A DNA stretch of 64,000 nucleotides from an uncultured Clostridia bacterium (lineage in GTDB: Bacteria > Bacillota > Clostridia > DUPQ01). Location: NCBI GenBank assembly GCA_963766335.1, contig CAVXZA010000002.1, positions 928,292-992,291 of the forward strand. The letters are read 5' to 3'. The notes below the pieces were generated by a model, which did not search any database, was not told the origin of the DNA, and saw nothing but the letters and a program-made list of their open reading frames with translations. Shown here in pieces: positions 1 to 64,000 of the stretch. A program made the translations under genes and the position numbers. Each line of letters starts with the position of its first letter. Positions within the stretch are counted from its first letter, which is position 1.

Positions 1-79
1 GCCGCTCAAATCCTTTAATATTGATCGTTCATATGGTAAAATGAAAAAGTGCCAATTGATAAATAAAGGAGCAATAAAG

Positions 80-595
80 ATGGACTTGAAATCTAAATTT
101 AGACATGTAATGGACTTTCCTAAAGAGGGGATTGATTTCATAGACATTACCACCGTGCTGCAGGATCCGGAAGCATTGAAATTCAGTCTTGATGAAATGA
201 AGGAAAGCATGGAGGATTTCGGTGATTTTGATATAATCGTAGCACCGGAAGCCAGGGGATTCATTTTCGGAGTTCCTCTTGCATATATGACCGGAAAAGG
301 TTTTATTCCTGTAAGAAAACCGGGAAAACTACCTTATAAAACAATAAGTTTTGAGTATGAATTGGAATATGGAACAAGTACACTTGAAATTCACGAGGAT
401 GCCATTAAACGGGGTCAGAAAGTCCTTATTGTTGACGATCTCCTTGCCACCAGCGGAACGACTGAATCAATAATCCGCCTTGTAGAAAAAATCGGTGGTG
501 AAGTAGTAGGCATCCAGGTTCTGATAGAATTAGAATTTCTTAAAGGCAGGGATAAATTAAAAGGTTATGATGTTAAATCGATAGTGCAGTTTTAA
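80..595 (+). CDS. apt: adenine phosphoribosyltransferase
   Basis: The protein starts MDLKSKFRHVMDFPKEGIDFIDIT and carries the PRPP-binding motif VLIVDDLLATSGT. I prefer the internal ATG at 80, preceded by AAAGGA, over the ORF-track start at 41. Confidence 0.9.
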   Translation: MDLKSKFRHVMDFPKEGIDFIDITTVLQDPEALKFSLDEMKESMEDFGDFDIIVAPEARGFIFGVPLAYMTGKGFIPVRKPGKLPYKTISFEYELEYGTSTLEIHEDAIKRGQKVLIVDDLLATSGTTESIIRLVEKIGGEVVGIQVLIELEFLKGRDKLKGYDVKSIVQF

Positions 596-611
596 TTCAA
601 TATAGAACAAA

Positions 612-639
612 AGGACTGCTAAAAAGCAGTCCTTTTTTA
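612..639. terminator. bidirectional rho-independent terminator between convergent apt and the DUF4234 gene
   Basis: The hairpin is AGGACTGC-taaaaa-GCAGTCCT followed by TTTTTT, with an A-rich 5' flank. Confidence 0.8.
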
Positions 640-654
640 TTGCTGAAAATTATT

Positions 655-1023
655 CTATGCCGTGCCGTTGTGTGATGTTGATGCATCCACTACCAGATTC
701 ATAGAATTCTGCATAAGGCCGACATTTATAATTGAAAGCCCTAATACCGCAAGAATGATATAAACAATGGCGTTGTCTTCAATATTAATGCCTGCTTTTT
801 CCTGACACGTACAGATAAGTTTCCCGAATTTATAATACCAATAGATAGTGTAGATACCGCATGTAACGACGGATAGCAGTAGCTCAAGACCCGGGTTTAT
901 GGTTTCGTCGTCAAGGTATGTCTTAATATCGTTTGACATGGCATAAATCCAGTATAATAAATAAATTCCGCATGTTACCAATGATAAAATGATTACTTCG
1001 GCTATGCCTCTTTTTTGAACCAT
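655..1023 (-). CDS. DUF4234-like small membrane protein
   Basis: The motif TCGIYxxYW occurs twice (LVTCGIYLLYWIY and VVTCGIYTIYWYY) inside hydrophobic segments. I chose the ATG at 1023 because AGGAG lies 7 nt upstream. Confidence 0.6.
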   Translation of the reverse strand: MVQKRGIAEVIILSLVTCGIYLLYWIYAMSNDIKTYLDDETINPGLELLLSVVTCGIYTIYWYYKFGKLICTCQEKAGINIEDNAIVYIILAVLGLSIINVGLMQNSMNLVVDASTSHNGTA

Positions 1024-1260
1024 GATCATACTCCTGTCTTTTTCATTCCTGCTATATATTATCACAGGGGCTACCGAAGGCGCAATCAGGGTGAAATTAA
1101 AACATTCCTTCTACTATCTGAAAAATACATACTAGCACCTAAAACTGCACTTTTCTGTAATCGGAGGTTTTTGGAAATGTTTTATGTCAGGTATTTTGTA
1201 TTTGTCTTGAAAGCACTATAGCCCTGTGAGATAATAAGAAAAAAGATAACGGGAGAAATT

Positions 1261-2289
1261 ATGGCTTTAGGTCTTGATATAGGTATAGATTTGGGGACAG
1301 CCTCTGTCCTTTTATATGTTAAGGGAAAAGGAATTGTTTTGCGCGAACCATCCGTGGTGGCGCTTGATGATGAAGGTAATATTCTGGCGGTCGGCGAAGA
1401 AGCCCGTAGGATGATGGGAAGGACGCCCGGTAATATTACCGCTGTCAGACCTCTCAAAGACGGGGTTATTTCAGATTACGAGACCACTGAAAAAATGCTC
1501 AGATATTTTATTACCAAAGTTTGCGGTCGCAGGATGATATTTTTCAAGCCACGCGTTATGATTTGTGTGCCAAGCGGAATAACCGAAGTTGAAAGAATGG
1601 CTGTCAAAGATGCGGCGGATAATATTGGGGCTAAGGAAGTCTATATTATAGAAGAACCCATTGCAGCTGCAATCGGCGCCGGACTGGACATTTCGAAGCC
1701 ATACGGAAGCATGGTTGTGGACGTCGGCGGAGGCACAACTGATATCGCTGTTATGTCATTAGGCGGAATAGTTACCAGCCGTTCCATTAAGGTTGCCGGG
1801 GATAAATTTGATGAAGCCATTATTCGTTACATGCGCAAAAAACACAGCATGCTGATAGGCGAACGCATGGCAGAGGAAATAAAAATGCGCATAGGCACAG
1901 TATATCCTTACGAAGAAGACCTTACTATGAATGTAAGGGGAAGGAATCTTGTACTTGGTCTTCCAAGAACATTGGAAATCTCTGCCAATGACCTTATGGA
2001 ATGCTTTGATGAGCCGGTCGCCAACATATCCGATGCTATCAGGTATGTTCTGGAAAGAACTCCGCCGGAACTTGCTGCGGACATCAGTGACAGGGGAGTT
2101 ATATTAACCGGAGGCGGAAGCCTGATAAATGGACTTGACCGCCTGATTGCAGAACGGACCGGGCTTGATGTCATGGTTGCCGATGATGCCATATCCTGTG
2201 TTGCATTGGGAACAGGCGAAGCGATAAACGACATAGATAAGATAATAAAGGCCAAGATAGTTAAGCTTGAACAGAAAAAGAGAAAATAG
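1261..2289 (+). CDS. mreB: rod shape-determining actin homologue, MreB/Mbl family
   Basis: The sequence has DIGIDLGTASVLLYVKGKGIVLREPSVVA, DVGGGTTDIAV and ILTGGGSL, which are the actin-fold phosphate and adenosine motifs. Confidence 0.9.
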   Translation: MALGLDIGIDLGTASVLLYVKGKGIVLREPSVVALDDEGNILAVGEEARRMMGRTPGNITAVRPLKDGVISDYETTEKMLRYFITKVCGRRMIFFKPRVMICVPSGITEVERMAVKDAADNIGAKEVYIIEEPIAAAIGAGLDISKPYGSMVVDVGGGTTDIAVMSLGGIVTSRSIKVAGDKFDEAIIRYMRKKHSMLIGERMAEEIKMRIGTVYPYEEDLTMNVRGRNLVLGLPRTLEISANDLMECFDEPVANISDAIRYVLERTPPELAADISDRGVILTGGGSLINGLDRLIAERTGLDVMVADDAISCVALGTGEAINDIDKIIKAKIVKLEQKKRK

Positions 2290-3469
2290 ATTTTTTCATA
2301 AAAACAGAACCATTGCGGTTATATTGGCGGTATCCCTTGGGGTATCCGCCTTTTTATGTGCTTGTTCTGATAAGAAGACTATCGAAACAACACCTGAGCC
2401 AACTCTAGTATCCGGTGAACAACCTTCGGGATCGCCGACACCCCAGGTTTCTGAAATTCCTACAGACCGGCCCGAAATCCCGGTAAATAAGTCTTCTGTT
2501 CAATACGAGAAAAAAGTATTTGAAGTTAATGGCCGGCAAAATCATGTCCATATCCTGACGGTAGATTTGTCAGATTCCGATATAACTGTAATGCCGCATC
2601 TTGCTTTTGACAGGATTTTTGGGTTTGAGTACCTGCAGGATATGGCTGAAAATACCGGGGCTTTAGCTGCTGTAAACGCAGGTTTCTTTTTTGAGTATGG
2701 CCGTCCTTCGGGTCTTTTTGTAAAAGACAGTGAAATAATAAGCGCCGGAACCGGAAAATTCTATAGCTTGATAATTGATAACAGTAGTGCGAAATTCGAT
2801 ATAGTTAAAACTGATATAAAATTGCAGCTTAATAATATTAGTATTGAAATTGAATCATTCAACAAACCGCCAGGCACATCAACAACAGCTCTTTTTTCCG
2901 ATGCTTATGGGTCAACTGACAGGTTAGGTTCGCTAAGGAAAGTCTTGATTATTGAAAATGATGCAGTCAGAGAATATAGGACTGCAGAATCGGCTGTCGA
3001 AATACCTGAGAATGGGTATGTAATAATGCTGCCCCATGACTATGCTTTTGAAAGCAATCCCGAAGGGAGCAAGGCCTTAATAGAATTTGAACCATATTTC
3101 TCCGAAGGGGCAATTGCGTATGAGTGTGCTTCAATGCTGGTGGAAGACGGGGTGTCGCTTGCAGGGGATACAATGCCGTGGGTAGGAAACCTGAACCATT
3201 ACGATCCAAGGACTTGTGTAGGGATATTTAAAGATGGAAAACTCGGATTTGTTGTAATAGACGGACGTACTGAAGACAGCACCGGGACCACCGGGCGGGA
3301 AACAGCGGACATACTTATTGACCTGGGGTTTGCAGATGCTGTCATGCTTGACGGAGGGGGAAGTTCGCAAATGATTTATCAGGGGGAAACAGTTAATACT
3401 CCATCATCCGGTCCCAACGGCCGGCCTATTGCCGGGGGATTTATGATTATTAAAAAAATTGCACCGTAG
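2267..3469 (+). CDS. phosphodiester glycosidase family lipoprotein (NAGPA/DUF2233-like)
   Basis: It has a signal peptide with a lipobox (LCAC) and the motifs NAGFFFEYGRPSG, DPRTCVGI and DGGGSS. It uses a TTG start that overlaps the end of mreB. Confidence 0.6.
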   Translation: MNRKRENRFFHKNRTIAVILAVSLGVSAFLCACSDKKTIETTPEPTLVSGEQPSGSPTPQVSEIPTDRPEIPVNKSSVQYEKKVFEVNGRQNHVHILTVDLSDSDITVMPHLAFDRIFGFEYLQDMAENTGALAAVNAGFFFEYGRPSGLFVKDSEIISAGTGKFYSLIIDNSSAKFDIVKTDIKLQLNNISIEIESFNKPPGTSTTALFSDAYGSTDRLGSLRKVLIIENDAVREYRTAESAVEIPENGYVIMLPHDYAFESNPEGSKALIEFEPYFSEGAIAYECASMLVEDGVSLAGDTMPWVGNLNHYDPRTCVGIFKDGKLGFVVIDGRTEDSTGTTGRETADILIDLGFADAVMLDGGGSSQMIYQGETVNTPSSGPNGRPIAGGFMIIKKIAP

Positions 3470-3595
3470 TCAGAAAATATGGTGAGGTTAATTGATTCTG
3501 GACAAGACTACCGATTTTTTCATTCTTAATTCCAATTTTATTGACTAAAACAGGGTAGTATATATAATGAGTGTGTATTTTAAAGGAGGATGTTC

Positions 3596-4846
3596 ATGAA
3601 AACCAAAGCGGTAAGATTATATGGTAAAAACGACCTGAGGCTCGAAGAATTTGAGCTTCCGGAAATAAAGGATGATGAAATCCTGGCGAAAGTAGTTACG
3701 GACAGCATCTGCATGTCTTCATATAAAGCGGCATACCAAGGTCCGGATCATAAGAGGGTGCCCAATGATGTTGCGGAAAATCCAATAATTATCGGGCATG
3801 AAATGTGCGGTGAATTGGTGCAGGTTGGCAAAAAATATGAAGGGAAGTTCCACGAAGGTCAGCGATTCAGTCTCCAGGCTAATATAAATCATCCGGATCT
3901 GCCGTATGCAGCTCCGGGTTATTCATTTAAATACGTAGGTGGTAATGCACAGTATATTGTGATTCCAAAAGAAATCATGGAAATGGATTGTCTTCTTATT
4001 TATAGCGGTGCCTCATTTTTCCAGGGATCGCTGGCAGAACCTGTTTCCTGTATTATCGGTGCATTCCATGCTATGTATCACACGAAGATGGGCAGCTATG
4101 TGCATCATATGGAAATAAAGGAAGGCGGAAACATGGCCATACTTGCCGGCGTCGGCCCAATGGGTTTAGGAGCTATTGATTATGCTGTTAACCAACCTAT
4201 CAAACCAAAGAAACTAGTTGTTACTGATATAAATGACGCACGACTAGCCAGGGCAGAGGAAATTTACTCAAAAGAATGGGCGGCTTCACAAGGAGTTGAC
4301 TTAGTCTATGTTAATACTGGTACTGTTGATAATCCTGTTTCATACCTCAAATCACTGGTTGACGGCGACGGATATGACGATGTATTCGTTTTTGCTCCCG
4401 TAAAACCTGTAATAGAGCAAGGAGATGCAATACTTGGCCTTGACGGATGCTTGAATTTCTTTGCAGGACCTACAGATAAGCAATTCAGCGCGACATTTAA
4501 TTTTTATAATGTACATTATGCAGCAACTCATGTAGTAGGAACCAGTGGCGGTAATACTGAGGATATGAAGGAAGCCCTTGCTATGAGTGCGTCGGGACAA
4601 TTGAATCCCGCGTCAATGGTCACGCATATCGGCGGCCTTGACAGCGCAGCTGAAACAACCCTCAACCTTCCTAATATTCCTGGTGGGAAAAAACTGATTT
4701 ATACAGGGATAAAAATGCCTCTTACTGCAATTGATGATTTTGAGAAAGAGGGATATCCTGAACTTGCGGTAATATGCAAAGCCAATAAAGGTTTATGGTG
4801 TAAGGAAGCAGAGGACTATCTTCTTGAGCATTCTGAAAAAATCTGA
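3596..4846 (+). CDS. zinc-binding alcohol dehydrogenase family protein, L-sorbose-1-phosphate reductase-like
   Basis: The N-terminus MKTKAVRLYGKNDLRLEEFELPEI, the motifs SICMSSYK and GHEMCG, and the Rossmann motif GVGPMG support the family. GGAGG lies 6-7 nt before the ATG at 3596. Confidence 0.7.
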   Translation: MKTKAVRLYGKNDLRLEEFELPEIKDDEILAKVVTDSICMSSYKAAYQGPDHKRVPNDVAENPIIIGHEMCGELVQVGKKYEGKFHEGQRFSLQANINHPDLPYAAPGYSFKYVGGNAQYIVIPKEIMEMDCLLIYSGASFFQGSLAEPVSCIIGAFHAMYHTKMGSYVHHMEIKEGGNMAILAGVGPMGLGAIDYAVNQPIKPKKLVVTDINDARLARAEEIYSKEWAASQGVDLVYVNTGTVDNPVSYLKSLVDGDGYDDVFVFAPVKPVIEQGDAILGLDGCLNFFAGPTDKQFSATFNFYNVHYAATHVVGTSGGNTEDMKEALAMSASGQLNPASMVTHIGGLDSAAETTLNLPNIPGGKKLIYTGIKMPLTAIDDFEKEGYPELAVICKANKGLWCKEAEDYLLEHSEKI

Positions 4847-4927
4847 TGGGTTAATTTTCTGTCATCATCTGGCAATTACTGATAATATCACCGGTTATGA
4901 AGCACATTCAGCCGGTGATTTCTATTT

Positions 4928-4961
4928 CGAAGAGCTGACCCAGGGTCAGCTCTTCGATTTT
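4928..4961 (+). terminator. rho-independent terminator
   Basis: A 13-bp stem (CGAAGAGCTGACC-cag-GGTCAGCTCTTCG) is followed by ATTTT. A second hairpin, ATCACCGG...CCGGTGAT, lies just upstream at about 4887-4919. Confidence 0.75.
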
Positions 4962-5171
4962 AATCGAAATGCAGGAATTAAAAATAAATATTGCATTGAT
5001 TTATCTATTTAGTTGATTAAAGCGGTGAATTATGCTAATATACCATAAAAAGATGCAAGGATTCTTTTTTTTACATTCATTTTCGCATGATTAATCGGGC
5101 GGGAACCGTGCAGTCAGTCAAATTGCGGCTATGGATGTATTAACTAAATTTGGGATATATTGGAGGGGAAT

Positions 5172-6815
5172 ATGATTCAGTATCAGAAGAGCAATGACGT
5201 TTTGAATACCATTAACCGCGGAAATCCGGCAGAGTCCGGTTTGTGTACACTGTGCAGGGCGGACTGCAAGGGAAAATGCGAAACATGGACATCGGCAATG
5301 AAAGGAAGGAAACTTCTTTATCCCAGGGATTTCGGAGCTGTTACAGCCGGAAGTTCAAATATAAATCATGTAGGCGTATGCTATACAAATCTTAGAATAC
5401 AGGGATATCACTACGGGGCATTTGGACTGGCAGAAGGCCTGTCAAATAATGCCGATGATTGTATATTTCCCAATGTAAATATTGAGTCGCGGTTCGGTAA
5501 AAATGAGAAAACTAAAATTCGGATGCCGCTGATGACCGGAGCATTGGGTTCGACGTTCATAGCTGAAAAATACTGGGACTCTTTCGCTATAGGAGCTGCA
5601 CTGGTTGGCATTCCGATTGTTGTCGGTGAAAATGTTGTCGGTGTTGATAAAAAGTCCGTAATAGAAAACGGCAGGATAAAATCAGCCCCGGAACTCGACC
5701 GCAGGATTGATACTTACCTTAAGTATTATGATGGCTATGGTGCAATAATAGTTCAGATGAATGTTGAGGATACCAGAAACGGCGTTGCGGAATATATTAT
5801 CGATAAGTATGGTGATAAAGTTGTTATTGAACTTAAATGGGGCCAGGGGGCCAAAAACATCGGCGGTGAAATCCAGGTAACTAATCTGCAGTATGCCATG
5901 TTCCTTAAAGAAAGGGGTTACATAGTAGATCCTGACCCTACCCGACCCGAAATTCAATCCGCATTCTTATCCGGATCTATAAAATCTTTTGCAAGGCACA
6001 GTAGGCTTGGGTATACGCACCTTAATTCATTCGAAGAAGTCAGGGATGATTTTTATAAAAGCATTAAATATCTCAGATCCCTTGGGTACAAAAAAATCAC
6101 ATTGAAAACCGGAGCCTATGGAATGGAAGGTCTTGCGATGGCTATAAAACTCGCTACAGAAATGGAACTTGACCTTCTGACTGTAGACGGTTCCGGCGGC
6201 GGGACAGGCATGAGTCCATGGAATATGATGGAATCCTGGGGTGTTCCTTCTATCTTTCTTCATTCAAAAGCGTATGAGTATGCAAGGATGATGTCATATA
6301 AATCATCCGAGGTTGTGGACCTGGCATTCGCAGGTGGACTTGCAAATGAGGACCATATATTCAAGGCAATGGCTCTTGGCGCTCCTTATACAAAGCTTGT
6401 ATGTATGGGCCGGGCTCTGATGATACCCGGTTTCCTCGGTTCTAACATAGAAGGGGTTTTCAATCCGGATAGACGCGAGAAACTGAATGGAAACTGGACT
6501 GAACTTCCAAAAACGATAACAAGTGAATACGGAAACTCGCCGGAAGAAATATTTGCAGGGTATTACGATGTTAAAAGCAAAGTAGGCTCAGAGGGTATAA
6601 ACGATATACCTCTTGGAGCAATAGCATTCTGGAGTTTAGCTGACAAACTTGCTGCCGGTCTTCAGCAGCTACTGGCAGGCGTAAGGAAATTCAATATTTC
6701 TGAAATCAGAAGAAGTGAACTATTTTCTGCAAACCGCGATACAGAAAGAGAAACAGGTATCCGTTTCATGACAGATGTAGCTGATGATATTGCTAAAGAG
6801 ATATTAAATTCATAA
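5172..6815 (+). CDS. FMN-binding glutamate synthase family protein (GltB domain-2-like)
   Basis: It has an N-terminal Cys cluster (CTLCRADCKGKCETW), the motifs DGSGGGTG and FAGGL, and a TIM-barrel FMN fold pattern. GGAGGGG precedes the ATG at 5172. Confidence 0.7.
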   Translation: MIQYQKSNDVLNTINRGNPAESGLCTLCRADCKGKCETWTSAMKGRKLLYPRDFGAVTAGSSNINHVGVCYTNLRIQGYHYGAFGLAEGLSNNADDCIFPNVNIESRFGKNEKTKIRMPLMTGALGSTFIAEKYWDSFAIGAALVGIPIVVGENVVGVDKKSVIENGRIKSAPELDRRIDTYLKYYDGYGAIIVQMNVEDTRNGVAEYIIDKYGDKVVIELKWGQGAKNIGGEIQVTNLQYAMFLKERGYIVDPDPTRPEIQSAFLSGSIKSFARHSRLGYTHLNSFEEVRDDFYKSIKYLRSLGYKKITLKTGAYGMEGLAMAIKLATEMELDLLTVDGSGGGTGMSPWNMMESWGVPSIFLHSKAYEYARMMSYKSSEVVDLAFAGGLANEDHIFKAMALGAPYTKLVCMGRALMIPGFLGSNIEGVFNPDRREKLNGNWTELPKTITSEYGNSPEEIFAGYYDVKSKVGSEGINDIPLGAIAFWSLADKLAAGLQQLLAGVRKFNISEIRRSELFSANRDTERETGIRFMTDVADDIAKEILNS

Positions 6816-6846
6816 TTCACTGGATTTTTAGCAGTTTAATTATTGT

Positions 6847-6882
6847 AAAACCGCATTTCGGTTAAAGGGATGCGGTTTTTTT
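6847..6882 (+). terminator. rho-independent terminator
   Basis: The hairpin is CCGCAT-13 nt-ATGCGG followed by TTTTTTT. Confidence 0.7.
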
Positions 6883-7003
6883 ATTCTATATCCGTAAAAA
6901 CCTGTTTAGTTACAGAAACTAACTGATGCCCGGGTATATCTTGTTAAAAGCTGTAAATTCCTATACTTTTCGTTAAATTTTTATTATTATTCTTACATAG
7001 TTA

Positions 7004-7032
7004 TTGACATATGTGCAAAACAGGAGTTTAAT
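7004..7032 (+). promoter_or_regulatory. sigma-A-type promoter candidate
   Basis: TTGACA (7004-7009), a 17-nt spacer and TTTAAT (7027-7032) lie about 60 nt upstream of the 7090 start. Confidence 0.45.
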
Positions 7033-7089
7033 AAGTAACGGCGAAAGCTATAAATTAAATTATCTTTTATAAAACGGGAGGCAAAAATA

Positions 7090-8439
7090 ATGAAGAAAAC
7101 CGATGTTCTGGTTATTGGCGGAAGCGCAACCGGCCTGGTTGCTGCGATGACGGCGAAGTCAAATAACCCTGATAAAAGCGTAACGGTTATTAGAAAAGAA
7201 GAAAAAGTTATGATACCCTGCGGGATACCATATATTTTTGGAACAATTGACAGCAGTGACAACAACATTCTGCCGGACGGAGGACTTATTAAATTAGGTG
7301 TTGACATAGTAGTAGACGAAGTAATATCAATTGACGCAGAAGGAAAGACTTGTGAAACAAAGGGCGGAGAAAGCTTTTTATATGACAAGCTCATCATGGG
7401 AACCGGTTCGATGCCCGTAGTTCCCAAATGGCTGAAGGGCACAGAACTTGATAACGTATTCACAATTCCGAAGAATAAGGTTTACCTTGACAACATCATG
7501 AATAAACTTGAAGGAATTAAGGATGTAGTGGTCATAGGAGCAGGATTTATCGGTGTTGAAATGTCCGATGAACTTAATAAAAAGGGGAAAAATGTTACCT
7601 TAGTTGAAATTCTTCCATATATTCTCGGCGCCACATTTGATGATGATTTTGCTTCAGTGGCCCAGGAGATCTTAATTGAAAGAGGAGTAGCAGCGATAAC
7701 AGGCGTCGGGGTAAAAGAAATAACAGGTGAAGGTAAAGTTAGTGGAGTTGTTCTCCAGGATGGAAAAGAACTGAAAGCCGATGCGGTCATACTTTCACTT
7801 GGATATGATCCCAATACCAAACTAGCTGAGGATATGGGCCTTGAATTGAATCAGTTTGGTTTTATAAAAGCCGACCAGTACAGAAGAACAAACATCACTG
7901 ATGTATTCGCAGCAGGCGACTGTGCGGAAAAAGTGGATTTTGCAACCGGAAAACTAAGCAGGATTATGCTTGCTTCAACAGCATGTACCGAAGCAAGGAC
8001 AGCCGGGCTTAGCCTTTACGGTCTTAATACATTCAGTGTTTTCAGAGGAACTGTCGGAATATATTCTACTTGCATAGGAGATACAGCGTTTGGAGTTGCC
8101 GGCTTGATTGAGAAAAATGCAGCTAAGGAAGGTTTTAAGTTTATCACAAGCACTTTCGCCGGCATAAACAGGCATCCTGGTAAAATTGCTGATGCACACA
8201 AGGAAATGGTAAAACTTATCGTTGCCGAACAGTCAGGCGTAATCCTTGGCGGAGAAGTCATGGGCGGAAAATGTGCGGGAGAACTAACCAATGTAATGGG
8301 CTTTGCAATCCAGAACCATATGACAGTCCACGACCTTATAATGACACAGATCGGAACCCAGCCGCTGCTTACGGCATCACCTGCGGGATACCCGCTTATA
8401 AAAGCTGCTGAAGCTGCTGTAGCAAAACTTAAGAAGTAA
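7090..8439 (+). CDS. FAD-dependent pyridine nucleotide-disulfide oxidoreductase, NADH oxidase/CoA-disulfide reductase family
   Basis: It has the dinucleotide motifs VLVIGGSATG and VVVIGAGFIGVE, a single redox Cys in IPCGIPY, and AAGDCA. Confidence 0.75.
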   Translation: MKKTDVLVIGGSATGLVAAMTAKSNNPDKSVTVIRKEEKVMIPCGIPYIFGTIDSSDNNILPDGGLIKLGVDIVVDEVISIDAEGKTCETKGGESFLYDKLIMGTGSMPVVPKWLKGTELDNVFTIPKNKVYLDNIMNKLEGIKDVVVIGAGFIGVEMSDELNKKGKNVTLVEILPYILGATFDDDFASVAQEILIERGVAAITGVGVKEITGEGKVSGVVLQDGKELKADAVILSLGYDPNTKLAEDMGLELNQFGFIKADQYRRTNITDVFAAGDCAEKVDFATGKLSRIMLASTACTEARTAGLSLYGLNTFSVFRGTVGIYSTCIGDTAFGVAGLIEKNAAKEGFKFITSTFAGINRHPGKIADAHKEMVKLIVAEQSGVILGGEVMGGKCAGELTNVMGFAIQNHMTVHDLIMTQIGTQPLLTASPAGYPLIKAAEAAVAKLKK

Positions 8440-8463
8440 TACGCTGTAATAAAACACACGAAG

Positions 8464-8496
8464 AAAGAAGGACGCTTAAGCGCTCTTCTTTTTTAT
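8464..8496 (+). terminator. rho-independent terminator
   Basis: The hairpin is GAAGGACGC-ttaa-GCGCTCTTC followed by a T-run. Confidence 0.6.
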
Positions 8497-8504
8497 TATT
8501 TTTT

Positions 8505-8533
8505 ATTGACATATTAATCACGCAATGATAGAA
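8505..8533 (+). promoter_or_regulatory. sigma-A-type promoter candidate for the dehydrogenase-complex operon
   Basis: TTGACA (8505-8510), a 17-nt spacer and TAGAAT (8528-8533). Confidence 0.5.
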
Positions 8534-8582
8534 TCTAACATACAAAGTAAGAAACTATCATTTTATGTTAGGGGGAGAACAA

Positions 8583-9903
8583 ATGGCAACTGCAATAATA
8601 ATGCCCAGACAGGGAAATACGGTTGAAAGTTGTATAGTCTCAAAGTGGCATAAACATAAGGGAGATGCCATAGCCGTCGGGGATATTTTATTCACATATG
8701 AAACTGATAAAGCAACTTTTGACGAAGAGGCAGGCGTAGCCGGAACACTTCTTGAAATCTTTTTTGAAGAGGATGACGATGTTCCTGTCCTTACCAATAT
8801 GTGTGTCATAGGCGAAGAAGGGGAGGATATTTCAGGATTCACACCTGACGGAGCTTCTTCTGATACAGCCGAAATACCGGCAGCTGATGAAAAGCCTACG
8901 GTTGAAGAGAAAGTAGAAGAAAAACCAGCTGATAGTGGCTGCTGCTACGTCAGATGATGTAAGAAAAATCTCACCAAGGGCTAAGAACCGCGCAGAAAAA
9001 GCAGGGATCGACGCTGGTTATGCTGCATCAACAGGTCCGAACGGCCGCATTATTGAAAGAGACATTATAGAACTTGAAAAATCCGGTCCGGCTGTAACTA
9101 AAGCAGCTGCACCATCATATGTAAGCGGAACTGCATATCAGGGAAGCGGAATAGGCGGACGCATAACGGTTTCGGACATTGAGAAAGGTGAAATACCGTC
9201 TGATTTTGTTGAATTTGAAGATGAAAAATTCCCGAATATCAGGAAGGTTATCGCCAAGGCAATGCACCACTCGCTTTCATCAATGGCCCAGCTTACAATC
9301 AATATGTCTTTTGATGCAAGCGCAATTATGAAATTCAGGAAAAGTGTAAAAGTGAAAGGCGAAGAACTTGGCCTTCCAAATATCACATTGGGTGATATGG
9401 TTGTATACACCACAGCAAAGACTTTACTTAAGCATAAAGATTTAAATGCGCATTTCACTGACGGTACAATAAGGAGATTCAATACTGTCCATATGGGAGT
9501 TGCAGTAGATACTGAAAGAGGACTGATGGTTCCTACCCTATACTACAGTGACATGATGACACTTGCCCAGATCAGTACTAAAACTAAGGAAGTTGCTGCA
9601 ATGAGCAAATCCGGTACAATCAATCCGGACCTGCTGCAGGGCGGCACATTCACAATAACAAATCTCGGGGCAATGGGTGTTGAAACATTTACACCTATAA
9701 TTAATCCGCCGCAGACCGCCATCTTAGGAGTATGCGGAATCACGACAAGGGTCAGAGAAACAAACGGCAAAATCGAAACTTACCCATCCATGGGATTGTC
9801 ACTGACAATTAACCATATGGCGGTTGACGGAGCACCGGCTGCGAGATTCCTGAAAGATCTTTGCAACAATCTCGAGAATTTCGAAATCATGCTGCTGGTA
9901 TAG
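8583..9903 (+). pseudogene. dihydrolipoamide acyltransferase (E2), reading frame broken in the inter-domain linker
   Basis: The lipoyl domain (ETDKATFDEEA) runs from 8583 to the stop at 8957. The E3-binding domain (ISPRAKNRAEKAGID...GPNGRIIERDI) and the catalytic domain (NHMAVDGAPAARF) are in the +1 frame from 8935 to 9903. Removing one nt near 8933-8937 joins ...EEKPADS to AAATSDD. Confidence 0.75.
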
Positions 9904-9909
9904 GAGAAA

Positions 9910-11280
9910 ATGATGAAATACGATTTGATGATTATCGGAGGAGGACCGGCGGGATATCTTGCTGCTGAACGAGCAGGTCATGCAGGTTTGAAAACAATCC
10001 TCTTTGAAAAGAATAATGTGGGCGGGGTATGTCTTAACGAAGGCTGCATTCCTTCGAAAGCACTTTTATACTCAGCTAAGATTTATGATTATGCCAAAAC
10101 CGGCTCAAAATACGGCATAACTTTCGAAGGCGCACACCTTGATCAGGAGAAGGTCATAATGCGCAAAAAGAAAGTGGTAAAAACTCTCGTTGCAGGTGTA
10201 AGCGGAGCCCTTAAAAGAAATAAAGTTGAAGTTTTAAATGGAGAAGCTTTTATTGAAAAACGCAGCGCAGAGGGTTTTAATATCAGCTGCAGCGGTGAAA
10301 CATACACCGGCAGCAGGTTGATGATATGCACTGGCTCAATACCAATAATGCCTCCGATCGAAGGACTTAAAGAAGCTTATGAAAAAGGAATTGCAATGAC
10401 AAACAGGGAAATCCTGGATCTCATCGAAGTTCCCGAGAAACTTGTTGTCGTAGGCGGCGGCGTAATCGGCCTCGAAATGGCTTCCTATTATGATAGTGCA
10501 GGGTCGGAAGTCACTGTTATAGAAATGCTTGATAGAATCGCGGGAATGACCGATACTGACATTTCGAAAATCCTCATGAAGAATTATGAGAAGAAGGGTA
10601 TTGCATTCAATCTTCAATCAAAGGTAGTTAAGTTCACTGAAAATAGTGTTTTATACGAAAAAGACGGCAGCACAATTGAAGTTGCTGCTGATAAAGTATT
10701 GGTAAGTATTGGCAGAAGCCCAATGACAAAAGGAATTGGAATAGAGAACATCGGAGTAGAACTCACACAGCGCGGTGCGATTGTAACGGATGACAAAGGG
10801 CGTACCAATATCGCAGAAGTTTATGCTGCTGGCGATGTGAATGGTAAATCCATGCTTGCCCATACAGCTTATAGAGAAGCGGAAGTCTGCATAAACAATA
10901 TCCTTGGGAAAAAAGACAGGATGCGCTATTCTGCGATACCGTCAGTCATATATACGAATCCCGAAGTTGCAAGTGTAGGTGAAACCGAAGAAACTGCCAA
11001 ACAAAAAGGCATTGACTACGAATGTGCCAATATTTCAATGAGATATGCCGGCAGGTATGTTGCCGAAAACGAAGGCGGCGACGGTATCTGCAAAGTGCTT
11101 GTAGACAAAAAACATAAGAAGCTAATAGGCGTTTCCGCAATAGGCAGCTACACCAGCGAATTCATATACGGAGCGTCACTCATGATAGAGATGGAAATGA
11201 CCGTAGACGATATAAAGGAAGTGGTTTTCCCACACCCTACGGTATGTGAAGTTATAAGAGAAGCATTATTCGCATTTTAG
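9910..11280 (+). CDS. lpdA: dihydrolipoyl dehydrogenase (E3)
   Basis: It has GGGPAGY, the redox disulfide GGVCLNEGCIPSK, and HPT in the C-terminal interface. The start may be the second ATG at 9913. Confidence 0.9.
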   Translation: MMKYDLMIIGGGPAGYLAAERAGHAGLKTILFEKNNVGGVCLNEGCIPSKALLYSAKIYDYAKTGSKYGITFEGAHLDQEKVIMRKKKVVKTLVAGVSGALKRNKVEVLNGEAFIEKRSAEGFNISCSGETYTGSRLMICTGSIPIMPPIEGLKEAYEKGIAMTNREILDLIEVPEKLVVVGGGVIGLEMASYYDSAGSEVTVIEMLDRIAGMTDTDISKILMKNYEKKGIAFNLQSKVVKFTENSVLYEKDGSTIEVAADKVLVSIGRSPMTKGIGIENIGVELTQRGAIVTDDKGRTNIAEVYAAGDVNGKSMLAHTAYREAEVCINNILGKKDRMRYSAIPSVIYTNPEVASVGETEETAKQKGIDYECANISMRYAGRYVAENEGGDGICKVLVDKKHKKLIGVSAIGSYTSEFIYGASLMIEMEMTVDDIKEVVFPHPTVCEVIREALFAF

Positions 11281-11294
11281 AAAGGAGCAAATAA

Positions 11295-12578
11295 ATGCCC
11301 AGAACACAATATGTTGATCCTAATGAGATTAGGAAGAGCGGGGAAATTACATTTAAAAACATTCCCGTAAACCAGTATTCAAAATCAATTAAAGATGAGA
11401 CAGAGAATTTTTCATCTGATGATTTCATGCGCATATACCGCGACATGTCAATTATCAGGGAGTTTGAAAGTATGCTCAATGCCATTAAGACCACTGGCCA
11501 GTACAACGGCCTTGAGTATACCCATCCCGGTCCGGCGCATCTTTCAATCGGACAGGAAGCTTCGTCTGTTGGACAGGCGTATCTGCTTGATGCAAATGAC
11601 TATATTTTCGGTTCCCACAGGAGTCATGGTGAAATAATAGCCAAAGGACTGTCTGCAATTGAAAAACTTTCCGATAAGGAACTTATGGAAATAATGGAAT
11701 CGTACTTTGATGGTGCTATTTTAAAAGTTGTCCAGAAGGACCAGGATAGCGTTAAGGAACTTGCGAAAGATTTTCTGATATATGGAACATTGGCTGAAAT
11801 ATTTGCACGCGAAACCGGATTCCACCGTGGTCTCGGCGGTTCCATGCATGCGTTCTTCACGCCTTTCGGAATATATCCCAACAACGCAATCGTCGGCGGG
11901 TCAGCTGACATTGCAACGGGTGCTGCATTATTTAAGAAAGTCAACCGCAAAAGCGGTATCGTAATTGCAAACATCGGCGATGCATCCCTCGGCTGCGGGC
12001 CCGTTTGGGAAGGCATGTGCTTTGCCTCAATGGACCAGTTCCAAAAACTTTGGGAAGGTGAATACCAAGGCGGACTGCCGATTATATTCAATTTCTTTAA
12101 CAATCAATACGGCATGGGAGGCCAGACTAACGGCGAAACCATGGGATATGAATTCCTTGCCCGTTTCGGCGCAGGCGTTAATCCCGACCAAATGCACGCA
12201 GAACGTATAGACGGATACAATCCGCTTGCAGTAATAGATGCAATAAAACGCAAAAAATCAATTCTTGAAGCAAAAAAAGGCCCTGTTCTCCTTGATACTA
12301 TAACTTACAGAATTTCCGGCCATTCGCCTTCGGATGCTTCCGCTTACAGAAGCCGTGAGGAAATAGATGCATGGACCTCTCAGGATTCATTGATAACTTA
12401 TAGAAAAGCTCTTGTTGATGCCGGTGTTGCCGACGATTCAGTCTTCGAAACCATACTTGACACCACACGGGAGCTAATTACAAAGACAATGAAAATGGCC
12501 ACCAATGATGAAATCTCCCCAAGAATGGATTTGGTCGGCAACCGGCGATGCAATAGAAAAACTCATGTTTTCAAATGA
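11295..12578 (+). CDS. thiamine-pyrophosphate-dependent 2-oxoacid dehydrogenase E1 alpha subunit (long form)
   Basis: The TPP motif region is [17 protein letters not shown]...NNQYGMG, with HRSHG and SGHSPSD also present. AAAGGAG precedes the ATG. At 427 aa it is about 100 aa longer than a typical AcoA/PdhA. Confidence 0.8.
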
Positions 12579-12591
12579 AAAGATTGAGAAA

Positions 12592-13758
12592 ATGGAAGAA
12601 GGCGAAGCCCAGGTCAATATGCCTTATGAAGAAAATCCAAGGGCTGTGCAGATTGCACGTAAAGAAAGATATGCATTTAAAGACGGCAAACCGGTTTCTA
12701 AAAATAAAACATTCCAGGTTAGGGATGCGATTTTTGAAGCAGTTGCCCATAAATTCCATACTGACCCGACTCTTGTTGCATACGGCGAAGAAAACAGGGA
12801 CTGGGGCGGAGCATTTGCGGTCTACCGCGGACTTACTGAAGCGCTTCCATATAACAGGCTTTTTAATTCATCTATTAGCGAAGCTGCAATAGTTGGTACT
12901 GCCGTAGGTTACGGAATGTGCGGCGGCCGTGCAATTGTTGAACTTATGTACTGCGATTTTCTCGGAAGGGCCGGGGATGAAGTCTTTAACCAACTTCCCA
13001 AATGGCAGTCAATGAGTGCAGGCGTATTGAAGATGCCCGTGGTAGTAAGGGTTTCCGTTGGCTCTAAGTACGGTGCCCAGCATTCGCAGGACTGGACGAG
13101 TCTCTGCGCTCATGTACCCGGACTCAAAGTTGTATTCCCGGTTTCGCCATATGATGCAAAAGGCCTGATGAATTCTGCTCTAATGGGAACAGACCCTGTA
13201 ATATTCTTTGAAAGTCAAAGGATTTATGATAAAGGAGAGGAATTCGTTGAAGGCGGAGTACCCAAAGGCTACTATGAAATACCAATCGGCGAACCCGATG
13301 TAAAAAGAGAAGGCTCCGATGTGACCATACTTACAATCGGTGCAACACTATACAGGGCCCTTGAAGCGGCTGATGAACTTGAAAAGACATATGGTATGTC
13401 TGCTGAAGTCATCGATGCCAGGAGCATTGTTCCCTTCAATTATGAAAAGGTTATCGAATCCGTTAAAAAAACAGGGCGCATCATTCTTTCCAGCGATGCC
13501 TGCGAAAGGGGTTCCCATCTAAAGGATATGGCACAGACAATCAGTGAATTGGCATTTGACTACCTCGATGCACCTCCTGTCGTTGTCGGCGCAAGGAACT
13601 GGATTACACCGGCTCAGGAATATGAAAAATATTTCTTCCCTCAGCCCGGATGGATAATTGATGCTATACATCAGAAAATAGTTCCGCTGAAGGGTCACGT
13701 GTCAACGCAGAACTTTACCGAAACGGAACAATTGCGGCTTAACAAATACGGAGTATAA
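12592..13758 (+). CDS. 2-oxoacid dehydrogenase E1 beta subunit
   Basis: It has a transketolase-like pyrimidine-binding region ([33 protein letters not shown]) and the matching C-terminal domain. The start is uncertain: 12505, 12565, 12592 and 12619 are all in frame, and the ORF overlaps the E1-alpha ORF by 74 nt. Confidence 0.75.
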
Positions 13759-13760
13759 AT

Positions 13761-14519
13761 ATGAATGGCAGACAGCAGCAAATTAAAAAAATGCTGGAAT
13801 CCGCCGGCGAGGTTCATCTTCAGGATTTAAGGAAGGTTTTTACAGACATTTCGGAGATGACTCTCCGGAGGGATCTGAGTCTTCTGGAAAATGAAGGATA
13901 TGCAATCAGAACCCACGGCGGTGCAGTCAGCACCAAAAAAGTGAATCTGCATGACGGTCAGGAGAATGAATATTCAAAACGTGCAAAGGAAGGCATAGTG
14001 GCGAAAACCGGCATTGCGGCGAAAGCAGTACGCTTTATAGAAAAAGGGCGGTCCATTTATCTGGATGCAGGCAGTACTGTAATGGGCCTTGCCAAGCTAA
14101 TTGAGGGGGATGGATGCACATTTGTGACTAGTGCGGTTAATACGGCACTGAAACTTTCATCAACAGCCCATTCTGTAATGCTGCTTGGCGGCGCAGTTAA
14201 CAAAAATACTCTGTCATGCTCAGGACCTGATGCGCTCCTGATGATGGATGCGCTGAATATCGATGTTGCCATAATGTCTGCATCAGGTTTTTCACTGGAC
14301 AGGGGATTCACAATATCAAACAGGTATGAGTGCCTTCTAAAGCAAAAAGTTTTGGATAAGGCAAAAAAAGTTGTGATGTTGATGGACTGCAGCAAAATAG
14401 ATAAAGACCTGACGTTTACCTTCGCATCCATTGAGGAGATTGACTATTGGGTTTGCGACAAAGAGCCGGACGAAAGTATAATTAAAAAATGCAAAGAGTT
14501 CAAAGTTGAACTCGTTTAG
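13761..14519 (+). CDS. DeoR/GlpR family transcriptional regulator
   Basis: It has an N-terminal HTH (ISEMTLRRDLSLLENEGYAIRTHGGA) and a DeoR C-terminal sugar-phosphate sensor fold. Confidence 0.85.
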   Translation: MNGRQQQIKKMLESAGEVHLQDLRKVFTDISEMTLRRDLSLLENEGYAIRTHGGAVSTKKVNLHDGQENEYSKRAKEGIVAKTGIAAKAVRFIEKGRSIYLDAGSTVMGLAKLIEGDGCTFVTSAVNTALKLSSTAHSVMLLGGAVNKNTLSCSGPDALLMMDALNIDVAIMSASGFSLDRGFTISNRYECLLKQKVLDKAKKVVMLMDCSKIDKDLTFTFASIEEIDYWVCDKEPDESIIKKCKEFKVELV

Positions 14520-14528
14520 GAGGATAGC

Positions 14529-15308
14529 ATGAGTTATAAGAGACTTGAAGGCAAGGTAGCCGTAATAACCGGTGCAGCCCAGGGATTGGGAGAAGCGCTG
14601 GCTCAAAGGCTTGATAAAGAAGGTTGTAAGGTTGTAATCGGCGATATAAATATAGACGGTGCAATAAAAGTTGCAGAACAACTATCAGATGCCACAGCGG
14701 TCAAGGTTGATGTTACTTCAGAAGAGGATGTTGAAGCCCTGATGAATGTTGCAATTGATAAATACGGAAAGGTTGATATAGCCATCAGCAATGCTGCAGT
14801 ACTTATTTCCGGACCAACGCCTGAATTTGATGTTAAGAAATGGCAGTTTGTAATGAATGTTAATCTTGTCGGATATTTTATATTTGCTAAAGCCGCTGCA
14901 AAAAAAATGCTTGAAAGCGGCGGAGGTTCAATCATTCAAATAAACAGTAAGTCCGGTAAAAAAGGATCAAATAAAAATTCAGCATATGCGGCGTCAAAAT
15001 TCGGAGGCATCGGTCTAACTCAAAGCCTTGCCCTTGAATTTGCAGATAAAAACATCAGGGTAAATGCGATATGCCCGGGTAATCTGCTGAACTCGCCGCT
15101 GTGGACAAACAGCTTGTTTAAACAGTATGCTGCGAACCAGGGAATTACTGAGGATGAAGTGCGTCAGAAATATCTGAACCAAGTCCCGATGAGACGTCCC
15201 TGTGAATATGAGGATGTAGCTAATCTGATGACATTCCTTGCTTCGGATGAGAGCAATTATATGACGGGGCAGGCCATTAACGTAACCGGTGGCCAGCAAA
15301 TGTCCTGA
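14529..15308 (+). CDS. SDR oxidoreductase, sorbitol-6-phosphate 2-dehydrogenase (SrlD)-like
   Basis: It has TGAAQGLG and the block IIQINSKSGKKGSNKNSAYAASKFGGIGLTQSLALEF...CPGNLLNSPLW...INVTGGQ. That block closely parallels my recollection of E. coli SrlD. Confidence 0.75.
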   Translation: MSYKRLEGKVAVITGAAQGLGEALAQRLDKEGCKVVIGDINIDGAIKVAEQLSDATAVKVDVTSEEDVEALMNVAIDKYGKVDIAISNAAVLISGPTPEFDVKKWQFVMNVNLVGYFIFAKAAAKKMLESGGGSIIQINSKSGKKGSNKNSAYAASKFGGIGLTQSLALEFADKNIRVNAICPGNLLNSPLWTNSLFKQYAANQGITEDEVRQKYLNQVPMRRPCEYEDVANLMTFLASDESNYMTGQAINVTGGQQMS

Positions 15309-15336
15309 TAAATTAGTTTTCCAACGGATGCAGTGA

Positions 15337-15951
15337 TTATTTAGGTTCGCGCAGCATTTCCCACTGGGGAATATTAAGTTTAGGCAAAAGAATTTTATCA
15401 AGAATTTCAAAACCCAGATGGTTGTACATAGCAACATTGGGTTCGGTGGATGTTTCTAGGTATATCGGAAGGCCGGTTCTTTCGCTTTCCTTAATTATTC
15501 GCCGGATAAGTTTTCCCCCGAATCCCTGTCCCTGATGCTGAGGTGAAACACCGACTATCATTACATATATGAACGGCTTATCCTTCATATGTTTTTTACG
15601 GTCTTTGTCAAAAACCCGGAGGGGCATCATTCGGAACATTGGCCTGAAACCGGCTTTTTTACCGGAACGGGTTGCCCCGCTTTTAATCATTCTTCCGAAA
15701 GTCATTTCTGAATATTCACTTGGCAGCCATCCTGTGAAACCCTCAATCTCTGGTGAAGTAGCTATGGCTGTACCGTACTTCATACAGTATCTAACCGGGC
15801 TTTGGAACCATGCGCTTCTCTGTTCCCGGCTGCATCCTTTCATTATCCTCCCCCATATAGGGTCATGTTCAAATGCGTCGGCAAGGACTTTGCCGGCTTT
15901 TTCAATATCCGATTCCTGTAGTTTATAAAGATTTTCTATTTGACCATGCAC
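15337..15951 (-). CDS. GNAT family N-acetyltransferase
   Basis: The acetyl-CoA motif is VGVSPQHQGQGFGGKLI. I prefer the GTG at 15951, which has GAGGTG 6 nt upstream; the ORF track extends to 15960. Confidence 0.75.
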   Translation of the reverse strand: MHGQIENLYKLQESDIEKAGKVLADAFEHDPIWGRIMKGCSREQRSAWFQSPVRYCMKYGTAIATSPEIEGFTGWLPSEYSEMTFGRMIKSGATRSGKKAGFRPMFRMMPLRVFDKDRKKHMKDKPFIYVMIVGVSPQHQGQGFGGKLIRRIIKESERTGLPIYLETSTEPNVAMYNHLGFEILDKILLPKLNIPQWEMLREPK

Positions 15952-15968
15952 TATAATCACCTCTTCAA

Positions 15969-16856
15969 CTAGATTTTATCATACCTTATTACAAGGCTTA
16001 AATCAGTTGGATTGCCAAAATGATATTCATGAACAGTGATGTGTTCATTATCAATGGACCGTTCCGGTAAAGTGAGGTCTCCGGCATAACCGTCCACATA
16101 TGGCAATCGGTGTGTTGTGAGTTTGATTTCGTCATCACTGATTTCCATAATTCGATATGAGGTCGTTCCGAGAACAGTACTTGCTGTTTCTATCTGATAG
16201 GTGCTGCCCATCGGTATAATACTATTAATGTGCTGATGGCCGCAGAAATATGCCAGGACATTATGCTTTCTGTTACCAAGCAAATCTACAAGAGCAGGTA
16301 AAGTCATATCGATGCGCGAGTAATCCCAGTCTCTGCAAAAGCCGCCTTCTCTGGTACGGACAAGCGGATAATGACCGAAGACAATCTTTGGTTCCGGTTT
16401 TATCAATTGACTCTCCAACCAGGCCAACTGTCCGTCAGGGTCTTCATTCCTTATTGAGAATCCTATGAAGCGAATACCCATAAAAATACTCGAATACCTT
16501 ACCCCTTTTTCACCAAAAGCTTTATAATAATTAGTATCTTCAAGTGGAACATACTCATACTCCTCAAGGTCCGGATACCGTTTTTCCATTCCTTTTGTAG
16601 CGCAGAGGTCATGATTTCCTGCCGGGGCAATATACGGTACCGTCAGTATGTCCAGCTGATCCCGCACATACTCCAGTTCTGAGAGGTGCTTTGTTCCCTT
16701 TACTGATATGTCTCCACAGATGGCAACCAATTCACATTTTGAGGATTCATCACCAAGCCAATCCCAAAACCCTGATAAAACTTTTTCCGAAGCCGGATAG
16801 TGAAGCTGCCGGCTGCCGTTGTCATAATGTGTGTCTGCAAGAATTAATACCTTCAT
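15969..16856 (-). CDS. metallophosphoesterase
   Basis: The calcineurin-like motifs are ILADTHYD, GDISVKG, GNHD and GHQH. Confidence 0.8.
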   Translation of the reverse strand: MKVLILADTHYDNGSRQLHYPASEKVLSGFWDWLGDESSKCELVAICGDISVKGTKHLSELEYVRDQLDILTVPYIAPAGNHDLCATKGMEKRYPDLEEYEYVPLEDTNYYKAFGEKGVRYSSIFMGIRFIGFSIRNEDPDGQLAWLESQLIKPEPKIVFGHYPLVRTREGGFCRDWDYSRIDMTLPALVDLLGNRKHNVLAYFCGHQHINSIIPMGSTYQIETASTVLGTTSYRIMEISDDEIKLTTHRLPYVDGYAGDLTLPERSIDNEHITVHEYHFGNPTDLSLVIRYDKI

Positions 16857-16957
16857 ACTTCATATTATATGTAATTTTGTTACATCGGGCAAAAGAATAT
16901 TTCTTTCTGTTGTGTTAATATTGTTTTATCAACAAAGTGACAATACTTATTGGAAGG

Positions 16958-16986
16958 ACCCCTAAAAACAACAGGTAATCAGCGAA
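16958..16986 (+). promoter_or_regulatory. candidate SigI-type autoregulatory promoter
   Basis: ACCCC (16958-16962) and CGAA (16983-16986) lie upstream of sigI. They resemble the C-rich -35 and CGWA -10 elements I recall for sigma-I promoters. I have not verified the spacing (20 nt between the motifs) against the published consensus. Confidence 0.35.
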
Positions 16987-17036
16987 TAATATATTAAGAA
17001 AGGTTTTTCGGAATGCATAATAATACGGAGAGCCCA

Positions 17037-17672
17037 ATGAAATTTGAAAACTTGGAACAAAGGGTGCTAGAAGCGAAAAGCAATCCTGATGAGATGAACA
17101 GATTAATTGAGGAATATGTCCCGTTCATCCGAAAAACAGCTGTGAAGGTTGTTCCTCCGGGAGCATATGACAGTTTCAGCACTACCGCAATGTCGGCATT
17201 TGCCGAGGCGATTGAAAAGTTCCGCGAGAATGAGGGCAGGTTTCTTGGATTTGCATCGCTGGTAATAACCAATAGGGTAAAAGACCAGGTGAGAAAAGAA
17301 TTCAAACCAAATGAATTACCCAGCGATGATATTGAAATCGAGGTAACCTTTGAGGATAAGACCGACAGGAAAATAGAGGTTGATATGTTCAGGGACGAGT
17401 TAACGGTTTATGGAATTTTACTGGATGACTTGTTGAAGAACAGCCCTAAACACAAAGGCAGCAGAAAAAAAGCCAATGCAGCTGCCCAAACCTTGTCGGG
17501 AAGTGAATTTTTATTCAATATTCTAAGAGAGACAAAAAAAGTACCTGTTAAGAAATTGAGCGAAATATCAGGGATTGCGGAAAAACTTATAGAACAAAAA
17601 AGGAAATATATAATCGCCGGAGCATTGCTCAGGCAAACGAAATATTCATACTTAAAAGAATTTATTAAATGA
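17037..17672 (+). CDS. sigI: RNA polymerase sigma factor SigI
   Basis: LLKNSPKH, KRKYIIAG and FAEAIEKF match B. subtilis SigI landmarks (LLENSPKH, RKYIIA). The gene is translationally coupled to an RsgI gene. GGAGAG precedes the ATG at 17037. Confidence 0.85.
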   Translation: MKFENLEQRVLEAKSNPDEMNRLIEEYVPFIRKTAVKVVPPGAYDSFSTTAMSAFAEAIEKFRENEGRFLGFASLVITNRVKDQVRKEFKPNELPSDDIEIEVTFEDKTDRKIEVDMFRDELTVYGILLDDLLKNSPKHKGSRKKANAAAQTLSGSEFLFNILRETKKVPVKKLSEISGIAEKLIEQKRKYIIAGALLRQTKYSYLKEFIK

Positions 17673-17683
17673 GGTGCGACTCA

Positions 17684-19033
17684 ATGAAAGGCATACTAAT
17701 AGAAAAAAGAACACGGAAGTCCGTGGTAATGGATCAAAATGGAAGATTCGTGAAAACAAAAACCATGAGAGGGTGGAATGAAGGCGAAGAAGTTAGTTTC
17801 ATGAGCGGTGCTGTTAAAACTGCAAGAAACCTCTCTATTGCCGCTGCATTTGTCTTTGTTTTAGCTCTGGGTTTATTTGCTGTATATACCGGAAATGCAT
17901 ATACAGTATATCTTGATGTAAATCCATCTATTGAAATAGAAGTAAATGCATTTAATAATGTATCATCAATAAAGGCGTTGAATGATGACGCGGAACAGAT
18001 CGGCGACCTTGATAGTCTGGTCGGCTTGAAATTCGGACCGGCTGTAAATGTAGCGATACAGTTGCTTCTTGACGAAGGTTACCTGGATGAAGATGGTACC
18101 GTTGTACTTTCAATCACAGGGAAAAACGGTAAACTGAAGACTGTTGAAAGAGAGGTTTCCGAAGCGTTGTCAGGGATTGAGATTGAAACAGAAGATGATG
18201 AGGATGAACCGGAAGAGGCGGATGTTGAAGACGGAGAACCCAAACTCAAAGTATATATCGGCAGGGTAACCGAAGAAATGGCAGCCGCCGCAGAAGAACT
18301 TGATGTACCAATCGGAAGGATTGTTTTGGCAGCAAAGGCACAGGAGGAAGGGGCTGACATTTCTTATGAAATGGCTTCATTGCTCAGTGTCCAGGAGTTG
18401 CAGAGAATCAGGAATTTATCAAAGACTATTAATAAAGCAACAGACTTACTGGCCGGAGTTTCAGCTCAGGGACAGGAAAACGGGAATAGTAATATGAAGC
18501 AAGTTGAAGCCATGACAAATAAGATTCTCAGGGAGGCTGCTAAAATTGAAGGAAATCTTGCTGAATTAGAAGCATTGATTGCAGCGGGTGAAGCTGACGA
18601 TGAAATGATTGAAAGACATGCGGTTCTCACCATTCAGCTTGAAAGTCTTTTAACGAAAATGGAACAAATGGGAATTGCAGCTGATAATGAGACCGAAGAA
18701 ATTATAACAGGAATGGCTCAGTACAAGGGCGCAACACCTGAAGAGAAGGCTAGGATTCGGGAAGAAATAAAAGAAGCGAAAAAGGCCGATAATGATGCCA
18801 AAAAGGAAGAAAACCGTACCAGAGTCGAAGAAAAGATGGAAGAAGTAAAGGCTAAAGTTGCAGCATTGAAAGCCGCAAAGAATAAATCCGAAGACGAAGG
18901 CCCGGAAAATGCAGGGGATAATGCCGGCGATAACGCAGGCGATAATTCCAGCGACAATAGCCCGGGGAATTCAGGAAATAATGCCGGAAACAATGCCGGA
19001 AACAATGCCGGGGGAAATGGAAACGGCAACTGA
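17684..19033 (+). CDS. rsgI: anti-sigma-I factor RsgI, with a coiled-coil and low-complexity extracellular tail
   Basis: The N-terminal RsgI domain is MKGILIEKRTRKSVVMDQNGRFVKTK...GEEV. It is followed by one TM helix (LSIAAAFVFVLALGLFAVY) and a juxtamembrane domain (YLDVNPSIEIEVN). An acidic tract, E/K/A-rich helices and G-[DN]-N-A-G repeats follow. Confidence 0.85.
   Translation: MKGILIEKRTRKSVVMDQNGRFVKTKTMRGWNEGEEVSFMSGAVKTARNLSIAAAFVFVLALGLFAVYTGNAYTVYLDVNPSIEIEVNAFNNVSSIKALNDDAEQIGDLDSLVGLKFGPAVNVAIQLLLDEGYLDEDGTVVLSITGKNGKLKTVEREVSEALSGIEIETEDDEDEPEEADVEDGEPKLKVYIGRVTEEMAAAAEELDVPIGRIVLAAKAQEEGADISYEMASLLSVQELQRIRNLSKTINKATDLLAGVSAQGQENGNSNMKQVEAMTNKILREAAKIEGNLAELEALIAAGEADDEMIERHAVLTIQLESLLTKMEQMGIAADNETEEIITGMAQYKGATPEEKARIREEIKEAKKADNDAKKEENRTRVEEKMEEVKAKVAALKAAKNKSEDEGPENAGDNAGDNAGDNSSDNSPGNSGNNAGNNAGNNAGGNGNGN
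18907..19030 (+). repeat. in-frame 15-nt (pentapeptide) tandem repeats at the 3' end of rsgI
   Basis: This region encodes ENAGDNAGDNAGDNSSDNSPGNSGNNAGNNAGNNAGGNGNGN. The unit aataatgccggaaac/aatgccggaaac is repeated almost exactly. Confidence 0.8.
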
Positions 19034-19054
19034 TAATAAGCGTATTGCATATTT

Positions 19055-19082
19055 AAAACCGGGTCGTTCGACCCGGTTTTTT
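19055..19082 (+). terminator. rho-independent terminator after rsgI
   Basis: AAAACCGGGTCGttCGACCCGG followed by TTTTTT. Confidence 0.85.
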
Positions 19083-19105
19083 AATGCTGAAAACCAAAAA
19101 ATTGG

Positions 19106-19134
19106 TTGACAAAAAATGGTAATAGGTTTATTAT
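19106..19134 (+). promoter_or_regulatory. near-consensus sigma-A promoter
   Basis: TTGACA (19106-19111), a 17-nt spacer and TATTAT (19129-19134), 30 nt upstream of the 19164 start. Confidence 0.6.
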
Positions 19135-19163
19135 GAACATACAATATTTACCAGGAGCACAGA

Positions 19164-20435
19164 ATGTTCAGAAAACTTCTTCCTTACTTTATTATTCTTC
19201 TACTCTTTACAATAATCATTTCGTTCCCTGCAAAGGCTGAGTCAGTATTCACCGATGTTGATGAGGAGTCATGGTACAGTATATATATCAATGACCTTGT
19301 TGAAATGGGTGTTATAAACGGATTTCCTGATGGCACATTCCGCCCTGATGAAACATTGAATGCAGAGCAGTTTATTAAGATGACGGTAACGGCGCTGGGA
19401 CTTAACCCGGGAAATGGAACTATTTACTGGGCTTCAACGTATATTGAATATGCGAGACAGAGCGGACTGCTTGAAAACAGTGAAATAGAAGATTTCAAAA
19501 AACCCTTGCCAAGAGGGGAAATTGTATGTATAATATCCAAGGCTTTGGACTTTCTAAATGAAAATATAGAGATAAAAGCCTGTGGATTGTATGATCTTTA
19601 CGGTTATACACCGGAGAGTTATGTGCCCTATGTTTTAAAAACATACAATGCGGGTATAATAACTGGGTATCAGGACAATACGTTCAGATACGAAAAATAT
19701 ATAAACCGCGCCGAAGCATGTGCGGTAATACACAAATTAGTTACCCCCATTACCAGACGGGAACGCCAAATCACATCTCTTACCCCAGTTCCCGTCTGTT
19801 ATTCTTATATAAAAGAAGATTTCACAACAGCCATTAATGAATATAAAGGAAACAAAGGCTGTTTTGTTACGGAAAAAAATATATCATTCAATGGATATTC
19901 ACTGCAGGCTGACTTTAATTCTGATATTTACAAAAACATTATTGATTCAATGAAACTTCTGTATGATTACAGTTCATTTCCTGTATTTGAATTTACTCCA
20001 TTAGCTCAAAATAACGTCATATCAATGAACTGCTATGAAAATGAAAATCTCAGCAGTAATCCGGAATACGCATTTTTTGTATTTAAATACTATGATGGGC
20101 CTACAGGATATCCGGAGTTTAAATGGGGATACGACACCATGTTCATGAAACTGGAATTAAACCGTCTCAGTGCTGATGGATTGCTTAATAAAGAGACAGG
20201 TATGCCTGATAAGTATTATGAATATAAAATCCGCTCACTTATGAGGCTTATTTTCGGGATTGATAAGGGAGATGTCTTTTCGCAATTTATTTTAGATAAA
20301 TATATTGAATACTCGAATTATAAAGCAGGGGAAATACCTTCGGCTAACGTATTGCTAAATTATGGCGGAACAAAAATGGTATTTTTCTGCGAAGGAGACA
20401 GCAGGCAGCTGTGTTTTACATTTTCGGAGGACTAA
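19164..20435 (+). CDS. SLH-domain cell-surface protein
   Basis: It has a signal peptide, then SLH repeats (FTDVDEESWYSIYINDLVEMGVINGFPDGTFRPDETLNAEQF and AGIITGYQDNTFRYEKYINRAEA). AGGAG serves as the RBS. Confidence 0.75.
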   Translation: MFRKLLPYFIILLLFTIIISFPAKAESVFTDVDEESWYSIYINDLVEMGVINGFPDGTFRPDETLNAEQFIKMTVTALGLNPGNGTIYWASTYIEYARQSGLLENSEIEDFKKPLPRGEIVCIISKALDFLNENIEIKACGLYDLYGYTPESYVPYVLKTYNAGIITGYQDNTFRYEKYINRAEACAVIHKLVTPITRRERQITSLTPVPVCYSYIKEDFTTAINEYKGNKGCFVTEKNISFNGYSLQADFNSDIYKNIIDSMKLLYDYSSFPVFEFTPLAQNNVISMNCYENENLSSNPEYAFFVFKYYDGPTGYPEFKWGYDTMFMKLELNRLSADGLLNKETGMPDKYYEYKIRSLMRLIFGIDKGDVFSQFILDKYIEYSNYKAGEIPSANVLLNYGGTKMVFFCEGDSRQLCFTFSED

Positions 20436-20438
20436 GTT

Positions 20439-21965
20439 ATGAAAGCAACCAGGGTAATCTCTATTTTGGCAGCGATATGTTTTCTATTATCCATATTCTG
20501 CATAGGCAAAGCCATGGGCGGAACTATCAGCAGTGCTGAATTTTTTTCCTGGCTTAGTGATTCGGGCATACCTGAATACAGCATCAGCGGGTCATATAGG
20601 GCTAACTACAGTACATTCGCTAGGTATAATCTGGTGGTTTATGGTATTACAGGAGATGTGCCGGGCAATGAAATCAGGCAAGGTGAATACAGGTATCTGG
20701 GATTCACATATTTGGAGGGAAAATATACAAATCTTGATTTTCCCAATGACGAAACCGGAAACCTGCCTCCTGAAAAATGGGACTATATAACCGTACCGGG
20801 TGCTGCTGAAAGTTGGGATTCACTGGAGCAGATAGTTCAAAGGCCATATATGCTTAATACATCCCTCAAGGGCCATGGGGCGGCTGCCCTAACCGCTGCT
20901 GATATCGGAACATCAAAGGCAAAGGTACAGTCAGCAGCATCGTGGAACAGCTCAGGAAGCATATACACATACAAGTCAAATGGGTTCTATGCTACATTTA
21001 CAGTATCGTCGATGGGGCCCGGCATCCTTAATGCAGCCATTTTTCCAGAAGACAGTACTGTATATGTAAATGATACTGCTGATTCATTTGCTAACAGAGT
21101 AAATCTGGTTGCATCTGTTAATAAACCCGAAAAAGAAATTAAAAATATAAAAGCAGTATTCAGCTGCGGGGATTGGCGCAAAGTGAGGTATTACTATGAT
21201 ACGAACAGTATTGACATAATGATTGATGCATTTTTAGATATCCCTGCGAATTTGCCTGGAAGTGTGACTGTTAATGCACAGGTTACGGCCGAAAGTATTT
21301 TCGGTGATAAACTTGAAAAGAACATCAGTTGCCGTGTGACTGTGCTGGAAAACGCGGGGATTAGCACTCCGGCACCGACGCCGCATCCTGTTAACCCACC
21401 TGCACCGGCTCCTGTTCCGACACCGGTGCCAACAGTTCCGCCCGGGGGAAGCGGCCAGGTTCCCGGAGGCGTAGATGATAATCAGGGTAATGATGATCGG
21501 TTGAGAATAATCAGCCTTGATATATCAGGAAGCTGGAATTACTGGGAAAAACAACCCCATAGGTTTATTGCGTTGGAAAAGATTACAGTTACTGCTGAAG
21601 TTGAGGGACCGGCTGAAAGGGCTTTAATAAGATTGTCCCCACAGCTTGAAGCAATGACTTATACCAATTCTCTCGGGCATATTTATAATTATGCTAATGA
21701 TTTCTTCGGTTATACAGTTGAGTTTCCAAGAGACTCAAAACTATATCCGGAATCTATAAGAAATGATGTGACTGTATTCAGATGGGAATACTCTATACCA
21801 TTATGTGATGAAACCATTGCCTGGGATGGGCACAGGATTTCCGAACCGTATAAAATCCTGTTCAGGGTTTTTGACCAGTCAAATAATCACAAAACAGTTA
21901 CTATTGATAATATTGATATTACAGGGAATATATACGAACTTCTTTATCCGCAGCCTGCGGAATGA
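20439..21965 (+). CDS. secreted protein of unknown function with a Pro-rich linker
   Basis: It has a signal peptide (ILAAICFLLSIFCIGKAMG), a linker (PAPTPHPVNPPAPAPVPTPVPTVPPGG) and a GGAGGA RBS. I recognised no catalytic motif. Confidence 0.6.
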   Translation: MKATRVISILAAICFLLSIFCIGKAMGGTISSAEFFSWLSDSGIPEYSISGSYRANYSTFARYNLVVYGITGDVPGNEIRQGEYRYLGFTYLEGKYTNLDFPNDETGNLPPEKWDYITVPGAAESWDSLEQIVQRPYMLNTSLKGHGAAALTAADIGTSKAKVQSAASWNSSGSIYTYKSNGFYATFTVSSMGPGILNAAIFPEDSTVYVNDTADSFANRVNLVASVNKPEKEIKNIKAVFSCGDWRKVRYYYDTNSIDIMIDAFLDIPANLPGSVTVNAQVTAESIFGDKLEKNISCRVTVLENAGISTPAPTPHPVNPPAPAPVPTPVPTVPPGGSGQVPGGVDDNQGNDDRLRIISLDISGSWNYWEKQPHRFIALEKITVTAEVEGPAERALIRLSPQLEAMTYTNSLGHIYNYANDFFGYTVEFPRDSKLYPESIRNDVTVFRWEYSIPLCDETIAWDGHRISEPYKILFRVFDQSNNHKTVTIDNIDITGNIYELLYPQPAE

Positions 21966-22064
21966 ATTGATAATCAGCCGTTAGAGTAGAGAATTTACTA
22001 AAGCCGGGACGTTAACGAGAGAATACAAAGCCATAGTTGAATATCAGCCATGCTGATATTCCCC

Positions 22065-22093
22065 AAAAAAGACCGCCTTTTTGGCGGTCTTTC
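22065..22093. terminator. bidirectional terminator between convergent genes
   Basis: AAAAAAGACCGCC-ttttt-GGCGGTCTTT. Confidence 0.8.
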
Positions 22094-22108
22094 AGCTGTA
22101 ATTTGTGT

Positions 22109-23599
22109 TTAAAAATTAGTTCCAAAGGGATTTTCTGTCTTATATAGAAAGTTCTTCGGGCGGTTGAAATCAATTTCCTTAACACCAAGCATTTTTAGTG
22201 CTTCATAAATAATCCGGCCTTTATGTGCAAAACCTATTCCTGCATGGTGCGGATACCGTTTTTGTATTAGGACATGTCTGTAGAAACGGGCCATCTCGTT
22301 TATTCCTATGACGCCGATTCCACCGAATGACCTTGGATTAACGTCAAGGACTTCGCCTTCCGCTACATAACTTCTCAGCTTACAGTCGGCTGTACTTTGG
22401 AGCCTGAACATGGTGATTGGATTAGGAGCGATCTGACCTTCTAGAGTTCCCCGTGAAATATTTGGTTCAGAATCAGGTTCAAGCAGCCTATGCATTATAA
22501 GCTGGTATTTCATCTCGGGATCTTTCATAAGGCATGACGGTGTATTCCCGCAGTGGAAACCCATGAAAACATCAGTTTCAGAGTATGGGAAATCATCTTT
22601 GATATGTGCATCATACATATCTTTTGGAACAGTGTTGTTAATGTCCAGGAGGGTTGAAGGACGCATTGTGGCTAACGTCAGCATATATTCGCTGAGTGCT
22701 CCGTAAATGTCGGCTTCGCAGGATATAGGGATTCCCCTTGTTGAAAATCGTGAATTAACGTAACACGGAACAAATCCGAACTGTGTCTGGAATGCAGGCC
22801 AACACTTGTTTGCGAAAACAACATTTTCAGAAGCGCCGATGTTGTCATTCATCCAGTCATCAAGAGCAAGTTCGTACTGCGCCAGTTTTACTAAAAAGTC
22901 AGGATAGTTATTGCCGTGGCCTAGTTCCTTTGCCATGTCGGCGGCAACTTCCGGTATGCGGGAATCTCCCGCGTGATTGTTATATGCTTCAAATAGGTCA
23001 AGCTCCGAATTTTCCTGTATTTCCACTCCCAGGTCATAAAGAGGTTTAATGGGTGCATTGCATGCAAGAAAATCATGGGGACGCGGGCCGAAGGACATTA
23101 TTTTTAGTCCTTTGACACCTGCAACTACCCTGGATATTTCAATGAAGTCATATATCATATGTGCAACTTCAATAGCAGTTCCCACCGGGTATTCGGGGAT
23201 ATAGGGTGTTAGATTACGAAGACCTATATTATATGATGCGTTTAGCATTCCGCAGTAAGCATCACCGCGGCCATTTATAAGGTCTTCACCTGTTTCTTCA
23301 GCAGCAGCAGCGAACATAACTGGCCCGTTGAATTTTTGTGCAAGCAGCGTCTCGGGTCCTTCGGGACCGAAGTTGCCAAGAAAAATGCAAAGCGCATTTG
23401 CTCCCGAAGTTTCAATTTCACCAAGAGCCATAATGACATCATTTTCATTCTCTATAGTTGTGTCTATTTCTACTACGGGCATTTCCATTTTATCAACGAA
23501 TTTCATTAATTCCCGTCTTCTTTTCTGTGATAATTCAATAGGGAAACAATCCCTGCTGACAGCTACAAGTGCAACTTTGATATGTGGTATATTTTTCAT
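22109..23599 (-). CDS. L-fucose/L-arabinose isomerase family protein (non-FucI type)
   Basis: This 496-aa protein starts IKVALVAVSRDCFP...ANALCIFLGNFGPEG, which is typical of the family. AGGAGG serves as the RBS. Confidence 0.65.
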   Translation of the reverse strand: MKNIPHIKVALVAVSRDCFPIELSQKRRRELMKFVDKMEMPVVEIDTTIENENDVIMALGEIETSGANALCIFLGNFGPEGPETLLAQKFNGPVMFAAAAEETGEDLINGRGDAYCGMLNASYNIGLRNLTPYIPEYPVGTAIEVAHMIYDFIEISRVVAGVKGLKIMSFGPRPHDFLACNAPIKPLYDLGVEIQENSELDLFEAYNNHAGDSRIPEVAADMAKELGHGNNYPDFLVKLAQYELALDDWMNDNIGASENVVFANKCWPAFQTQFGFVPCYVNSRFSTRGIPISCEADIYGALSEYMLTLATMRPSTLLDINNTVPKDMYDAHIKDDFPYSETDVFMGFHCGNTPSCLMKDPEMKYQLIMHRLLEPDSEPNISRGTLEGQIAPNPITMFRLQSTADCKLRSYVAEGEVLDVNPRSFGGIGVIGINEMARFYRHVLIQKRYPHHAGIGFAHKGRIIYEALKMLGVKEIDFNRPKNFLYKTENPFGTNF

Positions 23600-23659
23600 A
23601 TTAAGAACCTCCTGTGTTTATGTGAAATTATATCATATAAAAATTTCTGTTATAGTTGT

Positions 23660-24733
23660 TTAATTATTTGATTCAAGTTTGATAACCTTGTGTGAAGCTG
23701 CTTTCAGCAGCCTGTTCATAATTGCGTCGCCCATGGGACCCGACCCGAAATATTCTGAGTAGATGATCTCTACGTCAAGCTTGTCGAACATGCGAAGCGA
23801 ATCAAATATATTAGCCGCGATTTCGTCAGAGTTCTCGCGGCTGCCGATACAGATTTTATTAAAGCTCGTATAATTTTCAATTGTTTCAATGGAACAAAGC
23901 ACACCGGTCCGTGGATTTATTTTTGTCAAGCTATTGATTTTATTAATGGTATCTGAAACAGACCCTTTCACTATTATAACCTGAGCTTCAGGTGAGTAAT
24001 GCTTATATTTCATACCGGGCGACCTGGGGGCATCTGTTTCGGAGATGGAATAATCCTTGACGAGGTTAGGTATGACCATTCGGATTTTATCAAATGGAAT
24101 TCCGCCGGGTCTTAGCACTGCGGGTGGCGAGGACACCATATCAACAACAGTCGATTCCAGTCCGACCCTGCACTTACCGGCATCAATAATGGCGTCAACC
24201 TTGCCGAAAAGGTCCTCTACGACATGGGAGCCTTCAGTAGTGCTGGGTTTGCCGGAAAGATTTGCACTTGGCGCTGCAATAGGAACCCCTGACATAGAAA
24301 TCAGCTTGTGGGCAATTTTATTTGAAGGAATTCTGAAAGCTACTGTATCAAGGCCGCCCGTAACTGCGTCGGGCACCGTTTCTTTCCTCGGAAGTATGAT
24401 CGAAAGCGGACCAGGCCAGAATATTTTGGCAAGCATACGGGCTTTCTCATTAAAATCTACGGCATATTTTTCGATATCGTCAGTCTTTGATATGTGAAGT
24501 ATAAGGGGATTGTCGCCGGGGCGCCCTTTTGCAATGAATATTTTTTTTACCGCTTCAGCATCAAGGGCATTTGCACCAAGCCCGTAAACTGTTTCAGTTG
24601 GAAACGCGACTGTGCCTCCGTGCCTTATTATATCAGCACATTTCCTGATGATATTAATATCTATATTATCCGGATCTATTTTATATATCTTAGTTTCCAT
24701 ATCAAACAAATCAAAGCCCTGACGTTGGATCAT
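23660..24733 (-). CDS. tsaC: L-threonylcarbamoyladenylate synthase (Sua5/YwlC type)
   Basis: FPTETVYGLGANALDAEAVKKIFIAKGRPGDNPLILHI is followed by a C-terminal Sua5 domain. The start may instead be the ATG at 24700. Confidence 0.85.
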   Translation of the reverse strand: MIQRQGFDLFDMETKIYKIDPDNIDINIIRKCADIIRHGGTVAFPTETVYGLGANALDAEAVKKIFIAKGRPGDNPLILHISKTDDIEKYAVDFNEKARMLAKIFWPGPLSIILPRKETVPDAVTGGLDTVAFRIPSNKIAHKLISMSGVPIAAPSANLSGKPSTTEGSHVVEDLFGKVDAIIDAGKCRVGLESTVVDMVSSPPAVLRPGGIPFDKIRMVIPNLVKDYSISETDAPRSPGMKYKHYSPEAQVIIVKGSVSDTINKINSLTKINPRTGVLCSIETIENYTSFNKICIGSRENSDEIAANIFDSLRMFDKLDVEIIYSEYFGSGPMGDAIMNRLLKAASHKVIKLESNN

Positions 24734-24785
24734 CTGTGCGAAAATCGAAGAGCTGTCCCCGGTATCATCATCGAAGTCCGGATTA

Positions 24786-25853
24786 TTATTCTGTATGAGA
24801 CAGGCGTTTGCTCTGATCGTCGGTAATAAGGCCGTCTATCAATTCATCAATTTCGCCGTTCATTATTGCCTCGATTTTATATAAGGTGAGGTTTATCCTG
24901 TGATCCGTTACACGCCCCTGAGGGAAATTATATGTGCGGATTCTCTCGCTTCTGTCGCCTGTGCCGACCTGGCTTTTTCGGTTCTGCGCAATTTCCTTGT
25001 TTTGTTCAATCTGTGCCTGGTCATAAAGTTTTGCTCTTAAAAGTTTAAAAGCCTTGTCCTTATTCTTATGCTGGCTGCGTTCATCCTGGCATGTAATGAC
25101 TATTCCGGAAGGGACATGAGTAAGCCTTATTGCGGAGTCAGTCTTGTTAACGTGCTGCCCGCCTGCGCCCGAAGACCTGTAAGTATCGATTTCCACATCA
25201 TTGGGATTGATTTCAACATCCACTTCATCTGCTTCAGGCAGTACCGCAACAGTAACAGTTGAAGTATGTATCCTTCCACTGGATTCGGTTTCCGGAACCC
25301 TTTGTACGCGGTGAACGCCGCTTTCATATTTTAGCCTGCTGTAGGCTCCCTCGGCATCAATTGAGAATACAATTTCCTTGATTCCCCCGATGCCGGTGAC
25401 GTTTGAGTCAAGGATTTCACTTGACCAACCCCTGGTCTCTGCATACATTGTATACATTCTGAATAGATTCGCTGCAAAAAGTGCTGCTTCTTCGCCACCT
25501 GCGCCGCCCCGTATTTCAATGAGAACGCTTTTATTGTCATTGGGGTCCTTTGGAAGAAGGAGCACTTTTAATTGTTCTTCTATAATAGGCATTGATTCAC
25601 GGCAATCCTTGAGTTCCTCATCATACATATCGCGGAAATCAGAGTCCAGATTACCCGACAGCATCTCGAGTGCTTCTGACATTTTATTTTTTACAGCAAC
25701 ATATTCCCTGTACTTTTCAACTATGGGTTTAAGGTCATTTATTTCCTTCATTAGCTCTCTGTAAAGGTCCTGATTGGAAATAACCGTCGGATTGGCAAGC
25801 TGCCTGCTGATTTCATCATACCTTTTTTCTATTGATTCAAGTTTGTCAAACAT
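24786..25853 (-). CDS. prfA: peptide chain release factor 1
   Basis: It begins [19 protein letters not shown] and carries the GGQ motif ([20 protein letters not shown]). AGAGGA serves as the RBS. The ORF-track N-terminal extension to 25952 is unlikely. Confidence 0.9.
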
Positions 25854-26142
25854 ATAATCCTCTGTTTTTGATTTCATTGGTAGAATCGGACCGTGCGTTT
25901 CAATGGCCGCACAACCATACAATATTATGTCATACATGCATGACATCTGCAACTTTCAGTGGTTTTGCCCTATAAAGAGTTTTTTAAAATTATTGTGGTC
26001 AAAAATTTGATATTTTAGGCGAATTTTGCAAATTGAAATAGGTTTGAAACTAAATTGCCGGATGCTTTTCTGACATGTTGGAGATAAAATGTAATATATA
26101 TTTTACATAACAAGATTTTAATATCAATTTAATATTACCTTA

Positions 26143-26189
26143 ATACAATACTTAGTATTAAATTATCAAAAAACCACAATATCTTGTTG
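26143..26189. promoter_or_regulatory. pair of NrdR boxes
   Basis: ATACAATACTTAGTAT (26143-26158) and CCACAATATCTTGTTG (26174-26189) each match the acaCwAtATaTwGtgt consensus at 12 of 16 positions. Their centres are 31 bp apart, and TATAAT follows at 26211-26216. Confidence 0.6.
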
Positions 26190-26276
26190 ATTTTTACTTT
26201 TCAACGTGGTTATAATGAATATAGCGATTCAAGTCATGACAACAAAATATTTTACGAAAGGATAAAGTCATATACC

Positions 26277-28367
26277 ATGAAAAAAATACAAAAGAGAGAT
26301 GGAAGGATTGAGCGGTTTTACAAAGAAAAAATAACTTGGGCGATTTTCAAAGCTGCACAGGCCTGTGGCGGAGATGACTTCAAAAAATCGGAGGAACTGG
26401 CGGTCCAGGTAGTAGAAGCAGCCACATTCAGATACAAAGACCAGGTTCCCAGTGTCGAGCAAATCCAGGACATAGTTGAAAAAGTATTAATTGAAAATGG
26501 TCACGCTAAAACAGCGAAGGCTTATATCCTGTACCGTGAAAAAAGAAGCGGCGCAAGGCAGATGAACGCCCTGATTGGCGCTACAATCGACATGTTCGGT
26601 GATTATCTTGGGGAAAAAGACTGGCATGTAAAAGAAAATGCTAATACTCAAAAGAGTGTTAACGGACTAAATAACTATGTCCGTGAGGTTTTTACAAAAA
26701 GCTATTGGCTGCATGAAGTATATCCGGAAGAAGTCAGGTCAGCCCATCTTGAAGGCGACTGCCATATACATGACCTTGGATTTTTCGGCCCGTATTGCGC
26801 CGGATGGGACCTGCGTCAACTTCTGACAATGGGATTCGGCGGTGTTTATGGGAAAGTGGAAAGTAGCCCGGCCAAACATCTGAGGGCATTCCTGGGGCAG
26901 ATTGTTAACTCAACATTTACGACCCAGGGTGAGACAGCAGGTGCACAGGCATGGTCCAGCTTCGACACATATTGCGCGCCATTTATAAAATATGATAATT
27001 TAGACTATAAAAAGGTAAAACAGGCATTGCAGGAGTTCATTTTCAATATAAATGTACCTACAAGGGTTGGGTTTCAATGCCCGTTCTCAAATCTGACATT
27101 TGATATTACAGTTCCTTCAACACTCAGGGACCAGCCGATTATAATCGGAGGCGAGTACAAAGAAGAAACCTACGGCGAATTCCAGGAAGAAATGGATATT
27201 TTCAACAAAGCATTTTGTGAAATAATGCTCGAAGGCGACGCAAAAGGCAGAGTTTTCACCTTTCCGATTCCAACATTGAATATTACCAATGAATTCGAGT
27301 GGGATAATGAAGTAGTCAATGAATTTATGAAAATCACATGCAAATATGGAATACCATATTTCGCAAACTATATAAATTCCGATTTATCGCCTGAAGACGC
27401 TGTTTCAATGTGCTGCAGGCTGAGACTCGACACCAAGGAACTGAGAAAAAGAGGCGGCGGACTTTTCGGAAGCAACCCGTTGACCGGTTCTGTTGGCGTG
27501 TGTACAATCAACCTCCCGAGACTCGGATATATATCCGAAACCAAGAATGAATTCAAGGCGCGTTTGTGGAAATTGGCACAGACATGTAAAACAAGCCTTG
27601 AAATAAAAAGGAAAATCATTGAAAATCAGACGGAACAGGGTTTGTATCCATATTCTGCGAATTATCTAAAAGAGGCAAAAGAACGTACCGGCGAATATTG
27701 GTTCAACCACTTCAGCACAATTGGCATAGTAGGAATGAATGAAGCTCTTTTAAATTTTATTGGTAAAGATATCACTTCAGATGAAGGACAGCAATTCTCA
27801 ATTGACATAATGGAATACATGCGCGAACTCCTTAAGGATTTCCAGATGGAGACCGGACATGTTTACAACCTGGAAGCAACACCGGCTGAAGGAACATCAT
27901 ACAGGCTTGCCAAAGCTGATAAGGAAAAATTTCCCGATATCATCTGTGCAGGCACGAACGTTCCTTATTACACCAACTCAACACAGGTTCCTGTGGAGTA
28001 TTCAGATGATATTTTTGAGGTTCTTGAAAAGCAGGATCTTCTGCAGTCGCTATACACCGGCGGAACAGTACTTCACCTGTATCTTGGCGAAAGCATTGAA
28101 GATATCGAAACAACAAAGAGCTTGATTAAAACCATATTTACAAAATATAAACTGCCGTATATATCAATTACTCCCACATTCAGCATTTGCAATGACCATG
28201 GATATATAAAGGGCGAACATTTTGCGTGCCCTGAGTGCGGTATAGATACAGAAGTTTGGTCAAGGGTTACAGGATACCTTAGACCGGTTGAAAACTATAA
28301 CAAGGGTAAGAAGGAAGAATATTTTGACAGAAAGAAATTCGTCCTTCAGGCTGAACAGATATCATGA
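26277..28367 (+). CDS. nrdD: anaerobic ribonucleoside-triphosphate reductase (class III)
   Basis: It has an N-terminal ATP-cone (IQKRDGRIERF), a C-terminal zinc site (CPECG) and the glycyl-radical motif RVTGYLR. The upstream ORF extension to 26184 is unlikely. Confidence 0.9.
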   Translation: MKKIQKRDGRIERFYKEKITWAIFKAAQACGGDDFKKSEELAVQVVEAATFRYKDQVPSVEQIQDIVEKVLIENGHAKTAKAYILYREKRSGARQMNALIGATIDMFGDYLGEKDWHVKENANTQKSVNGLNNYVREVFTKSYWLHEVYPEEVRSAHLEGDCHIHDLGFFGPYCAGWDLRQLLTMGFGGVYGKVESSPAKHLRAFLGQIVNSTFTTQGETAGAQAWSSFDTYCAPFIKYDNLDYKKVKQALQEFIFNINVPTRVGFQCPFSNLTFDITVPSTLRDQPIIIGGEYKEETYGEFQEEMDIFNKAFCEIMLEGDAKGRVFTFPIPTLNITNEFEWDNEVVNEFMKITCKYGIPYFANYINSDLSPEDAVSMCCRLRLDTKELRKRGGGLFGSNPLTGSVGVCTINLPRLGYISETKNEFKARLWKLAQTCKTSLEIKRKIIENQTEQGLYPYSANYLKEAKERTGEYWFNHFSTIGIVGMNEALLNFIGKDITSDEGQQFSIDIMEYMRELLKDFQMETGHVYNLEATPAEGTSYRLAKADKEKFPDIICAGTNVPYYTNSTQVPVEYSDDIFEVLEKQDLLQSLYTGGTVLHLYLGESIEDIETTKSLIKTIFTKYKLPYISITPTFSICNDHGYIKGEHFACPECGIDTEVWSRVTGYLRPVENYNKGKKEEYFDRKKFVLQAEQIS

Positions 28368-29080
28368 TCATAGCGGGTCTTCAGAAGAACTCACTAGTTG
28401 ATTACAGGGGCAAGGTGGCTGCAGTCGTCTTTGCCCCTTTTTGCAACTTCAATTGCTATTACTGCCATAATAGGATGCTGCTTGAAAAACGGCCTGAAAG
28501 AATACAATATACAACGATAGACAATGATGAGTTCTTTGCATTCCTAGATAAAAGAGTGGGGCTTATCCAGGGGGTCGTTATTACCGGAGGAGAACCGACA
28601 CTGCAGAAAGACCTGTCGGATTTCATACGTAAAATTACTAAAAAAGGATTCCCTGTAAAACTGGATACCAACGGCGGACGGCCGGATGTTCTGTCGAATT
28701 TACTTGATGAGGGTTTACTTGATTCTATTGCAATGGATATAAAAGCACCATTCAACCGCTATGACCAAGTATGCGGTGTTGCGGTTAATCTTGAGAACAT
28801 TGAGAAAAGTATTAAATTAATTATGGACAGCGGACTTGATTATGAATTTCGCACAACCGTTACTCCTGATTTTGAACTTGATGATTTCAAGGGCATAATG
28901 GAATTAATTGACGGATGCAAACGATTTGTGCTTCAGCAATTCAGAAAGCCAGAAAACCTCGGTGAATTTGTTGATATCAGAAATGCTAAAAAACCCCATT
29001 CCAAAGTCTTTTTTGATCAAGCTGTTGAAATTTGCCGTGCCCATTCCGATGTAGTTCTCAAACGCGGCATAATTCTCTAA
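28364..29080 (+). CDS. nrdG: anaerobic ribonucleotide reductase activating protein (radical SAM)
   Basis: It has the CNFNCYYCHN cluster motif and GGEPT. Its start overlaps the nrdD stop by 4 nt. Confidence 0.85.
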   Translation: MIIAGLQKNSLVDYRGKVAAVVFAPFCNFNCYYCHNRMLLEKRPERIQYTTIDNDEFFAFLDKRVGLIQGVVITGGEPTLQKDLSDFIRKITKKGFPVKLDTNGGRPDVLSNLLDEGLLDSIAMDIKAPFNRYDQVCGVAVNLENIEKSIKLIMDSGLDYEFRTTVTPDFELDDFKGIMELIDGCKRFVLQQFRKPENLGEFVDIRNAKKPHSKVFFDQAVEICRAHSDVVLKRGIIL

Positions 29081-29127
29081 TCTGATTAATCAAAAATCAA
29101 ATCATACCGGGCTGACCCGGAGATGAT

Positions 29128-29158
29128 TTGACCATAACATATACTGTTGTGGTATAAT
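29128..29158 (+). promoter_or_regulatory. promoter candidate for SRP RNA
   Basis: TTGACC (29128-29133) is followed by an extended -10 element, TGgTATAAT (29150-29158). The spacer is 19 nt, which is long. Confidence 0.45.
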
Positions 29159-29160
29159 GT

Positions 29161-29437
29161 TCTTCGCCGCGCTAGACGGGGAATTAGCGGTGCCCTGTAA
29201 CCTGCAACCCGCTCAAGCAGGGTTTAATTCCCGCCGGAGGGTACATGCGGTAGAGCAGCCCGGCATAAGTGGTGTTGAAGATTTGGTCTTGCGCAATGGA
29301 CGACCGTGAATCCCGTCAGGTCCGGAAGGAAGCAGCGGTAAGCGGAACTGCCCATGTGCCGCAGGTTCACCTGGTCCGAGCCGGCTGTGCCGAAAGCGTC
29401 TGTTGTATGTATTCGAAGGCGGGTGCGCGGTTTTTTT
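29161..29437 (+). ncRNA. ffs: signal recognition particle RNA, large Bacillus type (scRNA)
   Basis: It contains the conserved domain-IV sequence GTCAGGTCCGGAAGGAAGCAGCGGTAAG. The 5' end TCTTCGCCGCGC..., the roughly 275-nt length and the terminal T-run fit the large type. It sits in the classic position upstream of dnaX-ybaB-recR. The end coordinates are approximate. Confidence 0.85.
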
Positions 29438-29485
29438 ATTGTCCCTTATTTGATATAATCAATATAAGAACCGACAGGGGGGATT

Positions 29486-31096
29486 ATGTCCTATATAGCG
29501 CTTTACCGGGAATGGCGCCCCGGTACATTCGATGAAGTAATTGAGCAGGAACACATTACAAGAACCCTCAGAAATGCTATAAGAAAAGACAGGGTTGCGC
29601 ATGCGTATCTTTTTTGCGGAACAAGGGGAACAGGCAAAACCAGCATGGCCTACATTATGTCGCGTGCAGTGAACTGTCTCGACCTTCAAGATGGCAATCC
29701 GTGTAATAAATGTGAAATCTGCAAAGGAATATTAAACGGCACGATGCTGGATGTCATCGAAATGGATGCCGCATCCAACAACGGTGTTGAAAATATCCGT
29801 ACAATAAGGGATGAAGTTGCTTATGCTCCTGCAATGGCGAAATATAAAGTCTATATAATTGATGAAGTCCACATGCTGTCAGCGGGAGCATTTAATGCTC
29901 TTTTAAAGACGCTTGAAGAACCTCCGTCGCATGTAATTTTTATATTAGCTACTACAGAACCTCACAGACTTCCGGCAACTGTTCTTTCCCGATGCCAGCG
30001 GTACGACTTCCACAGAATTTCAGCAGAAGGCATCAGTGAACGTTTGAACCAGATTATTGAAAACAAAAAAGTTACGATAACCGATAGAGCAATGAGAATA
30101 ATTGCACGAGTTGCGAACGGGGCACTCAGAGATGCAATCAGCTTGCTGGACCAATGCATATCTTCAGGTGCGACAACAATTGATGTAGATGTGGTTCTGG
30201 AAAGCGCCGGAATTCTCCAGGATGAAGCTGCTGCCGATATCGCCCAGGCTATCTATGATAAGAATGTTCCGCAGGTGCTTGAAATTGCCGACGCGGTTCT
30301 TATGGAAGGCAAAAGTCCTGCGCAATTCCTCGCAAGCCTTATTTATTATTACAGGAACCTGCTGATATGCTCGGGTGTAGATAAACCGGGGATGTTCATT
30401 GAAAGCAGCGATGACATGATTGAGACCATGAAACGCCAGGCAGGACTCATGGGAAGCGAATTTATTACATATGCAATCAGGGAGCTGTCAGCTTCAGAAG
30501 CCACAATAAAGAAATCTCTTCAGCCGAGGACGTACCTAGAGATAGTGCTTATAAACCTATCATCCATGAATATATCTTTCCCGGAACAGGCTTCTTTAAG
30601 GGAAAGAATATCGGCCCTTGAGAATAAAATCAACAGATTAAAAAATGCAGCGCCTGTACAAGTTTCTTCTGATGACGGTTACCGGAATTCGGTACAAACC
30701 CGTCATTCCTTAAATAAAGAAAAACCCGTAAAGAAACAGCCGAAACCTGCCCAGGCAAAGAAAAAGGCGAAGGCTAACCCTGATTTTAAGTGGAATGAGG
30801 TTATAAACCTCTTGAAAAATAAAAATGCGATAGAGGTGTCGCCGTACCTGCCTGGATCCACAGCTACACTTGAAGGGGACGTCCTAAGCATATCATTTAC
30901 AAAGGCCTTTACTAAAAACATGATTAGCAGCAACCGCACAAATATGACTATAATAAAATCAGCGGTAGATGAACTGTACGGTACAGATTGCGAAATAAAC
31001 ATATATTCAAATGATGTTCCCGCAGCCGGGGATGACTACTTCGATGAAAAGGTAAAACAGGCGGAGGCACTTGGCATTACGCTTGAGATAGAATAA
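29486..31096 (+). CDS. dnaX: DNA polymerase III subunits gamma/tau
   Basis: YLFCGTRGTGKTS (Walker A), the zinc module CNKCEICKG, and IIDEVHMLS. Confidence 0.95.
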   Translation: MSYIALYREWRPGTFDEVIEQEHITRTLRNAIRKDRVAHAYLFCGTRGTGKTSMAYIMSRAVNCLDLQDGNPCNKCEICKGILNGTMLDVIEMDAASNNGVENIRTIRDEVAYAPAMAKYKVYIIDEVHMLSAGAFNALLKTLEEPPSHVIFILATTEPHRLPATVLSRCQRYDFHRISAEGISERLNQIIENKKVTITDRAMRIIARVANGALRDAISLLDQCISSGATTIDVDVVLESAGILQDEAAADIAQAIYDKNVPQVLEIADAVLMEGKSPAQFLASLIYYYRNLLICSGVDKPGMFIESSDDMIETMKRQAGLMGSEFITYAIRELSASEATIKKSLQPRTYLEIVLINLSSMNISFPEQASLRERISALENKINRLKNAAPVQVSSDDGYRNSVQTRHSLNKEKPVKKQPKPAQAKKKAKANPDFKWNEVINLLKNKNAIEVSPYLPGSTATLEGDVLSISFTKAFTKNMISSNRTNMTIIKSAVDELYGTDCEINIYSNDVPAAGDDYFDEKVKQAEALGITLEIE

Positions 31097-31106
31097 GGAG
31101 GGAATA

Positions 31107-31448
31107 ATGGCAAGAGGAACAATGGGCGGCAACAAGGGAGGAAACAATTTCGGAAACCTGATGAAACAAGCCCAGAAAATGCAGATGGAAATGCAGAAAG
31201 CTCAGAAAGAGCTTGAAGAAAAGATATTTGAAGGCCGTGCCGGCGGCGGAGCTGTACGGATAGAGATGAACGGTAAAAAGGAAATGACATCGATAGAAAT
31301 TGAACCCGATGTCGCAGATCCCGAAGACATTGAAATGCTCCAGGATCTCATAATGGCTGCGTTCAACCAGGCAATTGAAAAAGTTGATGAAGAAACACAG
31401 TCAAAAATGGGCGGCATTACAGGCGGAATGAAGATTCCAGGGATGTAG
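31107..31448 (+). CDS. ybaB: YbaB/EbfC family nucleoid-associated protein
   Basis: It contains MKQAQKMQMEMQKAQKELEE, is 113 aa long, and sits between dnaX and recR. Confidence 0.9.
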   Translation: MARGTMGGNKGGNNFGNLMKQAQKMQMEMQKAQKELEEKIFEGRAGGGAVRIEMNGKKEMTSIEIEPDVADPEDIEMLQDLIMAAFNQAIEKVDEETQSKMGGITGGMKIPGM

Positions 31449-31455
31449 GTGATAT

Positions 31456-32052
31456 ATGTCAGGAATTTACCCCAAAGCACTATCACGTCTTATTGAGGCA
31501 TTTGAATCATTTCCCGGAATAGGAAGGAAAATGGCGCAAAGGCTTGCTTTTTATACCCTTGAAATGGATGACAGGCGCATTGAATTCATATCTGATGCAA
31601 TAAAAAAAGTGAAAAAAGAAGTGGCTTACTGCTCAGTGTGCTGTAATATCTCAGATGGCGACCCTTGTAACATTTGCAGAAGTTCCAGGGATAAGAGCAC
31701 TATTTGTGTTGTGCAAACCCCCAAAGATGTAATAGCAATGGAAAAGACCGGTGAATTCAGGGGAGGTTATCACGTTCTGCACGGTGTGATATCACCGATG
31801 GAAGGCATAGGCCCGGGTGATATCCGTATAAAAGAGCTTCTTGCCAGACTGGGCGATGGCTCTGAAGAGGTTATTGTTGCTACAAGCCCAACGGTTGAAG
31901 GCGAAGCCACGGCAATGTATATTTCAAAACTTTTAAAACCGCTTGGAATCAAAGTTACAAGGATTGCGCATGGCATTCCGGTCGGAGCTGACATAGAATT
32001 TACTGACGAAGCTACACTAATCAGGGCACTCAGGGGAAGAACAGATATATAA
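31456..32052 (+). CDS. recR: recombination protein RecR
   Basis: [21 protein letters not shown] (HhH), a C4 zinc finger ([16 protein letters not shown]) and a Toprim domain. Confidence 0.95.
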
Positions 32053-32275
32053 ATGAGTAAAAAAAGAGCACTCCTTCGATATAATAAAAATAATAATTTC
32101 GTGGTGAGTGCCTTATGCAACTGATATTAAATAAACTTAGATATATGTTCAACGAGGAATATAAATGAAAAATCGTATATCTTGTATATACAGTATATAC
32201 CCTGAATTGTGAAAAAGATATAAGAAAATTGTTAAAAAATTGTGAATTTTTTTACTATTATGGAGGACATGACAT

Positions 32276-33145
32276 ATGAAAGTTAAAAAGGCCGTCATTC
32301 CGGCTGCGGGTTTAGGCACCAGATTTCTTCCCGCCACTAAAGCACAGCCAAAGGAAATGCTTCCAATCGTAGATAAGCCGACTATTCAATATATTGTAGA
32401 AGAAGCCGCTGCTGCAGGCATAGAGGATATCATCATTATCTCCGGCCGGGGGAAAAGGGCCGTCGAAGACCACTTTGATAAATCTTATGAACTGGAAAAT
32501 ATGCTGAAACAAAAAAACAAAATGGCTATGCTTGAGGTAGTGGAAAACATTTCAAAATTGGCAAATATTTATTATGTAAGGCAAAAAGAACCCAGCGGAC
32601 TGGGGCATGCAATATACATGGCGAAATCATTCATAGGCAGTGAACCGTTTGCCGTTTTGCTCGGAGATGACATTGTACTGTCGGAAAAACCCTGCATTGG
32701 CCAGATGATGGAAAAGTACGATGAGCTTGGTAATTCAATCATTGGGCTGCAGCAAGTTGCACGCGAGGCAGTTTCAAGCTATGGAGTAATCGGTGGGAAT
32801 AGAGTATCCGATAGCCTTTATAAGATCAATGAGATGGTTGAAAAACCGGCGCCGGAGAATGCTCCGTCAGACCTTGCAATAATGGGAAGATACATAATAA
32901 ACCCGGAGATATTCGAGTGTATCGAAAGAACACAGCCCGGAAAGAACAATGAAGTCCAGCTTACTGATGCACTTACCATATTGCTTGAAAACCAGGATAT
33001 CTACGGATATGAATTTACCGGAAAGCGGTATGATGTGGGTAATAAACTAGGTTTCCTGATAGCTACTGTAGAATTTGCCCTTAGGCAGGAAGAAGTAAAG
33101 AGTGATTTTCTTAAGTATCTTAAAAGCCTTGAAAAAATACTCTGA
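32276..33145 (+). CDS. galU: UTP--glucose-1-phosphate uridylyltransferase
   Basis: KAVIPAAGLGTRFLPATKAQPKEMLPIVDKPTIQYIVEE. Confidence 0.9.
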   Translation: MKVKKAVIPAAGLGTRFLPATKAQPKEMLPIVDKPTIQYIVEEAAAAGIEDIIIISGRGKRAVEDHFDKSYELENMLKQKNKMAMLEVVENISKLANIYYVRQKEPSGLGHAIYMAKSFIGSEPFAVLLGDDIVLSEKPCIGQMMEKYDELGNSIIGLQQVAREAVSSYGVIGGNRVSDSLYKINEMVEKPAPENAPSDLAIMGRYIINPEIFECIERTQPGKNNEVQLTDALTILLENQDIYGYEFTGKRYDVGNKLGFLIATVEFALRQEEVKSDFLKYLKSLEKIL

Positions 33146-33147
33146 TT

Positions 33148-33855
33148 TTACCAGCCTGAGATATGATTGCGCTTTATCGCCCCGAAGATATTAGGCCTGA
33201 AGTGTTTATTATCCCGCGAAAGCGATTTTATCAACTCCCTGATATTTTCGCGGCCGGTGTTTCCACTTACAGGACACGGATTTTCAACAGTGGGAATATC
33301 AAATAGATTGCGGTAGTACCTGACATCTTTATCATAAGAATATGAGAGAGGCCTGATCACATACAGGTCCTTTTTTGACAGGTATGTCACAGGACTGAAA
33401 GTGTTGAAACGCCCTTCGTAAAAAAGGCTCATTAAATAGGTTTCGATTACATCATCTTTATTGTGGCCAAGGGCAACTTTATTACATCCTGCATCTTTAG
33501 CTGCATTATTAAGGGCGCCTCGCCGCATATTCGCACATAACGAACAGGGATTGTTCTCTTTTCTGGCATCAAATACAATTTTACCGATATTAGTTTCAAT
33601 CACTTCATACGGTACTTTTATTTCATCGCAGATATTTTGCATCGGCGAAAGATCAAAACCATCAAATCCAAGGGCAACAGTAAATGCCTTTAGCTTAAAT
33701 GGTATTTTAAGATAATTGCGTATATCCGCAATTGCATGGAGCATGACCATACTGTCCTTACCGCCGGAAACACCAACTCCGATTACGTCTCCCGCTTCAA
33801 TTGCTTGATAATCCTTTATGAAATTAATAATCTGTCCCGTTACTACACTTCCCAT
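33148..33855 (-). CDS. ttcA: PP-loop ATPase, tRNA 2-thiocytidine biosynthesis TtcA family
   Basis: The PP-loop is VGVSGGKDS. CSLCANMRRG and GHNKDD are also present. Confidence 0.75.
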   Translation of the reverse strand: MGSVVTGQIINFIKDYQAIEAGDVIGVGVSGGKDSMVMLHAIADIRNYLKIPFKLKAFTVALGFDGFDLSPMQNICDEIKVPYEVIETNIGKIVFDARKENNPCSLCANMRRGALNNAAKDAGCNKVALGHNKDDVIETYLMSLFYEGRFNTFSPVTYLSKKDLYVIRPLSYSYDKDVRYYRNLFDIPTVENPCPVSGNTGRENIRELIKSLSRDNKHFRPNIFGAIKRNHISGW

Positions 33856-34080
33856 GTGGATAATCAGCCTCCCCTATTTATCAATATTCCCCGCTGTTGG
33901 AATATCACCCCTCCGCTTCCGTTCCGGTTTATTGTATGACAGTGTGATGGATTATACAATATATTGGTAATCTAAGTTATTTAACAGGAGGAACTGTATT
34001 TTTCAAGGTTTATATTGGAATCATTCTCCAGTTTCGGGTAAAATTAAGATAGTTAATCAAATAGGGAAGGAAATGATGCA

Positions 34081-35193
34081 ATGGGTATTATGGATTTTAT
34101 AAAAGGCCAGTTTATTGATGTCATAGAATGGGTGGACACAGACACCGATGCAATGGTCTGGAAGTTTGAGAGAAAAGGTAATGAAATAAAGATGGGTGCG
34201 CAGTTGACTGTTCGCGAATCACAGGCAGCAATCTTTGTGAATGAAGGACAGATAGCCGATGTTTTCCAACCCGGCCGGTATGAACTGTCAACCCAAAACC
34301 TGCCGATATTAACGACGTTGAAATCATGGAAGTACGGGTTTAATTCTCCATTTAAAGCAGACGTATTTTTTGTAAATATGAAGCAATTCACCAACAGGAA
34401 GTGGGGAACAGCCAATCCGATTATCAGAAGGGACTCCGATTTTGGAATAGTACGGCTACGTGCTTTTGGTATATATTCTTTCAAAGTTGACGACCCTGCC
34501 CAGTTCCTTAGGGAAATATTCGGGACGAATCCTGATTTTGATACAGGCGATATCGAGGGTCAGTTAAAACGTCAGCTTGTTTCCGGGCTTTCTGATTCTT
34601 TGGCTGAATCAAAAATTCCAATACTTGATATGGCGATGAATTATGATGAACTTGGCAATGAAGCTGTGGCTAATCTACAGCCAAGATTCACATCCCTGGG
34701 GCTGAAACTTGTTTCACTTTACATAGAAAATGTTTCGCTTCCTGAAGAAGTTGAGAAGGTTCTTGATAAAAAGACACAGATGGGTGTGGTCGGGGATATG
34801 AGGACATATACCCAGTACCAGACTGCAGAAGCTATACGAGATGCAGCTCAGAATGAGGGCGGCGGCACTGCCGGTGCAGGTGTAGGCCTTGGAGCAGGAG
34901 TAGCCATGGGCAAAGCAATGGCTGATGCCATGAAGCCCGGGGAAACCACTTATACAAATATTAAATGTTCAAACTGCGGATCGGGTATGCCTGCTGATGC
35001 TAAATTCTGCCCTGAGTGCGGAAAATCTACAAGCCCCGAAACAACCAAGTGTATTAAGTGCGGGGTATTGATTGATAATGGCGCTAAGTTCTGCCCCGAG
35101 TGCGGAAGTCTGCAGCAGTCGGTTTGTACAAATTGCGGAGTTGCCATGACTTCAGATGCAAAATTCTGCCCGGAATGCGGTACTAAAACCTAA
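34081..35193 (+). CDS. SPFH-domain protein (YdjI-like) with three C-terminal zinc-ribbon repeats
   Basis: The N-terminus FIKGQFIDVIEWVD...WKF resembles YdjI / virion-core-protein-like SPFH proteins. A Gly/Ala linker follows, then three CxxCG...FCPECG ribbons. Confidence 0.7.
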   Translation: MGIMDFIKGQFIDVIEWVDTDTDAMVWKFERKGNEIKMGAQLTVRESQAAIFVNEGQIADVFQPGRYELSTQNLPILTTLKSWKYGFNSPFKADVFFVNMKQFTNRKWGTANPIIRRDSDFGIVRLRAFGIYSFKVDDPAQFLREIFGTNPDFDTGDIEGQLKRQLVSGLSDSLAESKIPILDMAMNYDELGNEAVANLQPRFTSLGLKLVSLYIENVSLPEEVEKVLDKKTQMGVVGDMRTYTQYQTAEAIRDAAQNEGGGTAGAGVGLGAGVAMGKAMADAMKPGETTYTNIKCSNCGSGMPADAKFCPECGKSTSPETTKCIKCGVLIDNGAKFCPECGSLQQSVCTNCGVAMTSDAKFCPECGTKT

Positions 35194-35224
35194 TAGGAAG
35201 GCAATGATAAGAGGTCATTCATAG

Positions 35225-36355
35225 ATGGAAAATGTATCAGATAAGAATACAAAGCAGTTTCCCTGTGGTTCCTGCGGGGCAGCCGCGGTTTTCGATCCGG
35301 AAAGCCAGGCGCTAAAATGCAGTTACTGTGGTTCCATTACCCAAATTGATGAAATAGATGAAGAAATTCTTGAACATGATTTCAGGACCTCTCTTGACCA
35401 CGAACCAAAAGAAAAGTGGCAAGGCGAGACAAAAGTAGTGCGATGTGAGAACTGCGGCGGCCAAACTGTGCTGGAAGATTCTGCAACAGCCGATAAATGT
35501 AATTTCTGCGGGTCGCCCCATGTTGTCAGCCTCTCTGAGTTCTCTGGGATTAAACCGGAATCCCTTATTCCGTTCAGGATTTCTCGAAAGCAAGTAAAAG
35601 CACTATTCAAAAAATGGATATCGCGAAAACCTTTTGCACCACGGTCATTAAAAAAAGAATACAGGGGAGATAAGATTAACGGAATATATATACCATACTG
35701 GACATATGATTCCGACAGTTTCACAGCATATTCAGCAGAGGCCGGTACTTATTACTATGTAACACAACACTATACAGTCATGGTGAATGGAAAGCCTCAG
35801 AGAAGAACGCGGCAGGTCCGTAAAACCCGGTGGAGGCCTGTAAGCGGGACGTACGACAGGTTTTTCAATGACCTGCTTGTCAATGCATCCAATAGCAACA
35901 ATCGTAGGATGGTCGAAGGAGTAGAACCTTTTAGACTTGAAGGCCTTGTTGGCTACAAACCTGACTATCTATCAGGATTTGCAGCCGAAAGGTATGCAGT
36001 GCCCCTTGGCGACGGCTGGAACATTGCCCGTGATGAGGCTGTCCGTATCCTGCGGCAGGAGATAACAAGAAAAATTAATGCCGACGAGGTGCGAAACCTC
36101 AGATTAAGGACATCATACTCAGACATAAAGTTCAGACATACCCTTTTTCCCCTTTGGATTTCCTCATACCGGTATAGAAACAAGTCGTTCAACTATATGG
36201 TAAACGGCCAGACCGGGCGTTTCAGCGGGAAAGCCCCTGTCAGTGCGATAAAGGTTTTCCTGACCGTGGTAATAACCATCGCGATAATCATCCTTGCAAT
36301 ATATCTGCTCAGGGAATCAGGATTGCTTGAAGGCAGTACTACCTATACTTATTAA
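35225..36355 (+). CDS. double zinc-ribbon protein with a C-terminal membrane anchor (YdjG-like)
   Basis: It has CGSCG...CSYCGS and CENCGG...CNFCGS ribbons, a domain of about 230 aa, and a C-terminal TM helix (VFLTVVITIAIIILAIYLL). Confidence 0.55.
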   Translation: MENVSDKNTKQFPCGSCGAAAVFDPESQALKCSYCGSITQIDEIDEEILEHDFRTSLDHEPKEKWQGETKVVRCENCGGQTVLEDSATADKCNFCGSPHVVSLSEFSGIKPESLIPFRISRKQVKALFKKWISRKPFAPRSLKKEYRGDKINGIYIPYWTYDSDSFTAYSAEAGTYYYVTQHYTVMVNGKPQRRTRQVRKTRWRPVSGTYDRFFNDLLVNASNSNNRRMVEGVEPFRLEGLVGYKPDYLSGFAAERYAVPLGDGWNIARDEAVRILRQEITRKINADEVRNLRLRTSYSDIKFRHTLFPLWISSYRYRNKSFNYMVNGQTGRFSGKAPVSAIKVFLTVVITIAIIILAIYLLRESGLLEGSTTYTY

Positions 36356-36474
36356 AATTACCATACAAACTGAAATTAAATAAAATCCCATGGGATAGGT
36401 TTTTATTTAATTTGTATTGTTACCGGTTTATTTAGGCGGGTATAAATTAAGCAAGACGTTAGGAGGCAATAAAA

Positions 36475-36990
36475 ATGGTTAGTGAGAGTATTTTAAAATT
36501 ATTAAATGAGCAAATAAAAAAAGAACTGCATTCTGCATATGTATATTTGGGTATTGAGGCATATCTGGCAGACCTTGGTCTCAAGGGAATGGCCAATTGG
36601 TTCAGGGTACAAACCCAGGAAGAACTTGACCATGCGATGAAATTCTTCGGATATGTTAATGAAGTGGGTGGACTGGCGCAGCTTGGTACCATTGAAGAAG
36701 TTTCTACATCTTATGAAACACCGCTTGCAGCTATGCAGGCAGCCCTTGATCATGAAAGATATATTACCGGTGAAATTTACAAGATAGTAGACGCCGCGGT
36801 TGAAGAAAGAGATCATAAGACCAATTCTTTCTTAAAATGGTTCGTAGACGAACAGGTAGAAGAAGAAGCCAATGCAGAAGACAATGTAAAAAATCTGGAA
36901 TTGGTTAAAGACAGTCCCAACGGTGTATTCATGATTGATCGTGAAATGGCATCACGAGTTTATGTGCCGATGGCAGCCGAACCCGCTTAA
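36475..36990 (+). CDS. non-haem ferritin
   Basis: LNEQIKKELHSAYVYLGIEAY...QEELDHAMKF are ferroxidase-centre residues. AGGAGG serves as the RBS. Confidence 0.85.
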   Translation: MVSESILKLLNEQIKKELHSAYVYLGIEAYLADLGLKGMANWFRVQTQEELDHAMKFFGYVNEVGGLAQLGTIEEVSTSYETPLAAMQAALDHERYITGEIYKIVDAAVEERDHKTNSFLKWFVDEQVEEEANAEDNVKNLELVKDSPNGVFMIDREMASRVYVPMAAEPA

Positions 36991-37007
36991 TAGGAATATT
37001 TTATAAA

Positions 37008-37035
37008 TGGAAAGACCGCAGGAAGCGGTCCTTTT
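37008..37035 (+). terminator. rho-independent terminator
   Basis: GACCGC-aggaa-GCGGTC followed by CTTTTCC. Confidence 0.6.
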
Positions 37036-37145
37036 CCTTGCAAAAAAAGATTAAGCTGATGCAAATTGGAATTTGTCTAATTGCATTAAAGATAAAACTT
37101 GGGGAAAAGTTAAAGACAATATAGAATATTATGAAGATAAACATA

Positions 37146-37174
37146 TAGACATCTTGTATAAGATATTGTACAAT
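37146..37174 (+). promoter_or_regulatory. promoter candidate for tRNA-Pro
   Basis: TAGACA (37146-37151), a 17-nt spacer and TACAAT (37169-37174), 17 nt before the tRNA 5' end. Confidence 0.45.
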
Positions 37175-37190
37175 TTATTTCGCACGGCCT

Positions 37191-37267
37191 CGGGATGTGG
37201 CGCAGTTTGGTAGCGCACCTGGTTTGGGACCAGGGGGCCGCAGGTTCGAATCCTGTCATCCCGACCA
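37191..37267 (+). tRNA. tRNA-Pro (anticodon TGG)
   Basis: I folded the cloverleaf by hand. The acceptor stem is CGGGATG/CATCCCG and the D arm is GCGC/GCGC. The anticodon arm is CCTGG-TTTGGGA-CCAGG and the T arm is GCAGG-TTCGAAT-CCTGT. CCA is encoded. Confidence 0.9.
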
Positions 37268-37275
37268 TAAAAAAA

Positions 37276-37767
37276 GGAAAGCTCTTGCTTTCTTTTTTTT
37301 ATGGTCCGGGGATGAATAACAAAATAGTGGCTGTAAGTTTTGACGTAAGATGCGTACCGGAGGACGCAGTCCGAGGAACGCATTGACAGTCAAAACTGTA
37401 AAACGGCAAACAGGGTTATTCCCCGCTCAGGAAAGCTCTTGCTTTCTTTTTTTTATGGTCCGGGGATGAATAACAAAATAGTGGCTGTAAGTTTTGACGT
37501 AAGATGCGTACCGGAGGACGCAGTCCGAGGAACGCATTGACAGTCAAAACTGTAAAACGGCAAACAGGGTTATTCCCCGCTCAGGAAAGCTCTTGCTTTC
37601 TTTTTTTTATGGTCCGGGGATGAATAACAAAATAGTGGCTGTAAGTTTTGACGTAAGATGCGTACCGGAGGACGCAGTCCGAGGAACGCATTGACAGTCA
37701 AAACTGTAAAACGGCAAACAGGGTTATTCCCCGCTCAGGAAAGCTCTTGCTTTCTTTTTTTATGGTC
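37276..37767 (+). repeat. tandem array of three identical 154-bp units plus a 30-bp partial fourth
   Basis: Units begin at 37276, 37430, 37584 and 37738, and copies 1-3 are identical base for base by eye. Each unit is a GAAAGC-tctt-GCTTTC hairpin with T8, followed by a 116-nt imperfect palindrome. The palindrome stems are GGG..GAATAAC/GTTATTCCCC, GTTTTGAC/GTCAAAAC, GATGCGT/ACGCATT and CGGA/TCCG. Confidence 0.95.
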
Positions 37768-37810
37768 GGTTTATATTATATCCGTCTGATATTTTGTTGA
37801 AAATTTGTTA

Positions 37811-38203
37811 TTACTTAAAAACAAAGATTCGATTGAGAAAATATCCGGTTCCTGTATAGAATACCATACCGATAATAACTCCCGGTGTTTCATTGATTCC
37901 GGCCAGGTCAATAAGAAGGTATTGCAGAAGCTGTGTAAGAATTAGTAATGAAATTGTTACAGTCAGGAATTTTAGCAGTTGGCTGCCTGCGTTTTTATCA
38001 CTTTTTCTAAATGTGAAACGGCGGTTTAGTAAAAAACTTACAGTAATCCCGACTGCATATCCCGCCAGGGTATATAAAGCATAGTGAATGCCTGTCAGCT
38101 TCAGCAAGAATATTACTGCTGCAGTGACGCCGGTGTTAACCAATCCCACCATTCCGTATCTCAGCATAGTATAAAATTCTTTAAGAATTTTCTTTCTGTC
38201 CAT
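37811..38203 (-). CDS. GtrA family membrane protein
   Basis: YGMVGLVNTGVTAAVIFLL...LNRRFTFRK and four TM segments. Confidence 0.75.
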   Translation of the reverse strand: MDRKKILKEFYTMLRYGMVGLVNTGVTAAVIFLLKLTGIHYALYTLAGYAVGITVSFLLNRRFTFRKSDKNAGSQLLKFLTVTISLLILTQLLQYLLIDLAGINETPGVIIGMVFYTGTGYFLNRIFVFK

Positions 38204-38288
38204 ATAGGTAATTATATACTAAAACATTGAATTGTAGATATAATTAGAAGATAATAGAGCTTAACAGAGCCAACCGGAAAGAAGAGTA

Positions 38289-39281
38289 ATGAAAAAAACA
38301 TTATTAATAATATTATCCATAATAATGGTTGCTGCCTCAGCCTGCAGCATAAAAAACAAAGAGCCGTTATCAAGGACAGGTTTTCATCTTGGTACAATAG
38401 TAACAGTCACATTATACGGTGGAAACGGCGAAGAATCCCTTGACAAGGTCTTTGAAGAGATTGAGCGCCTGGAGTCAATATTATCTAAGCATGTTGAGGG
38501 CAGCGACATACAAAAAATAAATGCCGCAGCCGGTGTTGATTCTATAGAACTGCAGCCTGAGACAATAGTGGTTCTTACCCAAAGCACCAGATATTACGAA
38601 ATAAGCAAAGGTTATTTTAATATAACCGTAGGTCCATTGGTTAGTTTATGGGGGATTGGCACTGAAGATGCGGCCGTGCCTTCTGAAGACGATCTTGCAG
38701 CTGCATTGGCAAAAGTGAATATGGATGAATTTATATTCTGTTGCGACACAGCCGAACTGCTTAAACCGGGAATGTCAATAGATACCGGGGGCATTTCAAA
38801 AGGTTATATTGCCGATAAAGTGGCGGAAATTATAAAAGATGAAGAATGTATAGGCGCAATCATTAATCTGGGTGGAAATGTGCTGGCAGTGGGTAAAAAA
38901 CCGGACGGCAGCAAATGGAAAATCGGTATTCAGGACCCGTTTGAAGCAACGGGTGAATATAGGGAAGTTGCAGAAATCGGAGAGATGTCTGTTGTAACCT
39001 CGGGTCCGTATGAACGCAATTTTGAGGAAAATGGTGTTGTTTACCATCATATAATTGATCCATTTACAGGATATCCTGTTGTAAATGAAATTGCAGGTGT
39101 TACGATAATCAGTGAAAAGTCCATAGACGGTGATGGACTGTCGACGTCGGTTTTTGCAATGGGAACCGAGGCTGGGCTTGAATTAATAGAAAATATAGAA
39201 AATACCGAGTGCTATATTGTTCTTGACGATGGGTCATCAATAATGTCTTCAGGTTTCGGAAAGTATATAGTTCTAAATTAA
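38289..39281 (+). CDS. apbE: FAD:protein FMN transferase (ApbE) lipoprotein
   Basis: It has a lipobox (AASAC) and the motifs HLGTIVTVTLYG, GGISKGY and HHIIDPFTGYP. Confidence 0.85.
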   Translation: MKKTLLIILSIIMVAASACSIKNKEPLSRTGFHLGTIVTVTLYGGNGEESLDKVFEEIERLESILSKHVEGSDIQKINAAAGVDSIELQPETIVVLTQSTRYYEISKGYFNITVGPLVSLWGIGTEDAAVPSEDDLAAALAKVNMDEFIFCCDTAELLKPGMSIDTGGISKGYIADKVAEIIKDEECIGAIINLGGNVLAVGKKPDGSKWKIGIQDPFEATGEYREVAEIGEMSVVTSGPYERNFEENGVVYHHIIDPFTGYPVVNEIAGVTIISEKSIDGDGLSTSVFAMGTEAGLELIENIENTECYIVLDDGSSIMSSGFGKYIVLN

Positions 39282-39439
39282 AAAGCTGAGAGCCACTATC
39301 GCAGCCATGTAAAAAACGGCTTGAAGACATAAAAGATCATGATAATATTATTGATTTTCAATATAAATCAAAAGGGATTATTGAAATAGAAATCCAATTA
39401 CTATACCATTGAGAGTGTTAGAAAACCATAGGGGGAATT

Positions 39440-40405
39440 ATGCTTAAAATATGTTTTATTGGTGAGGTTCTGATAGATTTCACACCTGCCGGGCTTTCCG
39501 ATAATGGAAACACACTATTTGAAAGGAATCCCGGGGGAGGACCTGCGAATTCTGCAGTTGCTGCATCTGTACTGGGAGCGCCATCGTATTTTATGGGAAT
39601 GGCTGGATATGATGAATTCGGTAAATTCCTAAAAAGAACATTCGAAGATAAAAATGTTGATACTAAGGGATTTGTTTATTCAAAAGAGGTTAACACAACA
39701 CTCGCTTTCGTGCAGCTTGATGATACAGGGAACAGGAGTTTCTCATTTTATAGGAATCCTGGTGCTGACATGATGTTTTCCGAAGACGATATTGATTTCA
39801 ACATCATTGATAAATGCGACCTGCTGCATTTCTCTTCGGTTTCCATGAGCAAAGGAAAATCAAGGAATGCAACAAGGAAAGCTGTTGAATATGCAAAATC
39901 AAAAGGCAAGATAATATCTTTTGACCCAAATCTGAGGGAATTGCTATGGGACAGCCTTGATGAAGCGAAATCAATTATTTCATCTATGCTGAAATATGCT
40001 GACATTCTTAAAATATCAGGAGAGGAACTTGAGTTTGTAACCGGTGAATCAAATATAGAAAAAGCAACGCAAATGTTATTTGATAAAAATATTCCCTTGA
40101 TTTTTTCAACACTTGGGCCGGATGGCTGTTACTATAAACATAAAAACGGAAGAGGGTATAGGAAAGCATATAATACCAAAGTAATAGATACGACCGGTTC
40201 AGGTGATGCTTTTGTCGGTGCTATACTTTATAAAATAGCAGAAGTGAATGGAAATATCGGCGAGTTGAATAATGATGAGGTCAGCGACATAGCAGAATTT
40301 GCAAATGCCGCAGGTTCCTTAGCAGCTACAATCAGAGGCGGGATACCATCTATGCCGACGGTTGCGCAGGTTGAAGAGTGCCGGATATCGGTCCCATTAT
40401 TGTAA
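39440..40405 (+). CDS. PfkB family carbohydrate kinase (fructokinase-like)
   Basis: ICFIGEVLIDF, NPGGGPAN and DTTGSGDAF. Confidence 0.8.
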   Translation: MLKICFIGEVLIDFTPAGLSDNGNTLFERNPGGGPANSAVAASVLGAPSYFMGMAGYDEFGKFLKRTFEDKNVDTKGFVYSKEVNTTLAFVQLDDTGNRSFSFYRNPGADMMFSEDDIDFNIIDKCDLLHFSSVSMSKGKSRNATRKAVEYAKSKGKIISFDPNLRELLWDSLDEAKSIISSMLKYADILKISGEELEFVTGESNIEKATQMLFDKNIPLIFSTLGPDGCYYKHKNGRGYRKAYNTKVIDTTGSGDAFVGAILYKIAEVNGNIGELNNDEVSDIAEFANAAGSLAATIRGGIPSMPTVAQVEECRISVPLL

Positions 40406-40414
40406 GGAGAATAT

Positions 40415-41014
40415 ATGAAACTTCGGATTGGGATTCTTGCATCCCACGGCGGTAGCAACATGCAGGCAATTATTGATGCCTGTGCGAAAGATGAAATTAA
40501 TGGCAGTGTATGTGTTGTAATCTGCAATAATTCTAATGCGGGTGCTGTTGAAAAGGCTGAAAGAGCCGGCATACCAGTCTATCATCTCAGCAGTAAAAAC
40601 TATCCTGGTAATAATGACCTTGACGAGGCTATATTGATAGTACTTAAGAAATATAAAGTAAACATAGTTGCACTTGCCGGATACATGAAAAAACTGGGGA
40701 CGATGGTGCTGAAAGAATATAGAAACAGAATACTGAATATCCACCCGGCTCTGTTACCAAAGCACGGCGGTAAAGGCATGTACGGCATGATTGTGCATGA
40801 AGCAGTTATTAACGAAGGCGATAAAGAATCCGGTGCTACAGTACATCTTGTTAATGAAAACTATGATGAAGGCGGGATATTGAGTCAGGTTATTGTGCCG
40901 GTTGCAAAAACGGATACTCCTGAAGTCCTGGCGGCTAAAATTCTAGTTCAGGAGCACAGGCTTTACCCGATTACACTTGAAAAAATATCAAAAGGTGAAA
41001 TAAAGTTGCCATGA
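40415..41014 (+). CDS. purN: phosphoribosylglycinamide formyltransferase
   Basis: ILASHGGSNMQAIIDA, LAGYMKKL, NIHPALLP and GATVHLV. Confidence 0.85.
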   Translation: MKLRIGILASHGGSNMQAIIDACAKDEINGSVCVVICNNSNAGAVEKAERAGIPVYHLSSKNYPGNNDLDEAILIVLKKYKVNIVALAGYMKKLGTMVLKEYRNRILNIHPALLPKHGGKGMYGMIVHEAVINEGDKESGATVHLVNENYDEGGILSQVIVPVAKTDTPEVLAAKILVQEHRLYPITLEKISKGEIKLP

Positions 41015-41136
41015 CAGGAAAAGAAGGAAAGATAACACATGCGTTCAGGATAAATGGAACATGTTCAAGTGAAATTGCGTTTGATATAGAGAAGGAGAAA
41101 TTTAAAAACCTTCAATTTGAAAGGGGATGCTGTTAA
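41011..41136 (+). pseudogene. 41-codon remnant of a TSCPD-domain (TIGR03905-like) protein
   Basis: The ATG overlaps the purN stop (ATGA). The product is MTGKEGKITHAFRINGTCSSEIAFDIEKEKFKNLQFERGCC-stop. It follows the family N-terminal pattern as I recall it (..GvCs..I.F.ie...i.nv.F.gGC) but stops where GN..GI..L...TSCPDQ should follow. No frame continues it. Confidence 0.4.
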
Positions 41137-41144
41137 AGTAAGAA

Positions 41145-41432
41145 ATGACTATAGACAAGAAGAAATTATGGAAAATTGCATTCTATATATGTATAACGAT
41201 CTACATCATAAATATGGTGTGTATTTTAGCCTCGGGCAACTGTATTTTTATAAATAGCACCAGGGAATACAATTACATAGCGGCAGTGCTTAATGCCATA
41301 TTTCTCTTTATATTCTATAATTTTCTTAAAAAAGGTTCCCTTACACCGCGGTATCTTCTCATAATGTTCGGCGCGCTTGTCGTTCTTCCTTTCCTTGTCG
41401 CCCTTGTTTTCGGGGGTATTGGTTTTTCATAG
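41145..41432 (+). CDS. small hydrophobic membrane protein, unknown function
   Basis: It has three predicted TM segments. I recognised no motif. Confidence 0.45.
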   Translation: MTIDKKKLWKIAFYICITIYIINMVCILASGNCIFINSTREYNYIAAVLNAIFLFIFYNFLKKGSLTPRYLLIMFGALVVLPFLVALVFGGIGFS

Positions 41433-41480
41433 GGGGTATACTATTATTGATACAACAGCTAGAAAGGCTAACAAGATAAA

Positions 41481-42923
41481 ATGACAGAAAAATACGATGT
41501 TGCCATTATAGGCGCCGGTGTGGTTGGCGGGATGGTGGCCAGAAGCATGTCGTCATACAATGTAAAGATCTGTATTATCGACAGCCATATAGATTCGGCT
41601 ATGGGCGCCAGCGGTGCAAATTCGGGAATCGTTCATGCCGGATACGATGCAAAACCCGGTTCACTGAAATCAAAATTCAATATTCTGGGCACTGCTATGA
41701 TGCCTGAAACATGCAGGCAACTTAAGGTACCGTATAAAAATACAGGTTCGCTTGTACTTGCGTTTAATAAAGAAGATGAAATACAGCTTCAGATACTTTA
41801 TGAAAACGGTATTTCGGAAGGCGTTAAGGGCCTTGAAATAATAAGTGGCGATAAAGTCCGTGAAATGGAACAAAACATAAGCGCTGAAGTAACAGCCGCA
41901 TTATATGCTCCCACAGCCGGAGTAGTTTCACCATATAAATTGAATATAGCTGCGGTTGAAAACGCAGTTGTTAATGGAACGGAATTCTTACGCGAGACAA
42001 AAGTTACAGGGATAAATGGAAGCAAAGGTAATTACATGCTTGAGACAACCAAGGGAGATATACATACAGGAGTAATCATAAACTGCTCCGGGATATATGC
42101 TGATGAAATTTCTGCGATGGCAGGTGACGGATTCTTTTCATTGACCCCTAGGAAAGGCGAATACCTTCTGTTCGATCGTTCAGAAGGAGGAATTGTCGAA
42201 CGAGTCATATTCCAGCCTCCGTCAGAAAAAGGAAAAGGTGTGCTGGTCATGACTACGGTGGATGGCAATTTACTGATTGGTCCTGATGCGAATATAGCGG
42301 AATCGAAAGAAGACAGTTCAACCCACGCCGAAAGCTTGGAATATGTATATCAAACCGCCTTGAAAACATGCAGCAAATTAAATCTAAAAAAAGTCATAAC
42401 GTCTTTCGCTGGTCTTCGGGCAACACCGGATACAGGTGATTTCATAATAGGCGAAAGCCTTATAATCCCCGGCTTTTTTAATGTGGCCGGGATTGAATCA
42501 CCCGGATTATCTTCAGCCCCGGCCATAGCCGATTATGTATCGGGTATTGTCAGCGACAGTCTCGGTGGCTTGGCTAAAAAAGAGGATTATAATCCCGGGC
42601 TTGATACCCATGAGTTTTTTAGAGATATGGAACTTGATGAAAAAGAACGGATTATCAATGAGAATCCGGCATTCGGCAGGATTGTATGCAGGTGTGAATC
42701 CGTTACTGAAGCGGAAGTGCTTGACAGCATCAGGCGACCGGCCGGTGCAAGGACCGTCGACGGGGTTAAAAGAAGGACAAGGGCCGGCATGGGACGATGC
42801 CAGGGCGGATTTTGCCTGCCGAATGTAGTTGAGATAATTTCAAAAGAACTGGCAATTGAAAAAGAAGATGTTTTAAAAGGCGACAGGGGTTCAAATATCC
42901 TTTTGGAAAGGAACCGGCCATGA
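41481..42923 (+). CDS. FAD-dependent oxidoreductase, GlpA / glycerol-3-phosphate dehydrogenase-like, with a BFD-like [2Fe-2S] domain
   Basis: DVAIIGAGVVGG, followed by the C-terminal CRCESVTEAEV...GMGRCQGGFC. Confidence 0.75.
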   Translation: MTEKYDVAIIGAGVVGGMVARSMSSYNVKICIIDSHIDSAMGASGANSGIVHAGYDAKPGSLKSKFNILGTAMMPETCRQLKVPYKNTGSLVLAFNKEDEIQLQILYENGISEGVKGLEIISGDKVREMEQNISAEVTAALYAPTAGVVSPYKLNIAAVENAVVNGTEFLRETKVTGINGSKGNYMLETTKGDIHTGVIINCSGIYADEISAMAGDGFFSLTPRKGEYLLFDRSEGGIVERVIFQPPSEKGKGVLVMTTVDGNLLIGPDANIAESKEDSSTHAESLEYVYQTALKTCSKLNLKKVITSFAGLRATPDTGDFIIGESLIIPGFFNVAGIESPGLSSAPAIADYVSGIVSDSLGGLAKKEDYNPGLDTHEFFRDMELDEKERIINENPAFGRIVCRCESVTEAEVLDSIRRPAGARTVDGVKRRTRAGMGRCQGGFCLPNVVEIISKELAIEKEDVLKGDRGSNILLERNRP

Positions 42924-44173
42924 TTATAAAAAGAAGCCTTATAATAATCGGCGCCGGTCCCGCAGGTCTGGCGGCAGCTGTAAAAGCTAAAAAATCCGGT
43001 ATAAATGATGTTCTTCTTTTAGAACGCGACAATCAGCTGGGGGGAATCCTCAAACAATGCATACACAATGGATTCGGGCTGCACGTTTTTAAAGAAGAAC
43101 TTACAGGGCCTGAATTTGCACTGAGATACATCAGGATAGTCAATGAGCTTAAGATTGAATATAAATTAAATACCATGGTCATATCCATGGACGAAAAAAA
43201 ACACATAACAACAGTGAACCATAAAGATGGTCTGGTCGTTTACGAAGCAAAATGCGTAATCCTGGCAATGGGGTGCAGAGAACGGCCAAGAGGAGCACTT
43301 CGGATACCCGGAACCAATCCCAGCGGTATTTTTTCAGCGGGAACTGCACAGAAATTTGTTAACATCGAAGGAATGAAACCCGGAAAAACTGCGCTCATTT
43401 TAGGTTCGGGTGATATCGGGTTGATTATGGCAAGAAGACTGACGCTTGAGGGAATGAAAGTTAAGGCAGTTTGTGAAATAATGCCGCATCCCGGAGGTTT
43501 AACAAGAAACATAGTGCAGTGCCTTGATGATTTCAACATACCGCTGCATTTGTCCACAACAGTAACAGGGATTCATGGGAAAAGGCGCCTTGAAGGAGTA
43601 ACCGTCGCCAAGGTTGATGAGAACTTTAAACCTATTAAAGAAACAGAAAAACTCATCAAATGCGACACCTTATTATTGTCCGTAGGCTTAATACCTGAAA
43701 ATGAGTTGGCGGAAGAAGCAGGTGTAAATCTGGACCCTGTTACAGGCGGGGCCATGGTGAACCAGAATCTTGAAACCAATGTGGAAGGGGTATATGCATG
43801 CGGCAATGTGCTTCATGTACATGATTTGGTAGATTACGTAGCACTTGAGGCAGAACGGGCGGCTGCATCAGCGGTAAAAAAGATTAAAGGTAAAACAAAA
43901 AAAACAAAAAAAAGGGTTGAGTTAATTGCTGGCGAGGGAATCCGATATACAGTGCCGAAATTTATAGACATCACATCAAAAGAAGAAAAAATCAAGATAT
44001 ATTTCCGTTCGACAGCAGTAATGAAATCTGTGAAATTAAATGCCATATGCAAGGGAAAATCGGTTTACAGCAAAAAGTTTAAAAAACTTGTGCCGGCGGA
44101 AATGGGATATGTCAGGATATCTACTGAAGATGTCAAGGGCAGGAAAATGACGATTGAGGCGAAGGCAAAATGA
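42920..44173 (+). CDS. FAD/NAD(P)-binding pyridine nucleotide-disulfide oxidoreductase
   Basis: IIIGAGPAGLAAA, ILGSGDIGLIMA and ACGNVLHVHD. Its start overlaps the upstream stop by 4 nt. Confidence 0.75.
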   Translation: MIIKRSLIIIGAGPAGLAAAVKAKKSGINDVLLLERDNQLGGILKQCIHNGFGLHVFKEELTGPEFALRYIRIVNELKIEYKLNTMVISMDEKKHITTVNHKDGLVVYEAKCVILAMGCRERPRGALRIPGTNPSGIFSAGTAQKFVNIEGMKPGKTALILGSGDIGLIMARRLTLEGMKVKAVCEIMPHPGGLTRNIVQCLDDFNIPLHLSTTVTGIHGKRRLEGVTVAKVDENFKPIKETEKLIKCDTLLLSVGLIPENELAEEAGVNLDPVTGGAMVNQNLETNVEGVYACGNVLHVHDLVDYVALEAERAAASAVKKIKGKTKKTKKRVELIAGEGIRYTVPKFIDITSKEEKIKIYFRSTAVMKSVKLNAICKGKSVYSKKFKKLVPAEMGYVRISTEDVKGRKMTIEAKAK

Positions 44174-44541
44174 ATAGAGAAATGGTTTGTATCCGCTGCC
44201 CCAAGGGCTGCATGATGATGGTTGAATATGAGGGTGCAAAAGTACTGGAAGTAACCGGCAACAGCTGTAGCAAGGGCAAAGACTATGCTGTTGACGAAAT
44301 TACAAAACCAGTCAGGATTGTTACATCCACGGTTAAGGTAAAAGACGGCGAATTGCCTGTGGTTCCGGTTAAGACAAAGAAGGCTATCAGACGTCATTTG
44401 ATATTTGATGTAATGAAAGAGATCTACAAGGCCGAGGTAAAAGCGCCTGTCAAAGAAGGACAGGTTATTATCAAGGACCCGGCAAAGTGTGGAGCGAATG
44501 TTGTGGCAACCCTGGATTTGAAGAGAGTGAAAAATGATTGA
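44170..44541 (+). CDS. DUF1667 domain protein
   Basis: The CIRCPKGC...GNSCSKG cysteine pattern fits the family. The gene is translationally coupled to its neighbours. The three genes form the usual trio with the two flavoproteins. Confidence 0.7.
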   Translation: MNREMVCIRCPKGCMMMVEYEGAKVLEVTGNSCSKGKDYAVDEITKPVRIVTSTVKVKDGELPVVPVKTKKAIRRHLIFDVMKEIYKAEVKAPVKEGQVIIKDPAKCGANVVATLDLKRVKND

Positions 44542-45253
44542 TTTAAAAGGCAAAAAGGTTTTAATAACCGGAGCAAGCAGGGGAATAGGGCTGGCAATAG
44601 CCAGAATGCTTGCAAAAGAAGGTGCTGTCCTAAGTTTATGTGCAAGCAGCCAGGAAAGTTTTGTTAACGTTATGTCGGAATTTGATGAAATCCGGACATA
44701 TTTCATAGGTGGAAACCTGCTGAAGAAAAAAGACCCCATGGAAATAGTAAAAAAGGCTGCCTATCTCATGAACGGAATTGATATTGTCATAAACAATGCG
44801 GGAAAGGCATTTGCAAAACCTATTGAAGAAACAACTGCCGGGGACTGGGATGAGTTAATGAAGCTGAATGCCCGTGCTCCGTTTTTGATATGCAAAGAAA
44901 GCATTAAGTACCTTAAGGATTCCGACTGTGGCTCAATAATAAACATTTCTTCTGTAGTAGGAGTTAAGGGATATGAAAACCAAGCAGCATATTCCGCTTC
45001 AAAACATGCCCTGATGGGTTTCACCAAAGCCCTGGCAAAAGAAGTCCAGCAATACGACATCAGGGTACATTCGATAGCTCCCGGGGGCGTTGCTACTGAG
45101 ATGGTTATTGAAACAAGGCCGGATCTTGATGCCTCTGTACTTATTAAGCCTGAAGAGATTGCAGATGCCGTGTGGTTTTTACTAACACGACGCGGAAATG
45201 CAGTAATTGAGGAAATAAACATCCGCCGTGATGCAAATACTCCGTTCAAATAA
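44534..45253 (+). CDS. SDR family oxidoreductase
   Basis: TGASRGIG, NNAG and YSASK. Confidence 0.8.
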   Translation: MIDLKGKKVLITGASRGIGLAIARMLAKEGAVLSLCASSQESFVNVMSEFDEIRTYFIGGNLLKKKDPMEIVKKAAYLMNGIDIVINNAGKAFAKPIEETTAGDWDELMKLNARAPFLICKESIKYLKDSDCGSIINISSVVGVKGYENQAAYSASKHALMGFTKALAKEVQQYDIRVHSIAPGGVATEMVIETRPDLDASVLIKPEEIADAVWFLLTRRGNAVIEEINIRRDANTPFK

Positions 45254-45290
45254 AAGTTATATCCCTGGAATAGTTAATCAAGACGGTAAA

Positions 45291-46547
45291 TTACCCTAAA
45301 GATGATTTGCGGTCTTTTTCGCGATTCATATAAAGAAGACAAACAAAGGCAAGCAGTGGGAATATTGCGCCTGACAATAATCCGGTGCGCATTCCCAGCT
45401 GTACTGAATCAAGTCCGAAACTAGTGCCTGCCTTTGCCAAAAAGCCGACTTTGGAGGCGTTATCTGATACTATTCCCACTAACCATGGTCCTATTGAAGC
45501 TCCAATATCGCCGCCCGCAGCCAGGAAGGCGAACAGCCAGGTACCCGCGAAAGGGAATCTCTCGGCTGAAAGGACAAGTGTACCGGGCCATAAAAGGCTG
45601 ACAGATATTCCGCACAATGCACATGCTGCCAGTGATAATGCATTGATAGGTGAAAATGCTACTATCAAATAGCATATAAACGCTGAAAGAGTTCCTGCAA
45701 TCATGATTTTATTAAGATTGAATTTTTCTCCGTATTTTCCATGAAGCAATCGGCCAAGGCCAAGCATAAGTGCAAACATTGACATACCGCTGATATCTCC
45801 CAGGGCCTTTGGGATAGCCATGACTTCCTCCATGAATGCCGATGCCCACTGGTTCATGACAATTTCGGATGCCCCGCTGAATGCAATGGCAAAAAAGGCT
45901 GCAATAAAGAATTTATTGCGCATATGCATTTTGAAACTCTCCCTTTTTCCATCAGGAACAATGGGTGCAATAGGTGCTTTAGAAAATATTATTGCATTTA
46001 TAACAGGTGGTATTGCCCATAAAATCATTATAATAGGCCACAACTGCCTTCCGAAGGCCAGAATGAAAAGCGTCGTTAAAATAACTACACCCATCTGCCC
46101 CCATGCGTAAAATGAATGAAGCAGCGACATGGTAGATGACTTTGATTTCACCGGAATAGCATTGACTGTCGGGCTTATAAGCAGCTCAAGCAGTCCTCCG
46201 CCTGCAGAGAAAATAATAGTACCGATAACAAAGCCAATATAAGGACTGTCAAGAAACATCGGGGCTGTTGCAAAGATTACAAAACCAATGGCACTAAGAA
46301 TATGGGCAATCACCAAAAAAGACCGATAACCTTTTTTATCAACTATATGACTGAAAGCTATATCGGTCAGAACCTGTGTAATGAAATTGATAAAAACAAG
46401 AAGTCCAAGGCTTCCAAAGCTAAGCCCGAACTGGTTCCTGAGAGGTATGAATAAAACAGGGGTTAGGTTTATTACAGTTGCCTGTACAGTAAAACCAAGG
46501 TAACATGCTTTTAGAGTAAGTTTGTAAGAGTATTTCTTTTTCCCCAT
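45291..46547 (-). CDS. MFS transporter
   Basis: It is 418 aa long, with about 12 hydrophobic segments in two halves. Confidence 0.75.
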   Translation of the reverse strand: MGKKKYSYKLTLKACYLGFTVQATVINLTPVLFIPLRNQFGLSFGSLGLLVFINFITQVLTDIAFSHIVDKKGYRSFLVIAHILSAIGFVIFATAPMFLDSPYIGFVIGTIIFSAGGGLLELLISPTVNAIPVKSKSSTMSLLHSFYAWGQMGVVILTTLFILAFGRQLWPIIMILWAIPPVINAIIFSKAPIAPIVPDGKRESFKMHMRNKFFIAAFFAIAFSGASEIVMNQWASAFMEEVMAIPKALGDISGMSMFALMLGLGRLLHGKYGEKFNLNKIMIAGTLSAFICYLIVAFSPINALSLAACALCGISVSLLWPGTLVLSAERFPFAGTWLFAFLAAGGDIGASIGPWLVGIVSDNASKVGFLAKAGTSFGLDSVQLGMRTGLLSGAIFPLLAFVCLLYMNREKDRKSSLG

Positions 46548-46738
46548 ATTATCCCCCGGCGCATTTTAGCCAATTATATCACAATCCCTAAATCCAAAGT
46601 GCTGACCAGGGCCGGTTCTTAGAGATATGCAAGAATAAGCATTGCTTGTCAATTCCTGCTGATGGAAGTAAACTGAATATACGAAGGTTTGGAGAATTTA
46701 TTAGGTTTAGATGGGGTAGATGGTTATCCGGAGGACTG

Positions 46739-48364
46739 ATGTTTAAGGTTTTATTAGTCGATGATGAAGAAGAAGTGAGGCATGGCATAAGAGACAGAAT
46801 CGACTGGGCTTCTTATGGCTTCGAAATAGCGGGAGAAGCCGAGAATGGTCGGGAAGCGCTCAATTTCTTTGATGAATGCCTGCCCGATGTCGTGGTGACT
46901 GATATCAATATGCCGTATATGGATGGCATAGAGCTTGCCGCGGAGATAAATGAGGCATATCCTACTGTAAAAATTGTAATACTTACAGGTTTTGACGACT
47001 TTAAATTCGCCCAGGCTGCCATTAAGTATGGTGTGTCGGATTATATCCTGAAACCGGTTCTTCCAAAAGACATAACTATGTTTCTTGAAAAACTAAGGAA
47101 TAGGATTGTTTCGGAACAGGAAGAAGGCGAGAATATCGAAAAACTGCAAAAGCATTACCATGACAGCCTTCCTTTGCTAAGGGAGAATTTCCTTGTCAAT
47201 CTCATATTGGGAAAACCAACATCAGGGCATACAGAAACAAGAATAAGGGATATGGACATTAAGCTCAAAGGCAATTGGTTTTCTGCAGCCATATGCAAGA
47301 TTGACTCTGAGAGCTTTGTCAATGACAACCTATCTGATAGTGAATTAGAACTTAAAAGATTTGCTGTATTTAATATTGTAAATGAAATTCTGGATTCCAG
47401 GAAAGCGGGGGAAACCTTCATACATGATGATGGCATAGTTATTCTTCTTGGAGTGGAAGGTGATGACAAGACAGTTGCCCGTAATAGAATGCTCTCAATT
47501 CTGGAAGCTGTCAGGCAGACCGTTTGCAAATTTCTAAAGTTAACGGTTTCAATTGGCCTTGGCAGAATCGTACCGGTTACAACTGAAATAAGGGAATCTT
47601 ATCTGTCGTCGCTGACTGCAAGAAGCTACAAATTAATTCTTTCCGGTAATAAAGTTATATTTGTAGAGGATCTGGAACCTGGTATAAATAGCTTTTTCCA
47701 CCTTGAAACGGATAAAGAGGATGCCCTTATATCCAGTATTAAGTTCAAAGATGAAGCGGAAATCGCAAAATCGGTAGATGCTCTTTTTATTGGCTTAAGT
47801 GAATCCGGTGCATCCTTAAATGAATATCAGCTGTATTTCGTTGAAATCATATCCACGCTCATGAAACTGACAAGGATTTTCAAGATAAAATCGTCAGAAG
47901 TACTGCCGGACAACTCTGATATTCATATAGAACTAGAGAATTTCAATACAATCAGCGAGGCGAAGGATTGGATATACAAACTTAGCGTAAACATCGGCAG
48001 AAGTATTTCCGGAAAACGCTCCGATGCCTCAGAAGTGCTGTTTGAAAAAGCCCGGGACTACATAGCAGATAATTACGGCGACCCCGAGTTAAATGTACAA
48101 AAAATATCTAACTACCTATATATAAGTCCAAGTTACCTGAGTATGATATTCAAGAAAAAATCTGGGATAACCTTCCTTAAATATCTGGTAAGTATACGCC
48201 TGGATGCAGCAAAGGAAATGCTCATGAACAAGAGCAATAAGATTGCCTATGTTGCAGAAAAAGCCGGGTATCCCGATGTCAGTTATTTCAGCTATTTCTT
48301 TAAGAAAAACACAGGGGTGTCGCCCAGGGAGTTCAGGAAAAATGCAGAGGGGGCCGATAAATGA
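46739..48364 (+). CDS. response regulator with AraC-type HTH output (YesN-like)
   Basis: The receiver domain is MFKVLLVDDEEEV...DINMPYMDG...KP. The C-terminal AraC HTH is SPSYLSMIFKK...YPDVSYFSYFFKK. GGAGGA precedes the ATG at 46739. Confidence 0.85.
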   Translation: MFKVLLVDDEEEVRHGIRDRIDWASYGFEIAGEAENGREALNFFDECLPDVVVTDINMPYMDGIELAAEINEAYPTVKIVILTGFDDFKFAQAAIKYGVSDYILKPVLPKDITMFLEKLRNRIVSEQEEGENIEKLQKHYHDSLPLLRENFLVNLILGKPTSGHTETRIRDMDIKLKGNWFSAAICKIDSESFVNDNLSDSELELKRFAVFNIVNEILDSRKAGETFIHDDGIVILLGVEGDDKTVARNRMLSILEAVRQTVCKFLKLTVSIGLGRIVPVTTEIRESYLSSLTARSYKLILSGNKVIFVEDLEPGINSFFHLETDKEDALISSIKFKDEAEIAKSVDALFIGLSESGASLNEYQLYFVEIISTLMKLTRIFKIKSSEVLPDNSDIHIELENFNTISEAKDWIYKLSVNIGRSISGKRSDASEVLFEKARDYIADNYGDPELNVQKISNYLYISPSYLSMIFKKKSGITFLKYLVSIRLDAAKEMLMNKSNKIAYVAEKAGYPDVSYFSYFFKKNTGVSPREFRKNAEGADK

Positions 48365-50133
48365 AAAACAAAGACCCGCTGAAGCATCGATTTAAAAGAA
48401 TTAGAGATATATTCAGATTCGGCAGCCTGCAATCCACAATAACTCTGTCATTTGCCGGACTGATAATTATTGCAATGGTTACCATTGGTATAGTTTTCTT
48501 CAGCACTTTTTCTGAAAATGCTGAGAAAAATGCTACTGCCAGTACTAAACAGATTTTAAACCAGGCAAGTCTTAATCTTGAATACTACCTGAATTCCATG
48601 ACTGAAATTTCCGATTTGATTGCTATAAATATGGGAGCATTTGCTGAGGGAGACACGACGAAAATGACAGGGATACTTAACTTTACACTTGAAACCAGGG
48701 ATGACATTGAATCGGTTGTTATATATTCGGACATGGGACAGGTACTCCTGGCTGCTCCTGATTATAAGTTTAACGCAAATATGTCAGTTGTCGAACAAAA
48801 ATGGTTTCTACTAGCTGCCGCGAATCCATATATATATTATTACCAGCCTCCGCATGTACAAAGATTCTATGAGAACAGACGGCCATGGGTGGTGACATTG
48901 AGCCGTGGTATTGGAACGGATGACAACCAACGGCACTATATAACAATTGTTGATATGAACTTCAGTGTTATCGAGGAGGTCTGCAGTCAGGTTGAACTCG
49001 GAAGAAGAGGCTACATCTATGTTGTAGACGGCGAAGGCAATATCATCTATCATCCGCAGCAGCAACTGATATATGCCGGACTTAAAGATGAAAACATACA
49101 AAAAGCACTGTCGGTCGGAAGCGGATCATATATCGAAAAAATAGGTGGGGAAGAAATAAGCACGGTCATAATGGATGTCGGGTATGCGGGATGGAAAATG
49201 GTTGGGATCAGCTATGTTGATGAGATTGTTCAGAATAGGCGCAGCTTCAATGCAATGATATTAATAATTGTGATTACCGGAATAGCATTCATTGTCCTCG
49301 CATCAATATTTATCTCATATAAAATATCCCAGCCCATAAAAAGACTGGAAAGACAGATGAATAAAGTCGAAAGAGGCGATTTCAACATTGACCTGCTTAA
49401 GGCTGAGGGCGAGGATGAAGTCAGGCAGCTTACCCATTCCTTCAATCTTATGATTGAAAGGATTCGTCAGCTGATGAGTCAGATAATTGATGAGCAGGAG
49501 GCCAAGAGAAAGAACGAATTAAAAGCTCTTCAGGCTCAGATTAATCCTCATTTTCTTTACAATACCCTTGATTCAATTATCTGGATGAATGAAAACAAAA
49601 ACCATGACGGCGTTTCAGAAATGACAGCTGCGCTTGCAAAACTTTTCAGAATCAGCCTAAGCAAAGGAATGGAAATTATCACTGTAAGGGATGAAATACA
49701 GCATGCTGTAAGTTACCTTATTATTCAAAAAATGAGGTATAAAAATAAATTCAGATACAATGTTGAACTTCCTGATGAACTCGGAGATTATATAACCCTT
49801 AAACTGTTAATCCAACCCATTGTAGAGAATTCTATTTACCATGGTTTTAGCCAGATTCCAGACGAAGGCATCATAAATATTAAAGTATATATAGATGGCG
49901 AAGACTTAGTTTACCTTATATCCGATAACGGATATGGGATTAGCGAAGAAAAAATCACCTCAATAATATCCGGCGAAACCAAAAGCAAGCATTCATCAGG
50001 AGTGGGAATTAAGAACGTGAATGAGCGTATAAAAATCTATTATGGCGAAAGTTATGGGATAAATATAAAAAGCGAACCTGACGAGGGTACGGATGTTTAT
50101 ATAAGAATCCCGTTAGTAAAAGGAGTAGGCTGA
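48361..50133 (+). CDS. sensor histidine kinase (YesM / LytS-YehU His_kinase type)
   Basis: It has two TM segments flanking an extracellular domain, a HAMP domain, the INPHFLYNTLDSI His box, and an HATPase region (DNGYGI...GVGIKN). Confidence 0.85.
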   Translation: MKNKDPLKHRFKRIRDIFRFGSLQSTITLSFAGLIIIAMVTIGIVFFSTFSENAEKNATASTKQILNQASLNLEYYLNSMTEISDLIAINMGAFAEGDTTKMTGILNFTLETRDDIESVVIYSDMGQVLLAAPDYKFNANMSVVEQKWFLLAAANPYIYYYQPPHVQRFYENRRPWVVTLSRGIGTDDNQRHYITIVDMNFSVIEEVCSQVELGRRGYIYVVDGEGNIIYHPQQQLIYAGLKDENIQKALSVGSGSYIEKIGGEEISTVIMDVGYAGWKMVGISYVDEIVQNRRSFNAMILIIVITGIAFIVLASIFISYKISQPIKRLERQMNKVERGDFNIDLLKAEGEDEVRQLTHSFNLMIERIRQLMSQIIDEQEAKRKNELKALQAQINPHFLYNTLDSIIWMNENKNHDGVSEMTAALAKLFRISLSKGMEIITVRDEIQHAVSYLIIQKMRYKNKFRYNVELPDELGDYITLKLLIQPIVENSIYHGFSQIPDEGIINIKVYIDGEDLVYLISDNGYGISEEKITSIISGETKSKHSSGVGIKNVNERIKIYYGESYGINIKSEPDEGTDVYIRIPLVKGVG

Positions 50134-51098
50134 TGAGTAGGATAAAACAGATATTTTGTTGTTCATTGATTTTGCTGATTCTATCGGGGTGTGCACCCGG
50201 ACAGGATTCTATTTCGAATGAGAACATTAATATCAGGGTTATTGTTAAAAAACAAAACCATGATTTCTGGGCTGTCGTTGAAATGGGCACCGAAGCCGCT
50301 GAAAGGGAATTCGGTATTAATGTAGAATATACCGGCCCCTATAATGAAGAGGACATCGATGGGCAGATACGGATGGTTGAAGCAGCGGTCGAAGACAAGG
50401 TGGATGCTATCGTACTTGCAGCCATTGATTATGAGAAGCTTGTGCCTGCAGCGGAAAAAGCAAAAAGCGCAGGAATCCCCGTTATAATCATTGATTCAAA
50501 TATTAATTCAGAGAAAATGAACGGATTCATAGGTACGGATAATATTGATGCTGGAAGGGTCCTCGGAGATGCAATGGCTGACGCTCTGGGGACTGAACTC
50601 GACGTTGCCATTGTCAGCTTTGTAAAAGGCGCCGCATCTTCTAATGAAAGGGAACAGGGGGTAAAAGAAGCCCTGTCAAAATATAATGGAATTAATATAA
50701 TTGACACACTGTTTTGCAATTCAGATGAAACTCTGGCGTCGGAGTTGACAATAGATATGATTGAAAACCATCCTGAAGTTGATGTTTTCGTATGTCTAAA
50801 TGCATACGCAACAGTTGGTACGGCAAGGGGAATAACAGAAATAGGGAAGGTCGGTGTATACAAAATTGTCGGCTTTGACAGTACACCTGAAGAAATAACA
50901 TATCTTGAAAAAGGAACTATAGAACTCATGGTTGTGCAGAATCCTTTTAATATGGGTTATCTTGGCGTTAAATATGCCCTGGATGCCGTTAACGGAATAA
51001 AGACGCCTGAGAACATAAATACAGGCGCAGTTGTCATAAACAGGGAAAACATGTACAATCCGGAAAACCAGAAATTGCTATTCCCATTCGTTGATTGA
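50133..51098 (+). CDS. periplasmic-binding-protein (RbsB-like) lipoprotein, probable ligand sensor for the adjacent kinase
   Basis: It has a lipobox (LSGC) and a type-I PBP fold pattern. Its ATG overlaps the kinase stop (TGATG). Confidence 0.7.
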   Translation: MSRIKQIFCCSLILLILSGCAPGQDSISNENINIRVIVKKQNHDFWAVVEMGTEAAEREFGINVEYTGPYNEEDIDGQIRMVEAAVEDKVDAIVLAAIDYEKLVPAAEKAKSAGIPVIIIDSNINSEKMNGFIGTDNIDAGRVLGDAMADALGTELDVAIVSFVKGAASSNEREQGVKEALSKYNGINIIDTLFCNSDETLASELTIDMIENHPEVDVFVCLNAYATVGTARGITEIGKVGVYKIVGFDSTPEEITYLEKGTIELMVVQNPFNMGYLGVKYALDAVNGIKTPENINTGAVVINRENMYNPENQKLLFPFVD

Positions 51099-51221
51099 AG
51101 TATAAATATTCAAATTTATATTATTGTAATTCACAAATTCTGTGTGGTTTTTCCAATATGAAAAATTGTTGGGAAAATGTAAAATTACTCTATAGAATCA
51201 CAATTTGAAAGGGAAAACCCA

Positions 51222-52706
51222 ATGAATAAACAACTCCTTGAAATGAAAGGAATTGATAAAAGATTTCCCGGAGTATATGCATTGAAGAAATGCTCTTTCA
51301 GTCTTGAAAAGGGAGAGATTCTTGCATTCGTCGGTGAAAACGGTGCAGGTAAATCCACACTGATGAATATTCTGACCGGTATCATACCATGTGATTCAGG
51401 GGAGATTTACCTTAACGGAGAGAAACAGGTATTCACTACACCAAAAGAAGCACAGTTAGCAGGGATCTCAATGGTGCACCAAGAACTAAATCTTATGGAA
51501 AATCTGACCGTTGCACAGAATATTTTTATCGGTCGTGAAAGCAAAGGATTATTTCTTAATGAGGAATCAATAAATAAACGCGCAAAAGAATTGTTCGAAA
51601 GACTGAATTTCCATATAGACCCAAAGGAAAAGGTGGGAAGACTATCTGTAAGCCATCAACAGATTGTAGAAATTGCAAAGGCGATTTCCTATGACGCTAA
51701 AATCATAATATTTGACGAACCGAGTGCAACTCTGACCGATAAAGAAATTGAACAACTTTTCATAATTATGAGGGAACTCAGGGAAACTGGCGTAAGCATG
51801 GTCTATATTTCACACAGGATGGATGAAATAAAACGCATTGCTGACAGGGTTACTGTCCTTAGGGACGGAGAGTATATCGGAACCCGTCGGACAGATTCCG
51901 TTGAACTGGACGAAATAATACATATGATGGTCGGACGTGTTATTTATGCAGCGCATAAAAAGCTCAGTGAATTAGGCAAAGATACACCGGTAGTCATGAA
52001 AGCCGAGAATTTTAGTTCCCTTGATGTAAAGAATGTTTCATTCGAATTACGCAAAGGTGAAATCCTTGGTTTTGCCGGATTGATCGGAGCCGGAAGGACA
52101 GAACTTGCAAGGCTGATTTTCGGAGCCGACGCCAAAGAAAGCGGGGATATTTATATTAACGGAGAAAAAACCATTATCAATAGTCCCCACAGAGCTGTTG
52201 ATAAAGGTATTGGCTATCTGTCCGAAGACAGGAAGCGGTATGGAGTTATCCTCGGAATGAGTGTTGCAAACAATATTGTAATTACAAAACTTAAGGATTT
52301 TACCAGCAGAATATTTATAAATGAAAAGAAAATCAAGGAAGCTGCTGATGAATTCATTAAGAAAATTGACATAAAAACACCAAGTTCGCAACAACTTGTA
52401 AAAAATCTATCAGGTGGGAACCAGCAGAAAGTTATTATCGCGAAATGGCTTTTAAATAACTGTGACATACTTATTTTCGATGAACCTACGAGGGGTATCG
52501 ATGTCGGGGCAAAAAGCGAAATTTATAGACTAATGAATGATTTCGCCGCCATGGGCAAATCAATAATAATGATTTCATCAGAATTGCCGGAATTAATCCG
52601 CATGAGCGACAGGGTACTGGTCATGTGCGAAGGAGAACATACGGCAACTTTGAGTGATGACGAAATAAACCAAAATACGATTATGAAGTATGCTACTATG
52701 CATTAA
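51222..52706 (+). CDS. sugar ABC transporter ATP-binding protein (duplicated ABC domains)
   Basis: GENGAGKST, FDEPSATL, LSGGNQQK and FDEPTRGID. Confidence 0.9.
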   Translation: MNKQLLEMKGIDKRFPGVYALKKCSFSLEKGEILAFVGENGAGKSTLMNILTGIIPCDSGEIYLNGEKQVFTTPKEAQLAGISMVHQELNLMENLTVAQNIFIGRESKGLFLNEESINKRAKELFERLNFHIDPKEKVGRLSVSHQQIVEIAKAISYDAKIIIFDEPSATLTDKEIEQLFIIMRELRETGVSMVYISHRMDEIKRIADRVTVLRDGEYIGTRRTDSVELDEIIHMMVGRVIYAAHKKLSELGKDTPVVMKAENFSSLDVKNVSFELRKGEILGFAGLIGAGRTELARLIFGADAKESGDIYINGEKTIINSPHRAVDKGIGYLSEDRKRYGVILGMSVANNIVITKLKDFTSRIFINEKKIKEAADEFIKKIDIKTPSSQQLVKNLSGGNQQKVIIAKWLLNNCDILIFDEPTRGIDVGAKSEIYRLMNDFAAMGKSIIMISSELPELIRMSDRVLVMCEGEHTATLSDDEINQNTIMKYATMH

Positions 52707-52718
52707 CGGAGGAAAGAT

Positions 52719-53702
52719 ATGTTACAAAGACTAAGAAAAGTAGGAATGCAGAAAGTACTGGCGTTCGCTGCACTGATTATAATTTACATATTTTTTGCAA
52801 TAACCGGAAAGAACTTTACGTCTTCATCAACAATGCTGAATATCCTGGCGTCATCATATTATGTAGGGTTTCTAGCCATTGGTGCTACATTTGTTATTAT
52901 AACCGGTGGAATAGACCTGTCTCTTGGTGCGTTGATGATGTGCTCAGCCCTGCTCGGGGGTAAACTTTACAGGGATATGGGCGTGCCGTTGTGGATATGC
53001 CTGCTTATCATGATATTGTTTGCAATGCTGGTAGGACTGATAAACGGACTCATGGTAACAAAATTGAAACTGCCGCCTTTCATCGCTACACTTGGTACTA
53101 TGATGGTTTGTCTCGGCCTTGGATCGATTATTACAAATACTTCATCGAAATACTTTCCTACGCCCCTTGAACCCGACGGATGGTTCGGAAGGGCCTTTTT
53201 TAAGTCTTCAAGTGGATTTCCCCTGGGAGCGGTATATCTGCTCGTGTTTTTCATTATAGCTTTCATTATTCTGAACAAGACAAAAATCGGTAGGTATATC
53301 ACTGCCATTGGAAACAATGAAGAAGCAGTCAGACTTTCAGGTATTAAAGTCGGACTTTGGAAAACGCTGGCATATATTATCACAGGAGTCGGTGTAGGGT
53401 TTGGGTCAATCCTTTATGCGGCGACCTATACAGTTGTAATACCCAATACGGGAAATGGAATAGAGCTCCAGGCAATTGCTGCAGTTGTCATAGGCGGAAC
53501 ATCGCTGTCAGGAGGCGTCGGCTCATTAACCGGTACGATGATTGGGGTGTTCATAATGAGTATTCTTAAGACCGGGCTGATTTCTGTGAGCCTTCCTGCC
53601 CCATACCAAACATTCTTTACGGGGCTTGTTGTTATAGGAGCGGTACTAATGGATGTTTACAGAAATAAAAAAGCTAATGAATTGAAAAAAATCAAGGCTT
53701 AA
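52719..53702 (+). CDS. sugar ABC transporter permease (RbsC/BPD type 2)
   Basis: It is polytopic and contains GGIDLSLG and TAIGNNEEAVRLSGI. Confidence 0.85.
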   Translation: MLQRLRKVGMQKVLAFAALIIIYIFFAITGKNFTSSSTMLNILASSYYVGFLAIGATFVIITGGIDLSLGALMMCSALLGGKLYRDMGVPLWICLLIMILFAMLVGLINGLMVTKLKLPPFIATLGTMMVCLGLGSIITNTSSKYFPTPLEPDGWFGRAFFKSSSGFPLGAVYLLVFFIIAFIILNKTKIGRYITAIGNNEEAVRLSGIKVGLWKTLAYIITGVGVGFGSILYAATYTVVIPNTGNGIELQAIAAVVIGGTSLSGGVGSLTGTMIGVFIMSILKTGLISVSLPAPYQTFFTGLVVIGAVLMDVYRNKKANELKKIKA

Positions 53703-53743
53703 TTTTGCACAAGCAAATTAAAAAATAAATGGAGGAACAAAAA

Positions 53744-54805
53744 ATGAAAAACGTAAAAAGGTTACTGGCGGTATTACTGGTAATATCAATGGTTTCAGTG
53801 CTTCTTGTAGGATGCGGACAGAAAGAAGATGAAAACGACTATTATTCAGTTATTGCCAAAGGCTTCCAGCATCAGTTCTGGCAGGTTGTTAAAGATGGTT
53901 CTGAACAGGCAGCTACTGAACTTGGAGTAGATATTTTCTTCACAGGCCCTGAAGGCGAAAGTGCTCAGGCCGCACAGGTTGATATGATTAATGCTGAATT
54001 GGCAAAGAATCCCAAAGCCATAGCATTAGCAGCATTGAACACCGAAGCAATATTCTCACAGCTTCAGGAAGCATATGACAAGGGGATACCTGTAATTGGA
54101 TTTGACTCAGGTGTTCCGAATGCTCCGGCAGGACAAATTGCTGCAAATGCATCGACTGACAATGAAAATGCAGCAGGACTTGGCGCAGAACACATGTATG
54201 AAGCAATTAAAGCAGATATTGCTGCTGCAACTGTTAGCGCACCTGTAACTGTTGTAGTTCTTTCTCAAGATGCAACAAGCGCATCAGTTACCGGAAGAAG
54301 CAAAGGCTTTGCTGAAAAAATGTATGCTTTAGTTACAGGAGACGGTCAGAGTGCAGCTATAAGCGGAGATTTTGCAGCAATTACAACGGGAGACCCCGCA
54401 AGCGTTGCAGTTAACATAAAAATTGTCGTTGGTGCAACACCGGATATTACCGACATGACTAATGCAGCAAGCGGAGTTTTAAATACTGATAATCTTCTTG
54501 GCGTATTCTGCTCAAACGAAGGTGCTGTTAACGGACTTCTTGCCTCTCTCAATTCCGGTTCAACACTTGGAGCTGATGTAAAGGTAGTTGGATTTGATGC
54601 AGGCGCAGGCCAAAAAGCAGCTGTAAGAGCCGGAACCTTCATGGGTTCAATTACACAGGATCCTTTCATGATTGGCTACCAGGCTGTTGCATTGGCAGTA
54701 AAAGCGGCACAGGGACATGCTGTTTCCGATATTGATACCGGAGCAAAATGGTATGATGCGACCAATATGGATGACGAAGGCATTGCAAATCTACTATATG
54801 ACTAA
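53744..54805 (+). CDS. sugar ABC transporter substrate-binding lipoprotein
   Basis: It has a lipobox (LVGCG) and a type-I PBP pattern (FWQVVKDG...). GGAGG lies 8 nt before the ATG at 53744. Confidence 0.8.
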   Translation: MKNVKRLLAVLLVISMVSVLLVGCGQKEDENDYYSVIAKGFQHQFWQVVKDGSEQAATELGVDIFFTGPEGESAQAAQVDMINAELAKNPKAIALAALNTEAIFSQLQEAYDKGIPVIGFDSGVPNAPAGQIAANASTDNENAAGLGAEHMYEAIKADIAAATVSAPVTVVVLSQDATSASVTGRSKGFAEKMYALVTGDGQSAAISGDFAAITTGDPASVAVNIKIVVGATPDITDMTNAASGVLNTDNLLGVFCSNEGAVNGLLASLNSGSTLGADVKVVGFDAGAGQKAAVRAGTFMGSITQDPFMIGYQAVALAVKAAQGHAVSDIDTGAKWYDATNMDDEGIANLLYD

Positions 54806-54826
54806 TTTATCTAATCGTTAAAACCA

Positions 54827-54862
54827 GACGGCCTCCCTAATATAGGGGGGCCGTCACTCTTA
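54827..54862 (+). terminator. terminator hairpin
   Basis: An 11-bp stem (GACGGCCTCCC-taatata-GGGGGGCCGTC) with only a weak U-tract. Confidence 0.55.
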
Positions 54863-54896
54863 TGTAGTATAATAATTTAAAAACTAGGAGAAAACC

Positions 54897-55835
54897 ATGA
54901 CTATCCTGGAAGTTATATATAAAATACTGCCGCTTCTTGTAACAATATTCCTTGGATATTTTCTAAGTAAAAAAGGATTTTTTAATGACGGTTTAATTAA
55001 AGCTTTTAAAAAAACGGTTGTGAATGTGACGCTTCCTGCGGGTCTATTGGTGGCATTTGCCTCGATAAAGTTCGAACTGAAATTAGTATTGGTTTTTATC
55101 GCTGTTTTCATATCATGCCTATTGATGCTATTAATTGGAAAACTCCTTGCGAGACTTTTTAAAATCAAGTCGCCGTATTTCCCATACCTTCTGACCGGAT
55201 TTGAAGCTGGTATGCTGGGCTACGCATTATATGGTGGTATATACGGGCTGGATAAGCTTTCTGAGTTTGGTATTGTTGATATCGGCCAGGTCCTGTTTGT
55301 ATTTCTTGTAACGGTACCCATGGTGTCCCATATGGGTTCCGGAGATAAATCGGGATTCTTTAAACAGTCAATAAGAACAGCCGTAAAGTCTCCGGTAATA
55401 TGGTCAATTCTCATAGGATTACTTTTATCAATATCGGGTATTGGAAAACTTGGATATACCCAGGCGTATTCAACTATTAAAAGTATCTTTGATTTTATAT
55501 CAGCACCGACCCCATTTTTAATTTGCCTTGTTATCGGCAGCGGCTTGAACTTCTCTTTTGCAAAAATGAAAATCGAGAGCCTTACAGCGTTATTGAAGGT
55601 GGTATTGTCGGTTGCATTTGCTGCACTTGTAAGCCTGCTTCTCCTTAAACCACTCGGACTTACAACAATGCTGGCTATTCCATTGTTTTCAATGTTCGTA
55701 CTACCCGGTCCGTTTATAATACCGGTATTCATGAATACCGGAAACCGTGCAGAAGTCGAGTATGTGTCAAATACCCTGTCGATTGGTACAATACTGGGGT
55801 TAGTCGGATTTATTGTTATTTCATTTATTGCATAG
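54897..55835 (+). CDS. AEC (auxin efflux carrier) family transporter
   Basis: It is 312 aa long, has about 10 TM segments, and its N-terminus ILPLLVTIFLGYFL is typical of the family. Confidence 0.65.
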   Translation: MTILEVIYKILPLLVTIFLGYFLSKKGFFNDGLIKAFKKTVVNVTLPAGLLVAFASIKFELKLVLVFIAVFISCLLMLLIGKLLARLFKIKSPYFPYLLTGFEAGMLGYALYGGIYGLDKLSEFGIVDIGQVLFVFLVTVPMVSHMGSGDKSGFFKQSIRTAVKSPVIWSILIGLLLSISGIGKLGYTQAYSTIKSIFDFISAPTPFLICLVIGSGLNFSFAKMKIESLTALLKVVLSVAFAALVSLLLLKPLGLTTMLAIPLFSMFVLPGPFIIPVFMNTGNRAEVEYVSNTLSIGTILGLVGFIVISFIA

Positions 55836-55846
55836 TGGATACTTTT

Positions 55847-57019
55847 TTATCTTGCAAACCTGAATATTTCCATTAAGTCGGCTTTATTTAACTTTTTAAA
55901 ATTGCCAAGGGTTTTCGTATCACCATCGGTGCCCTTATAGGCAAGTTCTTCAATCTGCGAATCGGTCAGCTCAATGCCCATTTCCTTTATTGAAGCTGGC
56001 ATGCCTATTGAACGGTAGAAAAGTTCCATTGAATGTATACCGGCTAATGCAGCTTCGTTATCATCTTTATTATCAACGCCAAATATTTCTCGGGCGAATT
56101 TTGCAAATCTTGATGGCTTTATATGGTAAACATATCTTGCCCAGCTGCTCCATACCGCACTTAGTCCGGCACCATGGGCAACATCAAACATGCCCCCGAG
56201 TTCATGTTCAATATCATGTGTCGCCCAGTCGCCTGTGCCGCCGCAGCCTGTAAGGTCGTTATGAGCCAGGCTAGAGGCCCACATTAGTTCCGATCTTGCT
56301 TGATAATCATTAGGTTTTTTCAAGGCAATCCGGGCATTTGCCATGACTGTTTTTATTAATGCCACCGCTAAATTATCTGTAAGTTCCATTGGTTCTTCGG
56401 TTGTGAAATATCTTTCCATAGTGTGCATCATCATATCAACGGCACCGCAGGAAGTCTGATATGATGGGAGGGTATAAGTGGTTTCAGGGTTAAGAATTGA
56501 GAATTTTGGTCTCATGATATCATCACCATAAGCCCTCTTGAGCCAACCCTCTTCATTTGTGATAACTGAACCATTGCTCATTTCGCTGCCGGCTGCTGAT
56601 ATTGTCAGGATAGTTCCTATAGGAGAACATGCTTTTGCTTTTTTCCCTTTTGTGTATAGGTCCCAGACATCAAAATCATTTGCTATTCCCAAGGCAATGG
56701 CTTTTGCAGAATCTATGACACTTCCTCCGCCGACGGCAAGAACAAAATCAACCCCGGTGGATTTTGCTAGTTCGATCCCCTTATAAACAAGCGAAAGTCT
56801 TGGATTTGGTTTAACACCTCCCAGCAGCTCATAGGAAATTCCTTCTGTGTCAAGTGATTTCTTAACAGTTTCAAGAAGGCCGCTTCTTACTACGCTTCCC
56901 ATTCCGTAATGGATCAGAACTCTTTTGGCCCCTGATTCTTTAACAAGGGCCCCTGTTTGTTTTACTGTGTCCTTGCCAAATACAACTTTGGTAGGTGCGT
57001 AATATTTAAAGTTAACCAT
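55847..57019 (-). CDS. iron-containing alcohol dehydrogenase (butanol dehydrogenase/YqhD-like)
   Basis: FKYYAPTKVVFG, AVGGGSVIDSAK and HDIEHELG. Confidence 0.85.
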   Translation of the reverse strand: MVNFKYYAPTKVVFGKDTVKQTGALVKESGAKRVLIHYGMGSVVRSGLLETVKKSLDTEGISYELLGGVKPNPRLSLVYKGIELAKSTGVDFVLAVGGGSVIDSAKAIALGIANDFDVWDLYTKGKKAKACSPIGTILTISAAGSEMSNGSVITNEEGWLKRAYGDDIMRPKFSILNPETTYTLPSYQTSCGAVDMMMHTMERYFTTEEPMELTDNLAVALIKTVMANARIALKKPNDYQARSELMWASSLAHNDLTGCGGTGDWATHDIEHELGGMFDVAHGAGLSAVWSSWARYVYHIKPSRFAKFAREIFGVDNKDDNEAALAGIHSMELFYRSIGMPASIKEMGIELTDSQIEELAYKGTDGDTKTLGNFKKLNKADLMEIFRFAR

Positions 57020-57077
57020 GGAATAACCTCCTTGAAGGATTGTTTATTTATTTATACCCATTGAAGGTATACTAATG

Positions 57078-58478
57078 TTATTTTTTATACATATCGCCAA
57101 GAATATCGGCAACCTTCTCAATGAATTTAGAACCAAGAATTACAGCTATATCGCCCTGTTTCATGTTTTTATAAAGATGTTTTGCTATTGTTTCATAATC
57201 GGGCAGGAAAATTGAATCTTTTCCCTTTTCAGCCACTTTTTCAGCCACAAGCCTGCTGCTTACTTCTGTTCCCGTTTCCTCGCGGTCATTGTATATATCA
57301 GCCATGATTACATGGTCTGCATAGCTAAAGCTGTTGACGAAATCATTGAATAAAACAAGCACGCGTGTATATGTATGGGGTTCAAAAACTGCCCAGATTT
57401 CACGATGTTTCATGTTTGAAGCAATTTCAAGTGTGCCGTTGATTTCGGCAGGGTTATGGGCATAGTCCGCAAAGACCTTAATCCCATTGGAATCACTTTT
57501 TAATTCGAAACGCCTGCGAGGTCCTGTCATGTCGTCAAGGGCTGATTTGATATTTTCAATGCTGCCGCCGCAGATTCTGCATGCTGCAACAGCTGACAGT
57601 ACATTTAAAACATTATGAGTTCCTGGAATATTAAGTTTCACATCACTGATTTTCTCGCCATATGCAAACAACTCAAACGATGCCCTGCCATTAACATCAT
57701 ATTGAAGATTCATTGCCGTATATTCCAGGCTTTTATCATTGAGTCCATACCTAATAATATTGCAGTGGACGGAAGTTTCCAAAAACATTGAATTTTCATC
57801 ATCATGGCAAACAATGAGGTAACCGTCTTTTGGAATAAGTTGTGCAAATTCCAGGAATGACTGTTGCATATCGGCAAGGTCTCTGAACCAGTCGACATGG
57901 TCATAATCGATATTAAGCACTATACCGATGAAGGGATTAAGCTTTAAAAATGTATCGGTAAATTCACAGGCTTCGGTGATGAAATATTTGCCGTCGCCGT
58001 TTTTTGTAGTACCGTTAATAAAATCGGCCTCCCCTCCTATATGGATTGTAGGATTAAATCCGCATCTTTCAAACAAGTATGAGACCATAGTGGTAGTTGT
58101 TGTTTTTCCATGGGCTCCGGAGACTCCGATTCCTATTTTGTGGGCCCTCATTATTTCACCAAGGAGGTCAGCCCGGTTTAGAATCGGTATGCCAAGTTCT
58201 TCCGCCCGTTGGTATTCGCAATTATCGGGATGTACGGCAGCGGTATAAACAACAAGGTCCGGTTTGCCCATTTCATCAGCATCATGGTTTTGGTAAACCC
58301 GTGCGCCAAGGGAGTTGAGTTTTTCGGTAAATTTAGATATTTCAATATCAGAGCCTGTGATTTCATAGCCCATGCTCAATAAAATTTCAGCCAGGCCCGA
58401 CATGCTGACTCCGCCGATTCCGATGAAATGTATTTTTTTTATTTTATCAGATAAACTTTTTAATTCTTCCATGCTCAC
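57078..58478 (-). CDS. murC: UDP-N-acetylmuramate--L-alanine ligase
   Basis: IHFIGIGGVSMSGLAEIL and VSGAHGKTTTT. The start could be the ATG at 58472. Confidence 0.9.
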   Translation of the reverse strand: MSMEELKSLSDKIKKIHFIGIGGVSMSGLAEILLSMGYEITGSDIEISKFTEKLNSLGARVYQNHDADEMGKPDLVVYTAAVHPDNCEYQRAEELGIPILNRADLLGEIMRAHKIGIGVSGAHGKTTTTTMVSYLFERCGFNPTIHIGGEADFINGTTKNGDGKYFITEACEFTDTFLKLNPFIGIVLNIDYDHVDWFRDLADMQQSFLEFAQLIPKDGYLIVCHDDENSMFLETSVHCNIIRYGLNDKSLEYTAMNLQYDVNGRASFELFAYGEKISDVKLNIPGTHNVLNVLSAVAACRICGGSIENIKSALDDMTGPRRRFELKSDSNGIKVFADYAHNPAEINGTLEIASNMKHREIWAVFEPHTYTRVLVLFNDFVNSFSYADHVIMADIYNDREETGTEVSSRLVAEKVAEKGKDSIFLPDYETIAKHLYKNMKQGDIAVILGSKFIEKVADILGDMYKK

Positions 58479-58649
58479 CTTTCAAGTCCACTGTATTTAT
58501 TCTACAAGTCTTTTTCTACCCTGTCTATTGTACCATGAAGAAATTATTAACGATTTATGAACATTAAACGCAACGGCTGAAAATTAATTGAAATGGATAG
58601 CCTATATATATATAATATAGCAGAGTATAAATGAAATAGGAGGGCCGCA

Positions 58650-59759
58650 ATGAAAGACAAGGCCGTAATCAGCGAGGAAACCCCAGCCGTTGAAGAGAAA
58701 AAAAAGGGCAGGGAGGAAACCATTATTAAGTATGGTTTTATCGCATTGGGGATTATCCTTGCAATATGTATAGTTGCTTTTGCAGTGATAAGCCTGCTTC
58801 CCAAAAACATATTATCTATTGGCAATGAAAAGATAACAGAAGATGAATTTGACTACCACTATTATGAGCAGACGAATCTGCTGTACCAGCAGATTCTGCA
58901 ATACTATCCGGATGTTTCGATGGAAGTATTCATGATGAGCGAGTACCAGTCGGGTATGACATACCATGAATTTGCCAAACAGCTGGCTCTTGAGCGCGTT
59001 TCTGAAGTTCAGATTCTTCTTGATACAGCTGAAAAAGAAGGCTATGTCTATGACGAAGCAGAGCTTGAAGACAGCAAAGCCAATTTCAAAGCAAGTTTCA
59101 TAAATTATGCAGATCAAACCGGACAGAAACTTGACGATGCAGCTAAGGAGATTTACGGCTGTAAATTTGATATTGTATTTAAAATATTTGAAAAAACATG
59201 GTTGTCAAGCAAATATCAGGATGATTTACTCAGGAAATATAAGTCTGAGGTTGATGATGAAACCGCGCTTGCATATTATGAAAATTTCAAAGATGATATC
59301 GACCAGGTGGTTTTAAAACAGCTATTCATAGCAACATACGATACAGTAGCGCAGGAATATTATGACGATGAAGAGTATGCTGATGCCAAAGCCCGTGCTG
59401 AAGACATATTAGAAAGGGTGAACAACGGGGAAGACCTTGATGCTCTTATTATGGAACTGTCAGAGGATCCTTCCGTAGAAGAAACGCTTGGTGAATATAA
59501 ATCAAAGAAGAGTGATATCGGGCTGGTTGCTATAGAGGAATGGACTTTTGAAGAAGGCAGGTTCGAAGGGGAAATTGCACTGTTGGAAACAGAAATCGGC
59601 TTCCATATAACACAGTATGTATCAAGAACCGGTTTTGAAGATGCCCTTGATGAAGTGAAAGGCAATATAGCTTATGGTGAAATGCTGAATCTGCTTTCTG
59701 AAAAAAGAGCGCTTCCGGAGTATGAAGTAGGGTACTACAGTGCATTCAGTTCTTATTAA
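58650..59759 (+). CDS. membrane-anchored PrsA/SurA-like chaperone with a parvulin-type PPIase-like C-terminal region
   Basis: It has an N-terminal TM anchor, a helical domain, then VLKQLFIA...[17 protein letters not shown]...IGFHITQYV. The assignment is tentative. Confidence 0.5.
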
Positions 59760-59776
59760 GCCGAATTAAACTAACG

Positions 59777-59806
59777 AAAAGCACCGGAGTCCGGTGCTTT
59801 TTTGTT
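59777..59806 (+). terminator. rho-independent terminator
   Basis: AAAAGCACCGG-agt-CCGGTGC followed by TTTTTTG. Confidence 0.85.
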
Positions 59807-59884
59807 TGGTATTTCAATGTCCGGCTACTGAATAATCCTATATATATGATACAATTAAAAAAAAGTTCTTCTAGGAGGAAAGCC

Positions 59885-61688
59885 ATGGAATTAAAAGTAA
59901 ATGAACCCAGGGAAAGACTGATCGGAACACTTCCGAAAGTAGGCATCAGGCCAACGATTGACGGCCGGAGAAAGGGCGTCAGGGAATCACTTGAAAAAAC
60001 AACAATGGATATGGCAAAATCAGCGGCAGAACTGATTTCATCCAATTTGAAATATTCCAACGGGTTGCCCGTTGAATGCGTAATTGCTGACACATGTATA
60101 GGTGGAGTTGCGGAATCAGCCGTCTGTGCAGAGAAATTTGAAAGAGAGGGCGTTGGGGTTTCCCTTACTGTAACACCGTGCTGGTGTTATGGTTCAGAAA
60201 CAATGGACATGGATCCTCATACTCCTAAGGCTGTATGGGGTTTTAATGGAACAGAACGTCCGGGCGCCGTTTATCTTGCTGCGGTACTTGCTGCACACAG
60301 TCAGAAGGGTATCCCGGCGTTCGGCATCTATGGAAGAGATGTGCAGGACATGGGAGACACATCCATCCCTGATGATGTAAAGGACAAGATTCTTAACTTT
60401 GTACGGGCAGGTGTTGCGGCGGCATATATGAACGGAAAATCTTATGTGTCATTCGGCTCGGTATCAATGGGAATAGCTGGTTCGATAACAGTTGAGGAGT
60501 TCTTCCAGAAATACCTTGGCATTCGTAATGAATATGTGGATATGTCTGAATTCATCCGCAGGATAAATGAAGAAATATATGACAAAGTTGAATTCGAAAA
60601 GGCTCTTGAGTGGACAAAGAGAAAACTGCAAAGAGGGTGAAGATCCAAATTCTGAAGAAGACTGCAGAAGCCGTGAACAAAAGGACGGCGACTGGGAGAC
60701 ATGCGTGAAAATGGCATTGATTGCAAGAGATATTATGACAGGCAATCCGAAACTTGAAAAAGCAGGTTTTGGAGAAGAAGCACTTAGGTCATAATGCCAT
60801 CATGTCGGGTTTCCAGGGGCAAAGGATTGGACAGATTTCATGCCGAACGGGGACTTCCTTGAAGCCATACTTAATTCATCCTTTGACTGGAACGGAATAA
60901 GAGAACCATATACAGTTGCAACGGAAAATGACGGACTTAACGGCGCATGTATGATGTTCGGGCATCTGCTCACAGGAACCGCCCAGATTTTTGCTGATGT
61001 AAGAACATACTGGAGTCCGGATGCTGTAAAACGTGTTACAGGAAAAGAGTTGACAGGCAAAGCGGCTAATGGCATTATTCACCTTATAAATTCCGGTGCT
61101 GCGGCACTAGACGGCACCGGCAGGCAGATGGTTGATGGAGAACCCGTTATGAAGCCATATTGGGATATTACGCCTGAAGAGGCACAGGAATGCCTGGATA
61201 ATACAACATGGGGACCTGCTGAGCTGGGATATTTCAGGGGCGGAGGCTTTTCGTCCACCTTCCTGACAATGGGTAAAATGCCCGTTACAATGACACGTCT
61301 TAACATAATTGATGGAATAGGTCCTGTTCTCCAGATTGCCGAGGGCTTTACAGTTGAATTGGATCAGGATGTTAACAATAAACTTGATAAAAGAACAAAT
61401 CCGACCTGGCCGACTACTTGGTTTGCGCCTACTGTAAACGGCGAAGGTGCTTTCAGGGATGTTTACTCGGTTATGGCCAATTGGGGAGCAAATCACGGGG
61501 TTCTTTCATACGGTCACGTAGGGCATCTGTTCATCACACTTTGTTCAATGCTCAGGATACCTGTTTGTATGCATAATATTCCCGATGAAAGAATATACAG
61601 GCCGTCTGCATGGAATGCATTCGGCACCGCCGGACTTGAAAGCGCTGATTACAGGGCTTGCGGTACTTTGGGTCCCCTGTATAAATAA
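59885..61688 (+). pseudogene. fucI: L-fucose isomerase disrupted by three single-nt indels
   Basis: It is collinear with my recollection of E. coli FucI from [14 protein letters not shown] to [12 protein letters not shown]. The frame changes near 60620 (+1), 60786 (+1) and 60825 (-1). Stops result at 60638-60640 and 60792-60794. Confidence 0.85.
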
Positions 61689-61703
61689 TAATACTAAACA
61701 CAT

Positions 61704-61733
61704 AAAAACCCGCTTCTAAAAAGCGGGTTTTTT
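61704..61733 (+). terminator. rho-independent terminator
   Basis: AAAAACCCGCTT-ctaaa-AAGCGGG followed by TTTTTT. Confidence 0.85.
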
Positions 61734-61832
61734 GATAAAATCAAAGAGATACCCTTGGGTCAGCTCTTCAAATGTAATGGATTTTTATTATTGATATGAC
61801 CCGGTATATAAAGCTGATGTTATAATAAGCTT

Positions 61833-62426
61833 ATGAAGGATAAACTGATTAACTATCTGCTGCTTGAGGCTGATATATATAAAAGGCCTATTAGAAAAAG
61901 ATTACTTCTTTTTTTGCTATGCTTAGGCGCCGGGCTTGTGATAATACTGGATTATTCAGTCCGAAATGGTTTTGGTTTTTTTAATAATATATATTCAATA
62001 ATAATGACAATTATGCTGGTGTTTTTCTGCGGAGTATTTTCCATGGTTGTTTACAGCTGGCCGGCAGCGGATATATCGGCCGCCGTTGGAAAAGCCTCCG
62101 GGAAAATGAATATTACTGTAAAAAGAATGAAAGTTGCCAAGGGATTCCTGTTTGCTGTAATTTATACCGGCATAGTTTCTGCTCTTTTAAGGACATTGTT
62201 CATATCAACTATGGAGATTGATGCAGCCATGATTGCATCAGTAATTCTATCCATTCTTGCCTCAATATGGGCAGGCGCAATGATAACCAGATGCATAATA
62301 GTGGTTTTTGAAGAAACCGCCACAAAGAAGCTTATGGTTTTTATACTGGCCTCTGTCTGGTATTACATAATTGTTGCTCAGGTAATGGGGTTTATAATAA
62401 AGAGTTCATATAGTATAATACTTTAG
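61833..62426 (+). CDS. polytopic membrane protein, unknown function
   Basis: It has about five hydrophobic segments. I found no clear RBS and recognised no motif. Confidence 0.45.
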   Translation: MKDKLINYLLLEADIYKRPIRKRLLLFLLCLGAGLVIILDYSVRNGFGFFNNIYSIIMTIMLVFFCGVFSMVVYSWPAADISAAVGKASGKMNITVKRMKVAKGFLFAVIYTGIVSALLRTLFISTMEIDAAMIASVILSILASIWAGAMITRCIIVVFEETATKKLMVFILASVWYYIIVAQVMGFIIKSSYSIIL

Positions 62427-62434
62427 CGGCGGCG

Positions 62435-62509
62435 TGTCCCGGTAGTATAATGGATAAAACAGTGGATTCCGGTTCCACCGATGCGGGTTCGACTCCCGCC
62501 CGGGACGCC
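62435..62509 (+). tRNA. tRNA-Arg (anticodon CCG)
   Basis: I folded this by hand. The acceptor stem is GTCCCGG/CCGGGAC. The anticodon arm is GTGGA-TTCCGGT-TCCAC and the T arm is GCGGG-TTCGACT-CCCGC. CCA is encoded. The D stem has one A-A mismatch. Confidence 0.8.
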
Positions 62510-62554
62510 ATCTGATGAATCGGTTATCCATCATCGTCAGATATTTAAAGCTCA

Positions 62555-62596
62555 ACCATCGGATTTGGTAATTAGACCATCCGATGGTTTTTGTTT
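62555..62596 (+). terminator. rho-independent terminator
   Basis: An 11-bp stem (AACCATCGGAT-13 nt-ATCCGATGGTT) followed by TTTGTTT. Confidence 0.8.
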
Positions 62597-62696
62597 ATTC
62601 ATATCTGACTTGCAGCGTTTTCTTTACTTTACTTTTCACTTTTGCATTGTAAAAAGACAGATGGTTCTGTCTGGATAAACTGATATAATAGGGACA

Positions 62697-63650
62697 ATGA
62701 AAATCGGTGATTATAAAATTAAAAATAGGTTGTTGCTTGCGCCGATGGCAGGGGTCACTGATGCGGCTTTCCGGGCTGTCTGCGCAAAGTTCGGGTATGG
62801 TCTTGCCTATACTGAGATGGTTAGTGCAAAGGCCCTTATGTATAAAGACAAAAAAACGTTTGATTTAATAAAAAAGGCAGATGAAGAGCCGGAACCCGCT
62901 GTGCAGATTTTTGGCAGTGATACCGATGCAATAAAATATGCGGTTGAATTACTTAATGGCACCGGCACCCCGGTTATTGATATCAATATGGGTTGCCCGG
63001 CTCCTAAGATTGTTAAGAACGGCGAAGGTTCTGCGCTGATGAAGGATCCTGACTTAGCTGGCAAAGTGATTAGAGCAGCAGTTGAGGTGTCAGAAAAACC
63101 GGTTACAGTGAAGATTAGAAGCGGTTGGAGCAAAGATGATGTCAATGCGGTTGAATTTGCCCTTATAGCGCAGCAAAGCGGTGCTGATGCTGTTGCGGTT
63201 CACCCGAGGACAAGGGACATGTATTACTCTGGAAAAGCCGACTGGGGCATTGTAAAGACTGTGAAGGCGAAACTTGATATCCCGGTAATCGGCAGCGGGG
63301 ATGTATTTTCAGCTGCTGATGCTGTCCGGATGATGGATGAGACAAAATGCGATGCTGTTATGGTCGCCAGGGGAGCTGCCGGCAATCCATGGATATTCAG
63401 GGATTTCTCTGATATTGAAAAAGGACAGACTGTTCAAGGAATCTCCATTAAAGAAAAGAAAGCAATGATATTAGAACATATGAAACTTCTGGTTAAATAC
63501 AAAGGTGAGCACCGGGCTGTACTTGAGATGCGAAAGCATGCTGCATGGTACTCAAAAGGCGAGTATAATGCATCTAAATTTAAAAATAGGGTATTTAGGT
63601 GCAGTGATATTGAAGAGATTATAGAAGCTTTGGGTATTCTGACTAATTAA
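62697..63650 (+). CDS. dusB: tRNA-dihydrouridine synthase
   Basis: LAPMAGVTDAAFR, IDINMGCPAPKIV and HPRTR. Confidence 0.9.
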   Translation: MKIGDYKIKNRLLLAPMAGVTDAAFRAVCAKFGYGLAYTEMVSAKALMYKDKKTFDLIKKADEEPEPAVQIFGSDTDAIKYAVELLNGTGTPVIDINMGCPAPKIVKNGEGSALMKDPDLAGKVIRAAVEVSEKPVTVKIRSGWSKDDVNAVEFALIAQQSGADAVAVHPRTRDMYYSGKADWGIVKTVKAKLDIPVIGSGDVFSAADAVRMMDETKCDAVMVARGAAGNPWIFRDFSDIEKGQTVQGISIKEKKAMILEHMKLLVKYKGEHRAVLEMRKHAAWYSKGEYNASKFKNRVFRCSDIEEIIEALGILTN

Positions 63651-63745
63651 AGTGAAATTAAAAATCGCAAAAATCAAAGAAAAAAGCCAAAAAAAGTAGA
63701 AATATTAAGATAATAATACCTAAGTGTCAATATCAAAACGTTAAA

Positions 63746-63824
63746 GGTCAAAGATAGTCAAAAACAAATGTTGCGTTATTTTAGATATTGGGTATAATTT
63801 AATTGAAGGTCAGAGATGGTCAGA
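63746..63824 (+). promoter_or_regulatory. hsp20 promoter bracketed by two CtsR operators
   Basis: Operator 1 is GGTCAAA-GAT-AGTCAAA (63746-63762) and operator 2 is GGTCAGA-GAT-GGTCAGA (63808-63824). They flank TTGCGT, a 16-nt spacer and TATAAT (63771-63798). The CtsR consensus is A/GGTCAAA-NAN-A/GGTCAAA. Confidence 0.7.
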
Positions 63825-63848
63825 AATAAATATAACGGAGGTGTTATT

Positions 63849-64000
63849 ATGTATAGCTTAATACCAAGAAGAGGGAACATAGTGAGAAGAGGAAGGGATT
63901 ATGATGTTTTCGATATGATGGATGACTTTTTTAACAGAAGCTTATCAGAACCGACATCAAATACCAGAGGAATGAAAACGGATATCAGGCAGACTGATAA
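63849..64000 (+). CDS. Hsp20/alpha-crystallin family small heat-shock protein (N-terminal part, truncated by the window end)
   Basis: A GGAGGTG RBS is followed by MYSLIPRRGNIVRRGRDYDVFDMMDDFFNRSL...MKTDIRQTD. This has the typical sHSP N-terminal layout leading into the first beta strand (KTDI.ET). Confidence 0.65.
   Translation, partial: MYSLIPRRGNIVRRGRDYDVFDMMDDFFNRSLSEPTSNTRGMKTDIRQTD

Follow-up and report, generated by a model that had tools for sequence, protein, structure and literature searches.

A conserved, repeatedly tandem hairpin element behind tRNA-Pro in uncultured Clostridia is probably an undescribed structured RNA

In an uncultured Clostridia bacterium (GenBank assembly GCA_963766335.1, contig CAVXZA010000002.1), the gap between tRNA-Pro(TGG) and a convergent gtrA gene is filled by a tandem array of long hairpins, which raises the question of whether the repeat unit is an RNA gene, a DNA palindrome, or a by-product of slippage or assembly. 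An earlier note on the 64,000-nt stretch of DNA analysed here (the window) had described three mismatch-free 154-bp units and a broken fourth copy directly after the tRNA, and both observations held. Tandem Repeats Finder (TRF) returned a single array (37275-37767; period 154, 3.2 copies, score 979), and direct comparison of the units at 37276, 37430 and 37584 gave 0 mismatches (Table 1). The fourth copy matched over 31 nt (GGAAAGC-tctt-GCTTTC, the T-run and ATGGTC), with T7 replacing T8, and was divergent beyond; by its appearance it is the 31-nt repeat that originally stood on the right-hand side. The terminator hairpin with its T8 was also as described, whereas the reported A8 before the first hairpin was an A7 (37269-37275). 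Other neighbours of the array encoded ordinary cellular proteins, mostly metabolic enzymes.

Table 1. Features of the tRNA-Pro/gtrA gap and its flanks (positions in the window)
Feature	Positions	Strand	Evidence
tRNA-Pro promoter-like site, TAGACA-17-TACAAT	37146-37174	+	Promoter-site search
tRNA-Pro(UGG), CCA encoded	37191-37267	+	ARAGORN; Rfam tRNA model, 69.3 bits
27-bp palindrome around first terminator loop	37256-37315	.	Fold -38.2 kcal/mol, z = -8.2; inverted repeat
Complete tandem array: three identical 154-bp units and a 31-nt partial unit	37276-37767	+	
Structured element, copy 1	37301-37428	+	Covariance model R1, 114.7 bits, E = 1e-24; fold; covariation
Terminator-like hairpin 2, AGGAAAGC-tctt-GCTTTCTT and T-run	37429-37454	+	-9.0 kcal/mol
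Structured element, copy 2, identical to copy 1	37455-37582	+	Unit comparison; covariance model
Terminator-like hairpin 3	37583-37608	+	Terminator-site search
Structured element, copy 3, identical to copy 1	37609-37736	+	Unit comparison; covariance model
Partial fourth unit: terminator-like hairpin 4, T7 and ATGGTC	37737-37767	+	Unit comparison; fold
Promoter-like site, TTTTCA-17-TATAAT, directed into array	37775-37803	-	Not conserved in relatives
gtrA (GtrA/DPMS transmembrane family), convergent with tRNA	37811-38203	-	Pfam PF04138, E = 5.9e-24

The 3' end of the tRNA gene (TCATCCCGACCAT-A7-GGAAAGC) pairs with GCTTTC-T8-ATGGTCCGGGGATGA to form the 27-bp palindrome. Among the hairpins of the array only this first one has a T-run on both strands, and it is therefore predicted to be able to serve as a bidirectional terminator; its minus-strand terminator-like site was at 37292-37277, whereas hairpin 2 lacked a T-run there. 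In tRNA sense, the hairpin after each unit was followed by a T-run, likewise in the related locus L096, and each element was bounded on the plus strand, before and after, by terminator-like hairpins with T-runs. The unit leader, ATGGTC(CGGGGATGA), is an inverted, imperfect copy of the tRNA end over 6-14 nt; a copy of the tRNA 3' end in direct orientation was absent from the window.

The long irregular hairpin reported within each unit was confirmed by folding: its 119-nt core (37307-37425) reached -46.1 kcal/mol with z = -6.0, and 0 of 200 shuffles folded as well. The element comprised the ATGGTC leader, P1 with a 3-nt bulge, P2a, P2b, a 4x4 loop, P3 with an A.A mismatch, and a GNA-triloop mini-hairpin at the apex. 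Its unpaired features (the 3-nt bulge, the GA-flanked 4x4 loop, the A.A mismatch and the GNA triloop) were conserved, and the conserved letters were TGAA in the bulge region, GTACC/GGAAC with the A.A mismatch, and GA(C/A)AG. At the apex, the CGGA/TCCG stem of the earlier note gave way to a CC/GG pair plus a GGAC-GCA-GTCC mini-hairpin, which was preferred by the comparative data; the GNA triloop, C-G(A/C)A-G, was present on the tRNA-sense strand in four lineages.

Relatives were located through gtrA homologues as anchor, and homologous elements were found in at least six related uncultured Clostridia in identical position and orientation, right behind the tRNA-Pro 3' end and terminator in tRNA sense (loci L086, L088/L089, L095, L096 and L097, with decayed forms at L087 and L099-L101). 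A TAGACA/TGGACA-17-TACAAT promoter-like site also preceded tRNA-Pro in L096, L097 and L088. The elements were 58-70% identical to that of the window, compared to 36-57% for gtrA third codon positions, and thus exceed near-neutral sites in conservation. Whether paired positions covary among relatives, a question that the earlier note had raised, was examined on a refined 33-pair structure across 7 distinct sequences: compensatory double changes were found in 18 of the 33 pairs, and 82% of cells could pair versus 35-42% with the partners slid, no measure being reached by any of 500 shuffles. The 26-pair RNAalifold structure contained 13 compensated pairs (0/500 shuffles). These comparisons show the element to be old and under selection at the tRNA-Pro locus. 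In L097, hip genes lie between the elements and gtrA, and the elements still adjoin a tRNA-Pro 3'-end copy and terminator, which links the element to the tRNA side and not to gtrA. Tandem copies were spaced 149-154 bp apart in L096 (97% identity) and 264-265 bp apart in L097 (88-94% identity), where the copies carry an insertion of roughly 110 nt in the apex; L089 had one junction more than L088, and multiple copies occurred in at least four lineages. The two-copy arrays of relatives were missed by TRF and found by a direct-repeat search. Diverged duplicates (L096a/b and L097-1/2) retained the structure. The element was lost or truncated in L087, L088a, L090-L094 and L099-L102, and is therefore dispensable.

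On the tRNA-sense strand, the element had lower energy and a better z-score in all six homologues (five independent lineages), and G.U outnumbered A.C in paired columns (11:7 and 19:10), a trend that was not significant; as judged from these comparisons, a preference for the tRNA-sense strand as the functional one amounts to only a trend. No sigma-70-like promoter was found within the unit, in agreement with the earlier note, and a minus-strand promoter-like site just outside the units (37803-37775) is probably due to chance. Internal promoter-like sequences in the L096 copies (ATGGCA-17-GATAAT) were not conserved in the window, and internal promoters were rejected. The earlier note had found no open reading frame longer than four codons, yet each unit contains ORFs of 33-43 codons on both strands, including an ATG-started ORF of 39 codons. 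None was conserved: in L088 and L097 a stop follows 3-5 codons past a conserved ATGAA, and peptides from the unit ORFs had no match in a collection of 15 billion proteins. A coding role was rejected, with frames broken in relatives and a search with the L096 ORF finding only its own species.

The earlier note saw no resemblance to an RNA family it could name, and cmscan against Rfam returned only tRNA and noise in 36000-39000 (E<=10) and in seven related loci (E<=1). With filters off, a search of the window for further copies of the element was negative, none turned up elsewhere in 234 kb of loci, and BLAST of the unit against plasmids and phages gave no match. A 22-mer had no match in genome contigs, a weak negative as the scan returned no record of the source species, and a 20-mer search of metagenome contigs, also weak in that it missed the contig of L002, gave one chance match (L085, a coding region of 67% GC). 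In viral contigs, neither the 20-mer nor a degenerate pattern of the conserved core was matched, negatives that are weak as well. A degenerate tRNA copy was rejected, as ARAGORN and the Rfam tRNA model called tRNA-Pro alone, here and at the loci of relatives, and the element aligned only marginally with the tRNA body (9 of 500 shuffles scored equally high). A T-box was considered for its UGGU leader (against ACCA) and GGUAC core; there was no T-box match, conservation of the UGG was lacking on the relevant strand, and nothing lies downstream that it could regulate. A riboswitch with terminator was also rejected, the downstream gene in tRNA sense being inconsistent: in the window the next gene is gtrA, which is convergent, and in L097 it is the hip genes, which have a promoter of their own. 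The RYYYAAC ... GTTRRRY core that integron attC sites have at the hairpin base was not kept, with AATAAC/GTTATT in the window and AACGAC/GTCGTT and CAAT/ATTG in relatives. CRISPR and retron lack their defining features here, by inspection only, and a type III antitoxin was rejected as no toxin endoribonuclease gene follows the array on the same strand, gtrA being convergent.

Could the array be an error of assembly, with one unit multiplied by the assembler? The copies are perfectly identical, and short-read contigs of the same species (L001, L003, L004) break within the array, yet an independent metagenome contig (JGI Ga0316198_10108889, L002) crosses the junction from unit 1 to unit 2 with identical sequence, indicating that the tandem arrangement is real; its strain is a different one, distinguished upstream by 2 SNPs and an indel of 2 nt. 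At 2.45 Mb, the source contig has a length that suggests long reads, and diverged tandem copies in relatives cannot arise in such a way. We therefore consider the assembly artefact raised by the earlier note to be extremely improbable. It is distinctly unlikely that the array is real and functionless, a terminator region duplicated by slippage with the hairpin as passenger and, at most, four terminators insulating gtrA from antisense read-through. Zero divergence between copies implies a very recent event, the 31-nt flanking repeats favour unequal crossing-over, insulation is plausible between convergent genes, and several lineages do without the element. Against this, the hairpin is kept by compensatory change, the element is better conserved than synonymous sites where gtrA third positions are near saturation, diverged duplicates are still structured, and copies are multiple in at least four lineages. 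The neutral slippage product envisaged in the earlier note thus fails for the hairpin itself, while the expansion to three copies could nevertheless have been neutral.

Covariation would be equally expected of a hairpin acting as single-stranded DNA, and a selfish or recombination palindrome (REPIN/MITE-like or att-type) multiplying in a tRNA-Pro integration hot spot has to be weighed, though we regard it as unlikely. The gap between tRNA-Pro and gtrA is hypervariable, with hipBA-like and XRE cassettes in L005-L007 and L097; in L009 and L097 the tRNA 3' end recurs as direct repeats of 21-28 nt that resemble att scars, the leader of the element is the tRNA 3' end inverted, L097 carries its apex insertion, and truncated and half elements occur. 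The plus strand has leading-strand sequence (positive GC skew throughout) and is therefore exposed on the lagging-strand template, and apical mini-hairpins of the GCGAAGC type are very stable as DNA too. Against it, no second locus was seen in the window, the 234 kb of loci, or plasmid, phage and viral collections; the divergence of the element roughly follows that of its hosts at a single orthologous site. No transposase or integrase was found nearby and no target-site duplication, the flanks being the 31-nt terminator and ATGGTC repeat and not a 2-10-bp duplication, which leaves the MITE/ERIC-like element of the earlier note without support in the sequence searched. Furthermore, the bulge and internal loops are kept and not "perfected" as arm-to-arm correction predicts. 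Function on the minus (gtrA) strand, as a REP-like mRNA-stabilising 3' UTR of gtrA or a tRNA-derived RNA (acceptor-like stem, 3' GACCA tail) sharing the bidirectional terminator, is very unlikely. Every element ends in ...CC(G/C)GACCA(T/A) on this strand, like the tRNA-Pro 3' end TCATCCCGACCA, and an inverted fragment resembling the T-arm of tRNA-Pro, GGACAAGTTCGAATCCTGTC, is present at "short variant" loci. With a minus-strand T-run at the tRNA-proximal hairpin alone, gtrA transcripts are predicted to traverse the entire array, which the promoter-like site downstream of the units also faces. That site is not conserved: only ~20 nt lie between the gtrA stop and the element in L086, and in L096 a terminator of gtrA occupies the gap. 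The minus-strand fold is poorer in all six homologues, and neither ARAGORN nor the Rfam tRNA model recognises the element, whose likeness to the tRNA body is marginal. In L096 the terminator of gtrA comes before the elements, and in L097 they are not downstream of gtrA at all.

The long hairpin is thus probably an undescribed structured RNA on the tail of a tRNA, and not junk or an assembly error. The structured-RNA option of the earlier note is favoured by covariation, by the constant tRNA-sense site behind tRNA-Pro and by the better fold in all six homologues. More specifically, our preferred reading, to which we give slightly less than even confidence, is that the tRNA-Pro trailer contains a new structured RNA, which would be produced when polymerase reads through the terminator and whose copies would have been multiplied by unequal recombination at the terminator repeats. 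The 154-bp unit would be a gene-like module in tRNA sense, a rod-shaped RNA of ~120 nt followed by its own hairpin-U8 terminator. Such promoter-less modules may be read from the strong tRNA-Pro promoter by polymerase passing successive terminators, yielding nested transcripts with one to three elements, and the level of the RNA would track the activity of the tRNA promoter, i.e. growth rate. The 27-bp duplex of tRNA 3' end and leader could be a cutting site for a double-strand-specific RNase that splits the tRNA from its trailer. With its conserved GA-flanked loop, A.A mismatch and bulge, the rod would most likely bind a protein or another RNA, and extra copies may provide more dose or valency. 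The anatomy suggests that the three identical copies arose by recent amplification, through unequal homologous recombination or replication slippage between the 31-nt repeats. Against read-through, the tRNA-Pro terminator is a very strong hairpin (-38 kcal/mol, A7/U8), and read-through may be rare because of it. In its fullest form, the proposal is of an undescribed family of rod-shaped RNAs of 120-230 nt (bulged P1, GA-flanked 4x4 loop, A.A mismatch, GNA-triloop apex), tied to the tRNA-Pro trailer in a clade of uncultured Clostridia, repeatedly tandem-amplified, and serving as a growth-rate-coupled, multivalent sponge for a protein or RNA, which would make it the Gram-positive equivalent of RttR and RrA/B/F but with a fold of its own; this we consider possible but rather doubtful.

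Functional RNA can derive from a tRNA trailer, as in the tRNA 3' external transcribed spacer (3'ETS) RNAs, e.g. the 3'ETS-leuZ sponge of E. coli. These lie before the operon terminator and are short and largely unstructured, whereas the element here is a long rod after the terminator. In layout only, the closest likeness is to the tyrT repeats of E. coli, where tandem copies of a 150-180-bp unit similarly stand directly behind a tRNA on the same strand: in MG1655, tyrTV is followed by about 3.1 copies of a 178-bp unit with 95% matches, against 3.2 copies of 154 bp here, and that array overlaps both rttR and the end of tyrV on its 3' side. RttR is described as a processed product of the tyrT transcript (bioRxiv 10.1101/2024.07.17.603846), a small RNA from the trailer of a tRNA transcript, which for the element here is a prediction. 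The two share no homology of sequence or structure, and the Rfam RtT family model had no match here. In E. coli the unit repeats the final ~19 nt of the tRNA in direct orientation and includes the small ORF tpr, in contrast to an intrinsic terminator, an inverted 6-14-nt copy of the tRNA end and no conserved ORF here, where the copies are identical and not 95% matched. The RrA, RrB and RrF RNAs of E. coli rRNA operons are also promoter-less and are flanked by two intrinsic terminators where a stable-RNA operon ends. A comparable order is found here (tRNA, terminator, element, terminator, on the same strand), with sequence and structure conserved in relatives, but there is no homology, the module is present three times, a single tRNA is upstream and the host is a member of the Clostridia; read-through is predicted here, and binding of Hfq or CsrA is not implied for the element. 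REPIN/BIME, Correia and ERIC sequences are likewise imperfect hairpins of 100-150 nt by terminators and convergent genes, with compensatory changes and some truncated copies, but these are dispersed in tens to hundreds, MITEs having target-site duplications, whereas here a single known locus, with which the element was apparently inherited, has head-to-tail repeats and a terminator per unit. ToxI-like arrays of type III toxin-antitoxin systems are tandem direct repeats of structured RNA that end in a terminator; their units are ~34-45 nt with a toxin gene after them on the same strand, compared to 154 nt and a convergent gtrA here.

Few units of the cell are transcribed as strongly as stable-RNA operons, and the sequence behind their terminators is usually ignored. 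RttR and RrA/B/F indicate that, in E. coli, small RNAs lacking a promoter can be carried by such operons. If the preferred reading of the Clostridia element as a structured trailer RNA is true, it would add a third, unrelated case, with covariation and recurrent tandem copies, as well as a compact new RNA fold for study. The array also offers a clean example of terminator repeats flanking an element and probably driving change in its copy number. Should the element instead act at the level of DNA, a specific hairpin structure would mark a tRNA integration hot spot. As an RNA, it would suggest that "trailer RNAs" tied to the activity of tRNA and rRNA promoters are a general device.

The region behind the tRNA-Pro(UGG) gene read as the earlier note had claimed, with three 154-bp units without a single difference among them and an incomplete fourth of only 31 nt with T7 in place of T8. 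The tRNA was followed by A7 (not the A8 first reported), a GGAAAGC-tctt-GCTTTC hairpin and T8. Each unit comprised a terminator-like hairpin with a T-run (-9 kcal/mol), then ATGGTC and a 119-nt irregular hairpin (-46.1 kcal/mol, z = -6.0), the leader and long hairpin together forming the element; for the apex, previously given as CGGA/TCCG, a CC/GG pair with a GGAC-GCA-GTCC mini-hairpin is the better drawing. The unit had also been described as free of ORFs longer than four codons, but ORFs of 33-43 codons are present. The same 31-nt repeat of terminator and ATGGTC lay on both sides of every element. Joined, CCGACCAT-A7-GGAAAGC-tctt-GCTTTC-T7-ATGGTCGG would make a near-perfect palindrome, a kind typical of bidirectional terminators between convergent genes, within which the array is situated between ATGGTC and GG. 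The tRNA 3' end, first hairpin and leader pair into a 27-bp duplex (-38.2 kcal/mol). A 63-codon ORF running from within tRNA-Pro into unit 1, annotated publicly as a protein of the source genome (in the NCBI/ENA protein collection), is almost certainly spurious.

At least two tandem copies exist in nature, because a JGI metagenome contig from a different strain of the same species (L002; two SNPs and a 2-nt indel relative to the window within 200 bp upstream) reads through unit 1 and on into unit 2 without any difference. Short-read contigs stopped inside the array (L001, on the gtrA side) or just before it, within the tRNA gene (L003 and L004, on the ferritin side); contig ends at repeats are usual in short-read assemblies. 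The array lies on a 2.45 Mb source contig, and an assembly artefact is scarcely credible. Unequal recombination or slippage between the 31-nt repeats would have multiplied the unit, explaining the period of 154 bp, the incomplete fourth copy and its T7, and the recurrent copy-number differences in relatives. Since the three copies are identical, in the second strain too, amplification or homogenisation appears to be recent, one of the readings first proposed; the element itself is old.

The window had 41.6% GC, and as its GC skew was positive throughout and the + strand carried the majority of genes, this strand is the leading-strand sequence. Ordinary cellular proteins were encoded around tRNA-Pro: a nucleotidyl transferase, PP-loop ATPase, SPFH protein, zinc-ribbon protein and ferritin before the tRNA and array, and convergent gtrA, ApbE, a PfkB kinase, a formyl transferase and an FAD oxidoreductase after them. 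In the closest GTDB representatives, uncultured Clostridia/Bacillota MAGs with ferritin identity of 74-78%, flanking gene order was kept on both sides and the DNA between tRNA-Pro and gtrA differed, holding a small XRE-type (hipB-like) gene and a second gene (L005, L007) or an XRE gene (L006). This gap is a variable hot spot, where cargo in the clade included HipA/HipB-like toxin-antitoxin genes or XRE regulators. In L088 and L096 a 185-aa ORF and then an MBOAT gene lay beside the tRNA, in L088 between tRNA and ferritin and with a DHHW-domain gene next to it, whereas the contig of L096 stops within the MBOAT gene. The tRNA-Pro 3' end is perfectly repeated in direct orientation (28 nt in L097, 21 nt in L009), the copies lying ~120-145 bp apart around a small insert that carries a terminator of its own. 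This resembles a scar left by an integrative element aimed at the tRNA 3' end; the long elements of L097 start only past the second copy. Upstream of the L097 hip genes, a 55-bp unit (x1.9) overlapping a perfect TTGACA-17-TATAAT promoter may be a duplicated operator/promoter. Elsewhere in the window, a 454-codon ORF ends in a low-complexity C-terminal tail, (NAGD)n...(NAGN)n, that stems from 12-nt tandem repeats of the types AATGCAGGCGAT and GGAAACAATGCC.

Coordinates of features in the window and in loci of related Clostridia/Bacillota
Feature	Sequence	Position
tRNA-Pro(UGG)	window	37191-37267
154-bp unit starts	window	37276, 37430, 37584
63-codon ORF	window	37195-37386
Promoter-like site, minus strand	window	37803-37775
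12-nt tandem repeats	window	18908-19016
454-codon ORF	window	17669-19033
Hot-spot cargo	L005	4700-7290
Hot-spot cargo	L006	4705-5644
Hot-spot cargo	L007	4706-7687
Hot-spot cargo	L088	3488-6555
Hot-spot cargo	L096	3940-5732
Hot-spot cargo	L097	3400-5300
tRNA-Pro 3'-end repeats	L097	5821-5848, 5966-5993
tRNA-Pro 3'-end repeat	L009	4822-4842
55-bp repeat	L097	5109-5214
Element copies	L097	5566-5797, 5303-5532
Short variant	L009	4745-4800
Short variant	L091	1130-1185
Short variant	L093	1030-1085
Short variant	L097	5870-5925
Short variant	L102	2075-2111

Closer relatives were found through GtrA homologues (83-93% identity) and then their contigs. A single element, after which the contig ends, was present in L086 (GtrA 92%); L088 and L089 (88%) had one full and one truncated element, L089 with one extra repeat junction. 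Two copies occurred in L095 (88%; diverged), L096 (NCBI MAG GCA_033720075.1, 90%; spacing 149-154 bp, 97% identity, a separate hairpin accompanying each copy) and L097 (85%; spacing 264-265 bp, with a ~110-nt insertion at the apex of both). Elements were half or decayed in L087 (93%) and L099-L101 (83%), and L090-L094 and L102 (86-89%) had a short piece of a different kind, in which a T-arm like that of tRNA-Pro is inverted. A covariance model (R1) built on six sequences recovered all homologous elements of the related loci and found no further one elsewhere in 234 kb of loci or, with filters off, in the window. The short variant, which replaces or accompanies the long element, consisted of conserved ACGCATGCCCCAC, a hairpin of 6-7 bp whose 5-nt loop varies (CTCGG, CTTCA, CTGCG) and T-arm-like GGACAAGTTCGAATCCTGTC, a near-match to the tRNA-Pro T-arm, but inverted; neither ARAGORN nor Rfam called a tRNA in it, and it may derive from an inverted copy of tRNA-Pro that has decayed. 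The apical insertion of L097 is itself structured (GGTGCCAATAACTATGTCAC / GTGACATAGTAATCATGGCACC hairpin and GTTTCTTTTAGAAAC hairpin) and includes CTGTGGTAC, which in inverted orientation almost matches the core GTACCGCAG; it may be a nested partial element.

Covariation in relatives, which the earlier note had proposed to check, was seen in these homologues at tRNA-Pro: RNAalifold on six sequences predicted the same long hairpin, and in 13 of its 26 pairs both partners had changed. None of 500 shuffles was as good, and sliding the partners cut pairing from 87% to 35-44%. Refinement to 33 pairs added helix P2a (GCUGU/ACGGC in the window, ACCAU/AUGGU in L086, GUCAU/AUGAC in L097, GUUGC/GCAAC in L088); in this alignment, limited to seven distinct sequences and six lineages, 18 of 33 pairs were compensated and 82% of cells pair (0/500 shuffles). 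Identity to relatives was 58-70% for the element versus 36-57% for gtrA third codon positions, so purifying selection acts on the element. Beyond the pairs, conservation extended to the TGGTC leader, to a bulge of 3 nt, (A/C)TG, with AA after it, to a 4x4 loop of symmetric form (5'-GNNA/5'-GANA) and to GTACC/GGAAC with its A.A mismatch; the apex varied (10-120 nt). As the loops are conserved, a palindrome kept merely via arm-to-arm correction is disfavoured.

We tentatively favour, at somewhat short of even confidence, a structured RNA in tRNA sense that polymerase would make by reading through from the tRNA-Pro promoter, that would terminate within its own unit and that was amplified by recombination between terminator repeats. 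Neutral duplication or terminator stacking might explain how many copies there are, though not the hairpin, and is improbable; the slippage product once considered does not fit a hairpin that is selected and kept at the same place in relatives. A hairpin acting at the DNA level, or a mobile element, in an integration hot spot is a minority possibility, in keeping with the att-like scars and truncated copies but at odds with the conserved loops and with confinement to a single locus across the 234 kb and the window. On strand, all six homologues tested folded at lower energy and with a better z-score in tRNA sense, G.U outnumbered A.C in paired columns (11:7 and 19:10, a trend rather than proof), and apical mini-hairpins in four lineages read C-G(A/C)A-G (GNA triloops) in this sense. 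Because the L097 elements still directly follow the tRNA-Pro 3'-end copy and terminator, with hip genes separating them from gtrA, the constant partner is the tRNA side. This arrangement, that of L096 and the folding asymmetry make a minus-strand RNA (gtrA 3' UTR, or a tRNA-derived RNA with a GACCA end) decidedly improbable, although the likeness of its tail to the tRNA-Pro 3' end speaks for it. A sigma-70-type TTTTCA-17-TATAAT site on the minus strand, just beyond the gtrA stop and aimed into the array, is probably a chance match, as it has no counterpart in L086 or L096, though it could drive antisense transcription of the array in the window strain.

No Rfam family matched the element in the window or in relatives, in line with the first impression that no named family fits. 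A tRNA identity was rejected after ARAGORN, the Rfam tRNA model and alignment to tRNA, and coding on frames broken in L088 and L097 and peptides absent from the protein collections searched; the element lacked the features that define attC sites and type III antitoxins, and CRISPR and retron were dropped on inspection alone. The element was not found among plasmids, phages or viral contigs. Pattern scans of genome and metagenome collections returned no record of this species and missed even L002, which contains the 20-mer used as pattern, so their negatives weigh little.

For the favoured tRNA-sense RNA, RNA polymerase reading through from the tRNA-Pro promoter would transcribe the elements and stop at each unit's terminator, a double-strand-specific RNase might process the transcript at the 27-bp duplex, and function would come through a binding partner. 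The layout is that of a stable-RNA gene, a terminator, a promoter-less conserved structured element and a further terminator. As a tandem array behind a tRNA it recalls the E. coli tyrTV trailer, where we confirmed such an array (178 bp x 3.1, with rttR within; the role of rttR is summarised in bioRxiv 10.1101/2024.07.17.603846). The element is apparently locus-bound, and it is selected, structured and without a described family, with tandem copies behind tRNA-Pro in repeated instances, and as a candidate, whose transcription we infer, it joins a known kind, the trailer-borne small RNAs of stable-RNA operons.
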